DNA from: Enterobacteria phage IME10
Strand: one strand, 5' to 3'
Sequence record: JN600960.1
Length of the DNA stretch: 39,646 nt
Part shown: positions 1 to 39,646 of the stretch, piece by piece
Numbering within the stretch: the stretch's first letter is position 1
How the letters are laid out: every line of letters begins with the position of its first letter
The notes under the pieces: model-generated
The model's database searches: none
The model's input: the letters and a program-made list of their open reading frames with translations, nothing else
Told to the model about the DNA's origin: nothing
Made by a program: the position numbers and the translations under genes

Positions 1-345
1 TCACCTGGTATCAACGTTGGCTACATTTTCGCTGATGCAGATGTCGCTCCGGATCCGGGCGATGAGCACGGTTTATCAAATAACGCTATCAATGCTGTCA
101 TTTTCAACCTTGCCTGCCGCATTGCACCGGATTATGCGCTGGAAGCGTCTGCAAAACTTATAACCACTGCCAGATACGGGAAAGAGCGACTCGTCAAACT
201 GTCTGCAATGGACAGAGCAAAAGCTGCTAAATGTAAGTCCGGTTATCCAAACCGTATGCCTGTTGGTAGCGGTAATCAGTTGGCGAAGTGGAACGGTTGG
301 AATTACTTCCACCGAAAGGAACCTTGCGATAACGGGAGCGAATAA
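1..345 (+). CDS. Head completion protein gp4, C-terminal portion (5' part lies at window end)
   Basis: Open frame from position 1 to TAA at 343-345, immediately followed by gp10 ATG at 346; position in P22 gene order. Confidence 0.7.
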   Translation, partial: SPGINVGYIFADADVAPDPGDEHGLSNNAINAVIFNLACRIAPDYALEASAKLITTARYGKERLVKLSAMDRAKAAKCKSGYPNRMPVGSGNQLAKWNGWNYFHRKEPCDNGSE

Positions 346-1764
346 ATGCCGATTCAGCAACTTCCGCTTATGAAAGGTGTCGGCAAAGACTTTCGAAACG
401 CTGACTATATCGACTATCTGCCAGTGAATATGTTGGCTACACCAAAAGAAATCCTTAACAGCAGCGGATATCTTCGCTCATTCCCGGGCATTGCCAAACG
501 TTCTGATGTGAACGGCGTATCGCGCGGCGTCGATTACAACATGGCGCAGAATGCTGTTTATCGTGTGTGTGGTGGCAAGCTGTACAAAGGAGAAAGTGAA
601 GTCGGTGACGTCGCCGGAAGTGGTCGCGTATCAATGGCGCATGGGCGGACATCACAGGCGGTAGGCGTTAATGGTCAACTGGTCGAACACCGCTATGATG
701 GCACGGTTAAAACCGTCTCAAACTGGCCTACGGACAGCGGATTCACGCAGTATGAGTTAGGTTCTGTTCGTGACATTACGCGCTTACGTGGGCGTTATGC
801 GTGGTCAAAAGACGGTACTGATTCATGGTTTATCACTGACCTTGAAGACGAATCACATCCTGACCGATACAGCGCACAATATCGTGCCGAGTCGCAGCCT
901 GACGGCATCATCGGAATCGGAACATGGCGAGACTTCATCGTCTGCTTTGGTTCATCGACGATTGAGTATTTTTCCCTGACTGGCGCAACCACCGTTGGTG
1001 CCGCTTTGTATGTCGCACAGCCATCACTGATGGTGCAAAAAGGCATCGCCGGGACTTACTGCAAAACGCCATTCGCTGATTCTTATGCGTTCATCAGCAA
1101 TCCGGCAACAGGTGCTCCGTCTGTATACATCATCGGATCCGGTCAGGTTTCACCAATCGCCAGCGCGAGCATTGAGAAAATCCTCCGCTCCTACACTGCT
1201 GATGAACTGGCTGATGGTGTGATGGAATCGCTGAGATTTGATGCTCATGAGTTGCTGATTATCCACCTTCCGCGCCATGTTCTCGTGTACGACGCATCTT
1301 CAAGCGCCAATGGTCCGCAATGGTGTGTGTTGAAAACTGGCTTGTATGACGATGTGTACCGCGCTATCGACTTCATTTACGAAGGCAATCAGATAACGTG
1401 CGGAGATAAGCTGGAATCGGTTACCGGCAAATTGCAGTTCGATATCAGCAGCCAGTACGACAAGCAGCAGGAACACCTGCTGTTTACTCCGTTGTTCAAA
1501 GCGGATAACGCCAGAGTTTTCGACCTTGAGGTTGAATCGTCAACTGGCGTTGCGCAGTACGCCGACCGCCTGTTCCTCTCTGCAACCACTGACGGCATAA
1601 ATTACGGTCGTGAGCAGATGATTGAGCAGAATGAACCGTTCGTTTACGACAAGCGTGTTTTGTGGAAGCGAGTCGGGCGCATCAGGAAAAATGTCGGCTT
1701 CAAATTGCGAGTTATCACGAAGTCACCTGTCACTCTGTCAGGCTGCCAGATAAGGATTGAGTAA
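346..1764 (+). CDS. Packaged-DNA stabilisation / head completion protein gp10
   Basis: 472 aa ORF, same length and position as P22 gp10. Confidence 0.8.
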
Positions 1765-2465
1765 TGGTTGATTCATCACTGAATGATCCTGTTGTGGTTC
1801 AGGCTACGCGCCTTGATGCTTCAATTTTGCCACGCAATATATTCAGCCAGTCTTACCTACTATATGTCATAAATCAGGGAGCTGATGTCGGTGCAATTGC
1901 TGGGAAGGCAAATCAGGCTGGCCAGGGCGCTTACGATGCTCAGGTGAAAAACGATGAACAGGACGTCGAACTGGCAGATCACGATGCAAGAATCACCGCA
2001 AACACAAAAGCGATAAATCTCCTTGAGGTCAGGTTAACAACTGCCGAAGGGAAGATAGTCGTACTGCGTAGCGATGTTGATTACTTGCTGGATGAGGTTA
2101 TCGATATTCAGGCGCATCTGGTCACTGTTGACCAAAGACTGGATGACGTAGAAAACGATGTCTCTGGCATTAAGAGTGATTACGTATCGAAAACCGTAAC
2201 AGAATCGCAGTCTCTTGCGTCACCGCTGGATGTAAAAACATCATATTCAGTTGATGGAATTCAGGTCGTTGGAGCAAGGCAGACCGGATGGACAGCGGCC
2301 ACAGGCACACCACTTCTTGGCTCATTCAACGCTAACCAGTCATACACGGTCGGCACTACGTACACACAATCCGAAGTCGCAGCTCTCGCTACAGGTTTGC
2401 AGCAGGCGCGGCAGCGTATTCTGGCGCTTGAAACAGCACTTAGATTACATGGGCTGATTGACTGA
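1764..2465 (+). CDS. Tail needle protein gp26
   Basis: 233 aa ORF, ATGA-type start overlap with gp10, coiled-coil-like middle, P22 gp26 length and position. Confidence 0.8.
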
Positions 2466-2920
2466 TGATTACATTCAAACCAACGCGAAACATCGACCTG
2501 ATAGAAGCAGTCGGAAATCACCCTGACATTATTGCCGGGAGCAACAACGGTGATGGATACGACTACAAGCCTGAATGCCGTTACTTTGAGGTTAACGTGC
2601 ACGGTCAGTTTGGCGGCATTGTTTACTATCAGGAGATTCAGCCGCTGACATTCGATTGCCACGCCATGTACCTGCCAGAGATTCGCGGCTTCAGCAAGGA
2701 AATCGGGCTGGCGTTCTGGCGATACATTCTGACTAACACCACCGTTCAGTGCGTCACATCGTTCGCTGCGCGCAAATTCCGCCACGGTCAGATGTACTGC
2801 GCAATGATTGGCCTTAAGCGTGTAGGAACCATCAAGAAATACTTCAAAGGCGTGGATGACGTGACGTTTTACAGCGCCACACGCGAAGAACTAATCGAAT
2901 TCCTGAATCACGGGAGATAG
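2465..2920 (+). CDS. Head assembly / ejection-associated protein gp14
   Basis: 151 aa ORF in the P22 gene 14 position, overlapping start with gp26 stop. Confidence 0.7.
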   Translation: MITFKPTRNIDLIEAVGNHPDIIAGSNNGDGYDYKPECRYFEVNVHGQFGGIVYYQEIQPLTFDCHAMYLPEIRGFSKEIGLAFWRYILTNTTVQCVTSFAARKFRHGQMYCAMIGLKRVGTIKKYFKGVDDVTFYSATREELIEFLNHGR

Positions 2921-2922
2921 CC

Positions 2923-3615
2923 ATGTTATATGCATTTAAGCTGGGCAGAAAACTGCGCGGCGAGGAACCTTATTGCCCTGAAAAAGGCGGGAAAGGTGGC
3001 AGCTCTGATAAAAGCGCAAAGTATGCAGCAGAAGCTCAGAAGTATGCCGCAGACCTGCAAAATCAGCAGTGGCAGACGATCATGAAAAACCTTGCTCCGT
3101 TCACGCCTCTTGCGGAGCAGTATGTTAACCAGCTTCAGAACCTTTCCAGTTTAGAAGGTCAGGGGCAGGCACTTAATCAGTATTACAACTCTCAGCAGTA
3201 TAAAGACCTTGCAGGTCAGGCTCGTTACCAGAGTCTTGCTGCTGCGGAGGCGACGGGGGGACTTGGTTCGACAGCCACAAGCAATCAACTGGCTACGATC
3301 GCGCCGACTCTCGGTCAGTCTTGGTTATCAAACCAGATGAGCAATTACAACAATCTGGCAAACGTTGGTCTTGGTGCTCTGCAAGGTCAGGCAAACGCTG
3401 GGCAGACATACGCCAACAACATGAGCAGCATTGCACAGCAAAGTGCAGCACTTGCCGCTGCTAATGCCAATAAACCATCAAGTCTTCAGACTGCAATTAG
3501 CGGTGGCACGTCTGGTGCGATTGCCGGTGCAGGTCTTGCCAGTCTTTTGGGAACATCAACGCCTTGGGGCGCTGGCATTGGTGCTGGTATCGGATTGCTT
3601 GGCTCGTTGTTTTAA
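2923..3615 (+). CDS. Ejection (internal virion) protein gp7
   Basis: 230 aa ORF with Gln/Ala/Gly-rich low-complexity C-terminus, P22 gp7 length and position. Confidence 0.75.
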   Translation: MLYAFKLGRKLRGEEPYCPEKGGKGGSSDKSAKYAAEAQKYAADLQNQQWQTIMKNLAPFTPLAEQYVNQLQNLSSLEGQGQALNQYYNSQQYKDLAGQARYQSLAAAEATGGLGSTATSNQLATIAPTLGQSWLSNQMSNYNNLANVGLGALQGQANAGQTYANNMSSIAQQSAALAAANANKPSSLQTAISGGTSGAIAGAGLASLLGTSTPWGAGIGAGIGLLGSLF

Positions 3616-3624
3616 GGGGTAATC

Positions 3625-4956
3625 ATGGCTACTTGGCAAGGAACAAACGGCGGATTGTTGGCTGGTATCGGCGGCGTCAACTCAAACGCTCCGAGCGTAA
3701 ATGACATCGGCAATACGCTTCAGCTTATCAGGCAGAACAATGATATTGAGCGTTCAGGCGCTAACAATGTTGGGCTGACTGCTTTGCAAGGCCTTTCAGG
3801 TATTGCGGGGGTGTTTCAGCAGGAAAAGCAGGCTCAGCGGCAGAAAGAATTTCAGCAGGCATACGCTAATGCTTATGCGTCTGGTGATCGCGGTGCTTTG
3901 CGTCAGTTGGCTACTCAATATCCAGACCAGATTGAATCCGTTCGTAAAGGCATGGGATTCATTGATGAAGAGCAGCGTAATTCTATCGGCACCTTAGCAG
4001 CTGGCGCACGCCTTGCGTCATCGTCTCCAGAAGCAATGCAATCATGGCTGCAAAACAACGCCGGTGAGTTAGATCGTGTTGGCGTTAATCCTCATGACGT
4101 CGCTCAGATGTACCAACAGAACCCGCGGCAGTTCGGCGAATTTGTCGATCACCTGGGGATGAACAGTCTCGGGCCCGAAAAATACTTTGACCTACAGGAT
4201 AAAATGCAGGGTCGCCAGGTTACCATGCGCGGTCAGGATCTGGATTCGCAAACCGCCGCTCGGAATCAGGCAATCACAATGCGCGGACAAGATATCCAGG
4301 CGGATTTAGGTCAGCAGCGCATTAATCTGGACGCAGAAACAAACCGCATTAACAACGAAAATAAGCGCCTTGACCGGATGCTATCAGCAGAAACTAACGA
4401 CCTGAAGCGCCAGGAAATACAGAGCCGCATAGCAGCCAACAACCAGCAGTTGCAGCAGAAGCAGCAAGCGCTAAATGATGGCTACAAAGACGGCATCAAC
4501 ACCCTCACAACCAGCATGTTCACTCTGAACGATATCGTTAGTTCTCCTTCACTTAAGAGCATTACAGGCTTACGTGGAGTAATCCCCAACGTTCCAGGCT
4601 CACAGGCTGCAGACACTCAGGCACGACTTGATACCTTTAAATCACAAGCATACCTGACAGCGGTTCAGGCCATGCGAGGCATGGGCGCACTTTCTGATGC
4701 CGAGGGCAAAAAGCTCGACCAGGCTGTTGGTTCGCTGCAGAACTCGCAGAGCGAGGAGTCCTTTCGTCGCAACGCTGGCGTCATCCTGAACACGCTCAAC
4801 CAGAAGCGTAATGAGGCGGTTGGTAAGTACGTTCAGCAAAACGGTATCAAGCGAGTGGAAGCGCCTCAGGCTTCTATAGATTACCTGAAGCAGCACCCCG
4901 AGCTGTCAATCGACTTCATTAATCGCTACGGATATCTTCCATCTTTGGGGCAGTAA
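3625..4956 (+). CDS. Ejection protein gp20
   Basis: 443 aa ORF between gp7 and gp16 homologs, coiled-coil-rich. Confidence 0.7.
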   Translation: MATWQGTNGGLLAGIGGVNSNAPSVNDIGNTLQLIRQNNDIERSGANNVGLTALQGLSGIAGVFQQEKQAQRQKEFQQAYANAYASGDRGALRQLATQYPDQIESVRKGMGFIDEEQRNSIGTLAAGARLASSSPEAMQSWLQNNAGELDRVGVNPHDVAQMYQQNPRQFGEFVDHLGMNSLGPEKYFDLQDKMQGRQVTMRGQDLDSQTAARNQAITMRGQDIQADLGQQRINLDAETNRINNENKRLDRMLSAETNDLKRQEIQSRIAANNQQLQQKQQALNDGYKDGINTLTTSMFTLNDIVSSPSLKSITGLRGVIPNVPGSQAADTQARLDTFKSQAYLTAVQAMRGMGALSDAEGKKLDQAVGSLQNSQSEESFRRNAGVILNTLNQKRNEAVGKYVQQNGIKRVEAPQASIDYLKQHPELSIDFINRYGYLPSLGQ

Positions 4957-7350
4957 ATGGCTAATTACCGTGATTTGTTAGAGCAGGCTGGCGCACGTTA
5001 CGGTGTGCCAGAAGGGTTGATGACTGCACTGGGTGCCAAGGAGTCTTCTTACAACCCTGCCGCAGTAAGCTCCGCCGGGGCTGTAGGATTGACTCAGGTC
5101 ATGCCTGGGACATGGCGTGATATGGGTTATACCGATGAGCAAATGCAAAACCCCGAATATCAGGCTGACGCTGGCGCGCGCTATCTGGCAAAGATGTACC
5201 AGCAGTTTGGTAACTGGCGTGACGCTCTTCAGGCTTATCACGACGGTCCCGGCAACGTTATGAAGGCAAAGCGTGGTGAATATACGCCAGGACCTGAAGG
5301 CCGCGGTTACGTTGATGATCGCTTTGCTCAATGGGCGGGTGACCCGGTGACAGACTCAACAGTCGAACAGCGCGCCACCTCTGCAAAGGTACATCCTCAG
5401 CAAGACCCTAACAACCCGTTTGCACAACTGGAAGCACAGTCATCCGAACAAGTATCGGCATCAGGCGTGCAGTCAGACCCAAATAATCCATTTGCTCAGA
5501 TTGAGCAGCAGGCAGCCAGTCAGCAGCCACCTCAACCCGTAAGTTCTGTCGCACCGAAACCTGTTCAGCAGCAAGGCGGAATAATGTCTGACCTTGGTAA
5601 TGGACTTGCTGAAACCGGGCGCGGCTTACTACAGGCAGGAATCAACGTAGCGAACATACCTGCTGAACTCACTGATGCTGTAACAAGCGCGGCGGCTTGG
5701 GCTGGCGGTAAACTCGGCATTGGCGATGGTACATATCAACCAGCGCCACGAGTAACAACGCAGGGATTAGAGCAGGACTTTGGCCTTCAGCAAGGCGCGC
5801 TGACTCCACAAACGACAGAGGGCAGGGTGTTTGCTGAAGCATTGCCTTACCTCACTCCTGCTGGCGTTGAGAGAGCGGCAGCACAGGCACCAACACTTGC
5901 TGGTCGAATTGCTCAGGGGGCAACTCGCCTTCTAGCAGAAAACGCAGTTGGATCACTTGCTGAAAATAGTGCGAAAGATGATGCGGAAGCACTCGCCACC
6001 GATTTAGGCGTTGGTGTGCTGGCTGGCGGTGCTATTAACGCTGCCGGACGTGGATTAGGTGCTGCTTATCGTGGCGTTCGTGGTGCTATTGCGCCAGAAG
6101 CGCAGCAGGCTATCAGATTTGCAGAGCGTGAAGGAGTTCCTCTGCACACCACAGACCTGTTACAGCCTACTTCCCGGGTCGGAAAAATGGCGCAGACTAC
6201 AGCAGAAAATATCCCTCTGGCTGGCACAAGCGGAATGAGAGCAACGCAACAGGAAGCGAGAAGCCAGTTGGTGCAGAGATTTGCTGATAAATTCGGCGAG
6301 TACGATCCGGCAGTTGTTATTGACAGCCTTAAAGCGAAAACATCAGGAATTCGTCGTGCTGCAGGGAGCCGTCTTGAGCAGGTTCAGAATGCAATGGCGG
6401 GAGTCAATATACAGCCTGCGCGAGCAATTCAGCAGATTGATACTGAGATATCTAATCTGCAGAAGCTTGGTAAGGTAGCTGATAACGAGACAATTTCAAA
6501 ACTTCAGTCATATCGTGATGAGCTTGTTCGCAATGCTGGCCCTGATGGTCCGGTAAATCTGGATTTGAAGCAATTAAGCGACCTGCGCAGCCAGTTCAGA
6601 ATGGACGTGAAGGGTGAGCGACCAGTGTTACCAAACCGTTCCGATGCCGCCATTCAGCGCGTTTACAAGGCAATGACTGACGATATCAATGGTGCCATTG
6701 GTCAGAATCTTGGCAACGATACTCTCCGTAAATATCAGCAGGCCAATGCCGTCTATGCTGACGAAGCGGCGAAACTAAAGAATACCAGGCTGAAGAATGT
6801 TCTCATGAAAGGCGACCTGACGCCGGAAGTTGTCAACAACATGCTATTCAGCAAGAACAAATCGGAAATTAAGACGCTGTATAACTCAGTTGGTCGCGTT
6901 GGCAGGGCGCAAATGCGCAATGGCATCATTGGAAAGGCGATGGAGAAATCAGGTGGTTCCCCTGACCAGTTCCTTCGGCAGCTTAATATTCTGCAAAACC
7001 AGACTGGCATCACATTTAAGGGGCAGGACGCTGCTTATCTGAAAGGATTAAAAAACTACCTGCAATCCACGCAGCAGGCAGCAAAAGCGGCAGTAACAAC
7101 ACCAACAGGGCAGCAAACCATCCCGTTTATTATCGGGTATGGGACGGCAATGAACCCGGCGACAACTGGCGCAGCAGTAAGCTACGGACTTCTTACTCGC
7201 GCCTATGAGAGCGAGCCATTCAGAAATGCAATGCTCCGAATGGCAAACACCCCACGCGGTTCAACAGCGTTTGAGAAAGCCATGCAGCAGGCACAAAAGG
7301 CAATTAACGCTATGACGCAGGGGGCTAAGTCTGATGCGTTGTCAGAATAG
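4957..7350 (+). CDS. Ejection protein gp16-like with N-terminal soluble lytic transglycosylase domain
   Basis: 797 aa; N-terminus has SLT-like motifs (GAKESSYNPAAVSSAGAVGLTQVMPGTW); position of P22 gene 16 but longer than my recollection of P22 gp16. Confidence 0.75.
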   Translation: MANYRDLLEQAGARYGVPEGLMTALGAKESSYNPAAVSSAGAVGLTQVMPGTWRDMGYTDEQMQNPEYQADAGARYLAKMYQQFGNWRDALQAYHDGPGNVMKAKRGEYTPGPEGRGYVDDRFAQWAGDPVTDSTVEQRATSAKVHPQQDPNNPFAQLEAQSSEQVSASGVQSDPNNPFAQIEQQAASQQPPQPVSSVAPKPVQQQGGIMSDLGNGLAETGRGLLQAGINVANIPAELTDAVTSAAAWAGGKLGIGDGTYQPAPRVTTQGLEQDFGLQQGALTPQTTEGRVFAEALPYLTPAGVERAAAQAPTLAGRIAQGATRLLAENAVGSLAENSAKDDAEALATDLGVGVLAGGAINAAGRGLGAAYRGVRGAIAPEAQQAIRFAEREGVPLHTTDLLQPTSRVGKMAQTTAENIPLAGTSGMRATQQEARSQLVQRFADKFGEYDPAVVIDSLKAKTSGIRRAAGSRLEQVQNAMAGVNIQPARAIQQIDTEISNLQKLGKVADNETISKLQSYRDELVRNAGPDGPVNLDLKQLSDLRSQFRMDVKGERPVLPNRSDAAIQRVYKAMTDDINGAIGQNLGNDTLRKYQQANAVYADEAAKLKNTRLKNVLMKGDLTPEVVNNMLFSKNKSEIKTLYNSVGRVGRAQMRNGIIGKAMEKSGGSPDQFLRQLNILQNQTGITFKGQDAAYLKGLKNYLQSTQQAAKAAVTTPTGQQTIPFIIGYGTAMNPATTGAAVSYGLLTRAYESEPFRNAMLRMANTPRGSTAFEKAMQQAQKAINAMTQGAKSDALSE

Positions 7351-7439
7351 CTTTTCAAACACCAGGAACGTGCAAAAACCAAATATGTAGAACGCAATAT
7401 TCAGCATATCTCTTTGCATAAATCCTCCGTAACTGATGG

Positions 7440-7733
7440 TTAGCTACTGTCTTTTTTATATAGCTTCTTGAGCGTATCAAAGACAATTTTCTTAACCATA
7501 TCAGATTGTTGTTCTGCCATACGCTCTGCATCGTCAATGTAAACTGATGCAGAGCTTTGTTTATCCAATGATTCTTCAATCGCTGCAATTATCTCTGAGT
7601 TCAGCGACCTGTTATTCATCTTCGCGCGCTGTTTAATTTTCGCGTGGAGTTCATGCGGAAGTCTCAAGTGAAACTGCGCCTCGTCGTATTTGCTGTACAT
7701 CCTTGATGCCTCACCAGTTGGGTGGAATGGCAT
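7440..7733 (-). CDS. mnt: Mnt-like ribbon-helix-helix repressor
   Basis: 97 aa; C-terminal DAERMAEQQSDMVKKIVFDTLKKLYKK resembles P22 Mnt as I recall it; Arc/MetJ-type N-terminal region; lies between gene 16 and the tailspike as in P22 immI. Confidence 0.7.
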   Translation of the reverse strand: MPFHPTGEASRMYSKYDEAQFHLRLPHELHAKIKQRAKMNNRSLNSEIIAAIEESLDKQSSASVYIDDAERMAEQQSDMVKKIVFDTLKKLYKKDSS

Positions 7734-7773
7734 CGTAACCTACTGGATAAATACTCAATAGTACCATTTCGGT

Positions 7774-7796
7774 ATGCAATCACATCATGATTGCAT
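7774..7796. promoter_or_regulatory. Candidate Mnt operator: perfect 9-bp inverted repeat ATGCAATCA-N5-TGATTGCAT
   Basis: Palindrome read directly in the mnt-tailspike intergenic region, about 25 bp upstream of the tailspike start. Confidence 0.4.
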
Positions 7797-7821
7797 CATA
7801 TCATTCGTCTGGAGCAATGAA

Positions 7822-9642
7822 ATGTCAGATATCACCGCAAATGTTGTGGTAAGCATGCCTTCGCAACTATTCACTATGGCGCGTTCTTTTAAAGCCGTAG
7901 CCAATGGAAAAATTTATATCGGTAAAATTGACACTGACCCGGTAAATCCTGAAAACCAGATTCAGGTTTATGTGGAAAACGAAGACGGTTCTCACGTTCC
8001 TGTTGCACAGCCAATCATCATTAACGCTGCTGGTTACCCTGTATATAATGGACAGATTGCCAAATTCGTAACTGTGCAAGGCCATTCGATGGCTGTATAC
8101 GATGCGTATGGTGTGCAGCAGTTTTATTACCCGAATGTGCTGAAGTATGACCCTGATCAGTTGGAGCAACGATTGTCTTCACCTGGTGGCGCAGTGTATA
8201 TAGGTGGCGTTGGTGGTGGAAATTTATCCCAAATAATAAATGCGGTATCTCCAGAACAGTTCGGAGCAGTAGGAGACGGATTCACTGATGATATTGAAGC
8301 TCTCGATGCTTGCATGGCTTTTGCGAGAGAAAAACCATTAGACATTATATTTAGTAAGACATACGCAATTTCACGTCCTTATGTTATTTACATGGGAAAT
8401 AAAAAAAATCCTCGCCATATTGGTCAAGGGTCCATGGCGAAAATAATATTAACCACAACAACAAAATCTGGATTGGGTAGTGACTCATACGGTACTGATT
8501 TGAATGTAAACGCAGCTGTTATTGTAGCCGCGATCACAGGTACAGGGCATAACCAACAACCCCAGAACTTTCGGTGGGAAAACATTGACCTTGACACCAC
8601 TGTAGATGCAGATTACGGCATGTACACGTCAAAAATGCAGTCCGCGGCAGTCAGTAATTTCAGGACGTATAATTTCAAGACAGGTATTCAGGATAACGGT
8701 TCCTGGAATACGTTGTATGAAAACATTAAGATGTCTGCCCACTCCACCGTAGGTTTCCGTAAAAATGCTGGTACTAGTACTACTATCCGTAACTGTTACG
8801 TAGAGAAATCGAAAGTTGGTTATCGTGTTTACAGCGGATACTCTCAGATTGAAGGGTGTGCATGCGACACTAGCACTGATGTCTCGTATTGGATTGAAGG
8901 TAACCCAGTAGCTTTAAGTAGTGACAGCACGTTTTCTCTTGTGTCATGTGGCGCAGAGAATTCAGGGACGGCCGTGGTACGAATTACTGGGACACTAACA
9001 GCAAGTATTATCAACTTTCAATCATTTAATTGGTCACAACAGCAAGACCCGACACCAGATTGTTTCTTAGATATTCAGTCCAACACTGCTAGCATTTCAG
9101 TTGAAGAGGTCAGATATCTTGGTGTTGCTCGCAGGATAAAAGACACTGGAACAAACAACACAGTTATCATAAGAAATATGACGACTCGTGGTACAGATGT
9201 TAGAGATCAGGATACCTATCCAAATAGCACTAGAATTATTGAGCTTAATCATAACGGTGTGCGAGTAGCGACAGGTTACGATAAAAATGGGATTTTGATC
9301 ACTGAAGATAATATGACCGATTCAATCGGAAGTACTACATGGTCAAGGCTATTTAACAAACAAAAAATTTGGCGCTATAGGGGTATAGTAACAAGAACAA
9401 GCGGTCAGAGTTACGGAAGGTTACAGATCAATATTCCGTTCACTATGGCTGATAATAGTTATAGCGTTGCTATTACACCAGAAGTGTATCACACCGATAT
9501 GGCAACATATGGTTACCAATGTTCAGTAGGCCCAACTGATAAAACAACAACATCATTCTTCATCAACGTAAACTCTGGAACAGGTAACACGTCATGGAAC
9601 AGTATAGCTGTTGACGTAATTGTGATGGGGCTTTCTATCTAA
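7822..9642 (+). CDS. Tailspike protein: P22-type N-terminal head-binding domain plus a different beta-helix receptor-binding domain
   Basis: Start [11 protein letters not shown] with GGAG RBS 7 nt upstream; first ~115 aa closely resemble the P22 gp9 N-terminus as recalled; remainder differs and contains the [11 protein letters not shown] motif typical of pectate-lyase-like beta-helix depolymerases. Confidence 0.85.
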
Positions 9643-9886
9643 TTAATGTGTTGCGATGGAATTGGCTAATGTGATATATGCAATTCCATCACTTCATTGT
9701 ATGCGGTTGATGACATGTGATATTTGTAATTAGATTAATAATAACTAAGTTTACTATACAGAAAGGAGGTTATATTGCTCTACTACATGGTATGCCATGA
9801 TATAAAATGTGATCTATATCTCAAGTTGCTTATTTATTATTTCCATGCTAAGATAAATTCCCGTTAATAATTATATTATATCTTCT

Positions 9887-11353
9887 ATGAGAAATATGAA
9901 ATTACTCTCAAAAAGACTAGTGGTAATTGTATGTTCTGTATTTATCCTTTCAATTATATTGTGCATACATTTAAGAAAGGGAAACTTTAACCTCAATAAT
10001 ATAAGTAGCGTACAAAATGCTAATGACATATCAACAACCAATAGTATATTGAATGATGATTTAGTGTTTTCCGAAAGATATGATTCCCTTTTTTATTACT
10101 TCGTGCATTCGTTTGTTAAATATTCTTCAGATGATTATGCTCTTGTTAATTATCCTGGGATGCTATCGACGAGTGGGAATAAGACAAACCAAGTTGAGGG
10201 TACGGCAAGGACGCTACCATTAATTGCTGCATGGGTTTATTCTGGAAGAGATTCAACCATTATCGTTAATGGTAATAAGTTAAATATAGTAGATCTGATT
10301 AGGAGTAGTATATTGTCTGGAACTAATCCAAGTTCTGTAAACTATTGGGGGGATATACATGATTATGATCAGAGAATTTTAGAGGCCGCAGATATAGTAA
10401 GAGTCTTATGGCTTACAAAAAAAGAGATATGGAATCACTTAAAAGATAATGAAAAAAATCAGATAGCTTTGTGGCTGGAGCAAGCTGCATCGGCGAAAAC
10501 TGTAAAAAACAATTGGCTACTAGCTCCATTCATAATTCAGAATTTTTTGCAGGATAATGGATATACAGTTAAGGTTAATTACAAAAATTACACAGACTTT
10601 AAGAAAAACTATCTTGAACACGGATGGTTTAGAGATGGAAATGATGGAGAAGTAGATTTCTATAATACTTGGGGTATATCCTATGACTTATTCTGGATAT
10701 CACTTATTACAGATTATGATAATGCTTTTATACTAAAAACACTATCTGAGTCGGCTGATTTCACTTCACATTTAATATCTAAAAATGGCATCCCGCTTGT
10801 TGGTAGAAGTATTTGCTACAGGACTGCAGCACCCACACCTGTTCTAATTGAAGGTCTATTAAAAAATGATGGATATCATCAAGGTTTAGCAAAATCAGCA
10901 TTAGACTATACGTGGAAATATTTTGCAAGCCACAATGCATTAGTATCAGATACATTATCAATGGGGTATTTTAATAATGACAAGCGCTTTGTTGATAATT
11001 ATAGCGGGTCAGGAAGTTGCCTGTGGGGAATAAGGTCGTTAGTTGTCGCTTATATGAATGATAAAAAATCATATATCTGGAATGGGAAATATGAGAGATT
11101 GCCTATTGATAATTCTGATTTCATTATCAATGCAGATAAACTTGGTTGGATAGTTGAGGGTAATAAAGATAGTGGAGAGATAAGGGTTATTATACCTGCA
11201 AACGAAAAAAACTCACCAAAGATAAATGATACCAATAAACTTAAAGAAGTTATATGGAGAGTTCTTGGTAAAGCAGGAAGAACTAATCAACATGACATTG
11301 AGTACCTAAAGCCATATTACTCATCACTAGAGCCTATATCTGACGTTGAGTGA
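9887..11353 (+). CDS. AT-rich cargo gene: membrane-anchored protein of unknown function (N-terminal TM helix, ~450 aa extracytoplasmic domain)
   Basis: 488 aa ORF with visibly lower GC than flanks; hydrophobic N-terminal segment LVVIVCSVFILSIILCI; sits between tailspike and attP/int, the classical lysogenic-conversion slot of P22-like phages. Confidence 0.6.
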   Translation: MRNMKLLSKRLVVIVCSVFILSIILCIHLRKGNFNLNNISSVQNANDISTTNSILNDDLVFSERYDSLFYYFVHSFVKYSSDDYALVNYPGMLSTSGNKTNQVEGTARTLPLIAAWVYSGRDSTIIVNGNKLNIVDLIRSSILSGTNPSSVNYWGDIHDYDQRILEAADIVRVLWLTKKEIWNHLKDNEKNQIALWLEQAASAKTVKNNWLLAPFIIQNFLQDNGYTVKVNYKNYTDFKKNYLEHGWFRDGNDGEVDFYNTWGISYDLFWISLITDYDNAFILKTLSESADFTSHLISKNGIPLVGRSICYRTAAPTPVLIEGLLKNDGYHQGLAKSALDYTWKYFASHNALVSDTLSMGYFNNDKRFVDNYSGSGSCLWGIRSLVVAYMNDKKSYIWNGKYERLPIDNSDFIINADKLGWIVEGNKDSGEIRVIIPANEKNSPKINDTNKLKEVIWRVLGKAGRTNQHDIEYLKPYYSSLEPISDVE

Positions 11354-11388
11354 TAACTTTATATTAATTGTTATTTGACATATGTTTT

Positions 11389-11409
11389 AAGGTGGCATTA
11401 TGCCACCTT
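11389..11409. terminator. Bidirectional intrinsic terminator hairpin between the convergent cargo gene and int
   Basis: Perfect inverted repeat AAGGTGGCA-TTA-TGCCACCTT followed by TT; overlaps the int stop codon. Confidence 0.5.
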
Positions 11410-12591
11410 TTCATCAAGCCAGTCCGCCCACCACTGCATCATTTCTCTGCGCTTATCGAGATACTGAGCATGGTTGTAAATCCCACGCACAGATCCGCCG
11501 TTGGCATGTGCCAGTTGCACTTCAATAGCGTCAGCAGGCCATTCGTGCTCGTTCATAATTGTGCTGAATTCATGCCTGAATCCGTGACCGCTTTCCAGAC
11601 CCTCATAGCCGATTTGTTTGATCACAAGCAATACTGCGTTCTCGCAGATTGGCTTCTTCTTATCGTTGCGCCCGGCAAAAACAAACTCTGATACTGGTTT
11701 AGTGATTGAGCTTAGTGTAGTGAGAAGTTCAACTACCTGGTCTGACATAGGAACCACATGAATTTTGCGTCCCTTCATCACACTGGCGTCAATGGTGATA
11801 ATCATGTTTTCAAAATCGACGTTCTTCCATTGCATGGAACGAAGCTCTTTTGTTCTGAGGGCTGTGTAGCGTAAAACTTTTGTCGCAATGAGCGATACGA
11901 TACTTCCTGAAAATGTTGCAAGTGCTTTGTTGAATGCCGGGATCTGGTCGGCAGGAAGAAACGGGAAGTTCTTCTTGCGGTATCCCTTCATGGCGTCAGC
12001 AAGGTCAGGTGCCGGGTTATATTTAGCCCTGCCGGTGACAATAGCGTAACGGAAAACCTCGCCGCATCTTCTGCGTGCTTTGTTGGCTCGCTCCATTGCA
12101 CCGCGATCTTCAAATCTGCGGATTACTTCCAGCAGTTGCATCGGCTCAATATCCAGAATCTCAAGGCCGCCGATGATAGGTAAAATGTCGTCATCAAACA
12201 TTTTTGCAAGTTCAGTCGCATACCCTACTGACCAGACTTGCTTCTTGTGCTCGTACCATTCCTTGTAAATCGCACTAAAGGAATTGTTGTTAGACGAAGC
12301 CTTTTTCGCTTTTACCGGATCGATGCCAACCGAGATGTCTTTCCTCGCGGTCCATGCTTTATCTCTTGCCTCCTGCAAAGTCATTAGCGGATATTTTCCT
12401 ACGGTCAGGATTTTCTCCTTACCGTCAATCTTGTAGCGAAGCTGCCATACCTTTTTCCCTGACACAGGGACATAAAGGTACAGGCCATTACCATCGAGTA
12501 GGCGGTATGGTTTTTCTTTCGGCTTTGCTGCTTCAATCTGCTTAACGGTGAGCATGGGTAAAAATCCGGTGGGTAAAATTATTTTATCCAC
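11398..12591 (-). CDS. int: Tyrosine integrase, P4-like (DUF4102-type N-terminal arm-binding domain)
   Basis: C-terminal catalytic motifs HGFRHEFST and GIYNHAQY; N-terminal LTVKQIEAAKPKEKPYRL; annotated start is GTG at 12591, a more likely ATG start (MLTVKQ) is at 12555. Confidence 0.9.
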   Translation of the reverse strand: MDKIILPTGFLPMLTVKQIEAAKPKEKPYRLLDGNGLYLYVPVSGKKVWQLRYKIDGKEKILTVGKYPLMTLQEARDKAWTARKDISVGIDPVKAKKASSNNNSFSAIYKEWYEHKKQVWSVGYATELAKMFDDDILPIIGGLEILDIEPMQLLEVIRRFEDRGAMERANKARRRCGEVFRYAIVTGRAKYNPAPDLADAMKGYRKKNFPFLPADQIPAFNKALATFSGSIVSLIATKVLRYTALRTKELRSMQWKNVDFENMIITIDASVMKGRKIHVVPMSDQVVELLTTLSSITKPVSEFVFAGRNDKKKPICENAVLLVIKQIGYEGLESGHGFRHEFSTIMNEHEWPADAIEVQLAHANGGSVRGIYNHAQYLDKRREMMQWWADWLDEKVA

Positions 12592-12600
12592 TTTTTACCC
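12556..12600. repeat. Cluster of GGGTAAAA / TTTTACCC octamers, candidate integrase arm-type binding sites
   Basis: GGGTAAAA at 12556 and 12571, inverted copy TTTTACCC ending at 12600; same octamer recurs at 12791 and 12803 on the other side of the att core. Confidence 0.4.
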
Positions 12601-12716
12601 GTCATGGAGTGCGGCTGTCAACGATCTGAAGCGAACCATGACGAACTGTAAATCTACGGAAGGCTTGATATTCAGGGGATTTTGCGGACTGGTACGGATG
12701 AGAGCGAACTGATAAA

Positions 12717-12731
12717 TGGTGTCCCCTGCAG
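12717..12731 (-). other. Candidate attP core matching the 3' end of tRNA-Arg (argW)
   Basis: Minus strand reads CTGCAGGGGACACCA, which matches the 3' end of E. coli argW including CCA as I recall it; lies between int and xis and is flanked by CAGGGGATT direct repeats (12673, 12749). Confidence 0.45.
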
Positions 12732-12790
12732 ACATCTACTTGAAGCGGCAGGGGATTGATTGGAATGGTGTTTTTTAGATGTGAAAAAAA

Positions 12791-12810
12791 TTTTACCCGC
12801 TATTTTACCC
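12791..12810. repeat. Two direct TTTTACCC octamers, candidate arm-type sites
   Basis: TTTTACCC at 12791-12798 and 12803-12810, overlapping the xis stop. Confidence 0.35.
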
Positions 12811-13005
12811 ATTGGCGCGGCTTAAGAGCTTATTTTTGAATTCACAATGGTCACGATATAACCATCTTGCTCGCCCGTGGATAACTTTGGCTTTAGGCAG
12901 GTCCCCGGACTTAATCCGGTCATAGATGAAGGTTTTACCGAAGCCAGTATCGGCCATGATGAATTTCAAATCAACCAGTGAATCAGGCTGTAGTTCGTGT
13001 TGCAT
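12805..13005 (-). CDS. xis: AlpA-family excisionase / transcriptional regulator
   Basis: 66 aa; winged-HTH sequence DLKFIMADTGFGKTFIYDRIKSGDLPKAKV typical of AlpA/Xis partners of P4-type integrases. Confidence 0.75.
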   Translation of the reverse strand: MQHELQPDSLVDLKFIMADTGFGKTFIYDRIKSGDLPKAKVIHGRARWLYRDHCEFKNKLLSRANG

Positions 13006-13024
13006 GAGTGCTATCTCCGAATAG

Positions 13025-13040
13025 GGAATCGAACCTGCAA
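13025..13040 (-). other. tRNA-Arg-like T-arm fragment (no intact tRNA)
   Basis: Minus strand reads TTGCAGGTTCGATTCC, matching the T-stem/loop of argW as recalled; no acceptor or anticodon arm follows. Confidence 0.3.
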
Positions 13041-13049
13041 ATCAGGCAA

Positions 13050-13070
13050 TAAAAAAACCGCATTGATGCG
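13050..13070 (-). terminator. Intrinsic terminator upstream of xis on the leftward transcript
   Basis: Minus strand CCGCA-TCAA-TGCGG followed by T7. Confidence 0.55.
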
Positions 13071-13149
13071 GCGATGGTAGGTCTGGATATCTTGAGAAAT
13101 GAACTGGCCTCATCGAGTGTGAGGCGGTGTGATTTCTTTATTTCCACTC

Positions 13150-13365
13150 TTAATGTTTGTCAGTGAATGGTTTCTCCATCTCCATTAATGCCTTATTCAT
13201 CTCATTTCGTAACTCTATAGCCATCCTGACGGCTTCAACTTGTGCAGGATGTCGGTTAATTGCTGGAGAATATCGTCGGGAACGAAGGATTGAGAAAACA
13301 AAGATAATGCAAGCAACTATCTGAATTGCATTGCATGTTATTGATACAATGTGAATTGCAGCCAT
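13150..13365 (-). CDS. Small membrane protein (71 aa), unknown function
   Basis: Hydrophobic N-terminus IVSITCNAIQIVACIIFVFSIL followed by a basic tail; bracketed by two intrinsic terminators. Confidence 0.5.
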   Translation of the reverse strand: MAAIHIVSITCNAIQIVACIIFVFSILRSRRYSPAINRHPAQVEAVRMAIELRNEMNKALMEMEKPFTDKH

Positions 13366-13373
13366 CTACTACC

Positions 13374-13396
13374 CCCAAAAAAACCGCCATCAGGCG
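13374..13396 (-). terminator. Intrinsic terminator
   Basis: Minus strand CCGCC-TGAT-GGCGG followed by T7, immediately upstream of the 71-aa gene. Confidence 0.55.
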
Positions 13397-13504
13397 GCTT
13401 GGTGTTCTTTCATTTCTTCAATTCGAATATTGGTTACGTCTTATTCGATGCGCAATCCTGGTATTTCGCCTTTTGATATTGCTAAGTCATAAATTTGCGC
13501 AGCA

Positions 13505-13753
13505 CTATACCCATCTCGCATCCATGAATCTAAGGCGCGGAACAGTCTCGCTACGCTTTTTATCTTCTCTCTCATTTTTGATATCAACGAGGACATCAAC
13601 GCAATTAAGGCAAATGTGGATTTTGTCCTTACATTCAATCATGGCGGCTTTACCATGATTTCCGCCACACAGTGAGCATAAATCTTCAGGGTCTGGCTGG
13701 TATTTCTGTAACGTTAGAGGGTTGAATGTTGAACAGACCATAATCATCTCCAT
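13505..13753 (-). CDS. Hypothetical Cys-rich protein (zinc-ribbon-like CxxC pairs)
   Basis: 82 aa ORF with CSLCGG and CLNC motifs; weak RBS; overlaps alternative ORFs, so the start and reality are uncertain. Confidence 0.3.
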   Translation of the reverse strand: MEMIMVCSTFNPLTLQKYQPDPEDLCSLCGGNHGKAAMIECKDKIHICLNCVDVLVDIKNEREDKKRSETVPRLRFMDARWV

Positions 13754-13898
13754 AAAACAAAACCCGCCGTAGCGAGTTCAGATAAAAGAAATCCCCGCGA
13801 GTGCGAGGATTGTTATTGTCTTTTCTTCGTGCATTTGTCGCACTTTCGGCACCATCCAGATAGGCACATCCGTCCGCAATTAACACATATAGGCCACA

Positions 13899-14177
13899 TC
13901 ATTTTTCCTCTTTTGGTTTATGAATCTGAATGGTCATGCCGCTTTGAGTGGTGACTACAATGACAGAACCAGGCTGAAGGCTGTTAAGATTGAATGCTTC
14001 GTAAAACGAATCCAATGCCAGTGCTTTTTTATTCTTTCTGTTCCACCAACGCCACCCCTTGCTACAGGCTACACTGACAATCCACTGTCCACTCCTGTAA
14101 GCCATATAAAACCAGATGAGCAAAACCTGAAGGAAGGCAATCCAGTCAATAATCGTATATTTCGCGAAGGATTCCAT
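13899..14177 (-). CDS. Small membrane protein (92 aa)
   Basis: Start MESFAKY with AGGAGG RBS; hydrophobic segment IIDWIAFLQVLLIWFYMAY; 1-nt start/stop overlap with upstream gene. Confidence 0.55.
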   Translation of the reverse strand: MESFAKYTIIDWIAFLQVLLIWFYMAYRSGQWIVSVACSKGWRWWNRKNKKALALDSFYEAFNLNSLQPGSVIVVTTQSGMTIQIHKPKEEK

Positions 14178-14389
14178 CACTTCACCTCCTGCGCCGTTTT
14201 GATGATTGCTGCCAGACAATTCTTGCAAGGAACAAGCAGCGTTTCCTGCTCAATGCTCAATAGCGCATGCTGAGCATCCTGAAAAAGATATTCGAATGAA
14301 CCAGGCCGATGACCGCACCATGTCTCAATCTCGTGCTTAGGGAGTTTAACTCCCTCTCGATAGTCATATTTGATGATGTGCTTGCTCAC
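14177..14389 (-). CDS. Hypothetical protein (70 aa)
   Basis: ORF ending QEVK-stop with the RBS for the next gene embedded; translationally coupled. Confidence 0.5.
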   Translation of the reverse strand: MSKHIIKYDYREGVKLPKHEIETWCGHRPGSFEYLFQDAQHALLSIEQETLLVPCKNCLAAIIKTAQEVK

Positions 14390-14571
14390 GACTTCACCTC
14401 CTGTTGAGTAGAAACCTGATTTTTGAGTGATTCAGAAATATTCCTGCAATACCTAGCGGATTCATCGTCGAAAATGCTTTCGAAATACTCAGCAATCCAG
14501 CCGAACACAACAACCTGCTCATTGCTTGGATTTGCACTTTGATTGAAGGCGGTTATTAGTGATGCACTCAT
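14386..14571 (-). CDS. Hypothetical protein (61 aa)
   Basis: Start MSASLITAF preceded by AGGAGGTGAAGT; ends QEVKS-stop. Confidence 0.5.
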   Translation of the reverse strand: MSASLITAFNQSANPSNEQVVVFGWIAEYFESIFDDESARYCRNISESLKNQVSTQQEVKS

Positions 14572-14573
14572 AC

Positions 14574-15305
14574 TCACTTCACCTCCTGTTTTGGGGCTGC
14601 TGGAAGAGGCATCCAGTGGGTTATGATTACTTCGCGAGGATTGCAGTCGTCCTCTACTGGCTGCCACTCCGTCCATCCATTGGTTTTATGGACAAAGAAA
14701 TAAGCAGGAATGTAGTCTGGTTCATCTCCTTCAAAATATGTTCCCCAGCAAAGATACAAGCAATTGCTATCAGGCATTCGCTCACTACAGCTTATCCAAC
14801 TATCCGGAGTTCCCGGAGAGTTGCCATTCACAAGGTCAGCTCGAACATATAGCGTGTCATCATGGTGCTGATTGTGGCTGCACCACGTTAATTCGCTTAA
14901 CTCGCCATCTTCTGGCCATACTCCAGCTGTTTGCAGCCAGATATGGGATGGCGCATCTTGGCAAGGTGTATTAACTGGCAACTTGCAAGTTTGGCTTACA
15001 GGTTCGGCTTCCAGTTCTGCTATGCGCTTTTTTGCTGTTTCCAGCTCGCCCAGCAGCGCCAGCACGGTAGCTGTATTGGCTGCGGCGATGAATTCAGCAT
15101 TGGCCTGCTGTTCTATTTGGAAATCTTCATCGAAACCGCTTTCAGGATGCGCTCCTTCAATTCTGCAAATGGGAATATATCCAGCAACTTCACGATGAAT
15201 TAGCGCATCATCACCATCAAATCGGCTCTCTCCATATTCGAGCGACCATACACCACACGTTGCTTTTTCTGCCTTTTCACGCAGTGCCTGATAGTCAATT
15301 TTCAT
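14574..15305 (-). CDS. Ead/Ea22-like protein with C-terminal DUF551-like domain
   Basis: N-terminal DYQALREKAEKATCGVW...ELETAKKRIAELEA resembles Ead/Ea22; C-terminal WISCSERMPD...YFFVHKTNGWTEW resembles DUF551; ends QEVK-stop. Confidence 0.6.
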   Translation of the reverse strand: MKIDYQALREKAEKATCGVWSLEYGESRFDGDDALIHREVAGYIPICRIEGAHPESGFDEDFQIEQQANAEFIAAANTATVLALLGELETAKKRIAELEAEPVSQTCKLPVNTPCQDAPSHIWLQTAGVWPEDGELSELTWCSHNQHHDDTLYVRADLVNGNSPGTPDSWISCSERMPDSNCLYLCWGTYFEGDEPDYIPAYFFVHKTNGWTEWQPVEDDCNPREVIITHWMPLPAAPKQEVK

Positions 15306-15946
15306 ACTCGCCATCCTTCACAGTTGTAATCACGACATCCTTCAAAATCATATGGGTTGTACTGCCAGGTAATTTTTCCGCAATGCGGACAATTCCAGCG
15401 CACCTTACCGCTTCGCGACTTTTTTCTTCTGTTTTGTTTTTTCAACCAGTCAGGTATGACCAAACCTGCGCCCTGAACCATTGTTCTGCGGTTAAAATTA
15501 TTGATATTGAACGTCCGGCGCTTTGCTGCATCGGCAATGGAAAATGGCAACCAAACTATTCCTGGCTCGTTTTTGTTAGCGACGCTAAAGATGGTTGCTT
15601 TACTGAAGTCATCGGTTGGTAGCCCACCATGTTGAAGCCAGTAGACGTCGTTGCCGTTCCAGCTACCTTTTTTGTAGGCTACATACGCAGTGCAATCTGG
15701 CTCAATCAGGTTTTCTGTAGGGATGTACTGGCAATCAACGTGCCACACTGCCATTGTATCCACACTATCGGCACAAACAGGCTGATCTATATCTCGCCCA
15801 CAATTCCAGGCTTTTTGGGCTTCTTCCAGCGTGTAAACATGAGCGCGATCGATATCAGAACTGTAACCATTGCCGTTATGGCAATGGAATGAAGCGTTAT
15901 TACCCACAGTTTCACGCGAGCACATCATGTAAAAACGGTTACTCAC
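15302..15946 (-). CDS. Hypothetical protein with C-terminal zinc-ribbon (CPHCG...C..C)
   Basis: Frame open from GTG at 15946 (AGGAGG 6 nt upstream) or ATG at 15928; C-terminal RWNCPHCGKITWQYNPYDFEGCRDYNCEGW. Confidence 0.5.
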   Translation of the reverse strand: MSNRFYMMCSRETVGNNASFHCHNGNGYSSDIDRAHVYTLEEAQKAWNCGRDIDQPVCADSVDTMAVWHVDCQYIPTENLIEPDCTAYVAYKKGSWNGNDVYWLQHGGLPTDDFSKATIFSVANKNEPGIVWLPFSIADAAKRRTFNINNFNRRTMVQGAGLVIPDWLKKQNRRKKSRSGKVRWNCPHCGKITWQYNPYDFEGCRDYNCEGWRV

Positions 15947-16250
15947 TGGCTGCCTCCTTTGCTGGGCTTTCGAACTTCTGAGTGGTTGTATCAAACTCAA
16001 ACAACTTAACCACGTCATCAAACAGGACATAATCGCCATCAGAATCTTCAGTCATGTCAGCGCCACAATCCTGACCGAACGAGTCACAACCATCCATATC
16101 AAGCTCGTATCGCTTGAGTTTTGCGATATTTGATAAATTCAGCGCCAGTACAGCAAGGTCATAAACCTCTTCGACTGTATACCCTGCGCCATGCCCATAC
16201 ATTTCAATACGGGATATGATTTCTTCTACACGTTGCTTTGTTATTGCCAT
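15939..16250 (-). CDS. Hypothetical acidic protein (103 aa)
   Basis: ORF with GGGAGGTGAG RBS; overlapping start/stop with neighbours. Confidence 0.5.
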   Translation of the reverse strand: MAITKQRVEEIISRIEMYGHGAGYTVEEVYDLAVLALNLSNIAKLKRYELDMDGCDSFGQDCGADMTEDSDGDYVLFDDVVKLFEFDTTTQKFESPAKEAASE

Positions 16251-16612
16251 TTTTGCTCACCTCCCTGTTCTTCCAGAAAAATACGCATAGCCTCAAGCAT
16301 CTCTTCGGTGTCATACGGTGATAACTTGTCACGCAGGATGTGTTCAATGCTGTTAATGAACTTGCGGATTGCTTTGCGTTCAATTTCAGCCAGGACAGCG
16401 TCGGTGGTTGGAGTCCCTTCAACCTTCAGCCCTATAGGGGCCAGGTAATCCTTCAGCCCCGCATTCTCCGCAGCCAGCGCCGCGCATTTAGCTTCAAGTT
16501 CAGCAAATTTACGCACCAGATATTCAGTGTTTGTTTCGTTCACCTTTAAATCTCGTGGGATGCATTTACCTTTCAGAAATCCATCCATCTCAATTAGTGT
16601 CATTTGTTTCAT
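16241..16612 (-). CDS. Hypothetical protein (123 aa)
   Basis: ORF with RBS, coiled-coil-like ELEAKCAALAAENAGLK. Confidence 0.5.
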   Translation of the reverse strand: MKQMTLIEMDGFLKGKCIPRDLKVNETNTEYLVRKFAELEAKCAALAAENAGLKDYLAPIGLKVEGTPTTDAVLAEIERKAIRKFINSIEHILRDKLSPYDTEEMLEAMRIFLEEQGGEQKWQ

Positions 16613-16783
16613 TTCTTCCCACTCCGCAACATAGCATTCAGATATTTGTTTTGATTCACTGATGGAAAAGAATTTCTCTTAAGCAATTCCTCTCTCTATG
16701 GCATTGGCTTTACGCGTTGGCGAATAATCATTTCTGCCGGAAGAATGCCGGGATTGTATGCAAGTCCTCTCATGGTAAATTCC

Positions 16784-17080
16784 TCAGTCATTACTGATAG
16801 CGCCATAACGTGAGCGGTAATTACGCAGGCGCGGGTCGATATATTCAGGGAAGTGGGTATATGTGGCTTTGCGGAATGGTCGGATTGATGTCTGGTAAAT
16901 TCGCTCGCGTTCTTCTTTCTCTGCAAGCCATATACAATGGCGAAATTCCTTTTCCTCTTTCGTTTCCTGCGGTAGCGACATTATCCGATCGTAGTTTTTT
17001 CTGAATTTATCCAGCACCTCCGATACGGAATTGCCGGAACAGCGGCGCGGGTCATCCGCACCATACAGAGGCGCTGGCAT
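16784..17080 (-). CDS. Hypothetical protein (98 aa)
   Basis: ORF with AGGAG RBS 7 nt upstream of ATG; stop of upstream HNH gene 10 nt away. Confidence 0.5.
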
Positions 17081-17093
17081 GATTTTCTCCTGA

Positions 17094-17573
17094 TTAAATT
17101 GCGTGAATAGCGTGACGAGGGAAGGGGAGAGTTACTGGTTCCTCGTCTGGGTAGATAGGTTTGTTATGTTTGTGCCACTCGACATGACATGACTTGCAGA
17201 GCCACATCACATCGGTTGGTTTGCTGTAGTCGCAGTGGTGCGCCTGTGGTTTACATTCTGATCCGCAGCACTCACATTGTGGTGGTCGGATTAGCTTACC
17301 GTCGCGCAAAAAATTACCCACGATGATGTGGGCTTTTCTTTTCCATGGGTTGCTCTGAATGAACCGCTTTTTGGCTGCGTTACACCGTTCTCTGCCGCGT
17401 TCCGATGATTGATATTCTCTCCTTGCTGATACTCGATGTGGCAATCCCGCGCGCTCTTTGTCGTATTCAGCCAGGCAAGCCCGGCAAGCGGCAGTTAATC
17501 CATCTCTGGATGCTCTTCTGATTTGAAAGTCCATTTCTTCCTTCTGTTGATGGCATCTTGAGCAGATTTTCAT
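17094..17573 (-). CDS. HNH endonuclease family protein
   Basis: Cys/His pattern CECCGSECKPQAHHCDYSKP...WLCKSCHVEWHKHN typical of HNH/His-Me finger nucleases. Confidence 0.65.
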   Translation of the reverse strand: MKICSRCHQQKEEMDFQIRRASRDGLTAACRACLAEYDKERAGLPHRVSARREYQSSERGRERCNAAKKRFIQSNPWKRKAHIIVGNFLRDGKLIRPPQCECCGSECKPQAHHCDYSKPTDVMWLCKSCHVEWHKHNKPIYPDEEPVTLPFPRHAIHAI

Positions 17574-17582
17574 ATTCAGCTC

Positions 17583-18056
17583 CTAGAACGGAATATCCGA
17601 ATCGTCGAAGTTCATAGGTGGTTCGCTGTGATTTCCATGCTGCTGAGGTTGCTGTCTTTGTTGATGACCGTTATTTCGCTGAGGTGAAGACTGTTCATTG
17701 CCTCCTTGCTTGCCACCAAGCATTTGCATGGTTCCACCAACGCCCACGATGACTTCGGTAGTGAACCTATCCTGTCCGCTTTGATCCTGCCATTTTCTTG
17801 TCCGCAATTTTCCTTCAAGATAAACCTCAGAGCCTTTTCGCAGATATTCGCTGGCAATTTCTGCCAGTTTCCCGCTCATTACCACGCGGTGCCACTCCGT
17901 CTGCTCCTTTTGCTCTCCAGTTTGCTTATCACGCCATTGTTCTGACGTAGCAACTGTAAGGTTTGCAAATGCCGTTCCTGATGGTGAATATCTGATTTCT
18001 GGATCATGCCCAAGGCGACCAATAATGATCACCTTATTTACGCCTCTGCTTGCCAT
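17583..18056 (-). CDS. ssb: Single-stranded DNA-binding protein
   Basis: OB-fold N-terminus ([18 protein letters not shown]), Gly/Gln-rich linker, acidic C-terminal tail DDSDIPF. Confidence 0.9.
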
Positions 18057-18764
18057 TTATGCCGCCTGTTTTAGCTCGTTAACTCTGATGTTCATTACCT
18101 GAACGCATTTAGCCTGCGCCTCCTCGTTGCCAGCCATTAATTGCCAGTCACGCTGATAACGCTCGATGAGTTTTTTCTTGTCAGTTTCTGTTGACGCATA
18201 ATCGCTGAAGTCTTTCAGGATTTGCTCGCAGTCAACCGATGGAGATTTCTGGTTGGTATTTTCTGGTGATGGTTTGTTATCTGATGCTGGGATTGCCCAT
18301 CCCGGCAGCGATGGAGGGAGCCAGTAAAATCCTGTTCCATCCTTGAGTTTTGCCCTGTGCCATCCCTGCTTTTTATCGAGAGATGTTTGTGCGAAACCTT
18401 CCTCAATGTTATACAGATACCGACCGATTCCCCACTGAACGGCAGCGCGCTTCATTGCACCGGAACGACCACCTTTGACGGCTTCTACCTGCGTGTTTTC
18501 AGCAGCATCCCATTTGGTTACCCATTCGGAATCAATCTTGATTGATATGCCGCATTCAACGCCGCCGTTGTTGGGAATATCGCGGTATTCATTGCGCCAT
18601 CCTGCTTTGCCACAAACATCGTCAAGGCGTTTCATGATTGCCCGGTTCGTGACATAAGCCAGCACCATAGCCCACACTTTGCCATCGCGTGTTTTACCGC
18701 TTTGCTGTATTCGCCATTCGATATCTTCAGGGCTGAATGGCTCATCGAATTTGTTCAAATCCAT
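18057..18764 (-). CDS. Rad52/Sak-family single-strand annealing protein
   Basis: N-terminal FSPEDIEWRIQ and GAMKRAAVQWGIGRYLY motif resemble Rad52-type annealases; occupies the Erf/Bet position next to ssb. Confidence 0.6.
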   Translation of the reverse strand: MDLNKFDEPFSPEDIEWRIQQSGKTRDGKVWAMVLAYVTNRAIMKRLDDVCGKAGWRNEYRDIPNNGGVECGISIKIDSEWVTKWDAAENTQVEAVKGGRSGAMKRAAVQWGIGRYLYNIEEGFAQTSLDKKQGWHRAKLKDGTGFYWLPPSLPGWAIPASDNKPSPENTNQKSPSVDCEQILKDFSDYASTETDKKKLIERYQRDWQLMAGNEEAQAKCVQVMNIRVNELKQAA

Positions 18765-18772
18765 AATTCACC

Positions 18773-18943
18773 TCAGAATGGACACGGCCCAAGGAAATAA
18801 CGCTGATTTAATACTTCGACTCGGGACAAATTAAGGCATACCCGCATTCCTTCGCGGTCACCATTATGGCGATACCAGAGAGCTTTCTGCGTGTACATGC
18901 GTCTCTGTAACTTGCTCTCCTTCACTGTGGTTGCAAGTGACAT
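18773..18943 (-). CDS. Small ORF (56 aa), possible Kil-like early protein
   Basis: AAGGAGATATTC RBS directly upstream of ATG; located between cIII and the annealase, where lambda has kil; no sequence recognition. Confidence 0.3.
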   Translation of the reverse strand: MSLATTVKESKLQRRMYTQKALWYRHNGDREGMRVCLNLSRVEVLNQRYFLGPCPF

Positions 18944-19155
18944 GAATATCTCCTTCGTTACCGATTAATTCTTTCATCTGACGAATGAATTCTTCGTCTG
19001 ACCAGTTATCTGTAAAACTCATTTCCTGCGATACCACGGAAGGTTGATAGCTGATTTCATCGCTTTATTTGCTTCAATCCACATTTTTGAATCACCAATA
19101 AATCTGGCTATTACTGCTTTGTTCTGTGCTGCACGAAGCATCTGGTGATTGATGG

Positions 19156-19287
19156 CTATTTCATTGCGCATAATAAGACCTCAACTCTTTTCCATCCGTC
19201 ACGTAATTTACGGGTGATTCGTTCAAGTAAAGATTCATTTAGTTGGAAGGCACCCATGCGAGCGCCTCCCGCGATTGCGTAAATCAT
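19156..19287 (-). CDS. cIII: cIII protease inhibitor homolog (43 aa)
   Basis: Translation MIYAIAGGARMGAFQLNESLLERITRKLRDGWKRVEVLLCAMK; the ESLLERITRKLRDGWKR core matches lambda CIII as I remember it; below the 60-aa ORF-track cutoff. Confidence 0.7.
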   Translation of the reverse strand: MIYAIAGGARMGAFQLNESLLERITRKLRDGWKRVEVLLCAMK

Positions 19288-19311
19288 GGGTGGTTCCTTA
19301 TGTTGGTTTTA

Positions 19312-20280
19312 TTAGTAGGTTATTTTTGTTGCGAATACTTCGCCTTTTACGATGGCTGTTATGATATTTTTAGCAACATCTTCTGATGCGCCAACCTTGA
19401 TAAGGTCAGCAAGTATTTTGTTATTTACTTCTTTCCGGTGAGCTTTATCCTTTGCTCTACGCTCTTCTTCGTCCTTGATTCTTTTTTCTTCTGCTATTCT
19501 GGCTTGCTCTTTTGCTTCAGCCTCGCGACGGATTCGTTCAGCCTCCTCCTGTGCTTTTCTGCGTTCTGCTTCAATTGCTGCCTGCTTTTCTCTTTCAGCT
19601 CGTTCTGCTGCCTCTTTTGCTTCGCGCTGTGCTCGTTGCTCGGCTTCAATGCGTTCACGCTCTGCACGTTCCGCTGCTGCCTTAGCTTCTGCTTCTCGCC
19701 TTGCCGCTGCTTCAATTTCGGCTTTTGCCTTTGCTTCGGCTTCTGCTCTGGCTTTCTCTTCAGCTTCTCTTTTTAAGCGTTCTTCATGCTCTCGCTTTTC
19801 CTGCTCCGCTTTGAGTCTTGCCTCTTCTCTTTGGCGGTCAAATTCGCGATCCATCAAAATCGCTATTTCATGGTCAGACTCAATTTGCTTTGCGAGAGCT
19901 TCAGCTGCTGCCTTAGCTTCTTCTTCGGCTTTAATCCGCGCCTGTTCTTCCTCATAATCAGTAAGAGGCTGGCGTGCCTTGGCTTTCAGCTCATCAAGGC
20001 GATCACGCACTGTCTTGCGGTTGGCATCAATGAGCTTTGGAATTTCCTTCAGTTCAGCAACAAGGTCTTTGCCAAGACCATCGAGATATGTTTTCGTCTG
20101 CGCAACTTTATACGCCAGAGAAGCGATCTCCTTTCTGCCCTTTGCCGTTGTGATATCAGGCACAAAGGACATAACTTCACGTTCAACCTTTTGAAGGATT
20201 TCTTCAATCTGGTCGGCAGACTGAAATACAGTCATTGCATTTGCTTTTTCAATAACAACTAAATCTGTTACTTCACTCAT
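19312..20280 (-). CDS. Coiled-coil protein with Glu/Arg/Ala-rich low-complexity core (322 aa)
   Basis: Long ORF with GGAGGA RBS; central ~150 aa of EAKAKAE/RREAE-type repeats; conserved-looking N- and C-terminal ends. Confidence 0.6.
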   Translation of the reverse strand: MSEVTDLVVIEKANAMTVFQSADQIEEILQKVEREVMSFVPDITTAKGRKEIASLAYKVAQTKTYLDGLGKDLVAELKEIPKLIDANRKTVRDRLDELKAKARQPLTDYEEEQARIKAEEEAKAAAEALAKQIESDHEIAILMDREFDRQREEARLKAEQEKREHEERLKREAEEKARAEAEAKAKAEIEAAARREAEAKAAAERAERERIEAEQRAQREAKEAAERAEREKQAAIEAERRKAQEEAERIRREAEAKEQARIAEEKRIKDEEERRAKDKAHRKEVNNKILADLIKVGASEDVAKNIITAIVKGEVFATKITY

Positions 20281-20292
20281 ATATCCTCCGTC

Positions 20293-20319
20293 AAAAAAAT
20301 GCCCTCACACTGGAGGGCA
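20293..20319 (-). terminator. Intrinsic terminator (tL-like)
   Basis: Minus strand GCCCTC-CAGTGTG-AGGGC followed by ATTTTTTT. Confidence 0.55.
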
Positions 20320-20437
20320 AAGAAGATTTCAAATAATCATAACAAGTCGGCTCCTGTTTAGTTACGAGCGACATTGCTCCGTGTATTCACTCGTTGGAAT
20401 GAATACACAGTGCAGTGTTTATTCTGTTGTTTATGCC

Positions 20438-20462
20438 AAAAATAAAGGCCGACTATGCGGCC
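20438..20462 (-). terminator. Intrinsic terminator downstream of the 62-aa gene
   Basis: Minus strand GGCCGCATAGTCGGCC followed by TTTATTTTT. Confidence 0.5.
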
Positions 20463-20467
20463 ATCAC

Positions 20468-20656
20468 TTAAATTTCCTTCCATCCCCAATCAAGCGTTTC
20501 AAATGCTATATCACGCATGTTTTCGTCTTTTTCGTCCTGATCCATTTCATTCCACTCATTCTCGGATAAGCCAAGATCACCGAGTGTTACAACTGTCTTT
20601 TTGCAAGAGTGAATGTTTGCGCCGGAATCCAACCAAATTTCAAATTTACGTTCCAT
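20468..20656 (-). CDS. Small acidic protein (62 aa), unknown function
   Basis: ORF with GAGGTGA RBS directly downstream of N. Confidence 0.5.
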   Translation of the reverse strand: MERKFEIWLDSGANIHSCKKTVVTLGDLGLSENEWNEMDQDEKDENMRDIAFETLDWGWKEI

Positions 20657-20664
20657 ATATCACC

Positions 20665-20964
20665 TCAAATAAGTGGTTTGCTGCCTAATTTCATTTTCTG
20701 GCGACCAACACAAGTCACACCCATTTCACTGCGTGGCTTGCGGTAGTAAATACGGTTCTGTTTACGCTCGACTTCTTCTGCCTTCTTGCAGCGAAGGATT
20801 CCGAGTGATGCTGCTTTATCTGCTCTGACGCAACCAGAGAGCTTTAGCGCAATTTTTCGTGCCAATCGCTGTTCTTGCATTGCCTGTTCACGTTGAGCCT
20901 GTCTGCGTGCTCTGCGGCGATTTCTGGCGTTATCGTCAGCCAGATATGTAATGACTACTGTCAT
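20665..20964 (-). CDS. N: N-like transcription antiterminator (P22 gene 24 analogue)
   Basis: First gene of the PL operon; N-terminal arginine-rich motif NARNRRRARRQAQRE; MTVVITY start resembles P22 gp24 as recalled; GGAGG RBS. Confidence 0.7.
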   Translation of the reverse strand: MTVVITYLADDNARNRRRARRQAQREQAMQEQRLARKIALKLSGCVRADKAASLGILRCKKAEEVERKQNRIYYRKPRSEMGVTCVGRQKMKLGSKPLI

Positions 20965-21158
20965 GTTGACCTCCGATGATTGACTTTGGTGATTGGATGG
21001 CCGGTGCTGAATTCCGGCTTACTGGTTAGAGCGCCCGCACTACCAGTGACGCTGTCTTGAGGCGCAGATTGGTTACTGCTTGCCATGAGCGCTGTTTATA
21101 CATTGGTCGAGCATCAGCCTGCTCATTCATCCAATCCCAAAGCCAACTACTCTTTGGT

Positions 21159-21199
21159 TCCCGCATTTCGGCGGGACAATCCCATCAATGTTAAAGAGC
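21159..21199 (-). promoter_or_regulatory. nutL (boxA GCTCTTTAAC and boxB hairpin)
   Basis: Minus-strand boxA at 21190-21199 and boxB UCCCGCCGAAAUGCGGGA at 21159-21176; both elements are identical to the nutR copies. Confidence 0.65.
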
Positions 21200-21245
21200 C
21201 TGCCAACCTGTTCCGTTTGGCTACCAGCGTCCTGCTGATGGCTTA

Positions 21246-21274
21246 AATTTAAGATCTCTTTAATTAATGGTCAA
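21246..21274 (-). promoter_or_regulatory. PL promoter with overlapping OL operator
   Basis: Minus strand TTGACC, 17-nt spacer, TAAATT; operator-like ATTTAAGATCTCTTTAAT overlaps it. Confidence 0.5.
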
Positions 21275-21342
21275 GAGTATTTTTGAAGAAAACTTAAATT
21301 TTCTTTCGTAACTTAAGTTTGGCTTTGATTTTTAAAGGAAAT

Positions 21343-21365
21343 AAAAAAAAGGGGCGAATGCCCCC
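21343..21365 (-). terminator. Intrinsic terminator immediately after c2
   Basis: Minus strand GGGGGCATTCGCCCC followed by T8. Confidence 0.6.
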
Positions 21366-22016
21366 TTATGGAAGGTTTGCTAGTTTTGCATCGACAACTA
21401 CGCCGATGATTTTGCAGTTTCCGTTGATCTCGATCATCGGATATTGTGGGTTAAGTGGTTTTAGAAACTTCCTGCCTGCATCAATAACTAACTTCTTGAA
21501 AGTTGCCTCGTTTTCTCCTTCGAGCTTTGCAACTACCAGTTTCCCGTTACGCGGCTCTACTTCAGGATCGACGAGTATTATCATTCCTTCAGGGATACTG
21601 AGACCGGCCGGAGCCGTCATTGAGTCTCCCTTCACGTCCAACCAAAACGAATCTTCTGAACAGTCTACGGTTGTATCGTACCAGTTATCTATTGCACGCT
21701 TATGATATGGTTCTACAGCTTCCATCCAGCATCCTGCGCTCACCCAGCTAATCAGAGGGTATGACCCTCTTGGATCATGCCTACTGTGATAGGCAATGTT
21801 TGAAAGACTTTCCTCTCCTTTCATCAGATAGTCAGGGGAACACTTCAACGCATTAGCCAGGGCGAGAAGATTCTCTCCATTTGGCTCTGTCTCAGAGCGT
21901 TCCCACTGAGATATGGCAACATTAGACACGCCGACCATCTTTCCAAGTGCGGCCTGCCTGATCTTGAGTTCTTTTCTCCGAGCGCGAATGCGCTCTCCCA
22001 TCAATTGAGTTTTCAT
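21366..22016 (-). CDS. c2: c2 repressor (lambda cI analogue; HTH plus LexA-like cleavage domain)
   Basis: 216 aa; near-identical to P22 C2 as I recall it (QAALGKMVGVSNVAISQWERSETEPNGENLLAL...GDSM...KLVVAKL). Confidence 0.95.
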   Translation of the reverse strand: MKTQLMGERIRARRKELKIRQAALGKMVGVSNVAISQWERSETEPNGENLLALANALKCSPDYLMKGEESLSNIAYHSRHDPRGSYPLISWVSAGCWMEAVEPYHKRAIDNWYDTTVDCSEDSFWLDVKGDSMTAPAGLSIPEGMIILVDPEVEPRNGKLVVAKLEGENEATFKKLVIDAGRKFLKPLNPQYPMIEINGNCKIIGVVVDAKLANLP

Positions 22017-22020
22017 AGTT

Positions 22021-22082
22021 AAGACATCTTAAATAAACTTGACTTAAGATTCCTTTAGTGGATAATTTAAGTGTTCTTTAAT
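22021..22082. promoter_or_regulatory. OR operator region (OR1-OR3) with PR (-35 TTGACT 22039-22044, -10 GATAAT 22061-22066) and divergent PRM
   Basis: P22-type operator ATTTAAGTGTTCTTTAAT at 22065-22082 plus two related copies upstream; promoter hexamers with 16-nt spacing. Confidence 0.7.
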
Positions 22083-22096
22083 TTCGGAGCGAGTCT

Positions 22097-22282
22097 ATGT
22101 ACAAGAAAGATGTTATCGACCACTTCGGAACCCAGCGTGCTGTAGCTAAAGCGTTAGGCATTAGCGACGCAGCAGTCTCTCAGTGGAAGGAAGTCATCCC
22201 AGAGAAAGACGCCTATCGACTGGAAGTCGTTACAGCTGGCGCCCTGAAGTATCAAGAAAGCGCTTACCGCAAAGCGGCATAA
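22097..22282 (+). CDS. cro: Cro repressor
   Basis: 61 aa with HTH QRAVAKALGISDAAVSQW; divergent from c2 across OR. Confidence 0.9.
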   Translation: MYKKDVIDHFGTQRAVAKALGISDAAVSQWKEVIPEKDAYRLEVVTAGALKYQESAYRKAA

Positions 22283-22289
22283 GCAAATT

Positions 22290-22332
22290 GCTCTTTAACA
22301 GTCATGGTCCTCATTCCCGCCGAAATGCGGGA
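22290..22332 (+). promoter_or_regulatory. nutR (boxA GCTCTTTAAC and boxB hairpin)
   Basis: boxA at 22290-22299 and boxB UCCCGCCGAAAUGCGGGA at 22315-22332, identical to the nutL copies. Confidence 0.65.
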
Positions 22333-22390
22333 ATACAACGCGCATAAGTTGATGCGCATAACTTCTTATTTGTTAAGGAAATACTTACAT

Positions 22391-22669
22391 ATGGAACTTA
22401 CAAGTACTCGCAAGAAAGCGAATGCAATTACAAGCAACATCCTGAATCGAATTGCTGTACGTGGCCAGCGAAAGGTTGCCGACGCATTAGGGATCAATGA
22501 ATCGCAAATTTCGCGATGGAAAGACAGCTTTATCCCAAAGATGGCCATGCTTCTGGCTGTTCTTGAATGGGGTGTTGAAGACGAGGAGTTGGCTGAACTG
22601 GCTAAGAAAGTAGCCAGAATGCTGGCAAAAGAAAAAGCCCCGAAGAACGGCGAATTCTTCGAGGCCTGA
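22391..22669 (+). CDS. c1: c1 protein (lambda cII analogue), transcriptional activator
   Basis: 92 aa from the ATG at 22391; GINESQISRWKDSFIPKMAMLLAVLEWGV matches lambda CII / P22 C1 as recalled; the longer track ORF from 22304 would swallow nutR. Confidence 0.85.
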   Translation: MELTSTRKKANAITSNILNRIAVRGQRKVADALGINESQISRWKDSFIPKMAMLLAVLEWGVEDEELAELAKKVARMLAKEKAPKNGEFFEA

Positions 22670-22703
22670 TGTAGAAAGACTGGATCAATCCACAGGAGTA
22701 ATT

Positions 22704-22865
22704 ATGACAAAACGTCGTAAGAAATACCAGGAAAAAGAAGAGATTCGACACCCTGATTCACCTGAGGGATTAGTGGTAGCCGCAGCAAATAACAGGGCGT
22801 TCGCAGAGCGCCTTGTTGGTGTTTACAGACTAGCCAAAGCAGGAGTGAAACATGGGCGTCGTTAA
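22704..22865 (+). CDS. Small basic ORF (53 aa), unknown
   Basis: ATG with AGGAG RBS; below the ORF-track cutoff; overlaps the upstream extension of the replication gene. Confidence 0.3.
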   Translation: MTKRRKKYQEKEEIRHPDSPEGLVVAAANNRAFAERLVGVYRLAKAGVKHGRR

Positions 22866-22912
22866 GTTAGCTGATTACAGGCATAACCCTGTACAACATC
22901 AGGAGGCATCCA

Positions 22913-23742
22913 GTATGGGGTATGTCTCTATACACCGCCAGTTTATGGACAGCAGGCTCTATAAGGACTCTCAGGCAGTACATCTTTGGCTTCACTTAAT
23001 CCTCAAGGCTAATCACGAATCTACTGTCGTCAATACGGATATCGGGCCGATAACTGTTGATCGCGGTCAGATGATAACTGGACGCCCGTCGCTGGTCAGA
23101 GAAACATTCATCCCCGACAACAAAGTTCGGAGCTTATTGCGGACTTTTGAGTCGAAAGGGATGCTTAATATTTGCTCGATGGGGAAGAAATTTAGCCTGT
23201 TTACAATCGTTAAATATGACGATTTTCAGGCAAAAAATTGTCCAACGGTTGTCCAACGGTTGTCCAACGCAAACACCAGTAATGGCGCGGCTCTCAGCGG
23301 AGATTGTCCAACGGTTGTCCAACGGTTGTCCATAAACAATAATATAAATAATATCTCTAATACTGACGTATTAGAGAGTGCCACAGCAGACAAAAAGTCT
23401 GACAAGAAAAAACCTTCCGTTAGCTGTCAGGATGTTGTCGATGCTTACCACGAAATCCTTCCTGAAGCGCCAAAAATCCGCGCACTGAATGACAAGCGTA
23501 AAAACCAGATCCGAACGTTCTGGCGCAAAGCCGGAGTGATAACCCGCCAGCTTGACGGGCATGGGTTCACGATGCAGGACTGGAGAAATTATTTGAGCTA
23601 CGTAGGCGAAAATTGCCGATGGATGTTCGAAGAGCGTCCAAACCATCAACGCGGAACCGTCTGGCACAAAAAGGGATTTGATTTCCTGCTTAACGATAAT
23701 ACCTACCTGAAAGTTCGTGAGGGTGAACACGATGACCGATAA
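22913..23742 (+). CDS. Replication initiator (lambda O / P22 gene 18 analogue) containing ori iterons
   Basis: AGGAGG RBS before MGYVSIHRQ; iteron arrays encoded inside the ORF; followed by the helicase gene. Confidence 0.8.
23238..23334. repeat. Origin of replication: two clusters of three TTGTCCAACGG iterons followed by an AT-rich tract
   Basis: Iterons at 23238-23270 and 23305-23334 read directly; AT-rich AAACAATAATATAAATAATATC follows. Confidence 0.8.
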
Positions 23743-25168
23743 TTTTTATGCGCCGCCCCATAGCATCGAGGCAGAGCAGGCGGTGATTGGTGGATTGCTT
23801 CTGGATGATGACAGCAGTGAGCGCGTCCGGAAAGTTCTGGCGATGCTGAAGCCTGATTCATTTTACAGCCGACCACACAAAATCCTTTTCGAAGAAATAA
23901 CCAGAATGCACCGGGAGCAAAAGCCAGTAGATGGGCTGACGCTTTTCGATGAACTGGAGCGCAAATCGTTAACGGCGTCTGTTGGCGGTTTTGCTTATAT
24001 CGCTGAGATCGCAAAGAACACGCCAAGCGCAGCAAACATCGTTGCCTATGCAATGCAGGTTCGTGAAACCGCAATGGAACGCTACGCCATCAACCGCATG
24101 ACTGAAGCGACGGAATTGCTCTATTCCCGCAACGGAATGACTGCAACGCAGAAGTACGAAGCTATTCAGGCAATTTTCACGCAACTGACAGACCATGCAA
24201 AAACCGGATCGCGTCGCGGCCTTCGCTCATTTGGTGAGGTCATGGAAGACTGGGTTAGCGACCTTGAGAAGCGTTTTGACCCGTCAGGCGAACAACGAGG
24301 AATGAGCACAGGGATCCCATCGCTGGACAGGATGCTGTCACCGAAAGGTCTGGTGAAAGGCTCTCTGTTTGTCATTGGCGCTCGCCCTAAGATGGGGAAA
24401 ACGACGCTATACAGCCAGATGGCAATCAACTGCGCAGTGCATGAGAAAAAGCCTGCTCTGATGTTCAGCCTTGAAATGCCAGGTGATCAGATACTGGAAA
24501 AACTGGTAGGGCAGAAGTCTGGTGTTAACCCGAATATTTTTTACCTTCCGGCGACAAATGACGCCGATGACGGCTATCAGGGTGATTACGATGGTGACTT
24601 CAACAGGGCGATCGAAACAGCAAATCGCTTGAGTGAAATCGACCTGCTTTACATCGACGACACGCCGGGATTATCTCTGGCTCAAATCGTCAGCGAAAGC
24701 CGTCGAATCAAACGAGAAAAAGGATGCGTTGGCATGATTCTGGTCGATTACCTGACACTAATGACCGCTGAGAAGGCCGATCGCAACGACCTTGCTTACG
24801 GCATGATCACCAAAGGACTGAAGAACCTTGCCAAAGAGCTTGATTGCGTTGTTGTGCTTCTTACACAACTTAACCGCGCACTGGAAAGCCGAACCAATAA
24901 ACGCCCATTACCAAGTGACTCACGAGATACAGGGCAGATTGAACAGGATTGCGATTATTGGGTGGGGATCCATCGTGAAGGTGCTTTTGATGACAGTGTT
25001 CCACCTGGTGAAACCGAACTAATCCTTCGTCTCAATCGTCATGGCAATACCGGCACGGTGTATTGCATTCAGGCAAATGGAGCTATTTATGACACAGACC
25101 AACAGTCTGCTGAAATGCGCCGACGTGAACGCGAGGAACCGCAGTCCAAGAAGAAAGGAGGATTCTGA
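23732..25168 (+). CDS. Replicative DNA helicase, DnaB-like (P22 gene 12 analogue)
   Basis: Walker A GARPKMGKT, DnaB N-terminal domain, Walker B-like ILVDYL; start MTDNFYAPP overlaps the end of the initiator gene. Confidence 0.9.
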   Translation: MTDNFYAPPHSIEAEQAVIGGLLLDDDSSERVRKVLAMLKPDSFYSRPHKILFEEITRMHREQKPVDGLTLFDELERKSLTASVGGFAYIAEIAKNTPSAANIVAYAMQVRETAMERYAINRMTEATELLYSRNGMTATQKYEAIQAIFTQLTDHAKTGSRRGLRSFGEVMEDWVSDLEKRFDPSGEQRGMSTGIPSLDRMLSPKGLVKGSLFVIGARPKMGKTTLYSQMAINCAVHEKKPALMFSLEMPGDQILEKLVGQKSGVNPNIFYLPATNDADDGYQGDYDGDFNRAIETANRLSEIDLLYIDDTPGLSLAQIVSESRRIKREKGCVGMILVDYLTLMTAEKADRNDLAYGMITKGLKNLAKELDCVVVLLTQLNRALESRTNKRPLPSDSRDTGQIEQDCDYWVGIHREGAFDDSVPPGETELILRLNRHGNTGTVYCIQANGAIYDTDQQSAEMRRREREEPQSKKKGGF

Positions 25169-25198
25169 TGACCATCTACATCACTGAGCTAATAACAG

Positions 25199-25226
25199 GG
25201 GCTATTTACACAGTAGCCCTTTTTTA
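25199..25226 (+). terminator. Intrinsic terminator after the helicase gene
   Basis: GGGCTA-loop-TAGCCC followed by TTTTTT. Confidence 0.5.
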
Positions 25227-25252
25227 TTGGATTAAGAACGAGGGGGATCCTG

Positions 25253-25465
25253 ATGGACACCGTTAACGGAATGTGTTCAGACGCACCGCGTGCCAAAAAA
25301 TGTAAATGCGGAAAATTACCGACAATATTCGACATGGAGAACGGGTGCCAAATCTACTGCGCTAACCACGCTGCTGTGGCGGCCGCGAATTATCGCAGTG
25401 CGGTAACGGAGTGGAATAACCTGAAATCTGTTAGAGAGGGAAGTCATGAAAAAACTAACCTTTGA
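25253..25465 (+). CDS. Small Cys-rich protein (70 aa), nin-region
   Basis: ORF with GAGGGGG RBS; CKCGK...CQIYCANH zinc-binding-like pattern. Confidence 0.5.
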   Translation: MDTVNGMCSDAPRAKKCKCGKLPTIFDMENGCQIYCANHAAVAAANYRSAVTEWNNLKSVREGSHEKTNL

Positions 25466-25886
25466 AATTCGATCTCCAGCACATCAGCAAAACGCTATTC
25501 ACGCGGTACAGCAAATTCTTCCAGACCCAACCAAACCAATCGTAGTAACCATTCAGGAACGCAACCGCAGCTTAGACCAAAATCGGAAGCTTTGGGCTTG
25601 CCTTGGTGACGTCTCTCGTCAGGTTGAATGGCATGGTCGCTGGCTGGATGCAGAAAGCTGGAAGTGTGTGTTTACCGCAGCATTAAAGCAGCAGGACGTT
25701 GTTCCTAACCTTGCCGGGAATGGCTTTGTGGTAATAGGCCAGTCAACCAGCAGGATGCGTGTAGGCGAATTTGCGGAGCTATTAGAGCTTATACAGGCAT
25801 TCGGTACAGAGCGTGGCGTTAAGTGGTCAGACGAAGCGAGACTGGCTCTGGAGTGGAAAGCGAGATGGGGAGATCGGGCTGCATGA
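25446..25886 (+). CDS. ninB: NinB (Orf-family recombination mediator)
   Basis: 146 aa, essentially identical to lambda NinB as I recall it. Confidence 0.9.
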   Translation: MKKLTFEIRSPAHQQNAIHAVQQILPDPTKPIVVTIQERNRSLDQNRKLWACLGDVSRQVEWHGRWLDAESWKCVFTAALKQQDVVPNLAGNGFVVIGQSTSRMRVGEFAELLELIQAFGTERGVKWSDEARLALEWKARWGDRAA

Positions 25887-26410
25887 CTATCAAATCAAAT
25901 ACGCCAGCACACGACAAGGACTGCTGGCAAACGCCGCTTTGGCTTTTTGATGCACTGGATATTGAGTTTGGATTCTGGCTGGATTCGGCAGCGAGCGACA
26001 AAAATGCTCTGTGTGCTCACTGGCTAACTGAGGCCGACGACGCGCTCAATTCTGAGTGGGTAAGCCACGGTGCAATCTGGAATAACCCACCGTACAGCAA
26101 TATCAGGCCGTGGGTGGAAAAAGCCGCTGAGCAGTGCATACAACAGCGACAGACGGTAGTGATGCTTGTGCCAGAGGATATGTCTGTCGGATGGTTCAGC
26201 AAGGCTCTGGAGAGTGTTGACGAAGTTCGCATCATCACTGATGGACGGATTAATTTTATCGAACCATCGACGGGGTTGGAGAAGAAGGGAAACAGCAAAG
26301 GTTCCATACTGCTGATTTGGCGACCGTTCATCAGTCCTCGACGGATGTTTACTACCGTATCCAAAGCGGCATTGATGGCGATCGGGCAGGGCGTCAGGAG
26401 GGCGGAATGA
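25883..26410 (+). CDS. Phage-type DNA N6-adenine methyltransferase (orphan Dam-like)
   Basis: Start [12 protein letters not shown] (ATGA overlap with ninB stop); [16 protein letters not shown] and the catalytic NPPY motif. Confidence 0.75.
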
Positions 26411-26583
26411 GGCGACAGCAACGAAGTATCACCGACATAATCTGCGAAAACTGCAAATACCTTCCAACGAAACGCTCCAGAAATAAACGCAAGCCAATCC
26501 CAAAAGAATCTGACGTAAAAACCTTCAACTACACGGCTCACCTGTGGGATATCCGGTGGCTAAGACATCGTGCGAGGAAATGA
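26406..26583 (+). CDS. ninE: NinE
   Basis: [58 protein letters not shown] matches lambda NinE as recalled. Confidence 0.75.
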
Positions 26584-26945
26584 CAATGGATTATTCACAG
26601 TTAAGTGATTTTGAAATTAACGTGGCGGTATTCGAAGTCATTCATAACGGATCACCGGATTACAAAGAAGGTGAGAATGGCGATATGGTGTTTATCTCAT
26701 TTGAGGGAGACGTTGTAAACGGAGACGCAGTTGAAGTAGAAGTTGAGCGCGGATCATTTAACCCATGCGTAAACCCAGCAGACGCATGGCCGATTGTTGA
26801 AAAATACAGGATTAGCATTATCAATCTCGATGAAGACGAGTGGGGTGCACGCGGTGTGGCCTACTGTAAATCTAAGCGAGCTATACATGAAAATCCCCTC
26901 CGCGCCGCCATGATTGTCTTTCTCATGATGCAGAGAATCCAATAA
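26580..26945 (+). CDS. nin-region hypothetical protein (NinX-like)
   Basis: ORF between ninE and ninF; start at 26580 or 26586. Confidence 0.5.
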
Positions 26946-27121
26946 TGCTTAGCCCATCCCAATCCCTTCAATACCAGAAAGAAAGCGTCGAGCGGGCTTT
27001 AACGTGCGCTAACTGCGACCAGAAGCTGCATGTGCTGGAAGTTCACGTGTGTGAGCACTGCTGCGCAGAACTGATGAGCGATCCGAATAGCTCAATGTAC
27101 GAGGAAGAAGACGATGGCTAA
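26945..27121 (+). CDS. ninF: NinF
   Basis: 58 aa [43 protein letters not shown]... matches lambda NinF as recalled; below the ORF-track cutoff. Confidence 0.75.
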
Positions 27122-27725
27122 ACCAGCGCGAAGACGATGTAAAAACGATGAATGTCGGGAATGGTTTCACCCTGCATTCGCTAATCAGTGGTGGTGCTCT
27201 CCAGAGTGTGGAGCCAAGATAGCACTCGAACGACGAAGCAAAGAACGCGAAAAAGCGGAAAAAGCAGCAGAGAAGAAACGACGACGAGAGGAGCAGAAAC
27301 AGAAAGATAAACTTAAGATTCGAAAACTCGCCTTAAAGCCCCGCAGTTACTGGATTAAACAAGCCCAACAAGCCGTAAACGCCTTCATCAGAGAAAGAGA
27401 CCGCGACTTACCATGTATCTCGTGCGGAACGCTCACGTCTGCTCAGTGGGATGCCGGACATTACCGGACAACTGCTGCGGCACCTCAACTCCGATTTGAT
27501 GAACGCAATATTCACAAGCAATGCGTGGTGTGCAACCAGCACAAAAGCGGAAATCTCGTTCCGTATCGCGTCGAACTGATTAGCCGCATCGGGCAGGAAG
27601 CAGTAGACGAAATCGAATCAAACCATAACCGCCATCGCTGGACTATCGAAGAGTGCAAGGCGATCAAGGCAGAGTACCAACAGAAACTCAAAGACCTGCG
27701 AAATAGCAGAAGTGAGGCCGCATGA
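27114..27725 (+). CDS. ninG: NinG (Rap) recombination protein
   Basis: 203 aa, Cys-rich N-terminus, lambda NinG-like sequence and position. Confidence 0.85.
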
Positions 27726-27928
27726 CGTTCTCAGTAAAAACCATTCCAGACATGCTCGTTGAAGCATACGGAAACCAGACAGAAGTAGCACGCAGACTGA
27801 AATGTAGTCGCGGTACGGTCAGAAAATACGTTGATGATAAAGACGGGAAAATGCACGCCATCGTCAACGACGTTCTCATGGTTCATCGCGGATGGAGTGA
27901 AAGAGATGCGCTATTACGAAAAAATTGA
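27722..27928 (+). CDS. ninH: NinH
   Basis: 68 aa, lambda NinH-like. Confidence 0.8.
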
Positions 27929-28571
27929 TGGCAGCAAATACCGAAATATTTGGGTAGTTGGCGATCTGCACGGATGCTACACGAACCTGATGAAAAAACT
28001 GGAGGCGATAGGATTCGACACCAAAAAAGACCTGCTTATCTCGGTTGGCGATTTGGTCGATCGCGGTACAGAGAACGTCGAATGTATGGAATTAATCACA
28101 TTCCCCTGGTTCAGAGCTGTACGTGGAAACCATGAGCAAATGATGATTGATGGCTTATCAGAGCGTGGAAACGTTAATCACTGGCTGCTTAATGGCGGTG
28201 GCTGGTTCTTTAATCTCGATTACGACAAAGAAATTCTGGCTAAAGCTCTTGCCCATAAAGCAGATGAACTTCCGTTAATCATCGAACTGGTGAGTAAAGG
28301 GAAAAAATATGTCATCTGCCACGCCGATTATCCTTGTGACGAATACGAGTTTGGAAAGCCAGTTGATCATCAGCAGGTAATCTGGAACCGCGAACGAATC
28401 AGCAACTCACAAGACGGGATCGTGAAAGAAATCAAAGGCGCGGACACGTTCATCTTTGGTCATACGCCAGCAGTGAAACCACTCAAATTTGCCAACCAGA
28501 TGTATATCGATACCGGAGCAGTGTTCTGCGGAAACCTCACATTGATTCAGGTACAGGGAGAAGGCGCATGA
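27906..28571 (+). CDS. ninI: Serine/threonine protein phosphatase (lambda PPase / NinI)
   Basis: Start [24 protein letters not shown]; GDLVDRG and GNHE metallophosphatase motifs. Confidence 0.9.
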
Positions 28572-29191
28572 GACTCGAAAGCGTAGCTAAATTTCATTCG
28601 CCAAAAAGCCCGATGATGAGTGACTCACCACGGGCCACGGCTTCTGACTCTCTTTCCGGTACTGATGTGATGGCTGCTATGGGGATGGCGCAATCACAAG
28701 CCGGATTCGGAATGGCTGCATTCTGTGGTAAGCACGAACTCAGCCAGAACGACAAACAAAAGGCTATCAACTATCTGATGCAATTTGCACACAAGGTATC
28801 GGGGAAATACCGTGGTGTGGCAAAGCTTGAAGGAAATACTAAGGCAAAGGTACTGCAAGTGCTCGCAACATTCGCTTATGCGGATTATTGCCGTAGTGCC
28901 GCGACGCCGGGCGCAAGATGCAGAGATTGCCACGGTACAGGCCGTGCGGTTGATATAGCCAAAACGGAGCAGTGGGGGAGAGTTGTTGAGAAAGAGTGCG
29001 GAAGATGCAAAGGTGTCGGCTATTCAAGAATGCCAGCAAGCGCCGCATATCGCGCTGTAACGATGCTAATCCCAAACCTTACTCAACCCACCTGGTCACG
29101 CACTGTTAAGCCACTGTATGACGCTCTGGTGGTGCAATGCCACAAGGAAGAGTCAATCGCAGACAACATTTTGAATGCGGTCACACGTTAG
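28568..29191 (+). CDS. Q: Late antiterminator Q
   Basis: 207 aa, essentially identical to lambda Q as I recall it. Confidence 0.9.
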
Positions 29192-29233
29192 CAGCATGAT
29201 TGCCACGGATGGCAACATATTAACGGCATGATA

Positions 29234-29262
29234 TTGACTTATTGAATAAAGTTGGGTAAATT
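29234..29262 (+). promoter_or_regulatory. Late promoter PR' (-35 TTGACT, -10 TAAATT) with qut site
   Basis: Lambda-like PR' sequence directly downstream of Q; 17-nt spacer. Confidence 0.75.
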
Positions 29263-29268
29263 TGACTC

Positions 29269-29461
29269 AACGATGGGTTAATTCGCTCGTTGTGGTAGTG
29301 AGATGAAAAGAGGCGGCGCTTACTACCGATTCCGCCTAGTTGGTCACTTCGACGCATCGTCTGGAACTCCAACCATCGCAGGCTGAGAGGTCAGTAAAAT
29401 GCAATCCCGAAACAGTTCGCAGGTAATAGTTAGAGCCTGCATAACGGTTTCGGGATTTTTT
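29269..29461 (+). ncRNA. Short late leader transcript (lambda 6S RNA equivalent) from PR' to tR'
   Basis: About 193 nt between the predicted PR' start and the tR' terminator, as in lambda. Confidence 0.55.
29403..29461 (+). terminator. tR' intrinsic terminator
   Basis: Stem AATCCCGAAAC...GTTTCGGGATT followed by T6. Confidence 0.8.
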
Positions 29462-30000
29462 ATATCTGCACAACAGGTAAGAGCATTGAGCCGATAATCG
29501 TGAAGAGTCGGCGAGCCTGGTTAGCCAGTGCTCTTTCCGTTGTGGTGAATACGCAGGCTGATGCGTTAATCAGGTGAACGAGACACCCGCCGGTCCGTGA
29601 TATGGCACACTGTGCCGGTCATATCTGCCGCGGTTAGGTTTACGAGGATTTCGTAAAGCTGGTCTAGGGTGAAGCCGTGAAAGCGGAGGAAGTAAAACGA
29701 GGCGTCGGTACACGCCTATCGTCATTAAGTCGGAGTTCAGCACCGACCGCCACAACCCAACCTGAGCCGTAGCCACTGGCTGTCCTGAATTCATCAGTGA
29801 TAGTTATGCTGCGTCCTTCTACACATGACCTTCGTGAAAGCGGGTGGCAAGAGGCTGCGCTAACAACCTCCTGCCGTTTTGCCCGTGCATATCGGTCACG
29901 AACAAATCTGATTACTAAACACAGTAGCCTGGATTTGTTCTATCAGTAATCGACCTTATTCCTAATTAAATAGAGCAAATCCCCTTATTGGGGGTAAGAC

Positions 30001-30324
30001 ATGAAGATGCCAGAAAAACATGACCTGTTAGCCGCCATTCTCGCGGCAAAGGAACAAGGCATCGGGGCAATCCTTGCGTTTGCAATGGCGTACCTTCGCG
30101 GCAGATATAATGGCGGTGCGTTTACAAAAACAGTAATCGACGCAACGATGTGCGCCATTATCGCCTGGTTCATTCGTGACCTTCTCGACTTCGCCGGACT
30201 AAGTAGCAATCTCGCTTATATAACGAGCGTGTTCATCGGCTACATCGGTACTGACTCGATTGGTTCGCTTATCAAACGCTTCGCTGCTAAAAAAGCCGGA
30301 GTAGAAGATGGTGGAAATCAATAA
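30001..30324 (+). CDS. S: Holin S (dual-start MKM motif: antiholin/holin)
   Basis: 107 aa class I holin, lambda S-like; Met1-Lys2-Met3 dual start. Confidence 0.9.
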
Positions 30325-30784
30325 TCAACGTAAGGCGTTCCTCGATATGCTGGCGTGGTCAGAGGGAACTGATAACGGACGACAGAAAACCAGAAATCAT
30401 GGTTATGACGTCATTGTTGGCGGAGAGCTATTCACTGATTACTCCGATCACCCTCGCAAACTTGTCACGCTAAACCCAAAACTCAAATCAACAGCCGCCG
30501 GACGTTACCAGCTTCTTTCCCGTTGGTGGGATGCCTATCGTAAGCAGCTTGGCCTGAAAGACTTCTCTCCCAAAAGCCAGGACGCTGTGGCACTGCAACA
30601 GATTAAAGAGCGTGGCGCTTTACCGATGATTGACCGCGGTGATATTCGTCAGGCAATCGACCGTTGCAGCAATATCTGGGCTTCACTTCCGGGGGCTGGT
30701 TATGGCCAGTTCGAGCATAAGGCTGACAGCCTGATTGCAAAATTCAAAGAAGCAGGCGGAACGGTCAGAGAGATTGATGTATGA
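30308..30784 (+). CDS. R: Endolysin R (lytic transglycosylase)
   Basis: 158 aa, lambda R-like ([24 protein letters not shown]). Confidence 0.9.
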
Positions 30785-31218
30785 GCAGAGTCACCGCGAT
30801 TATCTCCGCTCTGGTTATCTGCATCATCGTCTGCCTGTCATGGGCTGTTAATCATTACCGTGATAACGCCATGACCTACAAAGAACAGCGCGACAAAGCC
30901 ACATCCATCATCGCTGACATGCAGAAGCATCAACGTGATGTAGCAGAACTCGACGCAAGATACACAAAGGAGCTTGCTGATGCTAACGCGACTATCGAAA
31001 GCCTCCGTGCTGATGTTTCTGCTGGTCGTAAGCGCCTGCAAGTCGCCGCCACCTGTGCAAAGTCAACGACCGGAGCCAGCGGCATGGGCCATGGAGAAAG
31101 CCCAAGACTTACAGCAGATGCTGAACTCAATTATTACCGTCTCCGAAGTGGAATCGACAGGATAACCGCGCAGGTTAACTACCTGCAGGAGTACATCAGG
31201 ACGCAATGCCTGAAATAA
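30781..31218 (+). CDS. Rz: Spanin inner-membrane subunit Rz
   Basis: N-terminal TM anchor and coiled-coil; the N-terminal third is lambda-like, the C-terminal part diverges. Confidence 0.85.
30974..31165 (+). CDS. Rz1: Spanin outer-membrane lipoprotein Rz1, embedded in Rz in the +1 frame
   Basis: Embedded ORF with lipobox LVVSAC and a Pro-rich mature region. Confidence 0.7.
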
Positions 31219-31250
31219 TTTTTTTGCAAATCACAAAGTCAATTTAATGA

Positions 31251-31272
31251 GCCTCGCGATGCGGGGCTTTTT
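31251..31272 (+). terminator. Intrinsic terminator after the lysis cassette
   Basis: GCCTCGC-GAT-GCGGGGC (one G-U pair) followed by TTTTT. Confidence 0.5.
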
Positions 31273-31296
31273 ATTCCCAACTCTATAGGTAATTTT

Positions 31297-31797
31297 ATGA
31301 CCCAGCATATTGGCGTAAAACTGATTAACGCCTTTCCGATGACGAGACAGGCATATAACGATTTTCGTGGCTGGCAGCTTCCTGCCGGAGAAAACGGCGA
31401 GGACGAAGGCTATCTGGTTGAATATCTGGATGGCGGAAAACCTAACACCGATCGCTTTGATGGCTACGTTAGCTGGAGTCCAAAAGAAGTATTCGAAAAG
31501 GCTTATCGTCAGGTATCAGGGCTAAGTTTCGGCCTTGCCATCGAAGCACTCAAACTGGGTAAGAAAGTTACCCGTGCTGGCTGGAATGGGAAAGGCATGT
31601 ATCTGCAATTAGTTCAGCCACCGCAATCAGCCACTCCGAATGATTGGCGCTATGACGTTACATGTGGTGACGAGTATACATTTGTTCCTGGTGTAAAACT
31701 TCTTCCCTGGATTGGGATGAAGACTGCTGATTGTAAATTTGTTCCGTGGTTGGCGAGTCAGACTGATGTTCTGGCTGAAGACTGGCAAATCATTTAA
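31297..31797 (+). CDS. DUF2829-like protein (Tad2-like fold candidate) with an N-terminal extension
   Basis: C-terminal half [26 protein letters not shown] ... [32 protein letters not shown] resembles the DUF2829 family from memory. Confidence 0.5.
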
Positions 31798-32088
31798 CCA
31801 TGTAGGCATTACAAAGCCCATCTACGGGTGGGCTTGATAATGAAACCGTGATTTACATCCCCACAATCCGGGTATGTAAAAGATAGTTCAGGCGAGAACA
31901 GATTTAACTAAATCTGTGCACCACCAGTTACGGAAGTACAGCGACACAACCCAAGCCAGTAAGTGGGGAAATAACACTGGCAGCCACTGAAAGATGAACC
32001 TCCAGCCTTATGGCAAAAAAGATTCTTTGTGGTGGCGGACTGATGGAAAGACATCCTAATCAAGCAACCACGCCACAGGGGCATAATT

Positions 32089-32469
32089 ATGAACGACCAG
32101 CAAATCGAAAAAGAAATCGTTGAGAAAGGCAAAACCGCTCCGCGAGTTACCCCGCAGCACATCGAAGACGTGATTAAAAGCGAGCATTACTTTACTGCTT
32201 ATGATGGACGAAATGGTGCCATTTCCAGCAACGAATATTGTGGCAGGGAAAAACCAGAAGAAGGCGATCGTGATTTATCACCATTGAAGTTGCTCAATTT
32301 CTGCGTACTGGTGCTGAAGAATGGCTTCACCGTCACCGGAGAGAGTGCCTGTGCAAGTCCGGAAAATTTTGATGCAGAAATTGGTCGGAAGATTGCCAGA
32401 CAGAATGCTGTAAACAAAATCTGGATGCTCGAAGGTTACTTGCTGAAGCAGAAGCTAAGCGAACAGTAG
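32089..32469 (+). CDS. Phage gp49/Sf6 gp66-family protein
   Basis: 126 aa; NGFTVTGESACASPENFDAEIGRKIARQNA resembles the Phage_gp49_66 family from memory. Confidence 0.5.
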   Translation: MNDQQIEKEIVEKGKTAPRVTPQHIEDVIKSEHYFTAYDGRNGAISSNEYCGREKPEEGDRDLSPLKLLNFCVLVLKNGFTVTGESACASPENFDAEIGRKIARQNAVNKIWMLEGYLLKQKLSEQ

Positions 32470-32572
32470 TTATTACAAAAGCCATTCCCTACAGAGTGGC
32501 TTTGATAATGGCTTATACCCTACACGGGATAACTTAACTGATATCCCTTTTAACGGATAAACGGAGCCAACA

Positions 32573-32815
32573 ATGGCAGAGATTACCCCCATGACTGAAG
32601 AACAGAAATTCCAGTTAGAGATTTACAAGCTGGTCATGAACCAGAACGCAGCCGCAGAAGAAGCATTTCAATTCATTGGCACTGACGAGCTGAAGCTTGA
32701 GCTATTCAAAATTCACTTCCAGTCAGGCGGCGCTAATTCAGATATCACGATCCGCACATTCGAAGCGGTGCGTAAATCTAAGGAAGCGTTAGACCTGTTC
32801 ACTACCGGAGCATGA
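32573..32815 (+). CDS. Hypothetical protein (80 aa)
   Basis: ORF with GGAG RBS upstream of the terminase genes. Confidence 0.45.
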   Translation: MAEITPMTEEQKFQLEIYKLVMNQNAAAEEAFQFIGTDELKLELFKIHFQSGGANSDITIRTFEAVRKSKEALDLFTTGA

Positions 32816-32850
32816 TGCTCAACCTGAAATAACAACTAAGTGAGATGAAT

Positions 32851-33339
32851 ATGGCAGCACCAAAGGGCAACCGATTTTGGGAGGCCCGCAGTAGTCATGG
32901 GCGAAATCCTAAATTCGAATCGCCTGAGGCGCTGTGGGCTGCTTGTTGTGAATACTTCGAGTGGGCTGATGATAACCCGCTATGGGAGGGTAAGGTATTT
33001 TCATATCAGGGAGAAATAATTAAGGCTAATGTCCCTAAGATGCGAGCCATGACTATTTCAGGATTGTGCACCTTCCTTGATATCACCAGGCAAACATGGG
33101 GAACCTTCCGGTCAATGGAAGGTTTTTCTGACGTCACATCACGAGCGGAAGACATCATCTACGACCAGAAATTCTCTGGCGCAGCCGCTGACCTTCTCAA
33201 CGCTAACATCATCGCCCGTGATTTGGGCCTCAAAGAGCAGTCGCAAGTTGAAGACGTGACACCTGATAAGGGAGATCGCGATAAGCGACGCTCTCGTATC
33301 AAGGAGCTATTCAACCGTGGAACTGGACGCGATTCTTGA
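32851..33339 (+). CDS. Terminase small subunit (P22 gp3-like)
   Basis: Start [22 protein letters not shown] matches P22 gp3 as recalled; the pac site is expected inside this gene in P22-like phages. Confidence 0.9.
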
Positions 33340-34816
33340 TAACCTGAGCGACGAAGAGCAAATCGAATTGCTCGAGCTACTCGAAGAAGAAGAGAACTAC
33401 AGGAACACACACCTGCTATATGAATTTACGCCATACAGCAAACAGCGTGAGTTCATCGACGCCGGGCATGACTATCCAGAGCGCTGTTTTATGGCTGGTA
33501 ACCAGCTTGGTAAGTCATTTACCGGTGCTGCCGAAGTCGCGTTTCACCTTACAGGGCGTTATCCGGGCACAAAAGGCTATCCTGCTGATGGTAAATATGG
33601 CGGTGAGTGGAAAGGTAAGCGTTTCTATGAGCCTGTTGTCTTCTGGATTGGCGGCGAGACAAACGAGACGGTAACCAAAACGACTCAACGCATCCTGTGC
33701 GGTCGTATCGAAGAGAATGACGAGCCAGGCTACGGTTCCATACCGAAAGAAGACATCATTAGCTGGAAGAAGTCTCCTTTCTTTCCGAACCTTGTTGATC
33801 ACCTTCTGGTTAAGCATCACACGGCTGATGGCGTTGAAGATGGCATTTCAATCTGCTACTTCAAACCATACTCGCAAGGCCGTGCTCGATGGCAGGGTGA
33901 CACAATCCACGGTGTGTGGTTTGACGAAGAACCACCATACAGCATTTATGGTGAAGGCCTTACCCGTACCAACAAATACGGTCAATTCTCAATTCTGACG
34001 TTTACCCCGCTGATGGGGATGTCTGACGTTGTTACCAAGTTCCTGAAGAACCCCAGCAAGTCTCAGAAAGTGGTCAACATGACCATCTATGACGCTGAGC
34101 ACTATACCGACGAGCAGAAAGAACAAATCATCGCATCCTATCCAGAGCATGAGAGAGAGGCGCGTGCTCGAGGTATTCCTACGATGGGTAGCGGTCGAAT
34201 CTTCCAGATACCGGAAGAGACGATTAAGTGTCAGCCGTTCGAGTGTCCTGATCACTTCTACGTAATTGGCGGGATGGATTTCGGATGGGATCACCCACAG
34301 GCGCAGGTTCAGCTTTGGTGGGATAAGGACGCAGACACAATCTACGTTTCACGCGTGTGGAAGGCGAAAGAAAAAACAGCCGTTCAGGCGTGGGGAGCAG
34401 TTAAATCATGGGCGCATAAAGTGCCAACCGCATGGCCTCATGACGGAAACCAGCACGAGAAGGGCGGCGGTGAGCAGCTTAAAGGGCAGTACGCGGAAGC
34501 TGGTTTTATGATGTTGCAGGAGCATGCGACATGGCCTGATGGCGGTAATGCTGTTGAGCCTGGCATCACTGAATTGCGCGACATGATGCTTGATGGTCGC
34601 TTCAAAGTATTCAACACCTGTGAGCCATTCTTTGAGGAGTTCCGCCTCTATCACCGTGATGAAAACGGGAAAATCGTCAAGCTTAACGACGACGTGCTAT
34701 CCGCCGTTCGCTATGCATACATGATGCGCCGCTTCGCAAAAATGATGCGCGACATCAAAAAACCAAAAGAGAAAAAGATACCAGCCCCAATCAGGCCCAT
34801 CGCACGGAGAACTTAA
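33317..34816 (+). CDS. Terminase large subunit (P22 gp2-like)
   Basis: 499 aa; ATPase Walker A-like GNQLGKS and C-terminal nuclease domain; overlaps gp3 end. Confidence 0.9.
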
Positions 34817-36982
34817 ATGGCCGACGAAAACAGACTCAATTCCATTCTGTGTAAGTTTGACGCAGACTGGATGGCGAGCGATGAAGCCAGAACCGAGGCG
34901 ACAAATGACCTGTATTTTAGCCGAGTGTCGCAATGGGATGACTGGCTATCAAACTACACGACTCTGCAATATCGCGGACAATTCGATGTTGTTCGCCCGG
35001 TGGTCAGGAAACTGGTCGCAGAGATGCGCCGGAACCCTATCGACGTTCTCTTCCGACCCAAAGACGGTGCTAATCCTGATGCAGCCGATGTGTTGATGGG
35101 GATGTATCGTACTGATATGCGCCATAACACGGCAAAGATTGCCGTTAACGTTGGCGTTCGTGAGCAGATAGAGTCCGGCGTTGGTGCATGGCGTCTGGTC
35201 ACGCAGTACGAAGACAACGACCCAACAAGCAACAATCAGGTAATCCGACGCCTGCCAATCCATGAAGCTTGCTCACACGTTATATGGGACGCCAACAGCA
35301 AGCAGATGGATAAGAGCGACGCTAAGCACTGCACGGTGATTAACGCCTTGTCGCGCAATGGCTGGAAAGAGTTCGCAGAGGATTACGGTATTGACCCGGA
35401 TACCTTGCCATCTTTCCAGAATCCTAACGATACATGGCTATTCCCGTGGGTGTCGAATGATGTCGTCTACGTCGCTGAGTATTACGAGGTAGAAGAGAAG
35501 AAGGAGAAGGTCTTCATCTACCGCGACCCGCTGACAGGTGAGCCGGTCAGCTATTACCAGCAGGATATCAAAGACGTCATCGACGACCTGGCTAATCGTG
35601 GATTCATTAAGGTAGCAGAGCGCAAGTTGAAGCGTCGGCGTGTGTATAAGTCGATCATCACCTGCACGCAGATACTGAAAGACCGCGAGAAGATAGCCGG
35701 AGAGCATATTCCAATCGTTCCAGTGTATGGCGAATGGTCATTCGCTGGTGACAAGGAGTGCTACGAAGGAGTGGTAAGGCTGACGAAAGACGGTCAACGC
35801 CTTCGTAACATGATCATGTCGTTCAACGCCGATATTGTTGCTCGTTCACCGAAGAAGAAACCGACCTTCTTCCCTGAGCAAATCGAAGGCTACGAATACA
35901 TGTACGGTGGAAATGATGACTATCCGTACTATCTGCAGAACAGGACCGATGAAAACGGTAACGACCTGCCGATTGGTCCAATCTCCTACATGGAAAACCC
36001 TGAAGTGCCGCAAGCCAACGCTTACATGCTTGAGGCTGCCACCAACGCAGTGAAAGAGGTGGCTAGTCTTGGTGTGGATGCGCAGGCAGCAAACTCTCAG
36101 GTCGCTTTCGATACCGTCAATCAACTGAACATGCGGGCAGACCTTGAGACATACGTGTTTCAGGATAACCTTGCTACCGCAATGCGACGTGATGGCGAGA
36201 TTTATGCCTCAATGGTCAATGATATTTATGACGTTCCTCGTCATGTAACGCTGACACTTGAAGATGGTAGCGAGAAAGACGTTCAACTCTACGCGCAAGT
36301 TGTAGATTACCAGTCCGGTAATGTGGTCACACTCAACGACATTCGCGGTCGCTATGAGTGCTATACCGACGTTGGACCATCCTTCCAGAGTATGAAGGAA
36401 CAGAACCGCGCAGAGATTCAGGAGTTACTCACCAAGGTTCCGCAAGGTACTCCAGAGTTCCAGATGCTGATGTTGCAATATTTCACGCTGCTTGACGGTA
36501 AAGGCGTCGAGATGATGCGAGAGTACGCGAACAAGCAACTGGTGATGATGGGGCTGAAGAAACCAGAAACACCTGAAGAGATGGAGATGGTGCAACAGGC
36601 GCAACAGCAGCCGCAGCAGCCATCAGCAGAGCAAATTCAGGCGCAGGGTATCCTTCTGCAAGGTCAGGCTGAATTGATCAAGGCAGAGAACCAACAGGCG
36701 CAGATTCAGGTTGAAGCCGCCAAGGTTGAAGCCCAAAACCAACTCAACGCCGCGAAGATTGCAGAAATCTTCAACAATATGGACCTCGACAAGCAGGCAG
36801 AACTGCGTGAGTACCTCAAGCTCGTAGGTCAATTCCAGCAACAGCGCAGCAAAGATGCTCGTGCTAACGCTGAGCTGCTTCTTAAAGATGCAGACCAGAC
36901 TCATTCACAACGCATGGATTTCGCGAATCTTATGCGTCAAGTTCAAATCCCCTCCGGCGGAGTAGCCGAGACACCTCAATAA
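34817..36982 (+). CDS. Portal protein (P22 gp1-like)
   Basis: 721 aa with Gln-rich C-terminal barrel region; position after the terminase. Confidence 0.9.
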
Positions 36983-36995
36983 GAGAGAGTTAACC

Positions 36996-37907
36996 ATGGA
37001 CCAAACCACCGACATTCAGGCTTCTGAAGAATTAACCCTGCCCGGCAATCATGCAGCGGCATCTGCTGATGGCTTAGTTGTCGATAATGCCAACGACAGC
37101 GCAGGTCAGGAAGAAGGCTTTGAGATTGTCCTGAAAGACGATGAGAAACCAAAACAAGACCCGGCAACTAATGCTGAATTTGCCCGTCGCCGCATCGAAC
37201 GCAAACGCCAGCGTGAGCTTGAGCAGCAGATGGAAGCGGTTAAGCGTGGAGAGTTGCCGGAGCACCTGCGGGTGAACCCTGAGTTACCAAAACAACCAGA
37301 CCCTAACGATTATCTTTCCGAAGATGCACTGGCTAAGTACGACTATGACCAGAGCCGCGCACTGGCTGCCTTCCAGCAGGCAAACAGTGAATGGCAGATC
37401 AAGGCCATGGACGCACGAAGCCAGGCTGTCGCCGAGCAGGGTCGCAAAACTCAGGAGTTCACCCAGCAATCAGCGCAATACGTCGAGGCAGCCCGTAAGC
37501 ACTACGACGCAGCGGAAAAGCTCAATATCCCTGACTATCAGGAGAAAGAGGATGCATTCATGCAACTGGTGCCGCCAGCAGTCGGTGCCGACATCATGCG
37601 CCTCTTCCCGGAGAAATCCGCTGCTCTCATGTATCACCTTGGTGCTAATCCTGAGAAAACACGCCAGTTACTGGCGATGGACGGGCAATCCGCGCTGATT
37701 GAACTCACTCGACTGTCAGAACGTTTAACTCTCAAGCCTCGAGCCAAGTCTGTTTCAGAAGCCCCGTTACCTGATGAACCCATTCAGGGACACGCTGTTG
37801 CTGCAAATATCTCTGCGATTGAAAAGCAGATGGAAGCGGCAGCAAACAAAGGTGATGTAGAGACGTACCGCAAGCTTAAGGCGCAACTGAATAAAGGAAT
37901 TCGATAA
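36996..37907 (+). CDS. Scaffolding protein (P22 gp8-like)
   Basis: 303 aa, highly charged helical protein between portal and coat. Confidence 0.85.
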
Positions 37908-39202
37908 TGGCATTAAATGAAGGTCAACTGGTCACATATGCTCTGGATGAAATCATCGAAACCGTCCAGAACCTGACGCCAATGGCGTCCAAAGTGACAA
38001 AATACACCCCTCCGGCAGAATCCATGCAACGTTCAAGCAACACCGTGTGGATGCCTGTTGAGCAGGAAGCGCCAACTCAGACAGGCTGGAATTTAACTGG
38101 CAACGCAACCGGGATTCTGGAACTCTCCGTGAAATGCAACATGGGCGATCCGGATAACGATTTCTTCGAGCTTCGTGCAGATGACCTGCGTGATGAGCGT
38201 TCTTACCGTCGCCGCATCCAGGCATCCGCCAAAAAACTGGCGAATAACATTGAGTCAGCAATTGCCAAACAGGCAACCGAAATGGGCTCACTTGTTGTTC
38301 ACGATACCCGCGCAATTGGTCCATCTACTGGCCTGTCTGGCTGGGATTTTGTGTCTGATGCAGAGCGCCTGATGTTCTCCCGTGAGCTAAACCGCGATAT
38401 GGGCATCAGTTACTTCCTGAACCCTGACGATTACCGCAAAGCAGGCCGCAACCTGGTAGATGGTGACATCTTCGGGCGCGTTACTGAAGACGCGTATCGC
38501 AACGGTACTATTCAGCGTCAGATTGCTGGCTTTGATGAAATTCTTCGCTCACCGAAACTTCCGGCAGTTACCAAGTCAACCGCTACTGGTGTAACTGTTT
38601 CTGGTGCGCAGAAGTTTAAGCCGCAGGCATACACCCTTGATACCGATGGTAACAAAGAGAACGTCGACAACCGTGTTGCAACGGTGACCGTATCCTCCAC
38701 CACCGGATTTAAGCGCGGCGACAAAATCAGCTTCACTGGTGTGAAATTCCTGTCTCAGATGGCGAAGAACGTGCTGACTGATGATGCTACTTTCTCAATC
38801 ACCCGAGTGATCGATAGTACTCACATCGAAATCACGCCGAAGCCGATTGCGCTGGATGACGCGTCACTGACAAAAGAAGAGAAGGCTTACGCTAACGTAA
38901 ACACCTCTCTTGCTGATAACACTCCGGTAAACGTTCTGAACGTGGCAACAACCACTGCTAACGTGTTCTGGGCTGATGACTCAATCCGCCTGCTGTCTCA
39001 GCCGATTCCGGTAACCCATGAACTGTTTGCTGGCATGAAAACTTCTTCCTTCAGCATTCCAGGTATTGGTGTTAACGGCATCTTCGCAACGCAGGGTGAT
39101 ATCAACACTCTGTCTGGTAAGTGCCGTATTGCTGTGTGGTATTCAGCATGTGCTGTACGACCAGAGGCAATTGGCGTTGGTCTGCCTAACCAGACTGCGT
39201 GA
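37907..39202 (+). CDS. Major coat protein (P22 gp5-like, HK97 fold)
   Basis: 431 aa; extensive similarity to P22 coat as recalled (MALNEGQ..., [19 protein letters not shown] end). Confidence 0.9.
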
Positions 39203-39210
39203 TAACCAGA

Positions 39211-39232
39211 GGGAGCTTCGGCTCCCTTTTTT
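39211..39232 (+). terminator. Intrinsic terminator directly after the coat gene
   Basis: GGGAGC-TTCG-GCTCCC followed by TTTTTT. Confidence 0.7.
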
Positions 39233-39246
39233 ATCTGGAGACAAAC

Positions 39247-39499
<253 letters not shown>

Positions 39500-39513
<14 letters not shown>

Positions 39514-39646
39514 TTTAGTTCTTGCGGCATTACGTAAGCTCGGTGTGGCATCAAATGCCACGTTAACCGATGTCGAACCGCAGTCTATGGAAGACGGCGT
39601 CAACGACCTTGAAATGATGATGGCTGAATGGCTTGGCGGTGATGTG
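39500..39646 (+). CDS. Head completion protein gp4, N-terminal portion (continues at window start)
   Basis: [33 protein letters not shown] resembles the P22 gp4 N-terminus as recalled; frame runs exactly to the window end and continues in frame at position 1. Confidence 0.7.

Follow-up and report, generated by a model that had tools for sequence, protein, structure and literature searches.

Duplicated peptides beside a lytic transglycosylase domain in the gp16-position ejection protein of phage IME10 co-occur with the C-terminal tail of the gp20-like neighbour

Results

The third gene of an Sf6-like ejection-protein operon

The window, that is, the whole stretch of 39,646 nucleotides analysed here (Enterobacteria phage IME10, JN600960.1), is a complete Sf6-like (Lederbergvirus) genome. 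Its genes run from a gp10-like gene (PF11134) and two open reading frames at the gp26 and gp14 positions through the gp7-like gene, the gp20-like gene and the 797-aa gene under study to an mnt-like gene and the tailspike gene (Table 1). The 797-aa gene comes third in a gp7-gp20-gp16 cluster that has the head-completion genes on one side and the tailspike on the other, and its ATG adjoins the TAA stop codon of the gp20-like gene, both lying in one frame. The gp7-like product matches P22_gp7 (PF25688, E = 1.8e-134) over its full length as well as PHROG 598, while the gp20-like product matches Inj_translocase (PF16928, E = 9e-68) with aa 10-225 and PHROG 2534, 'released from the phage upon host infection' (E = 2.6e-194). 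The 797-aa protein matches PHROG 770, 'DNA transfer protein' (E = 3.5e-238), with aa 108-797. The last 1.8 kb of its gene show ~94-95% DNA identity to Sf6 gene 13 and ~74% to P22-like Salmonella phages, and the body is homologous to the characterised members P22 gp16 and Sf6 gp13. Gene order, PHROG match and DNA identity agree on a gp16-like ejection protein, as proposed in the initial annotation. The protein is indeed longer than P22 gp16 (609 aa), and it is also longer than Sf6 gp13 (665 aa) (PMC8954989).

Table 1 Features of the IME10 ejection-protein region and neighbouring genes (window coordinates)
Feature	Position	Strand	Remarks
gp7-like ejection protein gene	2923..3615	+	230 aa; first of the ejection-protein operon
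gp20-like ejection protein gene	3625..4956	+	443 aa
gp20-like C-terminal tail	4855..4953	+	33 residues, VEAPQASIDYLKQHPELSIDFINRYGYLPSLGQ; proposed receptor for the gp16 motifs
Mosaic cassette versus Sf6	4162..5568	+	gp20 C-terminal half and gp16 N-terminal module; one inherited unit
gp16-position ejection protein gene	4957..7350	+	ATG start, 797 aa, stop codon included
Lytic transglycosylase (SLT, lysozyme-like) domain	4957..5340	+	aa 1-128
Codons Glu29-Ser30	5041..5046	+	predicted catalytic acid and partner, from alignment with Slt70
Q-R-A-T-S-A segment	5369..5386	+	aa 138-143, conserved; between enzyme domain and motif copy 1
Motif copy 1, DPNNPFAQLE	5404..5433	+	aa 150-159
Spacer between copies	5434..5475	+	14 residues, AQSSEQVSASGVQS; length constant, sequence free
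Motif copy 2, DPNNPFAQIE	5476..5505	+	aa 174-183
Gln/Pro-rich linker	5506..5577	+	aa 184-207; head-body recombination joint, domain-insertion site in relatives
Sf6 gp13-type body	5578..7347	+	aa 208-797, mostly helical
Mnt/Arc-like repressor gene	7440..7733	-	downstream of the 797-aa gene
Tailspike gene	7774..9642		P22 head-binding domain; downstream of the 797-aa gene

Full-length relatives were found by an exhaustive search of representatives together with tblastn; word-indexed protein searches with the 215-aa head or a five-sequence profile returned fragments and generic SLT proteins only and missed them. In 52 complete E. coli genomes the protein recurs at ~98% full-length identity, under the public name 'lytic transglycosylase domain-containing protein'. 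Klebsiella phage phiKp_30 encodes the whole 797-aa architecture (BEI45442) along with the same head and gp20 C-terminal half, and the SLT-gp16 fusion also occurs in prophages of Cronobacter, Klebsiella and Kosakonia. The fusion is ordinary and already annotated in public records.

An N-terminal domain with the fold and active site of lytic transglycosylases

The N-terminus had been read as a soluble lytic transglycosylase-like module, and a profile search bears this out: PF01464 is matched with E = 2.9e-25 and 88.6 bits (gathering score, 21.3), with aa 7-110 aligned to positions 2-110 of the 117-position profile. Both in sequence and in structure, aa 1-128 match E. coli Slt70 and other family-1 lytic transglycosylases (GH23) best. 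In phmmer the domain matches Slt70 (1qsa, E = 4.8e-10), and a gap-free alignment places Glu29-Ser30 on the catalytic Glu478-Ser479 of that enzyme. The signature motifs G-L-x-Q and A-Y-x-x-G are present as G44-L45-T46-Q47 and A93-Y94-H95-D96-G97. An alignment of 98 sequences shows no variation at E29, S30, G44, Q47, Y94 and G97, and E29 and S30 also stay invariant when T7, PP81 and RSB2 gp16 are aligned. AlphaFold predicts the domain confidently, in a model of the head as in one of the whole protein (pLDDT 87-97 over aa 1-110, about 90) in a lysozyme-like all-helical fold. Foldseek assigns a probability of 1.00 to Slt70 1qte, Slt 5ohu/6fbt, LtgA, MltE and MltC; the top matches are Slt70 1qte and Slt/LtgA, and the N-terminal part of T7 gp16 (7k5c_B) ranks 45. 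Unlike Slt70, the IME10 domain is a stand-alone unit of 128 residues that lacks the superhelical U and L domains and a signal peptide, being delivered by the virion instead of secreted.

Such a domain might also serve as a non-catalytic 'wing' or as a peptidoglycan-binding anchor of the conduit. In the T7 tunnel, wings on the gp15 tube are made up of the N-terminal domains of gp16, whose activity is dispensable under standard conditions (PMC8954989), and both signature motifs deviate here (Thr for Met in G-L-M-Q, His-Asp for Asn-x in A-Y-N-x-G, at positions that vary in the family). We regard this as improbable, as the catalytic Glu-Ser pair and all invariant family positions are retained in prophages of several genera, which would not be expected of a purely structural role. 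Since the phage has a separate holin-endolysin-Rz lysis cassette (30001..31218), a role of the SLT domain at entry and not in lysis, as in T7 gp16, is the sensible reading. We are largely confident of the identity of the domain and of its entry role; its muralytic activity, which in this family means breaking the MurNAc-GlcNAc bond to yield 1,6-anhydro-MurNAc, is predicted from the domain identity and the intact catalytic dyad.

The transglycosylase head and the gp20 C-terminal half form one mosaic cassette

The body shares its start, GG(I/F)MSDLG..ETGRGL.QAG.N.ANIP, and its gene position with Sf6 gp13 and P22 gp16. AlphaFold models it as helical, with moderate confidence for aa 470-700 only. 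An association with the inner membrane is hinted at solely by aa 342-370, which are hydrophobic and rich in Gly and Ala (Kyte-Doolittle 1.36). The heads differ: Sf6 gp13 (665 aa) and the P22-type BTP1 gp16 (655 aa) bear unrelated short heads (MAKAWKDVIASPQYQ... and MKVTANGKTFTFPEG..., respectively) and both lack the double motif. The gp16-position proteins of Sf6 and P22 have no SLT domain, Sf6 gp13 having no Pfam domain at all, and the gp20 partners of the Sf6 and P22 types end otherwise, in ...SNFSSLWGD and ...SGIQFTVE.

In blastn against Sf6, the window matches at about 94-96% from 2465 to 4161 and from 5569 to 7420, and the only match between these blocks is a 122-nt stretch at 71% (4591-4712). 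Sf101, in turn, matches the window from 2447 to 5574 at 97.9% and diverges afterwards, so that at the head-body joint Sf101 identity stops at 5574 where Sf6 identity has begun at 5569. The Sf101 gp13 ('transglycosylase', 911 aa) has an identical head module (aa 1-206, 99.5% in DNA) and shares the gp20 C-terminal half, whereas its body is longer, different and without detectable similarity to that of the window. Of the 71 complete E. coli genomes with at least part of the cassette, 66 have it intact, and all six records of the phage collection with a gp20 C-terminal half at least 97% identical (five phages, Sf101 twice) carry the SLT head. The SLT head and the gp20 C-terminal half thus move together, while exchange affects the N-terminal half of gp20 and the body of gp16. 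In the recombinant phage Gally, the gp20 C-terminal half is P22/BTP1-like; its last ~10 residues are of the Sf6 type, as is the gp16 head.

Two decapeptides are conserved like the catalytic domain

Two copies of DPNNPFAQ(L/I)E had been described behind the enzyme domain. Both are present, the first at 5404-5433 as given; the second, originally assigned to 5475-5504, lies at 5476-5505. The synonymous divergence noted between them is also confirmed, the copies being identical at 9 of 10 positions in protein and 21 of 30 in DNA, with different synonymous codons for seven of the nine shared residues. No 10-mer pair at 9/10 identity arose in any of 2000 shuffles of the 797-aa protein. Across 85 distinct N-terminal modules, the decapeptide is conserved like the catalytic domain while spacer and linker drift (mean column conservation 0.94 for copy 1, 0.97 for copy 2, 0.66 for the spacer and 0.69 for the linker), in line with the conserved functional motif suggested earlier. 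N153 and F155 of copy 1 remain invariant against distant relatives, and relatives have spacer variants such as SQATGNPVEPHVQD and SQASAQSAPSSVQS. In the Q-R-A-T-S-A segment, which overlaps an AlphaFold helix at 133-143 (pLDDT about 76), Q138, A140, T141 and A143 are invariant against Kosakonia, Klebsiella and Escherichia relatives at 49-54% identity. AlphaFold further places low-confidence helices from F155 or an adjacent residue onwards (copy 1) and at ~178-188 (copy 2); in its whole-protein model, aa 131-225 have pLDDT <50, the linker included, and the motifs are docked nowhere.

Copy number is kept at two (three in one relative, P0151) while placement shifts. In P22-like prophages the SLT domain precedes both copies; in Murray-, Sortsne- and Skarpretter-virus and in Kosakonia phages it stands between them, the first copy being at the extreme N-terminus. 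In one further case (L125), a glucosaminidase domain (PF01832, E = 1.3e-15) lies between the copies, in the place that the SLT domain takes in other phages, and in two relatives (L055 and P0388) an extra domain of ~100 aa is inserted at the linker position. The motif does not depend on the SLT domain. Copies within one protein are more alike than copies from different proteins (3.46 versus 2.11 of 4 variable positions), a likeness that none of 10,000 permutations reached.

The duplication could be a functionless linker repeat kept by chance or descent, its pairing with the gp20 tail (see below) reflecting conserved gene order only. The region is indeed rich in Gln, Pro and Ser and predicted to be disordered, and tail and motif are adjacent in the DNA, making linkage unavoidable. 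We nevertheless consider such a repeat unlikely, because the motif columns are conserved like the catalytic domain and the adjoining linker columns are not, because nine of ten residues are kept with synonymous sites near saturation, and because two copies, or three, persist as their position relative to inserted domains changes. Moreover, tail and motif alike stand out as conserved within proteins whose remainder shows 22-29% identity or cannot be aligned.

The motif co-occurs with the C-terminal tail of the gp20-like protein

Distant relatives, with only 22-29% identity over the rest of the gp20 C-terminal half, retain the tail family found at the end of the gp20-like protein. When divergent environmental loci were picked by the gp20 tail (...F-x-x-K-Y-G...) alone, the next gene began with two N-x-F-D-Q-F-D peptides, and no SLT domain, in 30 of 30 cases; conversely, the tail lay upstream in 78 of 79 loci picked by the motif alone. 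The same pair is found within a gp7-gp20-gp16 operon in Shewanella phage ZP9, the only hit of a tblastn search of the phage collection with the 27-aa motif pair. Like IME10, these environmental podoviruses and ZP9 combine a gp20-like end, ...A-I-D-Y-L-x-x-N-P-x-x-x-x-x-F-x-A-K-Y-G..., with a double motif in the next protein. In contrast to IME10, both copies stand at the very N-terminus, 10-20 residues apart, with the consensus F-D-Q-F-D in place of F-A-Q-[LI]-E, a hydrolase domain is usually absent, and the bodies are mostly unalignable with that of the window. Pfam assigned no ejection-protein family to seven environmental upstream ORFs, none reaching PF16928 and one giving weak peptidase M15 matches under the gathering score; through PHROGs, only some of these upstream ORFs link to ejection proteins. 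In Kosakonia-type phages the motif is present and the tail is strongly diverged. A charge covariation between tail and motif is apparent and rests on very few independent lineages. These findings show that the motif is coupled, by near-perfect co-occurrence, to the tail that ends the gp20-like protein encoded next to it. As the two are encoded only a few bases apart, their co-inheritance may reflect linkage or shared ancestry of the gene pair and not contact. The pair is widespread and apparently undescribed; a literature string search for the motif and tail peptide sequences returned nothing relevant.

Short peptides of this kind may instead direct packaging. T4 internal proteins carry an N-terminal capsid-targeting sequence, and the IME10 peptides might likewise bind scaffold, portal or coat and so pack gp16 into the procapsid. 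The motif is short and amphipathic, lies within a disordered tether and, in many relatives, stands at the extreme N-terminus directly after Met-Ala, the usual site of a targeting peptide. Against this, a six-frame search of the window for N-x-F-[AD]-[QE]-[FLIYVM] found nothing beyond the two copies; the motif is in no other ORF, the co-packaged gp7 and gp20 included, and a packaging signal shared with other proteins of the window was thus dismissed. P22 and Sf6 gp16 lack the motif, yet these phages have very similar procapsids, and the tight pairing with the gp20 tail would be left unexplained. Furthermore, Sf6 gp16 enters P22 particles and has no function there (PMC10883804), which points to a type-specific step after assembly. 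Capsid targeting therefore appears rather unlikely, if somewhat less so than the other alternatives.

The peptides might also bind a host component of the periplasm or inner membrane, e.g., a Tol/Pal-like or cell-wall-synthesis protein, or peptidoglycan itself, thereby steering enzyme and conduit to a favourable place. In the disordered translocation domains of colicins, short repeated peptides bind host components, a precedent for such a role, and the peptidoglycan hydrolase domains that the motif flanks belong to two unrelated families. We think that this has little probability: the motif is nearly identical across very different metagenomes and across Shewanella, Escherichia and Cronobacter phages, so that a host partner would have to be equally conserved, most motif carriers have no hydrolase domain in that protein, and the partner that demonstrably co-varies with the motif in presence is phage-encoded.

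Discussion

As the third of the ejection (E) proteins in a P22/Sf6-like podovirus, the 797-aa gene product is built from three modules, for which we propose the following roles. The first (aa 1-128), a family-1 lytic transglycosylase, would cut peptidoglycan glycan strands around the growing trans-periplasmic conduit once the E-proteins have left the virion, and would probably be needed only in a highly cross-linked wall, by analogy with the T7 gp16 transglycosylase. The second (aa 129-207) is a flexible acidic tether with two copies of the helix-forming peptide N-P-F-A-Q-[LI]-E, each of which may dock on the conserved C-terminal tail (...IDYLKQHPELSIDFINRYGYLPSLGQ) of one gp20-like subunit. 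Where the tube ends at the inner membrane, one gp16 would thereby link the C-termini of two gp20 subunits and keep the enzyme next to the channel, a task that in T7 falls to the 'molecular tape' of gp16 (157-228), acting on the gp15 C-terminal regions. The third module (aa 208-797), an Sf6-type body, would act at the inner membrane. To this composite of a tethered muralytic domain, motif docking and an Sf6-type body we give a probability of about 0.5. The docking of the motifs on the gp20 tail, a contact suggested by their co-occurrence, we hold to be at best an even bet.

To our knowledge, hybrid-phage genetics requires that the gp16 and gp20 types match and does not place the contact site. 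P22 does not function when it has received Sf6 gp16 or Sf6 gp20 alone and does function with both, Sf6 gp16 still being packaged in the non-functional hybrid (PMC10883804). P22 injects about 12 gp16 and about 30 gp20 (PMC8402733), which comes near to two gp20 tails per gp16.

The closest functional parallel is T7 gp16 (internal virion protein D), likewise the product of the third gene of a three-gene ejection operon and with an N-terminal SLT-type domain that has an identical Glu-Ser pair and matches structurally (7k5c_B). In T7, the transglycosylase domain (1-156) is followed by the tape (157-228), which stitches the gp15 C-terminal regions together (PMC8954989). In the IME10 protein, the segment behind the SLT domain bears the two conserved peptides found together with the gp20 tail, and T7 Phe157 aligns with the motif's first Phe. 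The contact with the tube protein is solved in T7 and conjectural in IME10. The SLT domains are only ~27% identical, the similarity is undetectable past ~aa 190 (PHROG 342 is matched with aa 3-189 only), and T7 lacks a duplicated N-x-F-x-Q-F peptide. We found no homology to the large body of T7 gp16-type proteins (~1100 aa); the IME10 body is of the P22/Sf6 type and ~500 aa shorter, and the core stack is reportedly not formed by P22-like phages (PMC8954989). The restricted PHROG 342 match and the Sf6-type body suggest a protein that works like the N-terminal part of T7 gp16 and is not a member of its family. K-P-F-A-K-D-F at T7 gp16 204-210, considered as a homologue of the motif, lies in the tape region; its register differs and the alignment prefers Phe157, leaving it as a lead only. 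The resemblance to the tape is weak and positional, comprising one aligned Phe and a PFAK string.

More tentatively, the decapeptide pair may be the local form of a general podovirus 'tail-and-head' coupling, in which two N-x-F-D-Q-F-D-type peptides near the start of the third E-protein clamp the conserved ...F-x-x-K-Y-G... tails of two second-E-protein subunits. Such an interface would set gp16/gp20 compatibility and offer a platform for the repeated insertion of unrelated wall-cutting domains (SLT, glucosaminidase).

Virion-borne transglycosylases are textbook knowledge, with T7 gp16 as the example, and transglycosylase heads on some gp16 types may, reportedly, already be mentioned by Casjens and Thuman-Commike in 2011. 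With the fusion already named in hundreds of records, the enzyme part carries little weight alone. The SLT head does amend a generalisation made in recent literature, by which gp16 of P22-like phages has no transglycosylase activity; this is true for the four phages it covered and not for the IME10 lineage. Two peptides of 7-10 residues and a 33-residue tail, found from coliphages to environmental podoviruses, are a small and testable interface candidate and, if true, would explain the mutual recognition of gp16 and gp20 at residue level. The gp16-gp20 pair is acted on by exclusion proteins such as SieA, and a motif-tail interface could guide the engineering of hybrid phages and the interpretation of E-protein mosaics. 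It would bear on the recognition among the three P22-like E-proteins and on the assembly of the trans-envelope conduit.

The ejection-protein gene in its genome setting

The window holds a complete genome of the P22/Sf6-like type in circularly permuted form; its closest phage relatives are Sf6, Huey, N7, HF4s and Sf101, with 95-96% identity over about one third to more than half of its first 25 kb. The Mnt-type gene between gp16 and the tailspike is the arrangement of the P22 immI region, and the DUF2264 gene lies at a position that often holds lysogenic-conversion genes in P22-like phages. As proposed in the initial annotation, the ORF behind the gp20-like gene encodes a 797-aa protein with a duplicated decapeptide, DPNNPFAQLE (aa 150-159) and DPNNPFAQIE (aa 174-183). 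Both copies exist, the second beginning at nt 5476 and not, as first given, at 5475.

Virion, repressor and lysis features of the IME10 genome
Feature	Position	Strand	Details
Portal, scaffold and coat genes	near right end of window		
gp10-like gene, then two ORFs at the gp26 and gp14 positions	left end of window		PF11134 (gp10-like)
gp7-like gene	2923..3615		PF25688
gp20-like gene	3625..4956		PF16928
Ejection-protein ORF (gp16 position)	4957..7350	+	797 aa; 3' of gp20-like gene
Mnt/Arc-type repressor ORF	7440-7733	-	97 aa; Arc-like ribbon-helix-helix and Mnt C-terminal domain; between gp16 and tailspike
Tailspike gene	after Mnt/Arc-type repressor gene		P22 head-binding domain
DUF2264 protein	9887-11353	+	488 aa; PF10022, E 3e-63; tailspike on one side, integrase-side region on the other
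Holin	30001..30324		lysis cassette
Endolysin	30308..30784		lysis cassette; PHROG 90, E 2e-63
Rz	30781..31218		lysis cassette

A predicted entry enzyme at the head of gp16

The soluble lytic transglycosylase (SLT) module suspected at the N-terminus was recovered by profile search, in which residues 7-110 matched Pfam SLT (E 2.9e-25). In an alignment, Glu29-Ser30 falls on the catalytic Glu478-Ser of E. coli Slt70, and E29, S30, G44, Q47, Y94 and G97 are invariant among 98 aligned sequences. AlphaFold modeled aa 1-110 with a pLDDT of 87-97, and Foldseek returned Slt70, Slt, LtgA, MltE and MltC with a probability of 1.00, the N-terminal chain of T7 gp16 (7k5c_B) standing at rank 45. These comparisons show an apparently intact catalytic domain carried by a flexible acidic tether. 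As lysis is provided for by a normal cassette elsewhere in the genome, the SLT domain on this virion-internal protein is best read as a predicted entry enzyme. For the T7 gp16 transglycosylase, a role in entry is established, and the activity is required at high peptidoglycan cross-linking (PMC8954989). The IME10 protein would work in the same way as the T7 gp16 N-terminal domain, but falls outside the T7 gp16 family.

The gene occurs at full length and about 98% identity in 52 of 5426 complete E. coli genomes, where the NCBI pipeline names the product 'lytic transglycosylase domain-containing protein'. This 797-aa protein is shared by Klebsiella phage phiKp_30, and prophages of Cronobacter, Klebsiella aerogenes, Kosakonia and Enterobacter encode relatives at 72-86% identity. 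Sf101 carries an identical head on a different 700-aa body, in a gene named 'transglycosylase' in its record, whereas Sf6 gp13, for which a Pfam search returned no domain, and the P22-type gp16 of BTP1 bear other, short heads instead. The SLT-gp16 fusion is a known kind, already present in database annotation, and transglycosylase heads may already have been described in 2011 in a comparison of the virion genes of P22-like phages. The published generalisation that P22-like gp16 is without transglycosylase activity is too broad.

The database name is also attached to 665-aa Sf6-type gp16 proteins without an SLT domain (Salmonella phage VSe13 QOI68465, locus L004 1222-3219; proteins P0399 and P0401), in clusters of 1304 and 2252 members; it seems to have spread via the shared body from SLT-bearing relatives. 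Chimeras of the Sf6-type body, namely P0398, P0400, P0402 (782 aa), P0396 (776 aa) and P0393 (798 aa), start with the N-terminal part of gp7, a basic Cys-rich segment (precomputed Pfam PF05766) or a fibre-like segment, and are probably deletion scars of decaying prophages.

The head is exchanged together with the C-terminal half of gp20

Compared to Sf6, the window shows about 94-96% identity as far as nt 4161 and then from 5569 onwards, with essentially no DNA similarity in between. Compared to Sf101, identity is 97.9% over 2447 to 5574, followed by divergence as far as the mnt gene. These breakpoints define an exchangeable unit consisting of the C-terminal 265 residues of gp20 and the first 205 residues of gp16, whose right-hand boundary falls within the Gln/Pro-rich linker, directly behind the second decapeptide. 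Among the 61 IMG/VR loci retrieved with the head as query, free variation is seen in the N-terminal half of gp20 (43-99% identity) and in the gp16 body (at least three types), while the C-terminal half of gp20 (74-100%) follows the SLT head (80-100%). All six records in the phage collection with this gp20 C-half (five phages, Sf101 being listed twice) also have the SLT head, and both parts are covered in 66 of 71 E. coli genome matches.

The decapeptides form a conserved two-copy motif

A repeat matching at nine of ten positions did not arise in any of 2000 shuffles of the protein. The synonymous divergence reported earlier for the two copies was confirmed: they differ at 9 of 30 bases and use other codons for 7 of the 9 shared residues, and the duplication is therefore old and the peptide has been retained. 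Mean column conservation across 85 distinct head modules was 0.94 and 0.97 for the two copies and 0.94 for the SLT domain, compared to 0.66 for the 14-residue spacer and 0.69 for the linker, in line with the proposed conserved motif. Judged from their sequences, the decapeptides are under selection, and the initial interpretation of the gene is supported. In both AlphaFold runs, aa 131-225 were of low confidence, with short helices beginning at, or adjoining, the Phe of each copy within this region; short low-confidence helices in disorder are the usual picture for a linear motif on a flexible tether.

The motif is also independent of the SLT domain, and older. Virulent relatives (Murrayvirus IME_EC2, Sortsnevirus IME279, Skarprettervirus and Kosakonia phages) possess a gp16-position protein of about 1000 aa, with an SLT domain 55-63% identical to that of the window. 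Here, the protein begins with the first copy (MANPFAQFADP, MANFFDQFDQN), and the second is found behind the SLT domain (SNNPFAQFSDG, GNFFDQFDEA). Copies are more alike within a protein than between proteins (3.46 versus 2.11 of four variable positions), a likeness reached in 0 of 10,000 permutations, although kinship among some proteins weakens the test. Other SLT-bearing representatives have, in place of the motif, two G-P-W-x-x-Y peptides or a P22-type mini-domain preceding the SLT domain.

In T7 gp16 (L073 3596-4400), Q-L-E-T-F-G-G-I occurs at aa 153-162, the start of the 'tape', with Phe157 aligning with the motif Phe; PP81 has K-L-E-A-F-A-K-L at the matching place, and K-P-F-A-K-D-F is found at T7 gp16 204-210. 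These strings bear a weak resemblance to the motif.

Motif and gp20 tail occur together in divergent operons

The gp20-like protein of the window ends in VEAPQASIDYLKQHPELSIDFINRYGYLPSLGQ, and the gp20 proteins of the virulent relatives end in ...AQAAINYLMQNPTPSVKAQFKEKYGFLPEGL, the remainder of their C-half being just 22-29% identical. With the tail alone as query, IMG/VR yielded 30 divergent loci, drawn from many metagenomes, at 45-64% tail identity. In all 30, an ORF starts -17 to +94 nt from the stop codon of the tail and encodes two N-x-[FY]-D-x-[FY]-D copies, in most loci in tandem at the extreme N-terminus (e.g. MANPFDQFDAVAEPSEANPFDQFDQ); an SLT domain was found in none of these 30 downstream ORFs. 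In the other direction, the double motif alone gave 562 pattern matches, of which 201 were confirmed and 80 kept, and the upstream ORF ended in the same tail family in 78 of the 79 loci where it was readable. The tail consensus is ..PPaaAv..LK.NP.LaaaFDAKYG, then YLPEG. or AGAA...LG. In the cultured Shewanella phage ZP9, a gp7-like gene (PF25688) is followed by genes for a 404-aa gp20-like protein ending in APQQAIDYLMQNPQFKEQFRAKYGYLPEGV and, next, a 723-aa protein starting with MANPFDQFDAQQENPFDQFDSEK. Mutual co-occurrence of tail and peptide is thus near-perfect across very divergent operons.

As just a few bases separate the coding sequences of tail and motif, this co-occurrence could arise from linkage and common descent without contact. 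A hint of charge covariation, between the basic residue two before the tail Gly and the acidic motif position 7, comes from very few lineages. The environmental upstream ORFs gave no match to the Pfam gp20 model and just some of them match ejection-protein PHROGs; Kosakonia-type tails are strongly divergent.

Alternative gp20 tails, the Sf6 type (...SNFSSLWGD) and the P22/BTP1 type (...SGIQFTVE), each go with their own gp16 head. In both SLT and glucosaminidase domains, the first helix and turn (A-x-R-Y-G-V-P; F-K-A-K-Y-G-A-A-A-E-K-A-G at aa 30-45 of the downstream ORF of locus L125) are similar to the core of the tail, F-x-x-[KR]-Y-G-x-x-P; the corresponding pair in the window is F-I-N-R-Y-G-Y in gp20 (4921-4941) and G-A-R-Y-G-V-P-E in gp16 (4987-5010). 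This likeness may reflect chance, mimicry or the remnant of a split hydrolase domain.

Domains inserted around the motif

In the L125 downstream ORF, a glucosaminidase domain (PF01832, E 1.3e-15; aa 37-150) lies between both motif copies, the position of the SLT domain in the virulent coliphages (group B), which suggests that an unrelated wall hydrolase was inserted here independently. Another domain of about 100 aa (consensus GNIDIHNRP.VKN.DGSISTVRS.S.NIDG.EVLIPTVSDDGRIMSDDEAID...GKHLG.F; no Pfam match) is located between the copies in the environmental loci L141 and L143 (downstream ORF aa 17-105) and behind both copies in some Klebsiella/Cronobacter-type proteins (L055 6001-8661; P0388 aa 184-290).

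Four environmental gp20-position ORFs of 620-770 aa (L175, L190, L199, L215) contain wall-hydrolase-like inserts. For L175 there are matches to PHROG 873 'endolysin' and to PHROG 7182 'tail injection transglycosylase'; L190 gives weak peptidase M15 matches. The hydrolase module thus changes place between the second ejection protein and the third, and the L175 case fits the remark in a review that the hydrolase is able to move between gp15-like and gp16-like proteins (PMC8954989).

A docking proposal for gp16 and gp20

P22 equipped with Sf6 gp16 alone or Sf6 gp20 alone forms non-infectious particles, although Sf6 gp16 is packaged, while P22 with both Sf6 proteins works (PMC10883804); gp16 and gp20 must therefore interact type-specifically after assembly. 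The same study gives the last 33 residues of P22 gp20 as essential (PMC10883804). In T7, the C-terminal regions of gp15 are stitched into a hexameric tunnel by a gp16 segment 3' of the transglycosylase domain (PMC8954989). About 12 copies of gp16 and about 30 of gp20 are injected by P22 (PMC8402733). We propose that each peptide would bind one gp20 tail and that one gp16, via its two peptides, would bridge adjacent gp20 subunits at the tube's distal end; a hydrolase, if present, would thereby be kept beside the channel.

Two natural recombinants are consistent with the proposed docking. In the window, an Sf6-type body goes with a gp20 C-half that is not of the Sf6 type, which rules out the body as the determinant of specificity. 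Phage Gally has a P22/BTP1-like gp20 C-half in which about the last 10 residues are the Sf6 tail, together with an Sf6-type gp16 head, which places the crossover just before the tail.

On the sequence evidence, the duplicated peptide of IME10 is the version found here of a two-copy motif that is widespread and goes together with the gp20 C-terminal tail. The motif strings were found nowhere in the literature searched, and the pairing appears to be undescribed. It provides a concrete candidate for the gp16-gp20 interface, and would be of greater interest if the docking model is true.

Follow-up and report, generated by a model that had tools for sequence, protein, structure and literature searches.

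A lone Mnt-family gene between the ejection gene and the tailspike gene

In JN600960.1, a minus-strand gene of the Mnt family sits between a gene-16-like ejection gene and the tailspike gene. (By the window, we mean the whole 39.6-kb stretch of DNA that was analyzed.) The features of this locus, from left to right, are:

4957-7350, plus strand: gene-16-like DNA ejection protein, 797 aa, with an N-terminal lytic transglycosylase domain (Pfam SLT, 2.9e-25)
7351-7431: spacer, part of the gene-16 module, containing the left mosaic joint (~7420-7432)
7440-7700, minus strand: mnt, with its probable start, encoding an 86-aa Mnt-family repressor (Pfam PF11423 and PF03869; PDB 1MNT and 1QEY; pN/pS 0.24)
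7701-7733, minus strand: probable 5' leader of mnt, with Shine-Dalgarno GGTGAGG at 7715-7709
7732-7758, minus strand: predicted promoter Pmnt, with -35 TTGAGT at 7758-7753 and -10 TACGAT at 7737-7732 (positional homology to Pmnt of P22)
7760-7776: predicted Mnt operator AGTACCATTTCGGTATG, with core GTACC-N5-GGTAT = GTACCATTTCGGTAT at 7761-7775 (homology and co-variation)
7774-7796: inverted repeat ATGCAATCA-CATCA-TGATTGCAT, with perfect arms at 7774-7782 and 7788-7796 and a 5-nt spacer
7811-9642, plus strand: tailspike gene, with Shine-Dalgarno GGAG at 7811-7814, ATG at 7822, and stop at 9642

In E. coli genomes, the counterparts of the gene at 4957-7350 are labelled by PGAP as "P22-gp16 family phage DNA ejection protein" or "DNA transfer protein." The N terminus of the tailspike is a P22-type head-binding domain (Pfam Head_binding, 1.7e-66). 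The interval between the ejection genes and the tailspike gene of P22-like prophages is variable; it has been named the "ant moron" (Villafane et al. 2008, PMC2629481), and this is where the mnt cassette sits. The late operon's last gene ahead of the moron is the one at 4957-7350. The first-pass annotation of this DNA gave a span of 7355-7821, which is the entire intergenic interval; mnt proper most likely occupies 7440-7700. The ATG of mnt (7700) and the ATG of the tailspike gene (7822) are 121 bp apart.

The Mnt protein and its start codon

The longer open reading frame at 7440-7733 (minus strand, 97 aa) matches both Pfam Repressor_Mnt (PF11423, 8.7e-15) and Arc (PF03869, 1.1e-14). The Arc match covers residues 18-60 of the 97-aa frame, so the N-terminal ribbon-helix-helix domain is present. 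Among protein structures, there are matches to the N-terminal domain of P22 Mnt (1MNT, 7.5e-19) and to Arc (1ARQ, 1e-3). The C-terminal coiled-coil tetramerisation helix is recognizable as well (PDB 1QEY, 4.4e-8, with DAERMAEQQSDMVKKIVFDTLKKLYKK aligned to DAERLADEQSELVKKMVFDTLKDLYKK). The protein is 49% identical to P22 Mnt. It is a mosaic of domains: the N-terminal domain is like those of VSe13 and JEP4, and the C-terminal helix is like those of P22, SE1, and Gally.

The true start of mnt is probably the ATG at 7700, which gives a protein of 86 aa. PGAP, the VSe13 record, and the JEP4 record all begin the gene at the equivalent ATG. We also considered the ATG at 7733-7731, which gives the 97-aa protein, and rejected it. 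An alignment of 12 Mnt upstream regions contains an invariant TA..AT hexamer followed by G, and in P22 this is the annotated -10 of Pmnt, TATCAT(G). The hexamer in the window is TACGAT (7737-7732), and its final bases supply the ATG at 7733, so the upstream start would overlap the -10. Furthermore, in SE1 and L the equivalent stretch runs into a stop codon. Because of the overlap with the -10, the stop codon in SE1 and L, and the starts in PGAP, VSe13, and JEP4, the 97-aa frame, and with it the annotation of Sf101, is probably over-extended.

The other immI genes are absent

We compared Mnt, Ant, Arc, SieA, and orf59a of P22, as well as other ant-moron proteins (encoded by JEP4, VSe13, Gally, L, and epsilon34), to the whole window with tblastn. 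Of these, Mnt alone matched (7e-25). For Arc, Ant, SieA, orf59a, and the other moron proteins, there was nothing better than E = 0.1. For antirepressors specifically (P22 Ant, Rha and KilA of JEP4, and the "antirepressor" of VSe13), there was nothing better than E = 2 anywhere in the window, and the best hit for P22 Arc had E = 10. Scans of the early-region open reading frames with Pfam and PHROGs found no Ant-like family, and no Rfam family, including the sar RNA, matched at E ≤ 1 within 7000-8300. Compared to a complete immI region (mnt-arc-sar-ant), then, ant, arc, and sar were all unmatched.

The locus had been described as a minimal immI region with a lone divergent Mnt homologue, and the Pfam and PDB matches, along with the lack of tblastn hits to arc, ant, and sieA, bear this out. 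Re-annotation by tblastn of the whole window turned up no cryptic ant, arc, sieA, Rha, or KilA.

A candidate operator next to Pmnt

The operator of mnt is probably the site at 7760-7776, which is conserved beside the gene, and not the 9-bp inverted repeat at 7774-7796. We place it there because this site is conserved with the gene, lies at the position of Omnt in P22, and co-varies with the recognition residues of Mnt. Binding by Mnt is what we infer from this conservation.

The element that travels with mnt is CATACCGAAATGGTACT followed by ATTGAG, and its plus-strand equivalent is 7760-7776. At the same position in P22, one base from the -35 of Pmnt (TTGAGA), is the annotated Mnt operator, AGGTCCACCGTGGACCT. 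The candidate operator is also one base from the -35 of its Pmnt, exactly as for Omnt of P22. RTACC-N5-GGTAY occurs just once in the whole window, with 0.02 occurrences expected. In 194 of the 208 loci that we fetched, there is exactly one copy of the related motif RTACC-NAAAN-GGTAY, and no fetched locus has a second copy. The distance from the motif to mnt is fixed (across the loci fetched by homology to Mnt, in which the offset is readable). A further copy of TACC-N5-GGTA elsewhere in the window could have pointed to a distant target, but our search found none.

The candidate operator is retained with three other types of tailspike leader and in other genera. Its versions include ATACCTAAATGGTAC in Escherichia sp. 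L200, GTACCAAAATGGTAC in Buttiauxella (which is fully symmetric), and ATACCTAAACGGTAC in Serratia; the flanks of the site have otherwise diverged in these three. In the window, the half-sites are only partly symmetric (TACCGA versus TACCAT).

Across four classes of Mnt, the half-sites at the Omnt position co-vary with the residues of the N-terminal beta-strand:

RDDPHFNFRMP (P22, epsilon34, Pluralibacter): GGTCCAC-C-GTGGACC
RDDPQFNLRLP (SE1, L, Gally): AGACCAC-N-GTGGTCT
RDDPQFNFRMP (Phlomobacter): ATATCAC-C-GTGATAT
DEAQFHLRLP (the window and its class): TACC-N5-GGTA

In Pectobacterium, which belongs to the RDDPHFNFRMP class, the left half is GAGTCCAC. Our operator call comes from homology and from this co-variation, which spans only four classes.

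The inverted repeat at 7774-7796

The perfect 9-bp inverted repeat that the first-pass annotation reported between mnt and the tailspike start is indeed there, and it is unique: the window has no second copy. When the 88-nt intergenic segment is shuffled, 0.6% of the shuffles contain a perfect 9-bp repeat whose loop is 12 nt or shorter (P = 0.006). In the whole window, there are 8 such repeats, as compared to 2.2 expected.

Of 179 relatives with the window's leader, 13 have the window's perfect repeat; another 159 have ATGCAATCA...TGGTTGCAT and the other 7 have ATGCAACCA...TGGTTGCAT. In terms of the bases at 7780 and 7790, T/G is found in 159 loci, T/A in 13, C/G in 7, and C/A in none. In other words, 159 of the 179 relatives have one mismatch in the repeat at the DNA level (G instead of A at 7790). 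The repeat also straddles a mosaic joint at about 7779. In about 10 loci from IMG/VR whose Mnt is at least 95% identical to the window's, the sequence past ~7779 has been swapped for other leaders, mostly of the P22 type, and the repeat is absent. Given these swaps, the repeat straddles a recombination joint and belongs mostly to the tailspike leader.

The repeat had been proposed to be the operator of Mnt, or it could be a second operator, with bound Mnt gating the tailspike. The repeat adjoins mnt and lies 26 nt upstream of the ATG of the tailspike gene, and a perfect repeat is unlikely to arise by chance in an 88-nt spacer. However, we consider this proposal very improbable. As DNA, the repeat is imperfect in most relatives, and it is missing from loci that combine a nearly identical Mnt (≥95%) with another leader. 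It is also missing from VSe13, JEP4, Buttiauxella, and Serratia, despite their having the same recognition residues. Furthermore, the joint runs through it, and its half-site is unrelated to TACC/GGTA or to any class of Omnt.

Another idea, which we view as possible but doubtful, is that the tailspike-sense late mRNA folds into a small stem-loop at the repeat, in its leader. The stem-loop would act on mRNA stability, processing, or read-through without involving Mnt. All three of the states seen at 7780/7790 (U.G, U-A, and C-G) pair in plus-strand RNA, and the state that would not pair (C/A) was never seen. All five transitions in the stem preserve pairing and two transversions break it, but about 56% of transitions would preserve pairing by chance, which gives P ~ 0.05 (by a hand count). 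Pairing is maintained at 97.7%, versus 96.1% in shuffles (9 of 500 were as high; 19 distinct sequences), and the covariation score is 0.098, versus 0.076 in shuffles (24 of 500 were as high); but the sequences being compared are very closely related, which makes for weak covariation. Escherichia sp. L200 has one compensatory change, from a G-C to a U-A pair, but it has lost the two inner pairs. The z-score for folding is only -1.07 (-1.53 in a second fold). With no U-tract behind it, the stem is not a terminator.

For the same reason, and because the terminator scan was negative, we rejected the repeat as an intrinsic terminator. We also rejected it as an operator for C2 or Cro: the immC operators of this prophage are of the P22 type (for instance, ATTTAAGTGTTCTTTAAT) and are unrelated to the repeat. 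Since the repeat is unusual for an 88-nt spacer and shows a weak tendency for variation to preserve pairing, it may have some other function. A small leader hairpin and a chance product of the mosaic joint are equally possible.

Promoters and read-through

Pmnt of P22 is annotated as TTGAGA-17-TATCAT (BK000583). In the predicted Pmnt of the window, the spacer is 15 nt, versus 17 nt in VSe13, JEP4, Buttiauxella, and Serratia. A 15-nt spacer is poor for sigma-70, so Pmnt is possibly weak, or perhaps mnt is transcribed from elsewhere. The operator and the -10 are conserved across genera.

In this region, a scan for consensus promoters reported just a leftward CTGACA-17-AATGAT (7828-7800), which is one candidate for such an alternative promoter. 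We did not rely on it: a 9/12 match is at the chance level (2 were found and 1.7 were expected), and it is specific to the window's leader. In the rightward direction, we found no promoter that is conserved across the window's Mnt class, and the hexamers of P22's Pant have no conserved counterpart. The best rightward candidate by eye was ATGGCA-17-AATACT (7727-7755, 8/12); since VSe13, JEP4, and Buttiauxella do not share it, we rejected it.

The terminator scan did not predict any intrinsic terminator between gene 16 and the tailspike gene, including in the spacer at 7351-7431. The minus-strand fold of 7351-7445 has an energy of -22.8 kcal/mol and z = -1.9, which is not decisive; across the leader and this spacer, z-scores ranged from -0.7 to -1.9 and were not significant. 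Given no conserved promoter and no terminator, the tailspike gene is most simply reached by read-through from the late operon, antisense to mnt, as in P22.

Distribution of the cassette

Among 5,426 complete E. coli genomes, the full 601-bp query matched in at least 139. A 146-bp core around the intergenic region matched in at least 328, and 226 of these matched over its full length; these 226 have the same cassette and leader as the window. At least 219 relatives were found in IMG/VR.

The matches also reveal where the mosaic joints are. About 100 E. coli genomes match 7690-7779 only, which puts the right joint at ~7779. On the left, the match to Gally and 720R6 stops at 7420, and that to Sf101 begins at 7432. 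With these joints (~7432 and ~7779), its confirmed position as an insert, and a cassette shared by Sf101, VSe13, JEP4, HS-1, and others, the locus has the properties of an ant moron, which is defined as a variable insert of non-morphogenetic genes that has sequence in common with other morons.

An mnt gene that faces the tailspike gene without arc or ant is found in phages L/ST64T, ST104, SE1, VSe13, Gally, and JEP4, and in a prophage of E. coli HS. Mnt classes that are just 48–65% identical to the window's Mnt also face the tailspike gene, which implies that this arrangement is old and has been kept. The layout is common and has already been published; the window has its barest form, with mnt alone. 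In particular, ST64T, ST104, and Para1 were reported to have nothing but mnt and a single unknown gene (Villafane et al. 2008, PMC2629481). Whether such mnt genes are remnants or have a new role is also a question that is already in print, worded much like the first-pass annotation (Villafane et al. 2008, PMC2629481; Zaworski et al. 2020, doi 10.1101/2020.10.05.325894).

Proposed roles for the orphan Mnt

mnt is intact and under purifying selection. Across 58 haplotypes that are over 90% identical to the window's gene, pN/pS is 0.24 (34 segregating changes of each kind, on 49 synonymous and 209 nonsynonymous sites), and 188 of 193 copies encode 84–88 aa.

We propose that the interval contains a complete and portable mnt cassette of about 350 bp (~7432-7779), comprising operator, promoter, and gene. 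In the lysogen, the 86-aa protein would be made from Pmnt. A tetramer of Mnt would bind GTACC-N5-GGTAT at 7760-7776, abutting the -35, and would thereby control how much Mnt is made, in the manner of P22 Mnt at Omnt. There would be no local antirepressor circuit, because Pant of P22 has no conserved counterpart in the window's Mnt class. The tailspike gene would be reached by read-through from the late operon, antisense to mnt. In the lysogen, the bound tetramer and leftward transcription from Pmnt would damp rightward transcription into the tailspike gene and the low-GC conversion gene downstream of it. The inverted repeat at 7774-7796 would be a small RNA hairpin at most. We give this overall explanation, cassette and mechanism together, a probability of roughly 0.6. 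For the role of the orphan Mnt, autoregulation along with damping of rightward transcription is our best guess, which we hold with modest confidence.

The first-pass annotation had also raised the idea that the gene is left over from the decay of immI. If so, then mnt would be a functionless remnant. arc, ant, sar, and sieA are all gone, the spacer of Pmnt is 2 nt short in the window's allele, and there are genuine remnants in this group, in HK620 and in Citrobacter L203. However, decay looks different in those two: for instance, the L203 copy has a premature stop codon and its GGTA is mutated to AGTA. The low pN/pS, the full-length state of nearly all copies, and the retention of the operator and the -10 across genera all argue against decay, and so does the age of the arrangement, since the Mnt classes that are 48–65% identical face the tailspike gene in the same way. 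We conclude that a functionless remnant is highly unlikely. Alternatively, the orphan Mnt might act in trans as an immunity factor, by silencing the antirepressor promoters of superinfecting or co-resident phages that have the same type of operator, which would prevent induction of the prophage. This is the established role of the Mnt that is made by a P22 prophage. It would account for purifying selection on mnt despite there being no local target, and the prophage does have immC operators of the P22 type and a C2-like repressor, which is the kind that Ant inactivates. But the members of the QFHLRL and QFNLRL classes that we examined all face the tailspike gene or another gene that is not arc or ant, and never arc or ant. 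The Ant-like genes of HS-1 and JEP4 are on the other side of mnt, beside a divergent gene for an HTH repressor, and there is no second copy of the operator in the fetched loci. So, immunity in trans seems improbable to us.

A more far-reaching reading is that the tailspike-facing Mnt proteins (QFHLRL and QFNLRL) are an old lineage with no history of controlling an antirepressor. Their dedicated function would be to regulate transcription across the boundary between the late operon and the tailspike gene, with the leader hairpin at 7774-7796 as a second element that acts at the RNA level. This is speculative, and we think it is rather unlikely to be correct in full. If it is, then a roadblock or convergent transcription, for example, could shut off or tune the expression of the tailspike gene and of the O-antigen-modification gene downstream during lysogeny, and regulation of this boundary would be a function of Mnt distinct from the textbook immI circuit.

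Our analysis corrects a mis-annotation that has been propagated ("partition protein ATPase," with the 97-aa start), and it replaces the palindrome with a better-supported operator candidate that is 13 bp away from it. It also shows that purifying selection acts on orphan mnt genes, which fall into at least four classes of operator specificity. This sharpens the question that was raised for phage L, namely what role Mnt has where an antirepressor is missing. The locus is of little importance to genome biology in general: its layout is common and published, and it is nearly identical to that of Sf101.

Comparison with known systems

One close relative is Shigella phage Sf101 (gp13-gp14-gp15, NC_027398), which has the identical gene order and is 98% identical in nucleotide sequence over mnt, the intergenic region, and the start of the tailspike gene. 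The Sf101 annotation calls mnt a "partition protein ATPase" or "chromosome segregation ATPase" and starts it at the longer 97-codon frame. The Sf101 paper does not mention mnt anywhere. HK620 has the same variable locus in another P22-like phage of E. coli, but all that is left of mnt and ant between genes 16 and 9 of HK620 is terminator remnants. The interval also contains hkcB and hkcC, and there is no intact mnt.

In ST64T, ST104, L, and SE1, as in the window, mnt is directly divergent from the tailspike gene, and arc and ant are absent. However, these phages have one or two additional small genes between gene 16 and mnt (orf62 in L; orf64 and orf65 in SE1), while in the window mnt is alone. 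The Mnt proteins of these four phages are 48–57% identical to the window's and belong to the class RDDPQFNLRLP with AGACCAC-N-GTGGTCT. Their tailspike leader is of the P22 type and lacks the window's inverted repeat.

The immI region of P22 is similar to the window in its position between genes 16 and 9, in its leftward mnt, in the two domains of Mnt, and in the geometry of the operator, -35, and -10. Unlike P22, the window lacks arc, ant, sar, sieA, and orf59a, as well as conserved hexamers for Pant. The predicted operator also differs, with TACC-N5-GGTA instead of GGTCCAC-C-GTGGACC. The work of Knight and Sauer is said to have established that Arg2, His6, Asn8, and Arg10 set the specificity of P22 Mnt. 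In the window's Mnt, the first three of these are replaced by Tyr, Gln, and His, respectively, and Arg10 is kept.

The partition protein ATPase is a Mnt repressor

The gene between the ejection gene and the tailspike gene (mnt; 7440-7700, minus strand) is misnamed in public records. In Shigella phage Sf101 (NC_027398), its counterpart gp14 is labelled either a "partition protein ATPase" or a "chromosome segregation ATPase." These records take the 97-codon open reading frame; PHROG 795 bears the identical naming. The gene so labelled, both in the window and in Sf101, is an Mnt repressor. The 11 additional codons of the longer reading frame (7701-7733) overlap the -10 element of the predicted mnt promoter, Pmnt.

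The window's Mnt is a mosaic of domains. The N-terminal DNA-binding domain is similar to the VSe13/JEP4 class, and the C-terminal tetramerisation helix resembles the P22/SE1/Gally class. Because the two domains match different classes, the sequence comparison implies recombination inside this 86-codon gene. The promoter also varies: the predicted Pmnt spacer (7738-7752) is 15 nucleotides, versus 17 in the sister classes, with GGTTACG in the window's allele where the sister classes have GGTTTTACG. The allele with the 15-nucleotide predicted spacer is very common.

In a locus from Citrobacter sp. (NZ_JADABY010000031), mnt has an early stop at codon 5 (MYSK*) and the predicted operator is mutated as well (GGTA → AGTA). 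Here, the gene and its predicted site have decayed together.

A possible hotspot for arc-ant loss, and prophage immunity

P22 has a direct repeat, GGCTACGGTGAATTTT, whose copies (1094-1109 and 1205-1220 of the fetched locus, L004) bracket the stretch that separates the ant terminator from the gene 9 leader. Because the junction between Omnt and the leader in the mnt-only phages falls near this repeat, its position suggests that GGCTACGGTGAATTTT may be a recombination hotspot for the loss of arc-ant.

In immC, a 216-amino-acid repressor (HTH plus S24) is flanked by P22-type C2 operators (21240-21320 and 22017-22090; for example, AGTTAAGACATCTTAAAT and ATTTAAGTGTTCTTTAAT). Therefore, the prophage's primary immunity is P22-like, yet no antirepressor was found in the window.

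Inverted repeats and the region between tailspike and integrase

Perfect inverted repeats of at least 9 bp with short loops are in excess in the window, with 8 (a count that takes in overlapping extensions) versus 2.2 expected from shuffles. Four of them, besides the one at 11389-11409 listed below, are:

11105-11131, perfect inverted repeat, short loop
20381-20408, perfect inverted repeat, short loop
23354-23377, perfect inverted repeat, short loop
31898-31917, perfect inverted repeat, short loop

Between the tailspike and integrase genes lie:

9887-11353, DUF2264 protein, 488 amino acids (DUF2264 match, 3e-63)
11389-11409, inverted repeat AAGGTGGCATTATGCCACCTT (9-10 bp, perfect), flanked by the DUF2264 gene and the end of the integrase gene

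The inverted repeat at 11389-11409 may serve as a terminator, or it may be a site associated with att. The DUF2264 gene is within an island of 31–37% GC, with the tailspike on one side and the integrase on the other. In P22-like phages, O-antigen-modifying conversion genes occupy this slot. Where the window has the DUF2264 gene, Sf101 instead has an O-acetyltransferase.

What the first reader, a model, noticed from the sequence alone, without database searches (positions are those of the whole stretch)
9643..11400. AT-rich cargo gene for a 488-aa membrane-anchored protein in the tailspike-attP conversion slot
The segment is visibly much more AT-rich than the flanking phage genes, with AAA/AAT/ATA-rich codon usage, which points to recent horizontal acquisition. 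It encodes a protein with one N-terminal transmembrane anchor and a large extracytoplasmic domain of about 450 aa. It sits exactly where P22-like phages carry lysogenic-conversion genes (gtrABC, oac), but it is not a multi-pass acyltransferase and not a GtrA/B/C-type protein. It has its own AT-rich upstream region with a 10-bp inverted repeat (GATGGAATTG...CAATTCCATC, 9656-9690) around a putative promoter, and is insulated downstream by a bidirectional terminator. I cannot assign a family. Plausible roles are modification or degradation of a surface polysaccharide, or superinfection exclusion at the envelope.
Basis: partly seen in the sequence, partly recalled or inferred. Interest (0 to 1): 0.75.

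Follow-up and report, generated by a model that had tools for sequence, protein, structure and literature searches.

The report
Phage-borne membrane-anchored uronate dehydratase homologue
An Sf6-like E. coli phage carries, where its relatives keep O-antigen-modifying genes, a rare AT-rich gene for a membrane-anchored enzyme of the DUF2264/"GH154" glucuronate-dehydratase family, which probably edits an acidic surface sugar polymer of the host in a way not yet described for phages.

Summary
The ORF (9887-11353, 488 aa) is real. It is the most AT-rich stretch of the genome (33.5% vs 48.2% GC) and has one N-terminal hydrophobic helix. It sits between the tailspike and integrase, where phage Sf6 carries oac.

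The protein belongs to an uncharacterised, membrane-anchored subfamily. In Proteobacteria, Flavobacteriia and Cyanobacteria this subfamily lies mostly inside Wzx/Wzy polysaccharide-synthesis clusters (36 of 56 loci), not in catabolic GH88 loci. Diverged alleles (62-65% identity, dN/dS about 0.12) occupy the same slot in other E. coli prophages and a ColE1-type plasmid.

The gene is rare: 1 of 5,426 complete E. coli genomes, no INPHARED phage, and only this contig in IMG/VR.

Best reading: a periplasm-facing uronate C4-C5 eliminase acting as a lysogenic-conversion enzyme. Substrate, expression and phenotype are untested. The inverted repeat, promoter and "bidirectional" terminator are weak.

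The parts
9887..11353 (+). Cargo gene: 488-aa DUF2264/BcGDH-family protein (alternative start 9896 gives 485 aa); stop codon 11351-11353
   Evidence: ORF; PF10022 E=3e-63, 214.5 bits; PGAP 'DUF2264 domain-containing protein' in CUVM53; exact protein P0132 seen on 48 contigs
9917..9973 (+). Codons for the N-terminal hydrophobic segment (residues 11-29), read as a signal anchor
   Evidence: Kyte-Doolittle 3.03; AF2 helix 2-31; absent from cytoplasmic GH88-linked homologues
10088..11092 (+). (alpha/alpha)-barrel catalytic domain (residues 68-402), with Y259 (10661-10663), R307 (10805-10807) and Y311 (10817-10819)
11093..11350 (+). Small C-terminal beta-rich domain (residues 403-488), shared with the 485-aa catabolic enterobacterial homologues
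   Evidence: AF2 strands 412-435 and 477-479; alignment
9643..9886 (+). 28.7% GC intergenic region. It holds the inverted repeat 9655-9664/9681-9690 and a Shine-Dalgarno sequence (9763-9769) followed by a 30-codon upstream ORF (TTG 9775 to stop 9865-9867)
   Evidence: no promoter-like hit on the plus strand
11389..11409 (+). GC-rich hairpin (AAGGTGGCAT/ATGCCACCTT) with a U4 tail on the plus strand: probable terminator of the cargo gene. Its right arm is the 3' end of int and marks the right edge of the variable module
   Evidence: homology to Sf6 and to allele-2 prophages resumes at 11403-11405
7822..9642 (+). Tailspike: head-binding domain (to about 8160) plus a receptor-binding domain that is non-homologous to Sf6 and forms the left part of the variable module
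   Evidence: PF09008; PHROG 8280; homology to Sf6 ends at 8162; receptor-binding domain 68.5% identical to a tail protein of phage vB_Ec-G1
11398..12555 (-). IntS-type tyrosine integrase
   Evidence: Pfam integrase domains; 96.8% identical to the Sf6 int region; annotated intS in CUVM53
12716..12731 (.). attP core ATGGTGTCCCCTGCAG (argW tRNA-Arg site)
   Evidence: Identical to the annotated Sf6 attP core; the prophage junction in CUVM53 falls here
12805..13005 (-). Xis/TorI-like excisionase
   Evidence: ORF; homologous position to Sf6 TorI and CUVM53 torI

Best explanation
The gene is a horizontally acquired lysogenic-conversion-type cargo ('moron') of an Sf6-like temperate coliphage. It encodes a single-pass inner-membrane protein whose roughly 455-residue domain faces the periplasm. 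That domain is a bona fide member of the DUF2264/BcGDH family, formerly called GH154.

The characterised members of this family (B. caccae BcGDH and B. thetaiotaomicron BT3677) abstract H5 of a beta-D-glucuronate residue and eliminate the O4 substituent, giving a delta-4,5-unsaturated uronate. The phage protein keeps this catalytic apparatus: the Tyr base Y259, the Arg R307 and the Tyr acid Y311.

It belongs to an uncharacterised, membrane-anchored subfamily that in many bacterial phyla is encoded inside Wzx/Wzy-dependent polysaccharide-synthesis clusters.

Proposed mechanism (inferred): in the lysogen the enzyme acts at the periplasmic face on a uronic-acid-bearing surface glycan. The target could be O-antigen, colanic acid, ECA or capsule, either as lipid-linked repeat units or as nascent polymer. 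I favour dehydration of an exposed non-reducing or side-branch uronate to an unsaturated 'cap'. Lyase-type removal of a 4-linked substituent is the alternative. Either reaction would change the epitope or receptor seen by tailspike-bearing phages.

Shown here: family, fold, catalytic residues, N-terminal anchor, slot, foreignness, purifying selection and the genomic company of the subfamily. Inferred: topology, substrate, reaction outcome, expression in the lysogen and phenotype.
For: Family and fold:
- PF10022 at 214.5 bits against a cut-off of 25.
- PDB sequence hits to the beta-D-glucuronate dehydratase 9O4U/9NWF (E 1e-10) and to 8OI4.
- AF2 model with pLDDT 96.1 and pTM 0.94.

Active site: of the ten BcGDH residues whose alanine mutants were inactive (PMC12269599), nine are identical: E104, R108, N208, N209, W210, Y259, R307, Y311 and Y372. 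F181 is replaced by A213. R108, Y259, R307, Y311 and Y372 are invariant in 118 homologues.

Anchor: the hydrophobic helix is present in 81 of 118 subfamily members. It is absent from the 30-35% identical enterobacterial and Vibrio homologues that sit next to GH88, PL8, chondroitinase-type lyases, sulfatases and PTS genes. Subfamily-specific Cys310 (118/118) and Cys378 (109/118) fit an oxidising compartment.

Genomic company of the subfamily:
- Four of six inspected contigs lie in Wzx/GT/Wzy/Wzz clusters.
- Among 134 nearest ORFs of 41 loci: GT1/GT4 20, Wzy_C 10, GDP-Man dehydratase/epimerase 7, Hexapep 5, Wzx 3, GT2 3, Acyl_transf_3 3, UDP-sugar dehydrogenase 2. No GH88, GH105 or PL family is in the top 25.
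- 36 of 56 loci have at least one GT, Wzx or Wzy within 8 kb, across Alpha-, Beta- and Gammaproteobacteria, Flavobacteriia, Cyanobacteria and Gemmatimonadota.
- 8 of 56 loci carry a uronic-acid-forming UDP-sugar 6-dehydrogenase.

Slot and mobility:
- It is the slot that holds oac in Sf6; the related phage Hf4s carries a functional gtr seroconversion cluster, whose position I did not check.
- The variable module (8163-11404) comprises the tailspike receptor-binding domain plus the cargo.
- A 65%-identical allele sits in the same slot next to an unrelated receptor-binding domain.
- A 62% allele sits on a ColE1-type plasmid.

Selection and retention: dN/dS is 0.12 between alleles 1 and 2. The gene is retained intact in the IS1-eroded CUVM53 prophage remnant.
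Against: - No experiment exists on any member of the membrane-anchored subfamily.
- No substrate is identified in E. coli, and the host O-type is unknown.
- No convincing promoter was found.
- The gene is co-oriented with the late operon and no canonical terminator follows the tailspike gene. Expression could therefore be late and lytic rather than lysogenic.
- Topology rests on hydropathy and charge only.
- F181 of BcGDH is alanine here.
- 20 of 56 subfamily loci show no polysaccharide-synthesis neighbours, and 8 positive flavobacterial loci share one conserved cluster, so they are not independent.
- A common variant of allele 2 has lost its signal sequence through a 10-nt deletion.
- The gene is very rare, so any benefit is narrow.
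- The characterised relatives are catabolic, about 18% identical, and work with GH88, which the phage lacks.
Confidence: 0.5

Rival explanations
1. Polysaccharide lyase. The same Tyr/Arg/Tyr machinery eliminates a glycosidic substituent at O4 of an internal or side-chain uronate. This would trim side chains, as xanthan lyase does, or shorten or clear polymer in the periplasm, as AlgL does in alginate synthesis. The result would be receptor destruction or chain-length control rather than a capped terminal residue. This rival overlaps the best explanation in everything except the leaving group.
For: - The chemistry differs only in the leaving group; PMC12269599 itself likens the mechanism to the alginate lyase Alg17C.
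- Weaker fold matches are to PL8 hyaluronate and xanthan lyases, PL35 and heparinase-type lyases.
- From general knowledge, synthesis clusters often encode a periplasmic lyase or glycanase.
- One subfamily gene overlaps a beta-helix (NosD/Beta_helix) gene.
Against: - The only assayed family members act on terminal saturated GlcA and showed no depolymerising activity.
- The residues that hold the terminal GlcA are conserved.
Confidence: 0.2
2. Late-expressed lytic-cycle function. The gene is read through from the tailspike (late) transcript and acts during infection, for example to strip or alter receptor glycan on the dying cell so that progeny are not trapped. On this reading it is not a lysogenic-conversion function.
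For: - The gene has the same orientation as the late operon.
- The hairpin after the tailspike stop has no U-tract, and the scan found neither a terminator nor a promoter between the genes.
- Sf6 oac, by contrast, is on the opposite strand with its own promoter.
Against: - The gene is retained intact in a defective prophage remnant that has lost its late genes.
- It is also carried by a ColE1-type plasmid with no phage context.
- An inner-membrane anchor suits action on nascent glycan better than action on cell debris.
Confidence: 0.1
3. Uronate C5-epimerase. After H5 abstraction the enolate is reprotonated from the other face (GlcA to IdoA, or ManA to GulA) at polymer level, as AlgG or dermatan-sulfate epimerase do. 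This would be a tailoring step natural for a synthesis cluster.
For: - From general knowledge, lyases and epimerases share the first chemical step.
- The subfamily has a biosynthetic context.
Against: - The Tyr that protonates the O4 leaving group (Y289 in BcGDH, Y311 here) is invariant.
- Similarity to 6HZN is at generic (alpha/alpha)-toroid level.
- No family member is known to epimerise.
Confidence: 0.07
4. Nutrient-acquisition moron. The enzyme is a catabolic uronate dehydratase that helps the lysogen use host glycosaminoglycan fragments, like the GH88-linked DUF2264 genes on enterobacterial plasmids.
For: - Characterised members are catabolic.
- 30-35% identical homologues in E. coli, Citrobacter and Yersinia plasmids, S. 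houtenae and Vibrio sit in GAG-degradation clusters. The enterobacterial ones have GH88, PL8 and PTS genes. The Vibrio one has chondroitinase-family lyases and sulfatases but no GH88.
Against: - No GH88, GH105, lyase or transporter partner is present in the window (ORF map).
- The phage protein belongs to the anchored subfamily, whose neighbours are synthesis genes rather than catabolic genes.
- The catabolic homologues lack the anchor.
Confidence: 0.05
5. Silent or non-functional passenger, or a non-enzymatic envelope protein (SieA-like exclusion). On this reading the AT-rich DNA is simply hitch-hiking or is H-NS-silenced.
For: - The gene is very rare.
- No promoter was found.
- There is no PADLOC or PHROG match.
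- A signal-less deletion variant of allele 2 circulates.
Against: - A 1.46-kb intact ORF persists in 33% GC DNA.
- dN/dS is 0.12 between alleles.
- The catalytic residues are invariant.
- The gene recurs in three mobile contexts.
Confidence: 0.08

Closest known systems
[quoted passage not shown]
   Different: Only about 18% identity. The phage protein has an N-terminal membrane anchor and an extra C-terminal beta domain. F181 is replaced by Ala, and two subfamily-specific Cys are present. There is no GH88 or PUL partner. Its subfamily lives in synthesis clusters, not degradation clusters. Activity is untested.
Oac of phage Sf6 (O-antigen acetylase); GtrABC of P22, SfV, Hf4s and CPS-53 are the same kind of function, and CUS-3 NeuO is recalled from knowledge only
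   Same: Same genomic slot between tailspike and int as Sf6 oac, in a phage whose backbone is 97% identical to Sf6 over half of a 24-kb query. Gtr modules of related phages serve the same role, though I did not check where they lie. All are AT-rich, envelope-directed cargo linked to tailspike specificity.
   Different: Unrelated protein family and predicted chemistry: elimination at a uronate rather than acetyl or glucosyl transfer. The protein is single-pass rather than multi-pass. The gene is on the same strand as the late operon. No conversion phenotype has been shown.
GH88-linked DUF2264 proteins of enterobacterial GAG-utilisation islands (e.g. WP_052750737 on E. coli IncFIB plasmids; S. 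houtenae SEHO0A_04607)
   Same: 30-32% identity over 82% of the length, the same 485-aa two-domain architecture and the same catalytic residues.
   Different: They have no hydrophobic N-terminus and lack C378. They are flanked by GH88, PL8, an autotransporter and an Aga-type PTS, which is a catabolic and probably cytoplasmic setting.
Periplasmic polymer-processing enzymes encoded in exopolysaccharide synthesis clusters (AlgL, and xanthan lyase as a chemical analogue); from general knowledge
   Same: An envelope-located uronate-eliminating enzyme encoded among GT, Wzx and Wzy genes. There is weak fold similarity to PL8 xanthan and hyaluronate lyases.
   Different: Different families (PL5, PL8). 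There is no evidence that the DUF2264 subfamily cleaves polymers.

Membership tests
DUF2264 / BcGDH (Pfam PF10022; former CAZy GH154) | Match to the family HMM above the curated gathering score | tested here: met
   214.5 bits against a cut-off of 25, E=3e-63, residues 68-402 on profile positions 8-350 of 353
DUF2264 / BcGDH (Pfam PF10022; former CAZy GH154) | (alpha/alpha)-barrel fold of the solved members | tested here: met
DUF2264 / BcGDH (Pfam PF10022; former CAZy GH154) | Catalytic triad Y229 / R285 / Y289 and the conserved substrate-binding residues of BcGDH | tested here: met
   Y259, R307 and Y311 are identical and invariant in 118 homologues. Nine of ten mutated active-site residues are identical; F181 is replaced by A213
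DUF2264 / BcGDH (Pfam PF10022; former CAZy GH154) | Beta-glucuronate 4,5-dehydratase activity (A232 increase, -18 Da product) | not testable with these tools
   Biochemical assay needed. Only BcGDH and BT3677 have been assayed
DUF2264 / BcGDH (Pfam PF10022; former CAZy GH154) | Co-localisation with an unsaturated uronyl hydrolase (GH88/GH105). This is typical of characterised members but not strictly defining | tested here: not met
   No such gene in the window. None among the top 25 families of 134 neighbours of subfamily members. Present next to the more distant enterobacterial homologues
Lysogenic (serotype) conversion module of P22/Sf6-like phages | Cargo located between the tailspike gene and int/attP, foreign in composition | tested here: met
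   Order tailspike-cargo-int-attP-xis, as for Sf6 oac; 33.5% against 48.2% GC
Lysogenic (serotype) conversion module of P22/Sf6-like phages | Product acts at the envelope (membrane or periplasmic topology) | tested here: inconclusive
   Single N-terminal hydrophobic helix with four basic residues before it. No topology predictor or experiment was available
Lysogenic (serotype) conversion module of P22/Sf6-like phages | Expressed from the prophage; changes O-antigen or capsule structure and phage adsorption | not testable with these tools
   No promoter beyond chance. Needs transcript mapping, LPS/CPS analysis and plating tests
Gtr (GtrA/GtrB/GtrC) or Oac/Acyl_transf_3 conversion proteins | Pfam GtrA, GT2 or Acyl_transf_3 domains; multi-pass membrane protein | tested here: not met
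   Only PF10022 was found. There is one hydrophobic segment
Polysaccharide lyase families (PL8, PL15/17, PL35, heparinase II/III) | Sequence or close structural membership | tested here: not met
Known anti-phage defence / superinfection-exclusion proteins | Match to a PADLOC or PHROG family | tested here: not met
   0 PADLOC families and 0 PHROGs

The most novel reading that the evidence does not exclude
This would be the first phage-encoded surface-glycan editor that works by elimination chemistry. A membrane-anchored uronate 4,5-dehydratase or lyase would convert a glucuronate-type residue of the lysogen's O-antigen, capsule or colanic acid into an unsaturated, 4-deoxy 'cap', or clip what is attached at O4. 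That would be a new chemical class of serotype conversion alongside acetylation, glucosylation, phosphoethanolamine addition and polymerase switching. It would also show that the anchored DUF2264 subfamily is a widespread, unrecognised periplasmic tailoring or processing enzyme of Wzx/Wzy polysaccharide pathways across several bacterial phyla.
Probability: 0.3. Interest if true: 0.75.

Novelty: new variant of a known kind. Interest (0 to 1): 0.55.

Why it matters
Serotype-converting phages shape O-antigen diversity, vaccine escape and phage-therapy host range. All well-described conversion chemistries add a group or change the polymerisation linkage. An eliminase in the conversion slot would add a new way to rewrite a receptor.

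The finding also gives a tractable E. coli handle on a large, uncharacterised branch of the just-reclassified GH154/DUF2264 family. That branch sits next to Wzy, Wzx and glycosyltransferase genes in marine flavobacteria, rhizobia, methylotrophs and cyanobacteria. This suggests that unsaturated uronate ends, or enzyme-set chain processing, may be a native feature of many exopolysaccharides.

If the gene proves inactive in E. coli, the result is still useful: the 'unassignable' protein is a clear family member and only an ordinary, rare moron.

Tried and rejected
- PHROGs, NCBIfam and PADLOC gave no family for the protein.
- INPHARED phages: no DNA match. By tblastn there were only three distant non-phage-like hits at 30% identity or less.
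- IMG/VR peptide-pattern scan returned only the window's own contig.
- BFVD viral structures: nothing at E<=1e-3.
- E. coli complete genomes: allele 1 in 1 of 5,426 by megablast and by blastn; allele 2 in none.
- Literature: 'DUF2264' gave 0 papers. 'PF10022' gave only Plasmodium gene identifiers. A search for native hex-4-enuronic ends in exopolysaccharides was unproductive. I found no paper on a phage DUF2264.
- Promoter and terminator scans were at shuffle level. The inverted repeat is not enriched window-wide. I therefore dropped the 'operator or promoter framed by the inverted repeat' idea.
- Colanic acid as the receptor: this rests only on the label of PHROG 8280 for the tailspike. The NST1 and J8-65 colanidases did not appear among the top tblastn hits. 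It remains a lead, not evidence.
- Catabolic reading: rejected as the main explanation because partner genes are absent and the subfamily differs.
- Typing the O-antigen of the CUVM53 host was considered and not pursued, since annotation alone cannot reveal GlcA content.
- The C310-C378 distance and the shape of the pocket behind O4 could not be measured, because model coordinates are not exposed.
- The first attempt to compare L002, L004 and L008 in Python failed because several loci share one file. It was repeated successfully.
Full report
WHAT IS THERE. The window is a complete Sf6-like (Lederbergvirus-type) temperate phage genome. 53% of a 24-kb query aligns to Shigella phage Sf6 at 97.6%. 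The ORF map shows the usual late, tail, integration and early blocks. The finding is an intact ORF at 9887-11353 (+), 488 aa. NCBI's pipeline starts the same gene at the second ATG, 9896, giving 485 aa.

The ORF is the most AT-rich part of the genome. Its GC is 33.5% (GC3 26.8%) against 48.2% for the rest, which is 5.4 SD below other windows of the same size. The global minimum falls at 9661.

The gene lies between the tailspike (7774/7822-9642; Pfam Head_binding, PHROG 8280) and the IntS-type integrase (11398-12555, minus strand). The Sf6 attP core ATGGTGTCCCCTGCAG follows at 12716-12731, then a TorI-like excisionase at 12805-13005. In Sf6 the same position holds oac, the O-antigen acetylase. 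The related phage Hf4s carries a functional gtr seroconversion cluster.

MODULE BOUNDARIES. Homology to Sf6 and to two other prophages stops at about 8160, the end of the tailspike head-binding domain. It resumes at 11403-11405, the last codons of int. The variable module is thus the tailspike receptor-binding domain plus the cargo gene. The right boundary falls inside a GC-rich hairpin (11389-11398/11400-11409, -14 kcal/mol). That hairpin has a U4 tail on the plus strand only, so it is a plausible terminator for the cargo gene. It is not a demonstrated bidirectional one, and the terminator scan did not call it.

The upstream inverted repeat exists at 9655-9664/9681-9690. Perfect 10-nt inverted repeats occur 4 times in the window against 2.4 +/- 2.1 expected. 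No plus-strand promoter-like site was found in 9643-9886.

The 2025 JBC paper on BcGDH (PMC12269599) shows that this family, formerly CAZy GH154, is not a glycosidase family. [quoted passage not shown] The proposed mechanism is lyase-like and uses Y229 as base, R285, and Y289 as acid. I mapped the ten residues whose alanine mutants were inactive onto the phage protein, using chain index +5 checked at five motifs. This gives E104, R108, N208, N209, W210, A213 (for F181), Y259, R307, Y311 and Y372. Nine of ten are identical. R108, Y259, R307, Y311 and Y372 are invariant in all 118 homologues. The catalytic apparatus for C5 proton abstraction and O4 elimination is therefore intact.

A DISTINCT, ANCHORED SUBFAMILY. 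Residues 11-29 form the only strongly hydrophobic segment (Kyte-Doolittle 3.03; the next best is 0.94). They are preceded by four basic residues. 81 of 118 homologues at 35-65% identity have such a segment, and many of the rest look like truncated gene calls.

The next-nearest enterobacterial and Vibrio relatives (30-35% identity) have the same two-domain body but no hydrophobic N-terminus. The enterobacterial ones sit between a GH88 unsaturated glucuronyl hydrolase, a PL8 lyase, an autotransporter and an Aga-type PTS. The Vibrio one sits among chondroitinase-family lyases, sulfatases and sugar-catabolism genes. All are glycosaminoglycan-catabolic islands. The anchored subfamily also carries two conserved cysteines, C310 (118/118) and C378 (109/118). 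The E. coli plasmid homologue has serine at both positions, and the Vibrio homologue keeps the first cysteine but has serine at the second. This fits an extracytoplasmic location, though it does not prove one.

GENOMIC COMPANY. Four of six contigs examined for 40%-identical homologues place the gene among a Wzx flippase, GT2/GT4 glycosyltransferases, WecG, Wzy, acyl- and acetyltransferases, Wzz-type co-polymerase or exosortase genes. Two do not.

A scan of 100,044 species-representative genomes returned 65 loci. Of the 134 nearest ORFs (two per side, 41 loci), 20 are GT1/GT4 and 10 are Wzy_C. A further 7 are GDP-mannose-dehydratase or epimerase type, 5 hexapeptide acetyltransferases, 3 Wzx and 3 GT2. 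There are also 3 Acyl_transf_3, 2 UDP-sugar dehydrogenases and 2 MBOAT. No GH88, GH105 or PL family appears in the top 25.

With home-made profiles, 36 of 56 loci have at least one GT, Wzx or Wzy within 8 kb, and 23 have two or more kinds. The positive loci are spread over Alpha- (7/13), Beta- (5/6) and Gammaproteobacteria (6/10), Flavobacteriia (11/13), Cyanobacteria (5/8) and Gemmatimonadota. Eight flavobacterial loci share one conserved GT-Wzy-DUF2264-acetyltransferase cluster and are not independent. Eight of 56 loci encode a UDP-sugar 6-dehydrogenase, the enzyme that makes uronic acids. The subfamily's usual home is therefore surface-polysaccharide synthesis, often uronate-related, and not degradation.

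DISTRIBUTION IN ENTEROBACTERIA AND VIRUSES. The exact protein (P0132) occurs on 48 short contigs. Near-identical copies are named 'DUF2264 domain-containing protein [Escherichia coli]'.

Only 1 of 5,426 complete E. coli genomes has the gene: pig isolate CUVM53. There an IS1-eroded prophage remnant at argW/yfdC retains int, the intact cargo gene and a 3' tailspike fragment. The cargo differs from the window by two synonymous changes.

A second allele (65% amino-acid and 71% nucleotide identity; P0135, 87 contigs) sits in the same tailspike-int slot. It is paired with an unrelated receptor-binding domain that ends in a Peptidase_S74 chaperone. It is absent from the complete-genome set. A third allele (62%) is on a circular ColE1-type plasmid of about 6.7 kb with RNAI, Rop and a 111-nt terminal overlap. 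It is also reported from Klebsiella.

All three alleles are 33-35% GC in 47-54% GC surroundings. dN/dS between alleles 1 and 2 is 0.12, with dS saturated.

No INPHARED phage has a close homologue. IMG/VR, with 2.9 million contigs, returns only this contig. BFVD has no structural match at E<=1e-3. No representative genome of Enterobacterales carries the clade. The donor is unknown.

HOW IT MOST LIKELY WORKS. The following are shown: family, fold, catalytic residues, a single N-terminal anchor, the conversion slot, foreign composition, purifying selection, recurrence on three kinds of mobile element, and a synthesis-cluster home for the subfamily.

The mechanism is inferred. The protein inserts as a signal-anchored inner-membrane protein with its barrel in the periplasm. 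This is the same compartment in which Oac, GtrC-type transferases and Wzy act on undecaprenyl-linked repeat units and nascent polymer (general knowledge). There it binds a glucuronate-type residue and carries out C4-C5 elimination.

I favour dehydration of an exposed terminal or side-branch uronate to an unsaturated 4-deoxy cap, because the only assayed relatives do exactly this and the residues holding the terminal sugar are conserved. The same machinery would be a lyase if O4 carries a sugar, and I cannot exclude that. Either outcome would alter the glycan that tailspike phages read, which is what cargo in this slot does in Sf6 and what the conversion cluster of Hf4s does. Overall confidence is about 0.5. 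Confidence in family membership is above 0.95.

RIVALS. These are:
- a polymer-trimming lyase (0.2, overlapping the best explanation);
- a late, read-through-expressed lytic function (0.1). The gene is co-oriented with the late operon and no canonical terminator intervenes. However, it survives in a prophage remnant and on a plasmid;
- a C5-epimerase (0.07);
- a catabolic moron (0.05). This lacks partner genes and belongs to the wrong subfamily;
- a silent passenger or non-enzymatic exclusion protein (0.08). This is disfavoured by the intact ORF in AT-rich DNA, dN/dS of 0.12 and invariant catalytic residues.

COMPARISON AND NOVELTY. The protein is a member of DUF2264/BcGDH: the HMM, fold and catalytic-residue tests were all met. 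Activity is untestable here, and GH88 co-localisation, which is typical rather than defining, was not met. It works like a conversion enzyme by position only; expression and phenotype are untested. It is not a Gtr, Oac, PL-family or known defence protein.

I found no literature on DUF2264 in phages or in synthesis clusters. I rate it a new variant of a known kind: a familiar conversion slot with an enzyme family and predicted chemistry not previously seen there, belonging to an uncharacterised branch of a family whose true activity was recognised only in 2025. Interest is moderate (0.55). The gene is rare and its function is inferred. It is nonetheless cheaply testable, and it points to an unrecognised step in Wzx/Wzy polysaccharide pathways.

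Noticed in passing
window 9763-9867: A strong Shine-Dalgarno sequence (AAGGAGG, 9763-9769) is followed 5 nt later by TTG and a 30-codon ORF (LLYYMVCHDIKCDLYLKLLIYYFHAKINSR). The ORF ends about 20 nt before the cargo ATG. It could be a leader peptide or small protein, or chance in AT-rich DNA.
   Followed up: partly
L002 9970-10003; proteins P0002, P0146 vs P0135, P0147: A circulating variant of allele 2 (474 aa, on 27 + 14 contigs) appears, by comparison with the intact P0135/P0147 sequence, to have a 10-nt deletion between short direct repeats at a T-run. The deletion removes the signal or anchor sequence. The intact 486/488-aa form is on 87 + 9 contigs. This may be inactivation or an on/off switch.
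   Followed up: partly
L008 (ENA ERZ27315492 k141_9540), 1-6786: A circular ColE1-type plasmid of about 6.67 kb (RNAI at 73.7 bits, Rop, 111-nt terminal overlap) has as its only obvious cargo a 491-aa anchored DUF2264 gene. The gene is 34.7% GC against 54.4% for the rest. A member of the same protein cluster lies on a 6,681-nt Klebsiella pneumoniae contig.
   Followed up: partly
L001 (E. coli CUVM53, NZ_CP116976.1 1588148-1613905): The prophage at argW is a remnant. Two IS1 copies flank what is left of the early region, and the late genes are gone. Even so, int, the DUF2264 gene and a 648-nt 3' fragment of the tailspike persist at 97.8% identity to the window.
   Followed up: yes
window 8250-9642 (tailspike receptor-binding domain): The receptor-binding domain is 68.5% identical to a tail protein of the 151-kb Escherichia phage vB_Ec-G1 and only about 34% identical to other tailspikes. 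This suggests exchange of receptor-binding domains between a P22-like podovirus and a large phage. The PHROG label 'colanic acid degradation' is unverified for this protein.
   Followed up: partly
window 7774-7821: The tailspike ORF has a 16-codon N-terminal extension ([16 protein letters not shown]). Homology to the head-binding domain starts at M17 (7822), which is the likely true start.
   Followed up: partly
window 13073-13377: Relative to Sf6 there is an insertion of about 300 nt between xis and the next early gene. It holds a 71-aa ORF (13150-13365, minus strand) with a hydrophobic N-terminal half, which may be a second small membrane moron.
   Followed up: no
L018 (E. coli IncFIB plasmid NZ_CP081686.1), L019 (S. 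houtenae), L020 (Vibrio navarrensis plasmid): A mobile glycosaminoglycan-utilisation island (DeoR, Aga-type PTS, GH88, DUF2264, PL8, autotransporter) occurs on 86-kb E. coli plasmids, on Citrobacter and Yersinia plasmids and in the S. houtenae chromosome. A chondroitinase and sulfatase version occurs on a Vibrio plasmid. The GH88-DUF2264 adjacency matches the dehydratase plus uronyl-hydrolase pairing described for B. caccae.
   Followed up: partly
L026 (SAAR01000759.1, 'Erysipelotrichia bacterium' MAG, 1515 nt): This is the only 'genome' hit above 45% identity. It belongs to the plasmid allele-3 cluster (P0149), so it is probably a mis-binned enterobacterial plasmid fragment.
   Followed up: partly
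window 7440-7733 (minus strand): This Arc/Mnt-like ribbon-helix-helix ORF has as its best PHROG (phrog_795) one labelled 'partition protein ATPase'. That label cannot be right for a 97-aa protein, so it looks like an annotation artefact in the library.
   Followed up: no
window 13539/13540; L025: The window is a rotation by 26,107 nt of IMG/VR contig IMGVR_UViG_2597489916_000001, which has the same length. int-attP-xis are contiguous, so the sequence is in the excised or circular form, not a prophage cut at att.
   Followed up: yes
window 7822-8210 (tailspike N-terminal region): PDB 6TGF, deposited as 'Exopolysaccharide biosynthesis protein' (736 aa), matches the tailspike N-terminal region (query residues 7-130, E 1.4e-11). 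It is a bacterial exopolysaccharide-cluster protein that shares this phage tailspike module.
   Followed up: no

Follow-up and report, generated by a model that had tools for sequence, protein, structure and literature searches.

Introduction

The closest described relatives of the locus analysed here are the KplE1 (CPS-53), HK620, Sf6 and Kapi1 recombination modules, in all of which attP lies between int and xis (PMC8787464). KplE1 is bordered by a duplicated core, CTGCAGGGGACACCAT, and its attL carries P' arm sites with a conserved TAAA, the intS promoter PintS (−10 'TAaAAa', −35 TTGACA), and five TorI sites arranged in two blocks, whose GTTCG, GATCG, and GTCCG cores have been mutated experimentally (PMC2951348). 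The recombination proteins of KplE1 also repress PintS, since their sites overlap the promoter, and KplE1-type excision is controlled chiefly at the level of the excisionase gene; the promoter of this gene and its regulation were called uncharacterised, PtorI itself being termed 'non-characterized' (PMC2951348). In E. coli K-12, intS stands at attL and torI at attR. The expression of torI is reportedly limited by Rho-dependent termination. In the case of P4, Int and Vis exert negative control of the integrase gene via binding to the att site.

Here, we compare with these systems the int–xis region of the window, by which we mean the whole 39,646-nucleotide stretch of DNA that was analysed, and describe a second, conserved piece of the target tRNA sequence upstream of the excisionase gene.

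Results

The integrase gene of the window, intS (11398..12555, minus strand), encodes a tyrosine integrase of the P4 type, made up of an arm-binding N-domain together with central and catalytic domains (Pfam Arm-DNA-bind_3, Phage_int_M, and Phage_integrase), which is 99.0% identical to K-12 IntS (382/386 aligned positions, stop counted). It starts from the ATG at 12555 (MLTVKQ..., like K-12), the GTG at 12591 given in the mechanical list of open reading frames being wrong. The torI gene (= hkaC, Sf6 gene 18; 12805..13005, minus strand) encodes the excisionase, or recombination directionality factor (RDF), with 100% identity to K-12 TorI, HK620 HkaC, and Sf6 gp18. The attP at 12556–12810 is almost certainly the known attachment site of the IntS/TorI recombination module.

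A sequence-only reading of this DNA had proposed integration into a tRNA-Arg gene, with attP between int and xis, from a likeness of 12717–12731 (minus strand) to the 3' end of argW. Comparison with E. coli K-12 argW bore this out: the 15 nt, CTGCAGGGGACACCA, are an exact match to argW nt 61–75, and with one further T they form the attP core CTGCAGGGGACACCAT at 12716..12731 (minus strand), an exact argW match and identical to the 16-mer annotated as the attP core in the HK620 and Sf6 records. The junctions of lysogens, whose inspection had been suggested, all fall inside this core. In attL-type records (CUS-3, VT2phi_272) the match to the window ends at 12731, in hundreds of E. coli chromosomes attR-type matches begin at 12716/12717, and at K-12 attL and attR the divergence from the window begins exactly beyond the 16-mer. 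The integration target and the position of attP thus agree with the HK620 and Sf6 core annotation, with the prophage junctions, and with the KplE1 and Kapi1 papers. The strand exchange by IntS takes place within this 16-nt copy of the argW 3' end, and after integration intS lies beside the repaired tRNA (attL) and torI at the distant end of the prophage (attR). A perfect inverted repeat in g341c, GGTGTC-TGCAGGG-GACACC, allowed us to place the overlap; by this layout the window would have a C half-site GATGTC at 12731–36, a 7-bp overlap TGCAGGG at 12724–30 (argW nt 62–68), and a C' half-site GACACC at 12718–23, all on the minus strand.

The octamer clusters that had been noticed on both sides of the core correspond to arm-type IntS sites, four on the int side and two on the xis side, with the published 'TAAA' motif (PMC2951348). 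According to the motif map, those of the P' arm (12556..12600, minus strand) read, in the tRNA sense, TTTTACCC at 12556–63 and 12571–78, GGATAAAA at 12582–89, and GGGTAAAA at 12593–600, and they overlap the PintS −10 TAAAAA (12592–97); the −35 TTGACA, at 12616..12621 (minus strand), is the hexamer as published. Both P arm sites (minus strand, 12791–98 and 12803–10) read GGGTAAAA, overlap the 3' end of torI, and have their counterpart in the attP repeat at 1441-1463 of the HK620 record. Five TorI sites were mapped on the minus strand within 12622..12709, namely I5 GATCG (12622–26), I4 GTTCG (12632–36), I3 GTTCG (12642–46), I2 GTCCG (12685–89), and I1 GTTCG (12705–09). The direct repeats reported to flank the core are present as well, as CAGGGGATT on the plus strand at 12673..12681 (P' arm) and 12749..12757 (P arm), and AAWCCCC(TG) is kept at the P'-arm repeat position in Midgardsormr38, vB_EhrS_49, g341c, and phiEt88. 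Upstream of torI, the terminator scan found an intrinsic terminator (GCCGCATCAATGCGGT followed by a T-run; 13051..13072, minus strand), which closes the upstream early-left region and right past which the homology of the int–xis module to other phages begins.

Taken together, all features of the KplE1/HK620/Sf6 module were found in the window: IntS, TorI, the core, the position of attP, the TorI and arm-type sites, and the junctions. The integrase is near-identical and the excisionase and the 16-nt core are identical to those of KplE1, HK620, Sf6, and Kapi1 (PMC2951348, PMC3509656, PMC8787464), and the arm-type sites, the five TorI sites, PintS, the torI–attP–intS order, and a 16-nt piece upstream of torI are also alike. 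Nothing substantial differs inside the module; the neighbours differ, int being flanked by a DUF2264 gene and the early-left region past the terminator being a different one.

The 16-nt piece upstream of torI, which we call the T-loop box, is TTGCAGGTTCGATTCC at 13025..13040 (minus strand). The sequence-only reading had assigned it to the argW T-arm, and this also held: the match to argW nt 46–61 is exact, on the same strand as the core and 293 nt from it, across xis. Its heart, GTTCGATTCC (13025–13034, minus strand), corresponds to argW nt 52–61, the T-loop with its closing pairs. The window contains one copy each of CTGCAGGGGACACCA and TTGCAGGTTCGATTCC, which overlap by nt 61 alone and jointly tile argW nt 46–75, the last 30 nt of the tRNA gene. 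An intact tRNA is absent, as had been anticipated: ARAGORN found no tRNA in the window, and neither it nor the Rfam tRNA search found a cloverleaf or a longer contiguous tRNA segment there, but merely the separated 16- and 15-nt pieces. Chance does not explain the box, since, with both strands counted, the whole window should contain about 1e-3 exact argW 16-mers (60 x 79,292 / 4^16), and since the box lies on the same strand as the core, 293 nt from it, and abuts it in the tRNA register. Elsewhere in the window, argW 10–11-mers occur at roughly the chance rate.

The box stands between the upstream terminator and the torI ribosome-binding site, with the Shine–Dalgarno (SD) GGAG (13015..13018, minus strand) 6 nt past the box and 9 nt ahead of the ATG. 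The 16-mer is found upstream of torI, without a single change, in K-12 (attR), HK620, and Sf6 as well, and in the two phage records its region is annotated as a putative pI promoter. The K-12 counterpart of window 12995–13075 lies at 2,476,250–2,476,330. A full-text search with the box sequence and torI returned irrelevant matches, and we found no description of the box in the accessible papers.

Beyond these close relatives, the box was found in the Erwinia phages Midgardsormr38 (two copies) and phiEt88, in Salmonella g341c, in prophages of Serratia, Pantoea, Edwardsiella, Enterobacter, Phytobacter, and Citrobacter, and in many IMG/VR contigs. Its orientation relative to torI is constant, and its distance to GGAG is 4–13 nt among torI homologues, reaching 20 nt for the upstream copy of the Midgardsormr38 pair. 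Of 86 distinct xis leaders, 42, from many genera, contain the exact 10-mer (about 0.005 expected by arithmetic). The distribution of best matches at 124 loci is bimodal: 72 loci have an exact heart and 11 have it with one extra T, very few of the others have 1–2 mismatches, and the rest are at chance level, the box being either intact or absent and rarely decayed. The heart is invariant in front of torI homologues with 36–50% protein identity, even though the leaders of distant lineages cannot be aligned and the majority identity of the columns flanking the box is just 38–77%. The contiguous identity to argW extends over 13–16 nt in several lineages, and the Serratia and Pantoea copies reach argW nt 63. 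All TorI-family proteins found were from Enterobacterales; nearly every module examined had an argW-type core, and one Yersinia-type core, AGTCGGGGACACCA, was assignable to no tRNA. Shared ancestry or mosaic exchange of leaders could inflate the apparent conservation among Salmonella- and Enterobacter-type contigs.

As judged from these alignments, the box is very likely under purifying selection in many diverged modules, and because it is unchanged across distant relatives it probably has a function. It is missing in about 40% of the distinct leaders, including those of the intact-looking phages Chronis and vB_EhrS_49, and is therefore dispensable.

The modules differ in their recombination specificities. 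Those whose RDF has the helix GKTFIY (type-1, such as g341c) carry GTTCG repeats in the P' arm, and those whose RDF has the helix T[AS]KYFY (type-2, such as phiEt88-like modules) carry CRTTACC repeats at the equivalent P' positions, while the arm sites come as GGGTAAA or GGGCATA. No combination of RDF repeat type and arm-site type alters the box, which is present in 25 distinct leaders of type-1 and 14 of type-2. Across 8 argW variants read from attL junctions the T-arm, TTGCAGGTTCGATTCCTGC, does not vary, and the Proteus T-loop is identical; the C half-sites of relatives' attP (TTCGATGTA, TTAGGTGTC, and others) share TTCGAT with the box. The only partners constant across these modules would thus be the host tRNA and the part of the integrase that must recognise the host tRNA, which would make a site for the integrase core-binding/catalytic domains the most likely identity of the box.

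Several other ideas about the box were tried and rejected. An ancestral 30-nt identity block split by the insertion of torI and the P arm does not fit, as the T-loop remnant TTCGATGTA stays beside the overlap in relatives' attP. The argument that the junction of the two pieces falls exactly at the integrase cut site was dropped, because the Serratia and Pantoea copies run to argW nt 63. The box is not a coding part of a longer TorI, since its frame differs by lineage (leaders of 18 vs 19 nt) and in the window it comes after an in-frame stop codon, TGA. The likeness of CTGTTCGATT in Enterobacter-type leaders to CTGTTCATAT, which we take to be the TorR box, was put down to coincidence, just GTTC being common to the invariant part. 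Viral contigs were also scanned for GGTTCGAATCC with an SD and then an ATG downstream; 104 of the 122 matches listed were true tRNA genes, and no excisionase-like gene was among the matches listed.

Discussion

Several explanations of the box compete. It could be an operator of the excisionase, with TorI binding the GTTCG of its own leader and autoregulating torI. The GTTCG at 13030–13034 is one of the three TorI site cores (GTTCG, GATCG, GTCCG) mutated in attL (PMC2951348), and ATTCC, the other half of the box, resembles the type-2 RDF repeat ATTACC/ATTTCC, being one base off ATTACC. The box also lies directly at the torI ribosome-binding site, its two copies in Midgardsormr38 would be expected under cooperative RDF binding, and the GTTCG of the argW T-loop in attL, at 31 nt from I1, lies on roughly the same face of the helix as the other sites. 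We nevertheless consider this unlikely, as the box does not covary with the RDF: GTTCGATTCC is unchanged where the five P'-arm repeats became CRTTACC and the recognition helix is altered, ATTCC is retained in type-1 modules, which should have no need for it, and the base after the P'-arm TorI sites is C or T, while that after the box is A. Indifference to the switches of RDF and arm sites would be accounted for by a host factor or by host-tRNA identity, and the box might work via a conserved host factor or in the torI mRNA leader, where a T-loop look-alike would affect translation start, processing, or stability. Read-through transcripts would carry the box in their 5' leader, given a terminator upstream and an SD downstream of it; the box follows an intrinsic terminator in the E. 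coli lineage and several other modules, precedes the SD by 4–20 nt in all leaders that carry it, and keeps its orientation to torI. Its UUCG/UUCC could pair with CGGA/GGAG of the SD, and Edwardsiella and Pantoea stewartii prophages have a T-arm-like hairpin of 6 bp with a different stem sequence. This hairpin is not conserved, however: a stem of at least 4 bp around TTCGATT was present in 4 of 34 distinct contexts, most having 1–3 bp. The fold of the window leader is ordinary (z = -1.44), Rfam gave no family above noise, and the box:SD pairing of 4 bp is too weak alone, its paired bases being invariant. An RNA or host-factor role is thus improbable to about the same degree as the operator, and a T-arm mimic RNA or a long-range box–core pairing in the torI transcript was rejected, the stem being unconserved, the fold ordinary, and Rfam empty.

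The sequence-only reading had offered a relic of an imprecise excision or att-site rearrangement. The part of that claim concerning origin stands, since contiguous argW identity of 13–16 nt in several lineages makes a tRNA origin plausible; a recent or decaying scar does not agree with a sequence that is fixed in K-12, HK620, and Sf6 and has an invariant heart. An old neutral scar with no present function is likewise very unlikely. Its copies are intact or absent, with almost no decayed ones, the 10-mer is invariant despite unalignable leaders and TorI proteins of 36–50% identity, and one phage, Midgardsormr38, has it duplicated. The attP core of many relatives moreover retains its own T-loop remnant, TTCGATGTA, adjoining TGCAGGG, so that nothing has been 'displaced' and the box is a second copy rather than the displaced half of a split core. 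What speaks for a scar is that many modules lack the box, that single-base box variants occur in E. coli prophages at about the flank rate, and that the E. coli lineage has 16 contiguous tRNA bases, beyond the needs of a 10-nt site, with the Serratia and Pantoea copies running to argW nt 63; this over-long identity suggests that a genuine tRNA T-arm piece was probably copied once. Slightly less probable still is that the box simply belongs to a pI promoter that drives int under cII activation, the tRNA match being incidental. In the HK620 record, window 13012–13050 does correspond to a 'phage integration' promoter with a cII site, Sf6 has pI there, and a start near 13010 would presumably yield int without translatable torI, like lambda pI. 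The annotated cII-binding site, TTGC-N5-TTGC at 13037..13049 (minus strand), is probably not a genuine one, however: its spacing is N5, the canonical one being N6, the window shows no clear enrichment of the pattern (7 vs 3.2 expected, with 5 of 100 shuffles reaching 7), and many prophages, K-12 included, have TTAC or TTTC in place of the first TTGC. Other box-carrying lineages have neither a TTGC pair nor a common −10, the promoter scan gave no match at the box region, and a promoter spacer would not need invariance. The box as a 'boundary sequence' at the edge of the int–xis module, kept since phage recombinants form there, also seems very improbable. Sf6 does have bsq2 annotated over the box area, the homology of the window to lambda-type/Stx phages stops no more than about 10 nt from the box, and at least 20 different upstream contexts precede one and the same leader. 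Against this, 10–16 bases are very short for homologous exchange, the Erwinia, Serratia, Pantoea, and Edwardsiella elements share the 10-mer alone and no usable stretch, and the choice of a host T-loop as the shared stretch is left unexplained.

Our leading explanation, put forward tentatively, is that an IntS/TorI attP is accompanied by a conserved box that would be a copy of the left arm of attB, read by the core-binding domain of the integrase. As such a B-arm mimic, the box would stand for the argW T-loop, which in attB forms the left (B) arm and ends where the overlap begins, and GTTCGATTCC does equal this arm (argW nt 52–61). An integrase on the box might influence torI expression or help to hold the attP/attR complex. 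The binding itself, as predicted from sequence comparison, is possible and on the doubtful side. The box is a left B-like half alone, not a complete C-O-C' core-type site: no inverted partner half-site was found at a fixed 7-bp distance in the box-carrying leaders, nor any GACACC-like partner, and anything from 4 to 20 nt separates it from the SD. In addition, the B-type half-site GATTCC is the poorest fit to the palindromic C/C' consensus GGTGTC, which counts against the integrase reading, as a site selected solely for integrase affinity should drift toward the C form. The wider proposal, that members of this phage family have copied their target's left arm into the excisionase leader and that the integrase domain reading attB also reads the copy, appears somewhat unlikely. 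Under it, the amount of free integrase would set the output of excisionase, or the copy would substitute for attB inside the attP/attR complex.

Among known elements, pawZ, the 15-nt pseudo-argW at KplE1 attR in K-12, resembles the box in being a short direct copy from the 3' half of argW that the prophage carries at its torI end. Contrary to the box, pawZ is annotated in K-12, and it is the crossover core, explained by integration; the box consists of the preceding 16 tRNA nt, lies 293 nt off across torI, and has no part in the exchange. The position of the box, immediately ahead of the start of xis or overlapping with it, resembles that of lambda pI, and the box region in HK620 was annotated by that analogy. 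However, the box leaders have neither a canonical TTGC-N6-TTGC nor conserved hexamers, and lambda lacks the T-loop sequence; the true lambda arrangement is seen in mEp506, in which the same terminator is followed by a switch to a lambda-type pI/xis. In the case of KplE1 PintS and of P4, arm-type and RDF sites inside attL are concerned, and the role proposed for the box would mirror theirs at the RDF gene. Unlike those sites, the box would be a candidate core-type (attB-like) half-site outside the ~250-bp attP.

The attP itself is not new, the window being that of another HK620/Sf6-like phage with the best-characterised tRNA-Arg integration module. The useful element is the conserved box before the excisionase gene, which is present in the model systems K-12 KplE1, HK620, and Sf6; as a conserved site at the torI leader, it offers mutagenesis in K-12 a concrete and inexpensive target. 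For the engineering of recombination directionality, the excisionase helix and its repeats (GTTCG vs CRTTACC), swapped together in nature, are a ready specificity pair. If the integrase does read the box, this would give a core-type site a regulatory role outside att, and these phages a reason to carry a second piece of their target tRNA.

Attachment Site and Integration Module of IME10

The window carries an HK620/Sf6-like P22-type phage genome, and the closest matches to its part 11300-13400 are phages HZ41, HK620, HF4s, N7, Sf6 and HK633 (96-97% identity). On the minus strand, the product of intS (11398-12555) shares 99.0% identity with IntS of KplE1 (CPS-53), a cryptic K-12 prophage, and the product of torI/hkaC (12805-13005) is 100% identical to K-12 TorI. 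Between the tailspike gene (7774-9642, plus strand) and int lies a plus-strand DUF2264 gene (9887-11353; 488 aa; Pfam DUF2264, E = 3e-63) with a hydrophobic N-terminus of its product. In P22-like phages this slot is the site of O-antigen-modifying (lysogenic conversion) genes: the oac acetylase gene in Sf6 and gtr-like genes in K-12 KplE1.

Two pieces of argW were found, each exact and each occurring once in the window: CTGCAGGGGACACCA at 12717-12731 (minus strand; argW nt 61-75) and TTGCAGGTTCGATTCC at 13025-13040 (minus strand; argW nt 46-61). Thus, the matches to the argW 3' end and T-arm that the sequence-only reading had proposed were both confirmed. As nt 61 is common to both pieces, the pair tiles the final 30 nt of argW; the 293-nt gap between them contains torI and the P arm. 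ARAGORN found no tRNA gene in the window. The chance expectation for an argW 16-mer in the window is ~1e-3 by arithmetic estimate, and argW 10- and 11-mers occur elsewhere in it at the chance rate.

The same reading had placed attP between int and xis, with integration into tRNA-Arg, which is correct and already known. The 16-mer at 12716-12731 (minus strand) is annotated, in identical form, as the attP core in HK620 (AF335538) and Sf6 (AF547987), and the duplicated core CTGCAGGGGACACCAT borders KplE1 (PMC2951348). In Kapi1, Sf6, HK620 and KplE1, attP lies between int and xis, so that these genes occupy opposite prophage ends after integration (PMC8787464, PMC3509656). Lysogen junctions agree with the argW core at both attL and attR: prophage-derived records break off at window 12731 (the CUS-3 'attL core'; VT2phi_272 with tRNA-Arg), the match in hundreds of E. 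coli chromosomes begins at 12716/12717 and runs rightwards through torI, and K-12 attL (argW then TTTATCAGTTCG...) and attR (...core then CCTTGTG...) lose their match to the window immediately beyond the core.

The full published site inventory (PMC2951348) was found on the minus strand of the window: TorI sites at 12705-09, 12642-46 and 12632-36 (core GTTCG), 12685-89 (GTCCG) and 12622-26 (GATCG); arm-type sites containing TAAA at 12556-12600 and 12791-12810; and the PintS hexamers TTGACA (12616-21) and TAAAAA (12592-97). The CAGGGGATT repeats and GGGTAAAA/TTTTACCC octamer clusters were likewise where they had been reported. The former flank the core on the plus strand (12673-12681 and 12749-12757) as inverted copies of core CAGGGGA, and are kept as AAWCCCC in all diverged modules examined. 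The core of Salmonella phage g341c is a perfect inverted repeat, GGTGTC-TGCAGGG-GACACC, from which we infer a 7-bp overlap, TGCAGGG (window 12724-30, argW nt 62-68); the putative half-sites would be GATGTC and GACACC in IME10, and the left arm of the bacterial site would have GATTCC.

A 46-aa ORF (12672-12812, minus strand), the counterpart of HK620 hkaB and Sf6 gene 17, spans the attP core and would be split in two by integration. A Pfam search with it gave no match, and, though annotated in several phage records, it is probably not a gene. Some relatives supply the tRNA 3' end without an encoded CCA (...GGGGACACTTG or ...GGGGACACTT), as in the core of Klebsiella phage Chronis and at the attL junctions of three further relatives (L215, L230, L243); in their lysogens argW would depend on the CCA-adding enzyme.

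Conservation of the T-Loop Box Upstream of torI

Read on the minus strand, the torI leader consists of an intrinsic terminator with a T-run (13072-13057), TTGC-N5-TTGC (13049-13037), the argW T-loop copy, here called the box (13040-13025), a 6-nt gap, GGAG (13018-13015), and a 9-nt gap before the ATG at 13005. The 16-mer also lies upstream of torI in K-12 KplE1 (L003:10476-10491), HK620 (1677-1692) and Sf6. In the K-12 RefSeq record the 15-nt core copy at KplE1 attR (L003:10785-10799) is the pseudogene pawZ, and the 16-nt copy bears no annotation.

The segment 13049-13125 (minus strand), a hairpin (GCCTCACACTCGATGAGGC) followed by the terminator, is common to mEp506 and Stx phages, and K-12 KplE1 keeps the hairpin, although its terminator has diverged. 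The segment resembles the terminus of a small transcript; Rfam gave only sub-threshold matches to it (isrK, 12.4 bits; ncS025, 14.1 bits).

We collected torI homologues from phage records, one genome per species and IMG/VR contigs. The TorI family was found in Enterobacterales only, and nearly all modules examined have an argW-type core, one Yersinia-type core apart. The invariant 10-mer of the box, GTTCGATTCC, stands a little 5' of the SD in g341c and in Erwinia phage phiEt88 (TorI homologue, 36% identity), and 5' of the SD in prophages of Serratia, Pantoea, Edwardsiella, Enterobacter and Phytobacter; in Citrobacter it has one extra T. Erwinia phage Midgardsormr38 (L006:1950-2000) carries two tandem boxes 16 nt apart (CAGGTTCGATTCCCGTCAGGTTCGATTCCC), directly 5' of the excisionase gene. 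When viral contigs were scanned for GGTTCGAATCC, a more common T-loop sequence, before an SD, the matches listed were mostly tRNA genes.

The exact 10-mer is present in 42 of the 86 distinct 70-nt leaders, where it follows at least 20 different upstream sequences, and the form with the extra T in 8/86; the remaining 36 (about 40%) have no box. Best matches over 124 loci are distributed bimodally (72 exact, 11 with the extra T, single and double mismatches in 1 and 3 loci, respectively, and the remainder at chance level), with flanking columns at 38-77% identity. The gap to GGAG varies between 4 and 20 nt and the contiguous argW identity between 10 and 16 nt across lineages. Where the box is absent, xis is fused to a gene upstream of it (in Chronis and in the Yersinia and Morganella types), the leader has a clean deletion (TTATTGCCTG/GAGAT junction), or the leader is unrelated, e.g., in vB_EhrS_49. 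This intact-or-absent pattern in the leaders indicates that the box is under purifying selection and is lost now and then. In the E. coli lineage, which is shallow, box and flanks alike show single-base variants, and these are uninformative on selection.

The sequence-only reading had suggested that this piece may be a displaced relic, which is only partly right. A tRNA origin is plausible, but a decaying scar is not, because the box is old and kept by selection. Nor is it displaced: TTCGAT of the box recurs in the left half-sites of attP in relatives (TTCGATGTA, TTAGGTGTC and others), so that the attP core retains its own T-loop remnant and the box is a second copy.

Possible Function of the Box

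The box contains GTTCG, the core published for TorI sites (PMC2951348), and the first idea was therefore an excisionase operator. The other half of the box, ATTCC, differs by one base from the type-2 excisionase repeat. Modules whose excisionase has a GKTF(I)Y recognition helix (type 1; the window, Midgardsormr38, L007, L008) carry five GTTCG-type repeats between core and int; in those with a T[AS]KYFY helix (type 2; phiEt88, L185, L188, L192) these positions are taken by five CRTTACC repeats, a natural specificity swap. Arm-type sites are also of two kinds, GGGTAAA and GGGCATA, switching independently of excisionase type. The box, however, is identical in all of these combinations and equally frequent with both types (25 type-1 and 14 type-2 distinct leaders), which argues against a TorI operator.

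HK620 and Sf6 annotations place a putative cII-dependent pI promoter here. The TTGC repeats are spaced by N5 and are not clearly enriched, K-12 and many prophages have TTAC in place of the first one, other box-bearing lineages lack the repeats, and a promoter scan was empty here. In the lambda-type phage mEp506, homology to the window spans the terminator and ends there, with true lambda pI and xis beyond. The longer leader shared by Salmonella- and Enterobacter-type contigs may be a boundary sequence at which mosaic exchange takes place, but this reading fails for distant lineages with just 10 nt in common. Mimicry of a T-arm in RNA was rejected: the closing stem reaches at least 4 bp in just 4/34 contexts, the window leader folds ordinarily (z = -1.44), and an Rfam search of the leader gave no family above noise. 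So was a coding role, as the frame relative to the ATG varies among lineages.

The argW T-arm is invariant in the 8 argW variants recovered at attL, and the T-loop is unchanged in Proteus. With the host sequence constant, the integrase domains that recognise the left (B) arm of attB would be constant too. Together with TTCGAT in the half-sites, this tentatively favours the box being a B-arm mimic, which the core-binding/catalytic domains of the integrase may read and which would be positioned to affect torI. Against this, the B form matches the palindromic half-site consensus worst, no partner half-site was found at a fixed distance from the box in the leaders compared, and both the resemblance of ATTCC to the type-2 repeat and the leaders lacking a box weaken the integrase reading.

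The torI promoter has been called uncharacterised (PMC2951348), and no mention of the box was found in the openly accessible literature. Taken together, the IME10 locus is a further member of the known IntS/TorI module, and the box is a feature of it that has apparently gone undescribed and whose candidate role is testable.

Follow-up and report, generated by a model that had tools for sequence, protein, structure and literature searches.

Three neighboring accessory genes of the P22/Sf6-like Enterobacteria phage IME10 share one short junction sequence. We conclude that this repeat is probably a portable gene junction, or "linker", in the early-left (ea / exo-xis) accessory region of enterobacterial lambdoid prophages, which serves both expression and exchange of the genes around it. 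The whole stretch of 39,646 nucleotides (39.6 kb; JN600960.1) was analyzed and is referred to here as the window. The conclusion draws on the anatomy of the junction, the coincidence of homology breakpoints with its copies, the many-to-many pairing of the genes on its two sides, the lack of paralogy among the joined genes, and a sequence that is not dictated by function, all of which we demonstrate below.

Anatomy of the junction copies

We searched the window for the 14-nt motif CAGGAGGTGAAGTG. Exact copies are located on the minus strand at 14575-14588 (copy 1) and 14178-14191 (copy 3), and CAGGAGGTGAAGTC, a one-mismatch copy of CAGGAGGTGAAGTG (13/14), is located on the same strand at 14390-14403 (copy 2). 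The positions listed in an earlier note on this DNA were thus confirmed. No further match to CAGGAGGTGAAGTG with two or fewer mismatches was found on either strand of the whole window, and three copies were reached in 0 of 100 shuffles, which gave a mean of 0.17 matches. The likeness among the three copies is confined to the 14 bases, and their flanks differ.

Each copy combines the C-terminal codons of one gene with the ribosome-binding site of the next, as the earlier note had claimed and the reading frames bear out. Copy 1 closes the 246-aa ORF gA (minus strand, 14574-15314) with ...PKQEVK-TGA (TGA, 14576-14574), and the ATG of gB (14571) follows two bases past the stop, leaving a 2-nt gap. 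Copy 2 closes the 61-aa ORF gB (minus strand, 14386-14571) with ...TQQEVKS-TGA (TGA, 14388-14386), and gC starts with a GTG within the GTGA overlap (14389). Copy 3 closes the 70-aa ORF gC (minus strand, 14177-14389) with ...TAQEVK-TGA (TGA, 14179-14177), and gD starts with an ATG within the TGATG overlap (14177). All three genes had been said to end in QEVK-stop; this applies to gA and gC, but gB is one codon off and ends in QEVKS-stop.

Every copy contains AGGAGGTGA, a 9-nt perfect Shine-Dalgarno (SD) sequence that is the full complement of the 16S rRNA 3' tail, and AGGAGGTGA occurs in the 39.6-kb window at these three junctions only. The SD core GGAGG lies 7 nt from the start codons of gC and gD and 10 nt from that of gB. 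An SD match longer than 7 nt was found at no other gene start called in the window by a crude ORF caller, which placed the starts of gB to gD wrongly and served only for the comparison of SD matches at the other starts. The bases directly upstream of copy 1 (minus strand, 14589-14603; CCAGCAGCCCCAAAA) encode PAAPK and match the widespread consensus CCAGCAGCACCGCAG (PAAPQ) at 11 of 15 positions. This longer tail is common in related prophages and precedes only copy 1 among the copies of the window.

gA consists of an Ead/Ea22-like N-terminal part and a C-terminal DUF551 domain (PF13935 at 2.8e-19; PF04448 at 1.7e-13; phrog_60), and it ends with ...HWMPLPAAPKQEVK. gB (phrog_23654) is the cassette between copies 1 and 2, and gC (phrog_4090) is that between copies 2 and 3. 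Copy 3 serves gD (minus strand, 13899-14177), which encodes a 92-aa DUF4752 protein (PF15944 at 2.4e-36). ATG was taken as the conserved start of gB because the alternative GTG is missing in two loci, L157 and L212.

Distribution of the motif and its gene partners

Hundreds of sequenced prophages of E. coli and Salmonella, Stx phages among them, carry the motif, as do more than 120 IMG/VR contigs at least. The motif is polymorphic at positions 7 (G/A), 9 (G/T), and 12 (G/T). The core is sometimes stretched to about 32 bases (CCAGCAGCACCGCAG-CAGGAGGTGAAGTGATG), and of 5426 complete E. coli genomes, 153 contain an exact match to the 32-mer consensus version. One copy is present in phage Gally. 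A check on P22-like genomes, suggested in the earlier note, located the junction in newer prophage data; P22, HK620, and lambda had no copy even with 4 substitutions, and the motif is not a general feature of P22-like genomes. The exact 17-mer was also searched for in 185,579 species genomes. Among the matches listed, most came from unrelated phyla, and about 70 chance matches are expected in 596 Gb.

At the DNA level, 249 occurrences resolved into 89 × 84 flank families. At the protein level, the Ea22-type upstream family was paired with 25 different downstream families and gD with 4 upstream families; in E. coli genomes, PGAP labels the two sides of this junction "DUF551 | DUF4752". The same tail was carried by unrelated proteins (DUF551, dATP/dGTP pyrophosphohydrolase, Lar, and DUF1627). 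An identical core on unrelated proteins, together with many downstream families, requires copying and not convergence.

Homology breakpoints and cassettes

We picked 110 IMG/VR loci by a 17-mer inside gD, independently of the motif. In these loci, homology to the window stops at the 5' edge of the copies. The homology blocks covering gD started at 14192-14200, which is the edge of copy 3, in 96 of 105 cases; among the rest, three started at 14405 and two at 14602. At copy 2, the homology blocks begin at 14403-14405. Many of the 96 breakpoints probably share descent from a few ancestral events, such as the DUF551-gD joint, and are not independent. The region was matched by 562 of 5426 complete E. 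coli genomes, and the full arrangement was present in only 11. A prophage of E. coli GF66.2 is one with three copies. When 30 evenly spaced E. coli rows were inspected, 27 started at the copy 3 edge and one at the copy 2 edge. Matches in a phage search began at window positions 14192 and 14602, the latter in mEp213 and mEp043.

Judged from these sequences, the small genes gB (14386-14571) and gC (14177-14389) behave as cassettes, present in some loci and absent from others, with copies at their boundaries. The sequence before gC is gB, a DUF551 tail (L072, L204, L218, and L229), or a different gene (L117); L117 has only gC in common with the window (14403 to 14173), and both neighbors differ. 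In related loci, gB follows a tail of the DUF551 type or one that reads "...MLAAAPQ", and gD follows either gC or, for example in phage Gally, a DUF551 gene directly. The arrangements gB-gC-gD, gC-gD, gD alone, and gC-other were all found, each bounded by copies.

The 3' bases of the junction (GAGTATG, CGTG, and GATG) always accompany the downstream gene, and the 5' bases follow the upstream gene. AAGTGAGTATG, the 3' context of copy 1, stays with gB whatever gene is upstream, and AAGTCGTG keeps with gC behind a DUF551 gene or another gene. Since the 3' bases go with the downstream gene, the exchange point lies in or before the shared CAGGAGGTGAAGT. Copies inside one genome can differ (L157 and L212), which argues against frequent homogenization. 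The earlier note had offered a linker role as one of two readings of the repeat; the breaks at the copies, the many unrelated partners, and the gB and gC cassettes agree with it, whereas guidance of the crossovers by motif homology is a step that we infer.

Expression signals at the junctions

Translational coupling across the junctions is plausible and is suggested by the stop/start and SD anatomy. A scan of 12800-16700 detected a single promoter-like site, on the plus strand at 16006-16033, and none on the gene (minus) strand; neither a promoter nor a terminator was found between the junction genes. On the gene strand, terminator-like hairpins lie beyond the end of gD, at 13811 and lower coordinates. 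The SD was not found to be masked by RNA structure at any of the three copies (z = -0.36, +1.26, and +1.13). Frameshifting or recoding was set aside on the sequence, as AAG-UGA has no re-pairing codon in +1 or -1 and the downstream ORFs have their own starts.

It is conceivable, although unlikely, that the repeat is an expression signal only, in other words an optimal coupling junction that was retained or reached by convergence, has no part in recombination, and coincides with breaks that fall where genes end. AGGAGGTGA is a 9-nt perfect anti-SD complement, and the perfect SD and the TGATG overlap together explain 14 of the 17 positions in CAGGAGGTGAAGTGATG, much of which could thus be kept by purifying selection for expression. 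DUF551 genes generally have an SD in the tail, as do other junctions of the operon, and the exact 17-mer is found, among the matches listed, in unrelated phyla. Homology also breaks at motif-free junctions, for instance where gD ends at its 3' side (13905); the linker is therefore not required for mosaicism. However, the same architecture is built from many sequences. DUF551 tails chosen by their THWMP codons had dozens of different ends, most with an embedded GGAGG, and QEVK-stop ended only 7 of about 92 of them. AAGGAGGAAACATGA is an SD-keeping alternative present in other DUF551 tails, and the other junctions of the operon show this architecture with three other sequences. Given the dozens of other SD-bearing DUF551 tails, function alone does not force the sequence of the motif. 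Expression also fails to account for the identical core on unrelated proteins, before at least 25 downstream families, and for the frequent extra 15-base PAAPQ extension, which has no SD role.

Other explanations of the repeat

Less probable still is illegitimate recombination followed by selection (the Hendrix model), in which the motif would be the conserved 3' end of Ea22/DUF551-type genes and the surviving random joints would be those that keep both genes intact. This model agrees with the presence of an Ea22-type gene upstream in 144 of 182 junction-type occurrences and with mosaic breakpoints that are frequent across the region, including inside gA (14832-14770 and 15047-14970). However, it leaves unexplained why the motif also ends gB, gC, and the Lar, DUF1627, and dATP/dGTP pyrophosphohydrolase genes. 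Random joints should each give a new junction sequence, which is not so here, and gC, bounded on both sides by copies, moves as a unit in L117.

We consider it very improbable that the peptide is the conserved element, with (PAAPQ)QEVK being a functional C-terminal tag for degradation, localization, or partner binding. Many proteins share such a tail, which can reach about 9 residues, but the residues vary freely (QEVN, QEMK, QEAK, QEGK, QEVKS, QGVR, and KGV), whereas the first six bases, CAGGAG, hardly change. In the window, copy 2 has an extra Ser behind the "tag", and the AF2 model of gB is least confident at residues 51-61, tail included. Homologues of gC end in QEVK, QEVNRG, QGVR, KGV, or ...DDSEGGCRE, indicating that the tail is not part of the protein.

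Tandem duplication, proposed in the earlier note and implying that the three genes are diverged paralogues with retained 3' ends, has the shared 14 bases as its sole support and is refuted, because gA, gB, and gC (246, 61, and 70 aa) belong to different Pfam/PHROG families, are alike in BLASTP pairs only over the 4-5 residue tail, gave an hhalign probability of 0.44% in the profile comparison, and differ in predicted fold (AF2 models; three helices in gB, and beta strands with two helices in gC, for which a PDB fold search found no match).

A probable portable junction for expression and exchange

The portable junction remains the best explanation of these data. For expression, 13-17 bases pack the last four codons and the stop of the upstream ORF together with a maximal SD, AGGAGGTGA. 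The ribosome ending one ORF would pass on to the next, and any ORF inserted after the junction would be expressed. For exchange, recombination between copies would replace, insert, or delete whole ORFs in register, and the QEVK(S) tail on otherwise unrelated proteins would be a by-product of the junction. In the window, gB and gC are the cassettes among the three copies, with the Ea22/DUF551 gene on their upstream side and the DUF4752 gene on their downstream side.

Candidate agents of the exchange are the phage Rad52-type annealing protein, RecA on longer versions of the junction, or replication slippage. A Rad52/22-family single-strand annealing protein (minus strand, 18057-18764; PF04098 at 1.5e-25) is encoded in the same operon as the junctions, near SSB (17583-18056) and Abc2 (16784-17080), and may catalyze exchange at short homologies. 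Phage Rad52-like recombinases act on short or diverged homologies, and the minimal efficient pairing segment is 23-27 bp for Red-beta and 31-34 bp for RecA (PMC3945230). The core of copies 2 and 3 has 13-14 bases, which is below these minima, so the core alone would seldom support exchange. A further-reaching proposal is that SD-embedded junctions make up a cassette system guided by homology, "an integron without an integrase", in which the linker of about 14-32 nt is a preferred crossover site for phage annealing proteins. We regard this proposal as tentative and rather doubtful.

Comparison with known systems

Mosaicism of phages at gene boundaries has been disputed for decades, between homologous exchange at short linkers and random illegitimate joints followed by selection (PMC3233612). 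The concept of linkers, or boundary sequences, belongs to the modular theory (Susskind & Botstein 1978, as presented in PMC3233612). Like lambdoid boundary sequences, the present motif is short and conserved, lies at gene boundaries in the non-structural half, marks breaks of homology between alternative non-homologous flanking genes, occurs in many lambdoid genomes, and is a proposed focus of recombination. Unlike them, it lies inside coding sequence, doubles as SD and stop/start, and parts single small ORFs and not functional modules. The boundary sequences of HK620, seven in number, are reportedly the subject of Clark et al. 2001 (J Mol Biol 311:657). Because HK620, P22, and lambda have no copy even at 4 substitutions, the motif probably does not belong to the published boundary sequences. 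No description of the motif or its peptide in a phage context was found in the papers searched.

The promoter-early stem-loops (PeSLs) of T4-type phages are mobile regulatory cassettes (Arbiol et al. 2010; PMC2839356). In both systems, a repeated expression signal flanks small accessory ORFs in a hyperplastic region, the repeats bound insertions, deletions, and replacements between related phages, and inter-repeat recombination is proposed. The PeSL is a transcriptional and intergenic element with a sigma-70 promoter and a terminator hairpin, whereas the present motif is a much shorter, translational signal inside the tail of an ORF and lacks both hairpin and promoter. We looked for a PeSL-type promoter and terminator stem-loop at the copies and found neither a stable structure nor a promoter-like site. 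Mini-circles have been demonstrated for PeSLs (PMC2839356).

The start-associated sequences (SAS) of Cluster K mycobacteriophages have the consensus GGGATAGGAGCCC, and 93 sites in total were reported across the genomes (Pope et al. 2011; PMC3203893). The SAS is likewise an asymmetric motif of about 13 bp with an SD core, placed a few bases before the starts of varied gene families, in one orientation, in the non-structural region only, and sometimes including the upstream stop codon. The two differ in consensus, host, and phage group, and the resemblance is of kind only. The SAS has been discussed as a translation signal and not as a mosaic breakpoint, and it is present in many more copies in Cluster K than the three per genome found here.

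All three junctions also fit ordinary translationally coupled junctions, which have an SD inside the upstream ORF and overlaps of the ATGA, TGATG, or GTGA type. The SD is at a functional distance, stop and start overlap or abut, and no promoter or terminator lies between the genes. However, ordinary coupled junctions are gene-specific, whereas here one sequence is reused between unrelated pairs, within and across hundreds of genomes. In contrast to integron attC sites, which are imperfect inverted repeats that fold into a hairpin, the copies show no structure, and the sole integrase in the window is a phage Int (11398-12591) and not a dedicated integron integrase.

Implications

The linker concept is already known from the Susskind-Botstein linkers, the HK620 boundary sequences, and the T4 PeSLs, and the present junction is a clear but not unprecedented example. 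Convincing linkers are few, and this junction is a clean case that is short and can easily be mutated without touching the gene bodies. Natural "empty", one-cassette, and two-cassette states all exist, and the model is therefore directly testable. For annotation, the QEVK tail with its strong SD fixes the start codons of several small hypothetical genes. If the junctions form a homology-guided cassette system, an ORF that acquires the linker would become a plug-in cassette, expressed wherever it is inserted, and the linker would be kept partly for the evolvability of the region. The long-disputed Susskind-Botstein linker model would then gain a concrete and experimentally tractable example.

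Structure of the repeated junction

The window is a complete Sf6/P22-like (Lederbergvirus-type) E. coli phage genome, and its ORF table lists four minus-strand genes in a row in the leftward early operon. These are gA (14574-15314; 246 aa, Ead/Ea22 domain plus DUF551, C-terminus ...HWMPLPAAPKQEVK-TGA), gB (14386-14571; 61 aa, C-terminus ...VSTQQEVKS-TGA), gC (14177-14389; 70 aa, GTG start, C-terminus ...IIKTAQEVK-TGA), and gD (13899-14177; 92 aa, DUF4752). gB and gC matched only PHROGs of unknown function. Abc2 (16784-17080), SSB (17583-18056), and a Rad52/22-family annealing protein (18057-18764) are encoded on the recombination-gene side, and int (11398-12591) lies on the other side with a small ORF (12805-13005) that has no Pfam match and is probably xis. 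The gA-gD genes occupy the accessory interval known as 'ea' or exo-xis.

Minus-strand reading and a mismatch search bore out the earlier note in placing a 14-nt repeat at three gene boundaries. Copies 1 and 3, CAGGAGGTGAAGTG, were located at 14575-14588 (gA/gB) and 14178-14191 (gC/gD), and copy 2, CAGGAGGTGAAGTC, at 14390-14403 (gB/gC), all on the minus strand. No further site within two mismatches was found in the window, and three matches were reached in 0/100 dinucleotide-preserving shuffles (mean, 0.17 matches). Similarity among the copies was confined to the 14 bases. The 'QEVK-stop' ending ascribed to all three genes is present in gA and gC but lies one codon off in gB, which has an extra Ser.

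AGGAGGTGA, the full 9-nt complement of the 16S rRNA 3' tail, occurs in the window at the three junctions only. The gA stop and the gB ATG are separated by 2 nt, the gC GTG start sits in a GTGA overlap, and the gD ATG start in a TGATG overlap. No promoter-like site was found between the genes, and terminator-like hairpins are present only downstream of gD. The junction RNA showed no excess of structure over shuffled controls (z = -0.36, +1.26, and +1.13), and the Shine-Dalgarno (SD) sequences are therefore unmasked.

Distribution and partners of the motif

The exact 14-mer was found in at least 120 IMG/VR contigs. Among the enterobacterial prophage matches listed, an ATG nearly always follows the motif, and a longer shared tail, ...CCAGCAGCACCGCAG (PAAPQ), GCAGCCGCCCCG (AAAP), or CCGGAACCGCCG (PEPP), often lies 5' of it. 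Among the proteins that bear this tail upstream of the junction are DUF551 proteins, a DUF1627 protein, a Lar restriction-alleviation protein, one of 372 aa with a dATP/dGTP pyrophosphohydrolase domain, and several without a Pfam match. When the ORFs on either side of 182 junction-type occurrences were clustered at the protein level, they fell into 22 families upstream and 41 downstream. The Ea22-type upstream family had partners from 25 different downstream families, and gD had partners from 4 upstream families (11 at the DNA level). A 32-mer version was exact in 153/5426 complete E. coli genomes, with PGAP labels of 'DUF551 | DUF4752' or 'dATP/dGTP pyrophosphohydrolase | DUF4752' across it. 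As for related phages, the same junction was present once in phage Gally but not in P22, HK620, or lambda, which had 0 copies with four substitutions allowed.

Homology breakpoints and cassettes

The window was aligned to 110 further prophage loci, which were chosen by a 17-mer inside gD because selection on the motif was to be avoided. In 96 of the 105 blocks covering gD, homology set in at the 5' boundary of copy 3 (14192-14200). Three other blocks started at the copy 2 edge (14405), two at copy 1 with its extension included (14602), and another two further upstream. Matches in the first phage search also started at 14192 and 14602. In E. coli, 562 genomes matched 13850-14650, only 11 of them over the whole arrangement, and among 30 evenly spaced rows of this independent set 27 started at the copy 3 edge and one at the copy 2 edge. 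These breakpoints are not independent events, since many represent one ancestral DUF551-gD arrangement, and the partner-family counts are the better measure.

Gene neighbours were compared by anchoring on each gene in turn. Upstream of gC lies gB, a directly joined DUF551 tail (L072, L204, L218, and L229), or another gene (L117), and upstream of gB a DUF551 tail or an '...ESMLAAAPQ' tail (L181 and L201). The gene downstream of gC is gD, but a different one in L117; this locus and the window have only gC in common, from 14403 to 14173. The states gA-type/gD, gA-type/gC/gD, and gA-type/gB/gC/gD all occur naturally, each bounded by copies of the repeat. The junction's 3' bases invariably segregate with the downstream gene (GAGTATG-gB, CGTG-gC, and GATG-gD), and a DUF551 gene joined to gC therefore ends in QEVKS. 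The 5' bases segregate with the upstream gene, which would place the exchange point inside or immediately 5' of the shared CAGGAGGTGAAGT. In the IMG/VR prophage loci L157 and L212, the gA-type TGA is mutated to TTA, adding two codons (QEVKLV), and the TGA then reached overlaps the gB ATG; these sequences show how the junction tolerates drift with stop/start contact kept.

Other features of the operon

Three other junctions have the same architecture with different sequences: AAAGAGGAAAAATGATG (13899-13902), AAAGGAGGCAGCCAGTGAGTAA (about 15941), and GGAGGTGAGCAAAAATG (16250-16264, minus strand), which precedes a 103-aa gene (15939-16250). The last is a breakpoint too, as L035 and L072 keep its SD, start, and gene and differ in the upstream genes. 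The pattern suggests that crossing over at the SD, or immediately 5' of it, is a general habit of the operon.

The 245-aa ORF at 15302-16039 (minus strand) is probably mis-started, with a true product of about 214 aa. Its PHROG match begins at residue 32, the GTG at 15946-15944, and AGGAGG lies 6 nt 5' of this GTG within the upstream gene's tail (...AKEAASE-TAA; GTGAGTAA overlap).

Patches of 50-80 nt inside or at the start of gA (14770-14832, 14970-15047, and ~15300) are common to many prophages with otherwise different gA, and breakpoints cluster where the domains of the Ea22/DUF551 gene meet (57-65 block ends in each 10-nt bin). These alignments suggest domain-level shuffling and possibly further linkers, that is, short shared boundary sequences, within this gene. 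Short conserved islands at 13743-13817, which includes the terminator-like hairpins, 13378-13441, and 16450-16500 occur in dozens of related loci with non-homologous flanks.

An unlisted 29-aa Cys-rich ORF, MMWPICVNCGRMCLSGWCRKCDKCTKKRQ (13813-13902, minus strand), falls below the 30-aa cut-off of the ORF table. Its start and the gD stop share an ATGA overlap, and two terminator-like hairpins (13811-13790 and 13779-13760) are directly 3' of it. It looks like a zinc-ribbon micro-protein and is kept after gD in 41 loci. In L121-L230, the loci picked by the gD 17-mer, most gD homologues precede, at the equivalent of ~13905, not this ORF but a gene starting GTG-GCT-AAC-CTG (VANLQLAVKGEYFD...), joined by a different SD-bearing junction, AAGGAGGAAGGTCGTG. 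A member of this gene family lies directly 3' of the QEVK motif in L088.

In the gC family alignment, W24-C25-G26, H41, and P54-C55 are invariant and C58 is nearly so, a pattern that suggests a small metal site of the Cys3-His type. No PDB chain of similar fold to the confident gC AlphaFold2 model was found.

Interpretation of the junction

The evidence best supports a junction with two purposes, a translational-coupling signal and a homology patch for ORF exchange. Any ORF placed behind such a signal would be expressible, and the shared patch would allow whole ORFs to be exchanged, inserted, or deleted in register, with the phage Rad52-type annealing protein as a plausible catalyst. In lambdoid phages, Rad52-type annealing proteins drive the formation of mosaics where homology is short or diverged, and the minimal efficient pairing segment is 23-27 bp for Red-beta and 31-34 bp for RecA (PMC3945230). 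The main weakness of the exchange reading is length, as the 13-14 nt core is below both minima. Only extended versions of ~32 nt reach them, so exchange must be rare where no more than the bare core is shared.

The motif could instead be conserved for expression only. Control DUF551 3' ends, picked by their THWMP codons alone, had dozens of endings (e.g., PEPPKEET, PAAPEGGK, and PSPPKEQE); GGAGG for the next gene was embedded in most, and QEVK-stop occurred in only 7 of ~92. Selection for a coupled junction with the SD in the tail is real and old. However, it leaves the recurrence of the same 14-32-mer between unrelated genes unexplained, and this recurrence requires copying. Another rival is that illegitimate joints adjoin a conserved gene end; a passage of PMC3233612 sets illegitimate recombination plus selection against an HK620-type boundary-sequence model. 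Conservation of the C-terminal peptide as a tag is unlikely, since gC homologues end in QEVK, QEVNRG, QGVR, KGV, EAKQ, or ...DDSEGGCRE, and junctions before gD vary as QEVN, QEMK, QEAK, and QEGK. Tandem duplication of paralogues is rejected: the four proteins fall into different families, all-against-all BLASTP found a 4-5 residue tail only, profile-profile comparison of gC (24 homologues) with gB (13 homologues) gave a probability of 0.44% over the last 12 residues only, and the folds predicted by AlphaFold2 differ, gC (pLDDT 89.8) combining beta strands with two helices and gB (pLDDT 76.7) forming a bundle of three helices. Of the two readings offered in the earlier note, the boundary linker is probable, with breakpoints at the copies and unrelated genes joined, and duplication is refuted.

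The boundary sequences of HK620 were reportedly described by Clark et al. 2001. The papers searched, that one apart, gave no mention of the present motif. The motif differs from the known systems in being intragenic and translational, in its very short length, and in its absence from HK620, P22, and lambda. The linker concept is already known, and the motif, a probable further example, is an unusually clean case in which the linker model can be tested.

Follow-up and report, generated by a model that had tools for sequence, protein, structure and literature searches.

HK620-type nutL and nutR sites and a chimeric N protein in the early region of Enterobacteria phage IME10

Two exact copies of an 18-nt sequence, TCCCGCCGAAATGCGGGA, are found in the genome of Enterobacteria phage IME10 (record JN600960.1; the whole stretch of 39,646 nucleotides, or 39.6 kb, that was analysed is called the window here). 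One copy lies at 21159-21176 on the (-) strand and the other at 22315-22332 on the (+) strand. The locus raises the question of whether these copies are the boxB hairpins of a nutL and a nutR site and, if so, which kind of N protein would recognize them. The original prediction proposed that both sites carry the same boxA and the same hairpin, with a 6-bp stem and a 6-nt CGAAAU loop, and that this non-canonical boxB implies an N specificity distinct from those of lambda and P22.

At ≤2 mismatches, the window contains no copy of the 18-mer beyond these two, and the 18-mer is absent from 100 dinucleotide-preserving shuffles of the window. The boxA sequence GCTCTTTAAC has exact matches at 21190-21199 (-) and 22290-22299 (+); the same sequence is annotated as boxA in phage 21 and in HK620, and at both sites it fits the CGCTCTT(T)A consensus. 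Since the spacers between boxA and boxB differ, being ATTGATGGGATTG (13 nt) in nutL and AGTCATGGTCCTCAT (15 nt) in nutR, what the two sites share is exactly boxA and the hairpin. RNA folding of the 18-mer yields a 6-bp stem and a 6-nt CGAAAU loop at -9.7 kcal/mol, and in nutR flanking bases lengthen the boxB stem to 8 bp (22313-22334). Thus, exact matches in the transcript sense at both sites bear out the shared boxA and 18-nt hairpin, and RNA folding bears out the stem and loop that had been proposed. On the basis of sequence, fold, and identity to the corresponding HK620 sites, we place nutL at 21159-21200 (-) and nutR, whose boxB core is the 18-mer at 22315-22332, at 22290-22334 (+). These hairpins were found by a dedicated hairpin scan; an inverted-repeat search with a minimum length of 10 misses arms of 6 bp. 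A Rfam scan of 19500-23500 with E values up to 10 returned chance-level matches, and Rfam is without a boxB or nut model.

As a perfect inverted repeat with GC-rich arms of 6 bp, the 18-mer might also be a palindromic protein-binding site that acts at the level of DNA, or an intrinsic terminator, rather than an RNA recognition hairpin. However, a U-tract is missing after both copies of the 18-mer, and neither of them is listed by the terminator scan. The operators for the repressor lie at PL and PR instead, and the hairpin is always coupled to boxA. Furthermore, in all 88 IMG/VR loci that have one copy per strand, the copies diverge at a distance of 1152-2990 bp, a range of spacings from which it follows that different immunity cassettes are flanked, and the asymmetric CGAAAT loop is always in the transcript sense, which a DNA palindrome would not need. 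The constant orientation of the loop with transcription therefore argues against a DNA-level palindromic site. Given this orientation and the missing U-tract, we rejected both the terminator and the DNA-operator readings of the 18-mer, which we consider barely credible.

The positions of the two copies among the early genes fit nutL and nutR. Leftward, the order is a PL-like promoter, nutL, N, a 62-aa ORF, and two terminator-like hairpins. The PL-like promoter (TTGACC-17-TAAATT; 21246-21274, (-)) was found by a promoter scan 47 nt upstream of the nutL boxA, at a position equivalent to that of the pL annotated in HK620 and phage 21. The N antiterminator gene (20665-20964, (-); 99 aa, ORF confirmed) is the first gene downstream of nutL. 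The two intrinsic-terminator-like hairpins with U-tracts, 20462->20447 and 20319->20300 (together 20300-20462, (-)), lie downstream of N and are candidates for tL. Rightward, the order is a PR-like promoter (TTGACT-16-GATAAT; 22039-22066, (+), from the promoter scan), cro (22097-22282, (+), with its stop codon 8 nt before nutR), nutR, and the cII/c1 activator gene (22392-22669, (+), with a likely true start at ATG 22392, as in HK620). Between the nut sites, the ORF map and comparison place a c2/cI-type repressor gene of the P22/phage-21 family (21366-22016, (-)). Thus, nutL lies between PL and N and nutR lies between cro and cII, and the gene order and promoter positions together put both hairpins at the canonical nutL and nutR positions, in the transcript sense. 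The logic is that of lambda and P22, with boxA, spacer, and boxB in each site, an N gene whose product bears an arginine-rich motif (ARM) downstream of nutL, and nutR between cro and cII.

Several other features of this region were observed. An in-frame ATG at 22304 opens a 121-aa ORF that takes in the nutR boxB and continues into cII (extension 22304-22391). The CUS-3 (3286-3666) and HK140 (140-505) records likewise place the cII start upstream, so that the CDS overlaps nutR, and HK620 cII is annotated as a short form of 92 aa with a start equivalent to ATG 22392; the long cII forms probably result from wrongly called starts. A little way into the cII ORF, TTGCTTGTAATTGC at 22424-22437 (-) matches the cII-binding consensus TTGCN6TTGC at a pRE-like position. 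A strong (-) terminator at the end of cII (22635-22667) occupies the position of the oop RNA terminator, and the Rfam match there is a weak one to ctRNA. Farther along, the O-like replication gene (22852-23742) contains two clusters, 66 bp apart, of three tandem 11-bp repeats, TTGTCCAACGG, at 23237-23343, which look like origin iterons comparable to those of lambda O/ori. In the early-left operon, a 322-aa ORF (19312-20280, (-)) has a very long, coiled-coil-like stretch rich in Glu, Ala, Lys, and Arg, and its counterpart in the mEp213 record is noted as similar to the Sf6 gene 33 protein.

In both leaders, a second 6-bp hairpin lies just 3' of the 18-mer, and it is conceivable that one of these is the true boxB and that the shared 18-mer has another role. 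The hairpin directly 3' of the nutL boxB is CCAAAG-9 nt-CUUUGG (21137-21157, (-)), and the one 3' of the nutR boxB is GCGCAU-AAGUUG-AUGCGC (22340-22357, (+)), about where HK620 has tR1. The boxB sequences of nutL and nutR are normally the same within one phage. However, the two second hairpins show no sequence relationship, and they stay as they are when the type of ARM in N changes: phage 21 has another ARM and yet retains part of the nutL one. This makes them unpromising as boxB. The 18-mer alone is common to both sites, takes the place that boxB has in phage 21, and, as described below, goes with the ARM from phage to phage. The idea that another leader hairpin, such as one of these, is the boxB is very improbable.

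Given that the 18-mer is the likely boxB, we compared it to the boxB hairpins of well-known phages. P22 boxB has a 5-bp stem and a 5-nt GACAA loop. Lambda boxB, as represented in mEp213, has a 5-bp stem and a 5-nt loop, GAAAA or GAAGA, whereas the window has 6 bp and 6 nt. Neither the lambda- nor the P22-type 15-nt hairpin, GCCCUGAARAAGGGC or GCGCUGACAAAGCGC, is present at the nut positions at ≤3 mismatches. The phage 21 record, OL657228, annotates boxA-L, a nutL stem-loop, boxA-R, and a nutR stem-loop, and its alignment with the window follows the same pattern at both sites: the two phages are nearly identical upstream of boxA and through boxA and the first spacer bases, but unrelated across the hairpin, at nutL and nutR alike. 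The phage 21 boxB has a 7-bp or 6-bp stem and the 6-nt loop CUAACC, whereas the window has the loop CGAAAU on an unrelated stem, and a phage-21-type boxB is absent from the window at ≤3 mismatches. The repressor, cro, and flanks of the two phages have about 89% DNA identity.

The closest match to the window sites is found in HK620, which is also a P22-like podophage of E. coli (Clark et al. 2001). The GenBank record of its 2001 genome, AF335538, lists "nutL; putative N-utilization leftward" at 7753-7794 and nutR at 9423-9468. The window is identical to HK620 nutL, GGCTCTTTAACATTGATGGGATTGTCCCGCCGAAATGCGGGA, over all 42 nt and to HK620 nutR, CGCTCTTTAACAGTCATGGTCCTCATTCCCGCCGAAATGCGGGAAT, from boxA onward; the base before the nutR boxA is T in the window and C in HK620. 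The same hairpin is also present in CUS-3, HK630, and HK140, and the records of the latter two annotate boxA parts. Because AF335538 annotates exactly the same boxA, spacer, and hairpin as nutL and nutR, HK620-type nut sites are already known and are not new. The description of the boxB as non-canonical thus holds in one respect, in that its stem and loop are unlike those of lambda and P22, and is overstated in another: a hexaloop boxB is not unusual, because the phage 21 boxB pairs a 6-nt loop with a stem of 6-7 bp, and the hairpin itself is annotated in HK620. The resemblance between the window and HK620 does not extend to the surroundings of the sites. The immunity cassette between the nut sites is of the P22/21-family c2-cro type in the window and of the 434/L-like cI-cro type in HK620, the nutL-to-N leaders differ in length, and the C-terminal third of N is a phage-21/lambda-type tail that binds RNA polymerase (RNAP) in the window and CSGSICLPNVAIYAAGYRKSKQLTAR in HK620.

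We then examined the N protein. Comparison to PHROG 271, "anti-termination protein N-like", gives an E value of 1e-36, and the C-terminal 38 residues match the tail with which lambda N binds RNAP in PDB 6GOV, at an E value of 1e-4; the Pfam N_peptide model scores 21.7 bits on this protein, under its gathering cut-off of 27.9. Residues 1-33 are identical to those of HK620 N at 33 of 33 positions and to those of phage 21 N at 6 of 33, and residues 34-99 are identical to phage 21 N at 63 of 66. Judged by these identities, N is a chimera of an HK620-type ARM module (1-33) and a phage-21/lambda-type C-terminal module (34-99). The ARM is NARNRRRARRQAQR. Codons 8-29 of N, which specify LADDNARNRRRARRQAQREQAM (20878-20943, (-)), are the positional equivalent of the phage 21 ARM peptide, whose complex with RNA has been solved (PDB 1NYB). 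The expected divergence of the arginine-rich motif in this N is therefore seen relative to phage 21 (6/33), along with full identity to HK620 (33/33). On the evidence of the same boxB and the identical ARM, the window sites belong to the HK620-type nut/N specificity class. The HK620-type ARM has no match in the PDB even at an E value of 10, and a literature string search with the ARM and the hairpin gave no relevant match. A tblastn search of phages with the 37-aa ARM alone also gave no match, probably as a result of low-complexity masking, as full-length N gave matches.

The window N shares with lambda N both a C-terminal RNAP-binding motif and the RRRxRR core of the ARM (the lambda ARM, MDAQTRRRERRAEKQAQW, was taken from the first N of mEp213). 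Together with the C-GAAA-U loop, which holds a GNRA tetranucleotide reminiscent of the lambda GAAAA and GAAGA loops, this common core leaves room for an alternative in which the sites are nut sites but the ARM does not constitute a separate specificity, being instead a lambda-like variant that cross-recognizes lambda-type boxB. We consider this unlikely. The stem sequence, the stem length, and the loop size are all unlike those of lambda, lambda-type boxB is absent at the nut positions, and the residue at the lambda Trp18 position of the window ARM is not aromatic. In addition, mEp213 has an HK620-type N alongside a lambda-type N that comes with a lambda nutL, and the presence of the two N types together suggests that lambda-type and HK620-type N proteins are not redundant.

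Natural recombinants of N also bear on the question of a separate specificity. In phage 21, the ARM and the C-terminus are both of the phage 21 type, and the boxB is of the phage-21 type at nutL and nutR. HK629 joins a phage 21 ARM (33/33) to an HK620 C-terminus (56/57), and its boxB at nutL and nutR is of the phage-21 type. In HK620, HK630, and HK140, the ARM and the C-terminus are both of the HK620 type, and the boxB at nutL and nutR is the UCCCGC-CGAAAU-GCGGGA hairpin. The window and CUS-3 join an HK620 ARM to a phage 21 C-terminus, and their boxB is again the UCCCGC-CGAAAU-GCGGGA hairpin. Since the reciprocal chimeras, HK629 on the one hand and the window and CUS-3 on the other, complete this two-by-two comparison, the boxB type follows the ARM and not the rest of N. 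This co-segregation supports, at the level of sequence comparison, the proposal that the N specificity is distinct from those of lambda and P22.

The IMG/VR relatives show the same association. We collected the 80 loci that were closest by N protein alone; as these are 96-99% identical, they show conservation and no diversity. In 77 of them a boxA lies upstream of N, and the invariant HK620-type hairpin is present at nutL in all 77 and visible at nutR in 75. The ARM is nearly invariant across the IMG/VR relatives. All N-like ORFs that adjoin the hairpin have the ARM YLADDNARNRRRARRQAQREQAM, apart from occasional single substitutions, and ARMs of this form are joined to at least four different C-terminal modules. 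We looked for covariation in the stem among the relatives and found none: in all those examined the hairpin is unchanged, so compensatory changes are absent. Taken together, these data provide strong comparative evidence that the HK620-type ARM and the hairpin are a matched pair.

The DNA between nutL and N is far more variable in length. The leader from boxA to the N ATG ranges from 148 to 605 nt in the 77 IMG/VR loci, and the 235-nt leader of the window (which includes 20965-21158) has a rare length, found in 2 of the 77. The CUS-3 record (CP000711) lists no nut features, and its nutL-N leader is longer than that of the window and is labelled "boundary sequence bsq5". The nutL-to-N leader looks like a hotspot for insertions and deletions. 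Like CUS-3, whose N is 98% identical, Escherichia phages Gally and N7 have the same chimeric N and the same nutR as the window. Across the N-c2-cro segment, identity to the window is about 99% for Gally, N7, CUS-3, and JEP4 and about 89% for phage 21. As a whole, the window is a mosaic P22-like E. coli podophage genome, with a structural half that is about 95% identical to Sf6, HF4s, and N7 over about half its length.

A different arrangement is seen in mEp213 (JQ182733; 700-2773 of the locus), which has two N genes. The first encodes the lambda-type N and comes with the lambda nutL, GCCCTGAAGAAGGGC. The second, of the HK620 type, lies about 1.5 kb further along the leftward transcript. It is still preceded by the part of the leader 3' of boxB, but by neither boxA nor boxB, and the HK620-type hairpin is absent from the 5-kb locus. 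This second N may be an orphan left by recombination, or may act on other phages.

We conclude that the two sites are very probably nutL and nutR sites with the HK620 type of specificity, which would serve N-dependent antitermination in a P22-like E. coli phage resembling Sf6, HK620, and CUS-3. By analogy with lambda, P22, and phage 21, the paradigm from which we infer antitermination, the part of the Nus factors in it, and the binding of boxB by the ARM, the PL and PR transcripts would each carry boxA, GCUCUUUAAC, followed by the UCCCGC-CGAAAU-GCGGGA boxB hairpin. The boxB RNA, UCCCGCCGAAAUGCGGGA, would be bound by the N-terminal arginine-rich helix of N, approximately residues 8-29, with a specificity that the co-segregation of ARM and boxB sequences suggests. 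NusB/NusE would be recruited by boxA, and the phage-21/lambda-like C-terminal part of N would contact NusA and RNA polymerase. The polymerase modified in this way would then pass the terminators downstream of N and of nutR.

Whether the HK620-type pair also differs in structure from the known ones is a more tentative matter. It is possible, although we put the chance at somewhat under even, that the HK620-type ARM and boxB represent a fourth, structurally distinct mode of N-peptide/RNA recognition. Because the RRRxRR core is shared with lambda N and the loop contains GAAA, a GNRA tetraloop can be imagined rather than a fold like that of the phage 21 hexaloop. One speculative form would be a GAAA tetraloop closed by a C-U mismatch and read by the ARM without the stack that Trp18 provides in lambda. 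The HK620-type pair may be orthogonal to the lambda, P22, and phage 21 pairs.

HK620-type sites and ARMs are widespread. More than 120 IMG/VR contigs contain this hairpin, with few exceptions as two divergent copies that bracket one of several different immunity cassettes, and a 346-bp probe that spans the ARM codons, the leader, and nutL matches 589 of 5426 complete E. coli genomes (approximately 11%). In a genome-contig search, in which spurious matches to the RQAQREQA pattern were abundant, two loci were confirmed, both with the same hairpins. In E. coli prophages, few N types are commoner than the one with the HK620-type ARM and boxB.

That N specificity can be swapped has been known since the 1980s from lambda, P22, and phage 21. 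N-terminal modules of N that set boxB specificity and are exchanged among lambdoid phages are a standard notion by now, described for example in the genome papers on phage L and epsilon34 (PMC8022706, PMC2629481). For phage IME10, the nut sites would explain, by analogy, how early transcription escapes termination, and beyond correct annotation their importance is small. They do provide a clean natural example of an N specificity that resides in a swappable ARM module and travels with its two boxB hairpins. If the HK620-type pair does use a distinct recognition mode, it would add one more orthogonal tethering pair and a data point on how ARMs are retargeted.

Follow-up and report, generated by a model that had tools for sequence, protein, structure and literature searches.

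An intact and ordinary copy of a small phage dam gene between ninB and ninE of Enterobacteria phage IME10

The Dam proteins of phages T1 and HP1 have been named among the phage-encoded Dam-like methyltransferases, a group of enzymes whose function "is still not well understood" (PMC7556043). In phage VT2-Sakai, the dam gene (BAA94133) lies between ninB and ninE and encodes a protein of 175 amino acids. This protein has the REBASE name M.EcoVT2Dam and is "known to target 5'-GATC-3'" according to one report (PMC6602927, citing Radlinska & Bujnicki 2001). The protein is identical in Phi24B and near-identical in 933W, HK97, Sf101, HK544 and mEp043, and the VT2-Sakai annotation reads "similar to 933W L0094, HP1 Orf13 and T1 M.T1". 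In lambda, the same slot between ninB and ninE is occupied by ninC and ninD, which are likewise joined by ATGA overlaps but encode proteins unrelated to Dam, NinC being PAPS-reductase-like. Nin regions are typically mosaic in this way, with cassettes exchanged at conserved gene boundaries (PMC8022706). The E. coli host, for its part, possesses a Dam enzyme of its own, which is also an orphan and catalyses the same reaction at the same reported target, G-m6A-TC.

The window, by which we mean the whole stretch of 39,646 nucleotides analysed here (Enterobacteria phage IME10, JN600960.1), belongs to a P22-like mosaic phage, a podovirus and not an Stx phage. Its P22-type parts comprise the head-binding tailspike, portal, scaffold, coat and gp3-type small terminase genes, and it further encodes an integrase, cI/cII, SSB, Abc2, a DnaB-type helicase and an Erf-like annealing protein matching the Rad52/22 family. 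A Tad2-like gene and a DUF2264 gene are also present elsewhere in the window. From the helicase gene onwards the order is a terminator-like hairpin, a 70-aa ORF, NinB, Dam, NinE, NinX, NinF, NinG, NinH, a Ser/Thr phosphatase and Q. The dam ORF is intact, with 175 codons and a stop on the plus strand at 25883..26410, which is exact to the base the position that a sequence-only reading of this DNA had assigned to it. The placement between ninB and ninE in that reading is equally borne out by the flanking ORFs: upstream lies ninB, encoding the Orf recombination mediator (25446..25886, plus strand; PF05772, 2e-54), and downstream ninE (26407..26583, plus strand; PF05322, 2.6e-43).

Both ends of dam overlap its neighbours. 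The start codon (25883-25885) shares an ATGA with the ninB stop codon (25884-25886), so that the junction occupies 25883..25886 on the plus strand, and the TGA stop (26408-26410) shares a second ATGA, at 26407..26410 on the same strand, with the ninE start codon (26407-26409). Junctions of this kind are typical for nin regions (PMC8022706), and VT2-Sakai has the same ninB-dam-ninE order with the same overlapping start and stop codons. Through these overlaps, translation of dam may be coupled to that of ninB and ninE. A Shine-Dalgarno-like GGGGAG (25867..25872, plus strand) stands 10 nt 5' of the dam ATG, within the 3' end of ninB. A longer frame of 195 aa, starting from a GTG at 25823, was considered and rejected: annotated homologues have 175 aa, the family profiles begin at residue 2-4 of the 175-aa form, and it is the ATG at 25883 that makes the ATGA junction and has the GGGGAG run upstream.

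The assignment of the predicted product to the phage N6-adenine methyltransferases is far beyond chance. It matches Pfam PF05869, "DNA N-6-adenine-methyltransferase (Dam)", over profile positions 1-167 of 169 with E = 1.2e-64 and 217.5 bits against a cut-off of 28.1, and the NCBIfam equivalog TIGR01712, "phage N-6-adenine-methyltransferase", over positions 1-165 of 165 with 264.5 bits against a curated cut-off of 97.05 bits. In PHROGs, it matches phrog_111, "DNA methyltransferase", with E = 1.4e-86. The profile comparison that the sequence-only reading had proposed as a check thus returned full-length matches to phage methyltransferase families, both PF05869 and TIGR01712 above their curated cut-offs, in agreement with the enzyme identity it had claimed. 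The NPPY motif on which that claim was built is also real: catalytic motif IV is N68-P69-P70-Y71 (aac cca ccg tac, 26084..26095, plus strand). It is invariant in an alignment of the protein with VT2-Sakai, T1 and HP1 Dam and with 14 homologues from other enterobacteria, and in a larger set of 66 sequences N68, P69 and P70 never vary and Y71 hardly does. Loss of catalytic residues had been named as a finding that would speak against the assignment, and the alignment revealed the opposite, with every invariant column (T17, P18, L33, D34, N68, P69, P70, Y71, S72 and others) represented in the protein. Four of these residues, T17, P18, L33 and D34, belong to a conserved N-terminal block, TP...F.LD.AA. 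Within this block the 10-residue segment F29-S38 (25967..25996, plus strand), which by the alignments and an AlphaFold2 (AF2) model contains strand beta-1 with the invariant L33 and D34, is probably the AdoMet-binding region, equivalent to motif I.

The protein differs from M.EcoVT2Dam, which has the same length, only by I143M and E175A (99.4% identity). T1 Dam (M.EcoT1Dam) and HP1 Dam (orf13) are more distant members of the same Pfam family that share with it the motifs TP...LD.AA...NPPYS; they are 32-35% identical to it, neither adjoins ninB, and T1 Dam carries about 45 additional residues at the N terminus as well as an internal insertion. At the DNA level, the 1138 bp of ninB-dam-ninE are 97.5-98.4% identical to the best-matching phage records, which include Sf101, E212, Louie, HK544, mEp043, ECP1, N7 and many "Lambda_ev" isolates. 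Almost every one of these records has a DNA (N6-adenine) methyltransferase annotated between ninB and ninE, a layout also found in the annotations of Sf101, HK544, mEp043 and VT2-Sakai. Of 5426 complete E. coli genomes, 1566 (∼29%) match the dam gene alone with 95-99% DNA identity; RefSeq labels the gene there as "phage N-6-adenine-methyltransferase", flanked by "recombination protein NinB" and "NinE family protein". In a tblastn search, 241 phage records were found to encode a product with 95% or higher identity to the protein. The wider family comprises 8778 clusters at 50% identity (E <= 0.001), and databases contain many truncated copies. Annotation of the gene, with its family, position and likely specificity, goes back to the VT2-Sakai and 933W genomes, and the feature is already known; what the window holds is a real but ordinary, intact copy of a well-known small phage gene.

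The gene had also been described as lacking an adjacent restriction endonuclease. Its surroundings are NinB, NinE and NinX, and a scan of these neighbours and of further ORFs in the early-left and nin regions gave no match to a restriction-endonuclease family. Consistently, the best PADLOC matches of the dam product are "orphan methyltransferase" (oMTase) models. Homologues at 60-68% identity occur in Yersinia, Klebsiella and Providencia prophages, none of which, among those examined, has a nuclease as neighbour of the homologue, and the T1 and HP1 genes are likewise solitary in early clusters. The described absence of a partner therefore stands for the neighbours of dam and for the flanks of the homologues examined. 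One candidate partner, the ORF at 17094-17573, was rejected: although it matches a PHROG named "endonuclease", no Pfam family matches it, and its place is 8 kb off on the opposite strand, inside the Erf-SSB-Abc2 recombination module.

By its 99.4% identity to M.EcoVT2Dam, the dam product probably methylates the adenine of GATC. The earlier wording "Dam-like" is thus apt for the specificity, as reported for M.EcoVT2Dam, but not for the ancestry. BLASTP found no detectable similarity to E. coli K-12 Dam (E = 7.7), PF02086, the family of the host enzyme, did not match the phage protein at E <= 0.01, and E. coli Dam structures rank only 14 and 22 among the structural matches to the phage protein, with TM 0.33-0.35. 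Membership of the E. coli Dam / DpnM / T4 Dam family (PF02086, alpha class) was accordingly rejected. The architecture differs as well, the host enzyme having 278 aa with a DNA-recognition domain and the phage enzyme 175 aa in a single domain. The shared GATC specificity, as reported, would be a convergent property of two unrelated families in host and phage. Altogether, we are highly confident in reading the gene as encoding a minimal, orphan, AdoMet-dependent Dam of the PF05869 family, an orthologue of M.EcoVT2Dam that would make m6A in GATC. By the same reading, the gene is a cassette standing in place of ninC and ninD, probably expressed delayed-early and serving to complete GATC methylation.

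The position of dam bears on when it is expressed. A terminator-like hairpin followed by a T-run, identified as a pattern match, lies in the interval between helicase and nin genes (25197..25231, plus strand), the position of tR2 in lambda and Sf6, and Sf6 annotates tR2 at the equivalent spot. By sequence, dam has the placement of a lambdoid nin gene, in the interval between the replication genes and Q, 3' of the tR2-like site and packed by ATGA junctions. Nine promoter-like sites were found in the nin region where 9.8 were expected, which is not above chance or shuffled sequence, and none lies on the plus strand between 25200 and 25883. The tR2-like terminator upstream suggests that the nin operon, including dam, is read by antiterminated pR transcription, and since dam lies 3' of this terminator and has no promoter-like site of its own, expression in the lytic cycle is favoured over expression from a repressed prophage. 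Dam would then belong to the delayed-early proteins of the antiterminated pR operon and appear during lytic growth or upon induction. The expression of Phi24B dam, which encodes the identical product of VT2-Sakai dam, changes significantly on prophage induction (PMC3342100).

The most likely role for dam is a topping-up of GATC methylation on fast-replicating phage DNA. According to this model, phage DNA replicates faster than the host Dam can follow, and the phage enzyme would complete the methylation, so that progeny genomes become fully methylated. Full methylation may protect them from m6A-sensitive restriction enzymes that cut GATC, including in Dam-poor hosts, and also from MutH and SeqA, which act on un- or hemimethylated GATC. 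In virions of lambda, P22 and L, Dam methylation of the DNA is incomplete (PMC8022706), reaching about 50% in lambda (bioRxiv 10.1101/2025.08.29.673000), and according to one proposal MutH counter-selects GATC that phages leave unmethylated (PMC5014478). It is this combination, of partial methylation in virions with a proposed liability of unmethylated GATC, that favours the model. The MutH branch of the benefit is weakened by the 2025 lambda study, in which GATC undermethylation had no effect on mismatch repair (bioRxiv 10.1101/2025.08.29.673000). Furthermore, since the host already has Dam, any benefit would be quantitative at best. In Sf6, the same gene is interrupted by an amber codon at codon 50 (GAG-to-TAG) and no CDS is annotated there; as Sf6 is a viable laboratory phage, dam is dispensable.

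The GATC content of the phage DNA was compared among the window, T1, part of Sf6 and part of HP1. The window contains 84 GATC sites, against 154 expected from base composition (O/E 0.55) and 202 expected from a Markov model (O/E 0.42). The corresponding ratios in the 19-kb part of Sf6 are 0.54 and 0.42, whereas T1, with an O/E of 1.26 on base composition, is not depleted. Since the depletion in the window equals that in the Sf6 part with its broken dam, unlike in T1, carriage of dam goes with no visible relaxation of selection against GATC. No cluster of GATC sites (at least 3 within 80 bp) exists anywhere in the window, and the small-terminase gene has one GATC only. A P1-like control of packaging and oriC/SeqA-like GATC clusters were therefore rejected as functions of the methylation.

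Alternatively, the enzyme might act in the lysogen, where Dam expressed from the prophage would add to or override host Dam, methylating GATC sites normally guarded by OxyR or Lrp and thereby altering host or prophage expression or the stability of lysogeny. Several observations on related phages speak for such an epigenetic role. An antiserum against lysogen cultures recognised the identical product of Phi24B dam, which in the authors' view might supplement host Dam in lysogens (PMC3342100). Host Dam is also reported to be necessary for stable 933W lysogeny (cited in PMC3342100), and Dam/OxyR phase variation is described in P22-like prophages (PMC8022706). However, lysogen cultures include spontaneously induced cells, and Phi24B dam changes on induction as the lytic genes do (PMC3342100). 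The location of the IME10 gene in the pR operon, behind the tR2-like terminator and with no promoter-like site in the plus-strand stretch preceding it, argues in the same direction. In STEC 95NR1, moreover, which has two copies of M.EcoVT2Dam, SMRT sequencing revealed no methylation motif other than GATC that could be assigned to them, and GATC is the target of host Dam too (PMC6602927). We thus consider a role in the lysogen unlikely. Anti-restriction and altered host expression in lysogens, the two roles put forward in the sequence-only reading, are generic suggestions, of which regulation in the lysogen is possible though disfavoured by the operon position.

That reading had further described the methyltransferase gene as inserted in the nin region. 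The location in the nin region is correct, but the gene is not an insertion. In a blastn comparison, lambda is 97.6% identical to the window through ninB up to its stop codon, where the identity ends (window 25886 = lambda 41084), and identity resumes at window 26414 (= lambda 42097), within ninE. Because lambda homology stops at the ninB stop and resumes at ninE, dam is best seen as an alternative cassette that exactly replaces lambda ninC and ninD, and it belongs to a set of several interchangeable cassettes that lambdoid phages carry between ninB and ninE. The two kinds of occupant are linked by a relative, P0195, a natural fusion of Dam with NinC that has 49% identity to lambda NinC in its C-terminal part; since P0195 fuses both, Dam and NinC are not strict alternatives. 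This fusion and the Tad2-like and DUF2264 genes are the only points here that are even mildly new.

With this in mind, one may speculate that the ninB-ninE slot is a swap site for DNA-acting enzymes that work with recombination genes, and that Dam, more than a duplicate of the host activity, shields replicating and recombining DNA from MutH and SeqA or from a defence that reads GATC. Three observations hint at this. The Dam-NinC fusion exists; homologues lie close to recombination genes, the Klebsiella one directly after GamL-RecT-YqaJ and the Yersinia one downstream of YqaJ in the same early-left block, near an integrase gene too, just as dam follows NinB here; and T1, in which Dam is fixed, is not GATC-depleted. 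A conserved functional coupling of Dam with NinB in particular was rejected, as the adjacency is missing in T1 and HP1 and in the Yersinia, Klebsiella and Providencia prophages, the Providencia homologue lying between the replication genes and Q. We regard the swap-site idea as slightly less probable even than the role in the lysogen. If true, it would provide the first functional lead for the uncharacterised NinC of lambda.

A more sceptical proposal is that dam is a neutral passenger without benefit, spread by mosaic recombination at conserved boundaries between nin genes. The amber codon of the Sf6 copy and the frequency of truncated copies fit with this, as do lambda, which manages without dam, and the equal GATC depletion of the window and the Sf6 part, one with an intact dam and one with a broken copy. 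Against it, the ORF is intact with all invariant residues, the gene is kept at high DNA identity in the 1566 complete E. coli genomes, and the 8778 family clusters include members in early operons of unrelated phages. As an intact ORF, wide retention and a large family in the early operons of unrelated phages all argue for selection on dam, we find it improbable that the gene is a mere passenger.

The predicted structure bears on the specificity of the enzyme. The AF2 model, built from 66 sequences with a pLDDT of 89.3 and a pTM of 0.87, folds into one Rossmann-like alpha/beta domain, with no target-recognition domain set apart from it, and the TP...F.LD.AA block forms a strand at E31-36. The apparent lack of such a domain in the model is compatible with a relaxed, non-GATC specificity that would provide broad anti-restriction cover, as in Hia5, M.EcoGII or the OS31 methyltransferase, and phage-borne non-specific adenine methyltransferases do exist (PMC3299994, PMC5778455, PMC7556043). 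Like the IME10 protein, Hia5/Hin1523, M.EcoGI/GII and PhiOS31_p25 are orphan, phage- or prophage-borne m6A DNA enzymes, thought to serve in anti-restriction, yet they are larger, have target-recognition regions and methylate adenine in almost any context, in contrast to the GATC specificity of the characterised members of the phage Dam family. They also belong to other families, Hia5 being akin to E. coli Dam/DpnM and M.EcoGII of the beta class, and an assignment of the phage protein to the Hia5 / M.EcoGII type was rejected on this ground. In addition, the near-identical M.EcoVT2Dam is reported as GATC-specific (PMC6602927), no extra adenine motif could be attributed to its two copies in 95NR1 (PMC6602927), and even the distant T1 and HP1 members are listed as Dam-like (PMC7556043). 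A relaxed specificity is thus very improbable, marginally more so than a passenger gene.

Among viral predicted structures, the best matches to the model are phage N6-adenine methyltransferases (TM up to 0.88), with PCIF1-like proteins of giant viruses also among the matches. A sequence search of the PDB gave no meaningful match, and no solved member of PF05869 was found. The nearest solved fold is CAPAM/PCIF1 (PDB 6iry and relatives; Foldseek TM 0.58, probability 1.0), which shares an N6-adenine methyltransferase domain with phage Dam but is a eukaryotic mRNA cap enzyme with extra domains and about 470-490 residues in the crystallised constructs; the tRNA enzyme TrmM is also among the closest solved structures. 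That phage Dam might methylate adenine in RNA and not in DNA, as the cap-specific mRNA m6Am activity of CAPAM/PCIF1 and the presence of TrmM could suggest, is extremely improbable, given that the structural likeness is modest (14-15% identity, rmsd above 5 Å), that for a family with no solved structure the PDB neighbour is simply the nearest on offer, and that family members are described as DNA GATC methylases (PMC7556043, PMC6602927).

The finding adds little to what is already recorded, as the NCBI annotation pipeline names this gene automatically. It leaves two questions, neither of them specific to the window: how an enzyme of 175 residues that lacks a recognition domain reads GATC, and why so many E. 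coli phages encode a GATC methylase of another family when their host already supplies Dam.

The closest solved structure to the AlphaFold2 model of the window Dam (mba77802b04ce, window 25883-26407) is that of CAPAM/PCIF1 (6iry; TM 0.58, probability 1.0), a eukaryotic m6Am methyltransferase acting on the mRNA cap. No bacterial DNA methyltransferase ranks as the closest solved structure to this model, and its viral structural matches include giant-virus PCIF1-like proteins.

Several relatives recovered in the family-wide homologue search carry the Dam domain as part of a larger protein. One of them, P0195 (452 aa), is a single protein with the PF05869 Dam domain at its N-terminus and a PAPS-reductase-like domain at its C-terminus, and lambda NinC (882-1751 of the lambda part compared) is 49% identical to this C-terminal part (E = 5e-95). 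Dam-like and NinC-like parts are thus joined in one chain in P0195, and therefore the two, which occupy the ninB-ninE interval in different phages, can co-occur in fused form. P0195 could be a true fusion, or could reflect the loss of a stop codon at an ATGA junction. In four other relatives (P0137, P0141, P0149 and P0241; 515-691 aa), a PF00145 C5-cytosine methyltransferase domain is N-terminal and the PF05869 domain C-terminal, the latter being 49-50% identical to the window Dam in the first three and 46% in P0241. From their domain content, these proteins look like dual m5C/m6A phage methylases. Gp55 of Klebsiella phage Seifer (NC_048732, 2456-3166 of the part compared; 236 aa) is annotated as a 'phosphoadenosine phosphosulfate reductase', and the window Dam matches its region in tblastn with 28% identity (E = 3e-6). 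This annotation was probably inherited from families in which Dam and PAPS reductase are fused.

A gene for NinX (26580-26945, + strand; PF10765, 7.3e-18) lies between ninE and ninF, with a further ATGA overlap at the ninE-NinX junction. Lambda has no NinX gene, its homology to the window skipping from lambda position 42263 to 42297, and by this alignment NinX is a second cassette difference from lambda within the same nin region. No tRNA genes were found across the whole window, including 29192-30000. In Sf6, a related phage, genes for tRNA-Asn and tRNA-Thr lie between Q and the holin gene.

Directly after the lysis genes lies a 166-aa ORF (31297-31797, + strand), residues 77-166 of which match the Tad2-like (Thoeris anti-defence 2-like) domain PF11195 (E = 1.8e-24); this ORF is a candidate anti-Thoeris sponge gene of the P22-like window phage. 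A 488-aa DUF2264 ORF (9887-11353, + strand; PF10022, 3e-63) has the tailspike gene on one side and the integrase gene on the other, an interval that in P22-like phages is the usual site of O-antigen-modifying morons.

Although the phage has a GATC methylase gene of its own, GATC is strongly depleted in its genome, with 84 sites in the whole window and observed/expected ratios of 0.55 on base composition and 0.42 under a Markov model. CTAG (0.37) and GGCC (0.48) are depleted as well. Phage T1, in contrast, has a related Dam without GATC depletion (1.26 on base composition).

Sf6 (AF547987) carries at 12336-12863 the same dam gene as the window (25883-26410), flanked by genes 50 (ninB) and 52 (ninE). 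Codon 50 of the Sf6 copy is TAG, as against GAG in the window, and the locus has no annotated CDS. With this in-frame stop, Sf6 dam amounts to a natural knockout and demonstrates that dam is dispensable.
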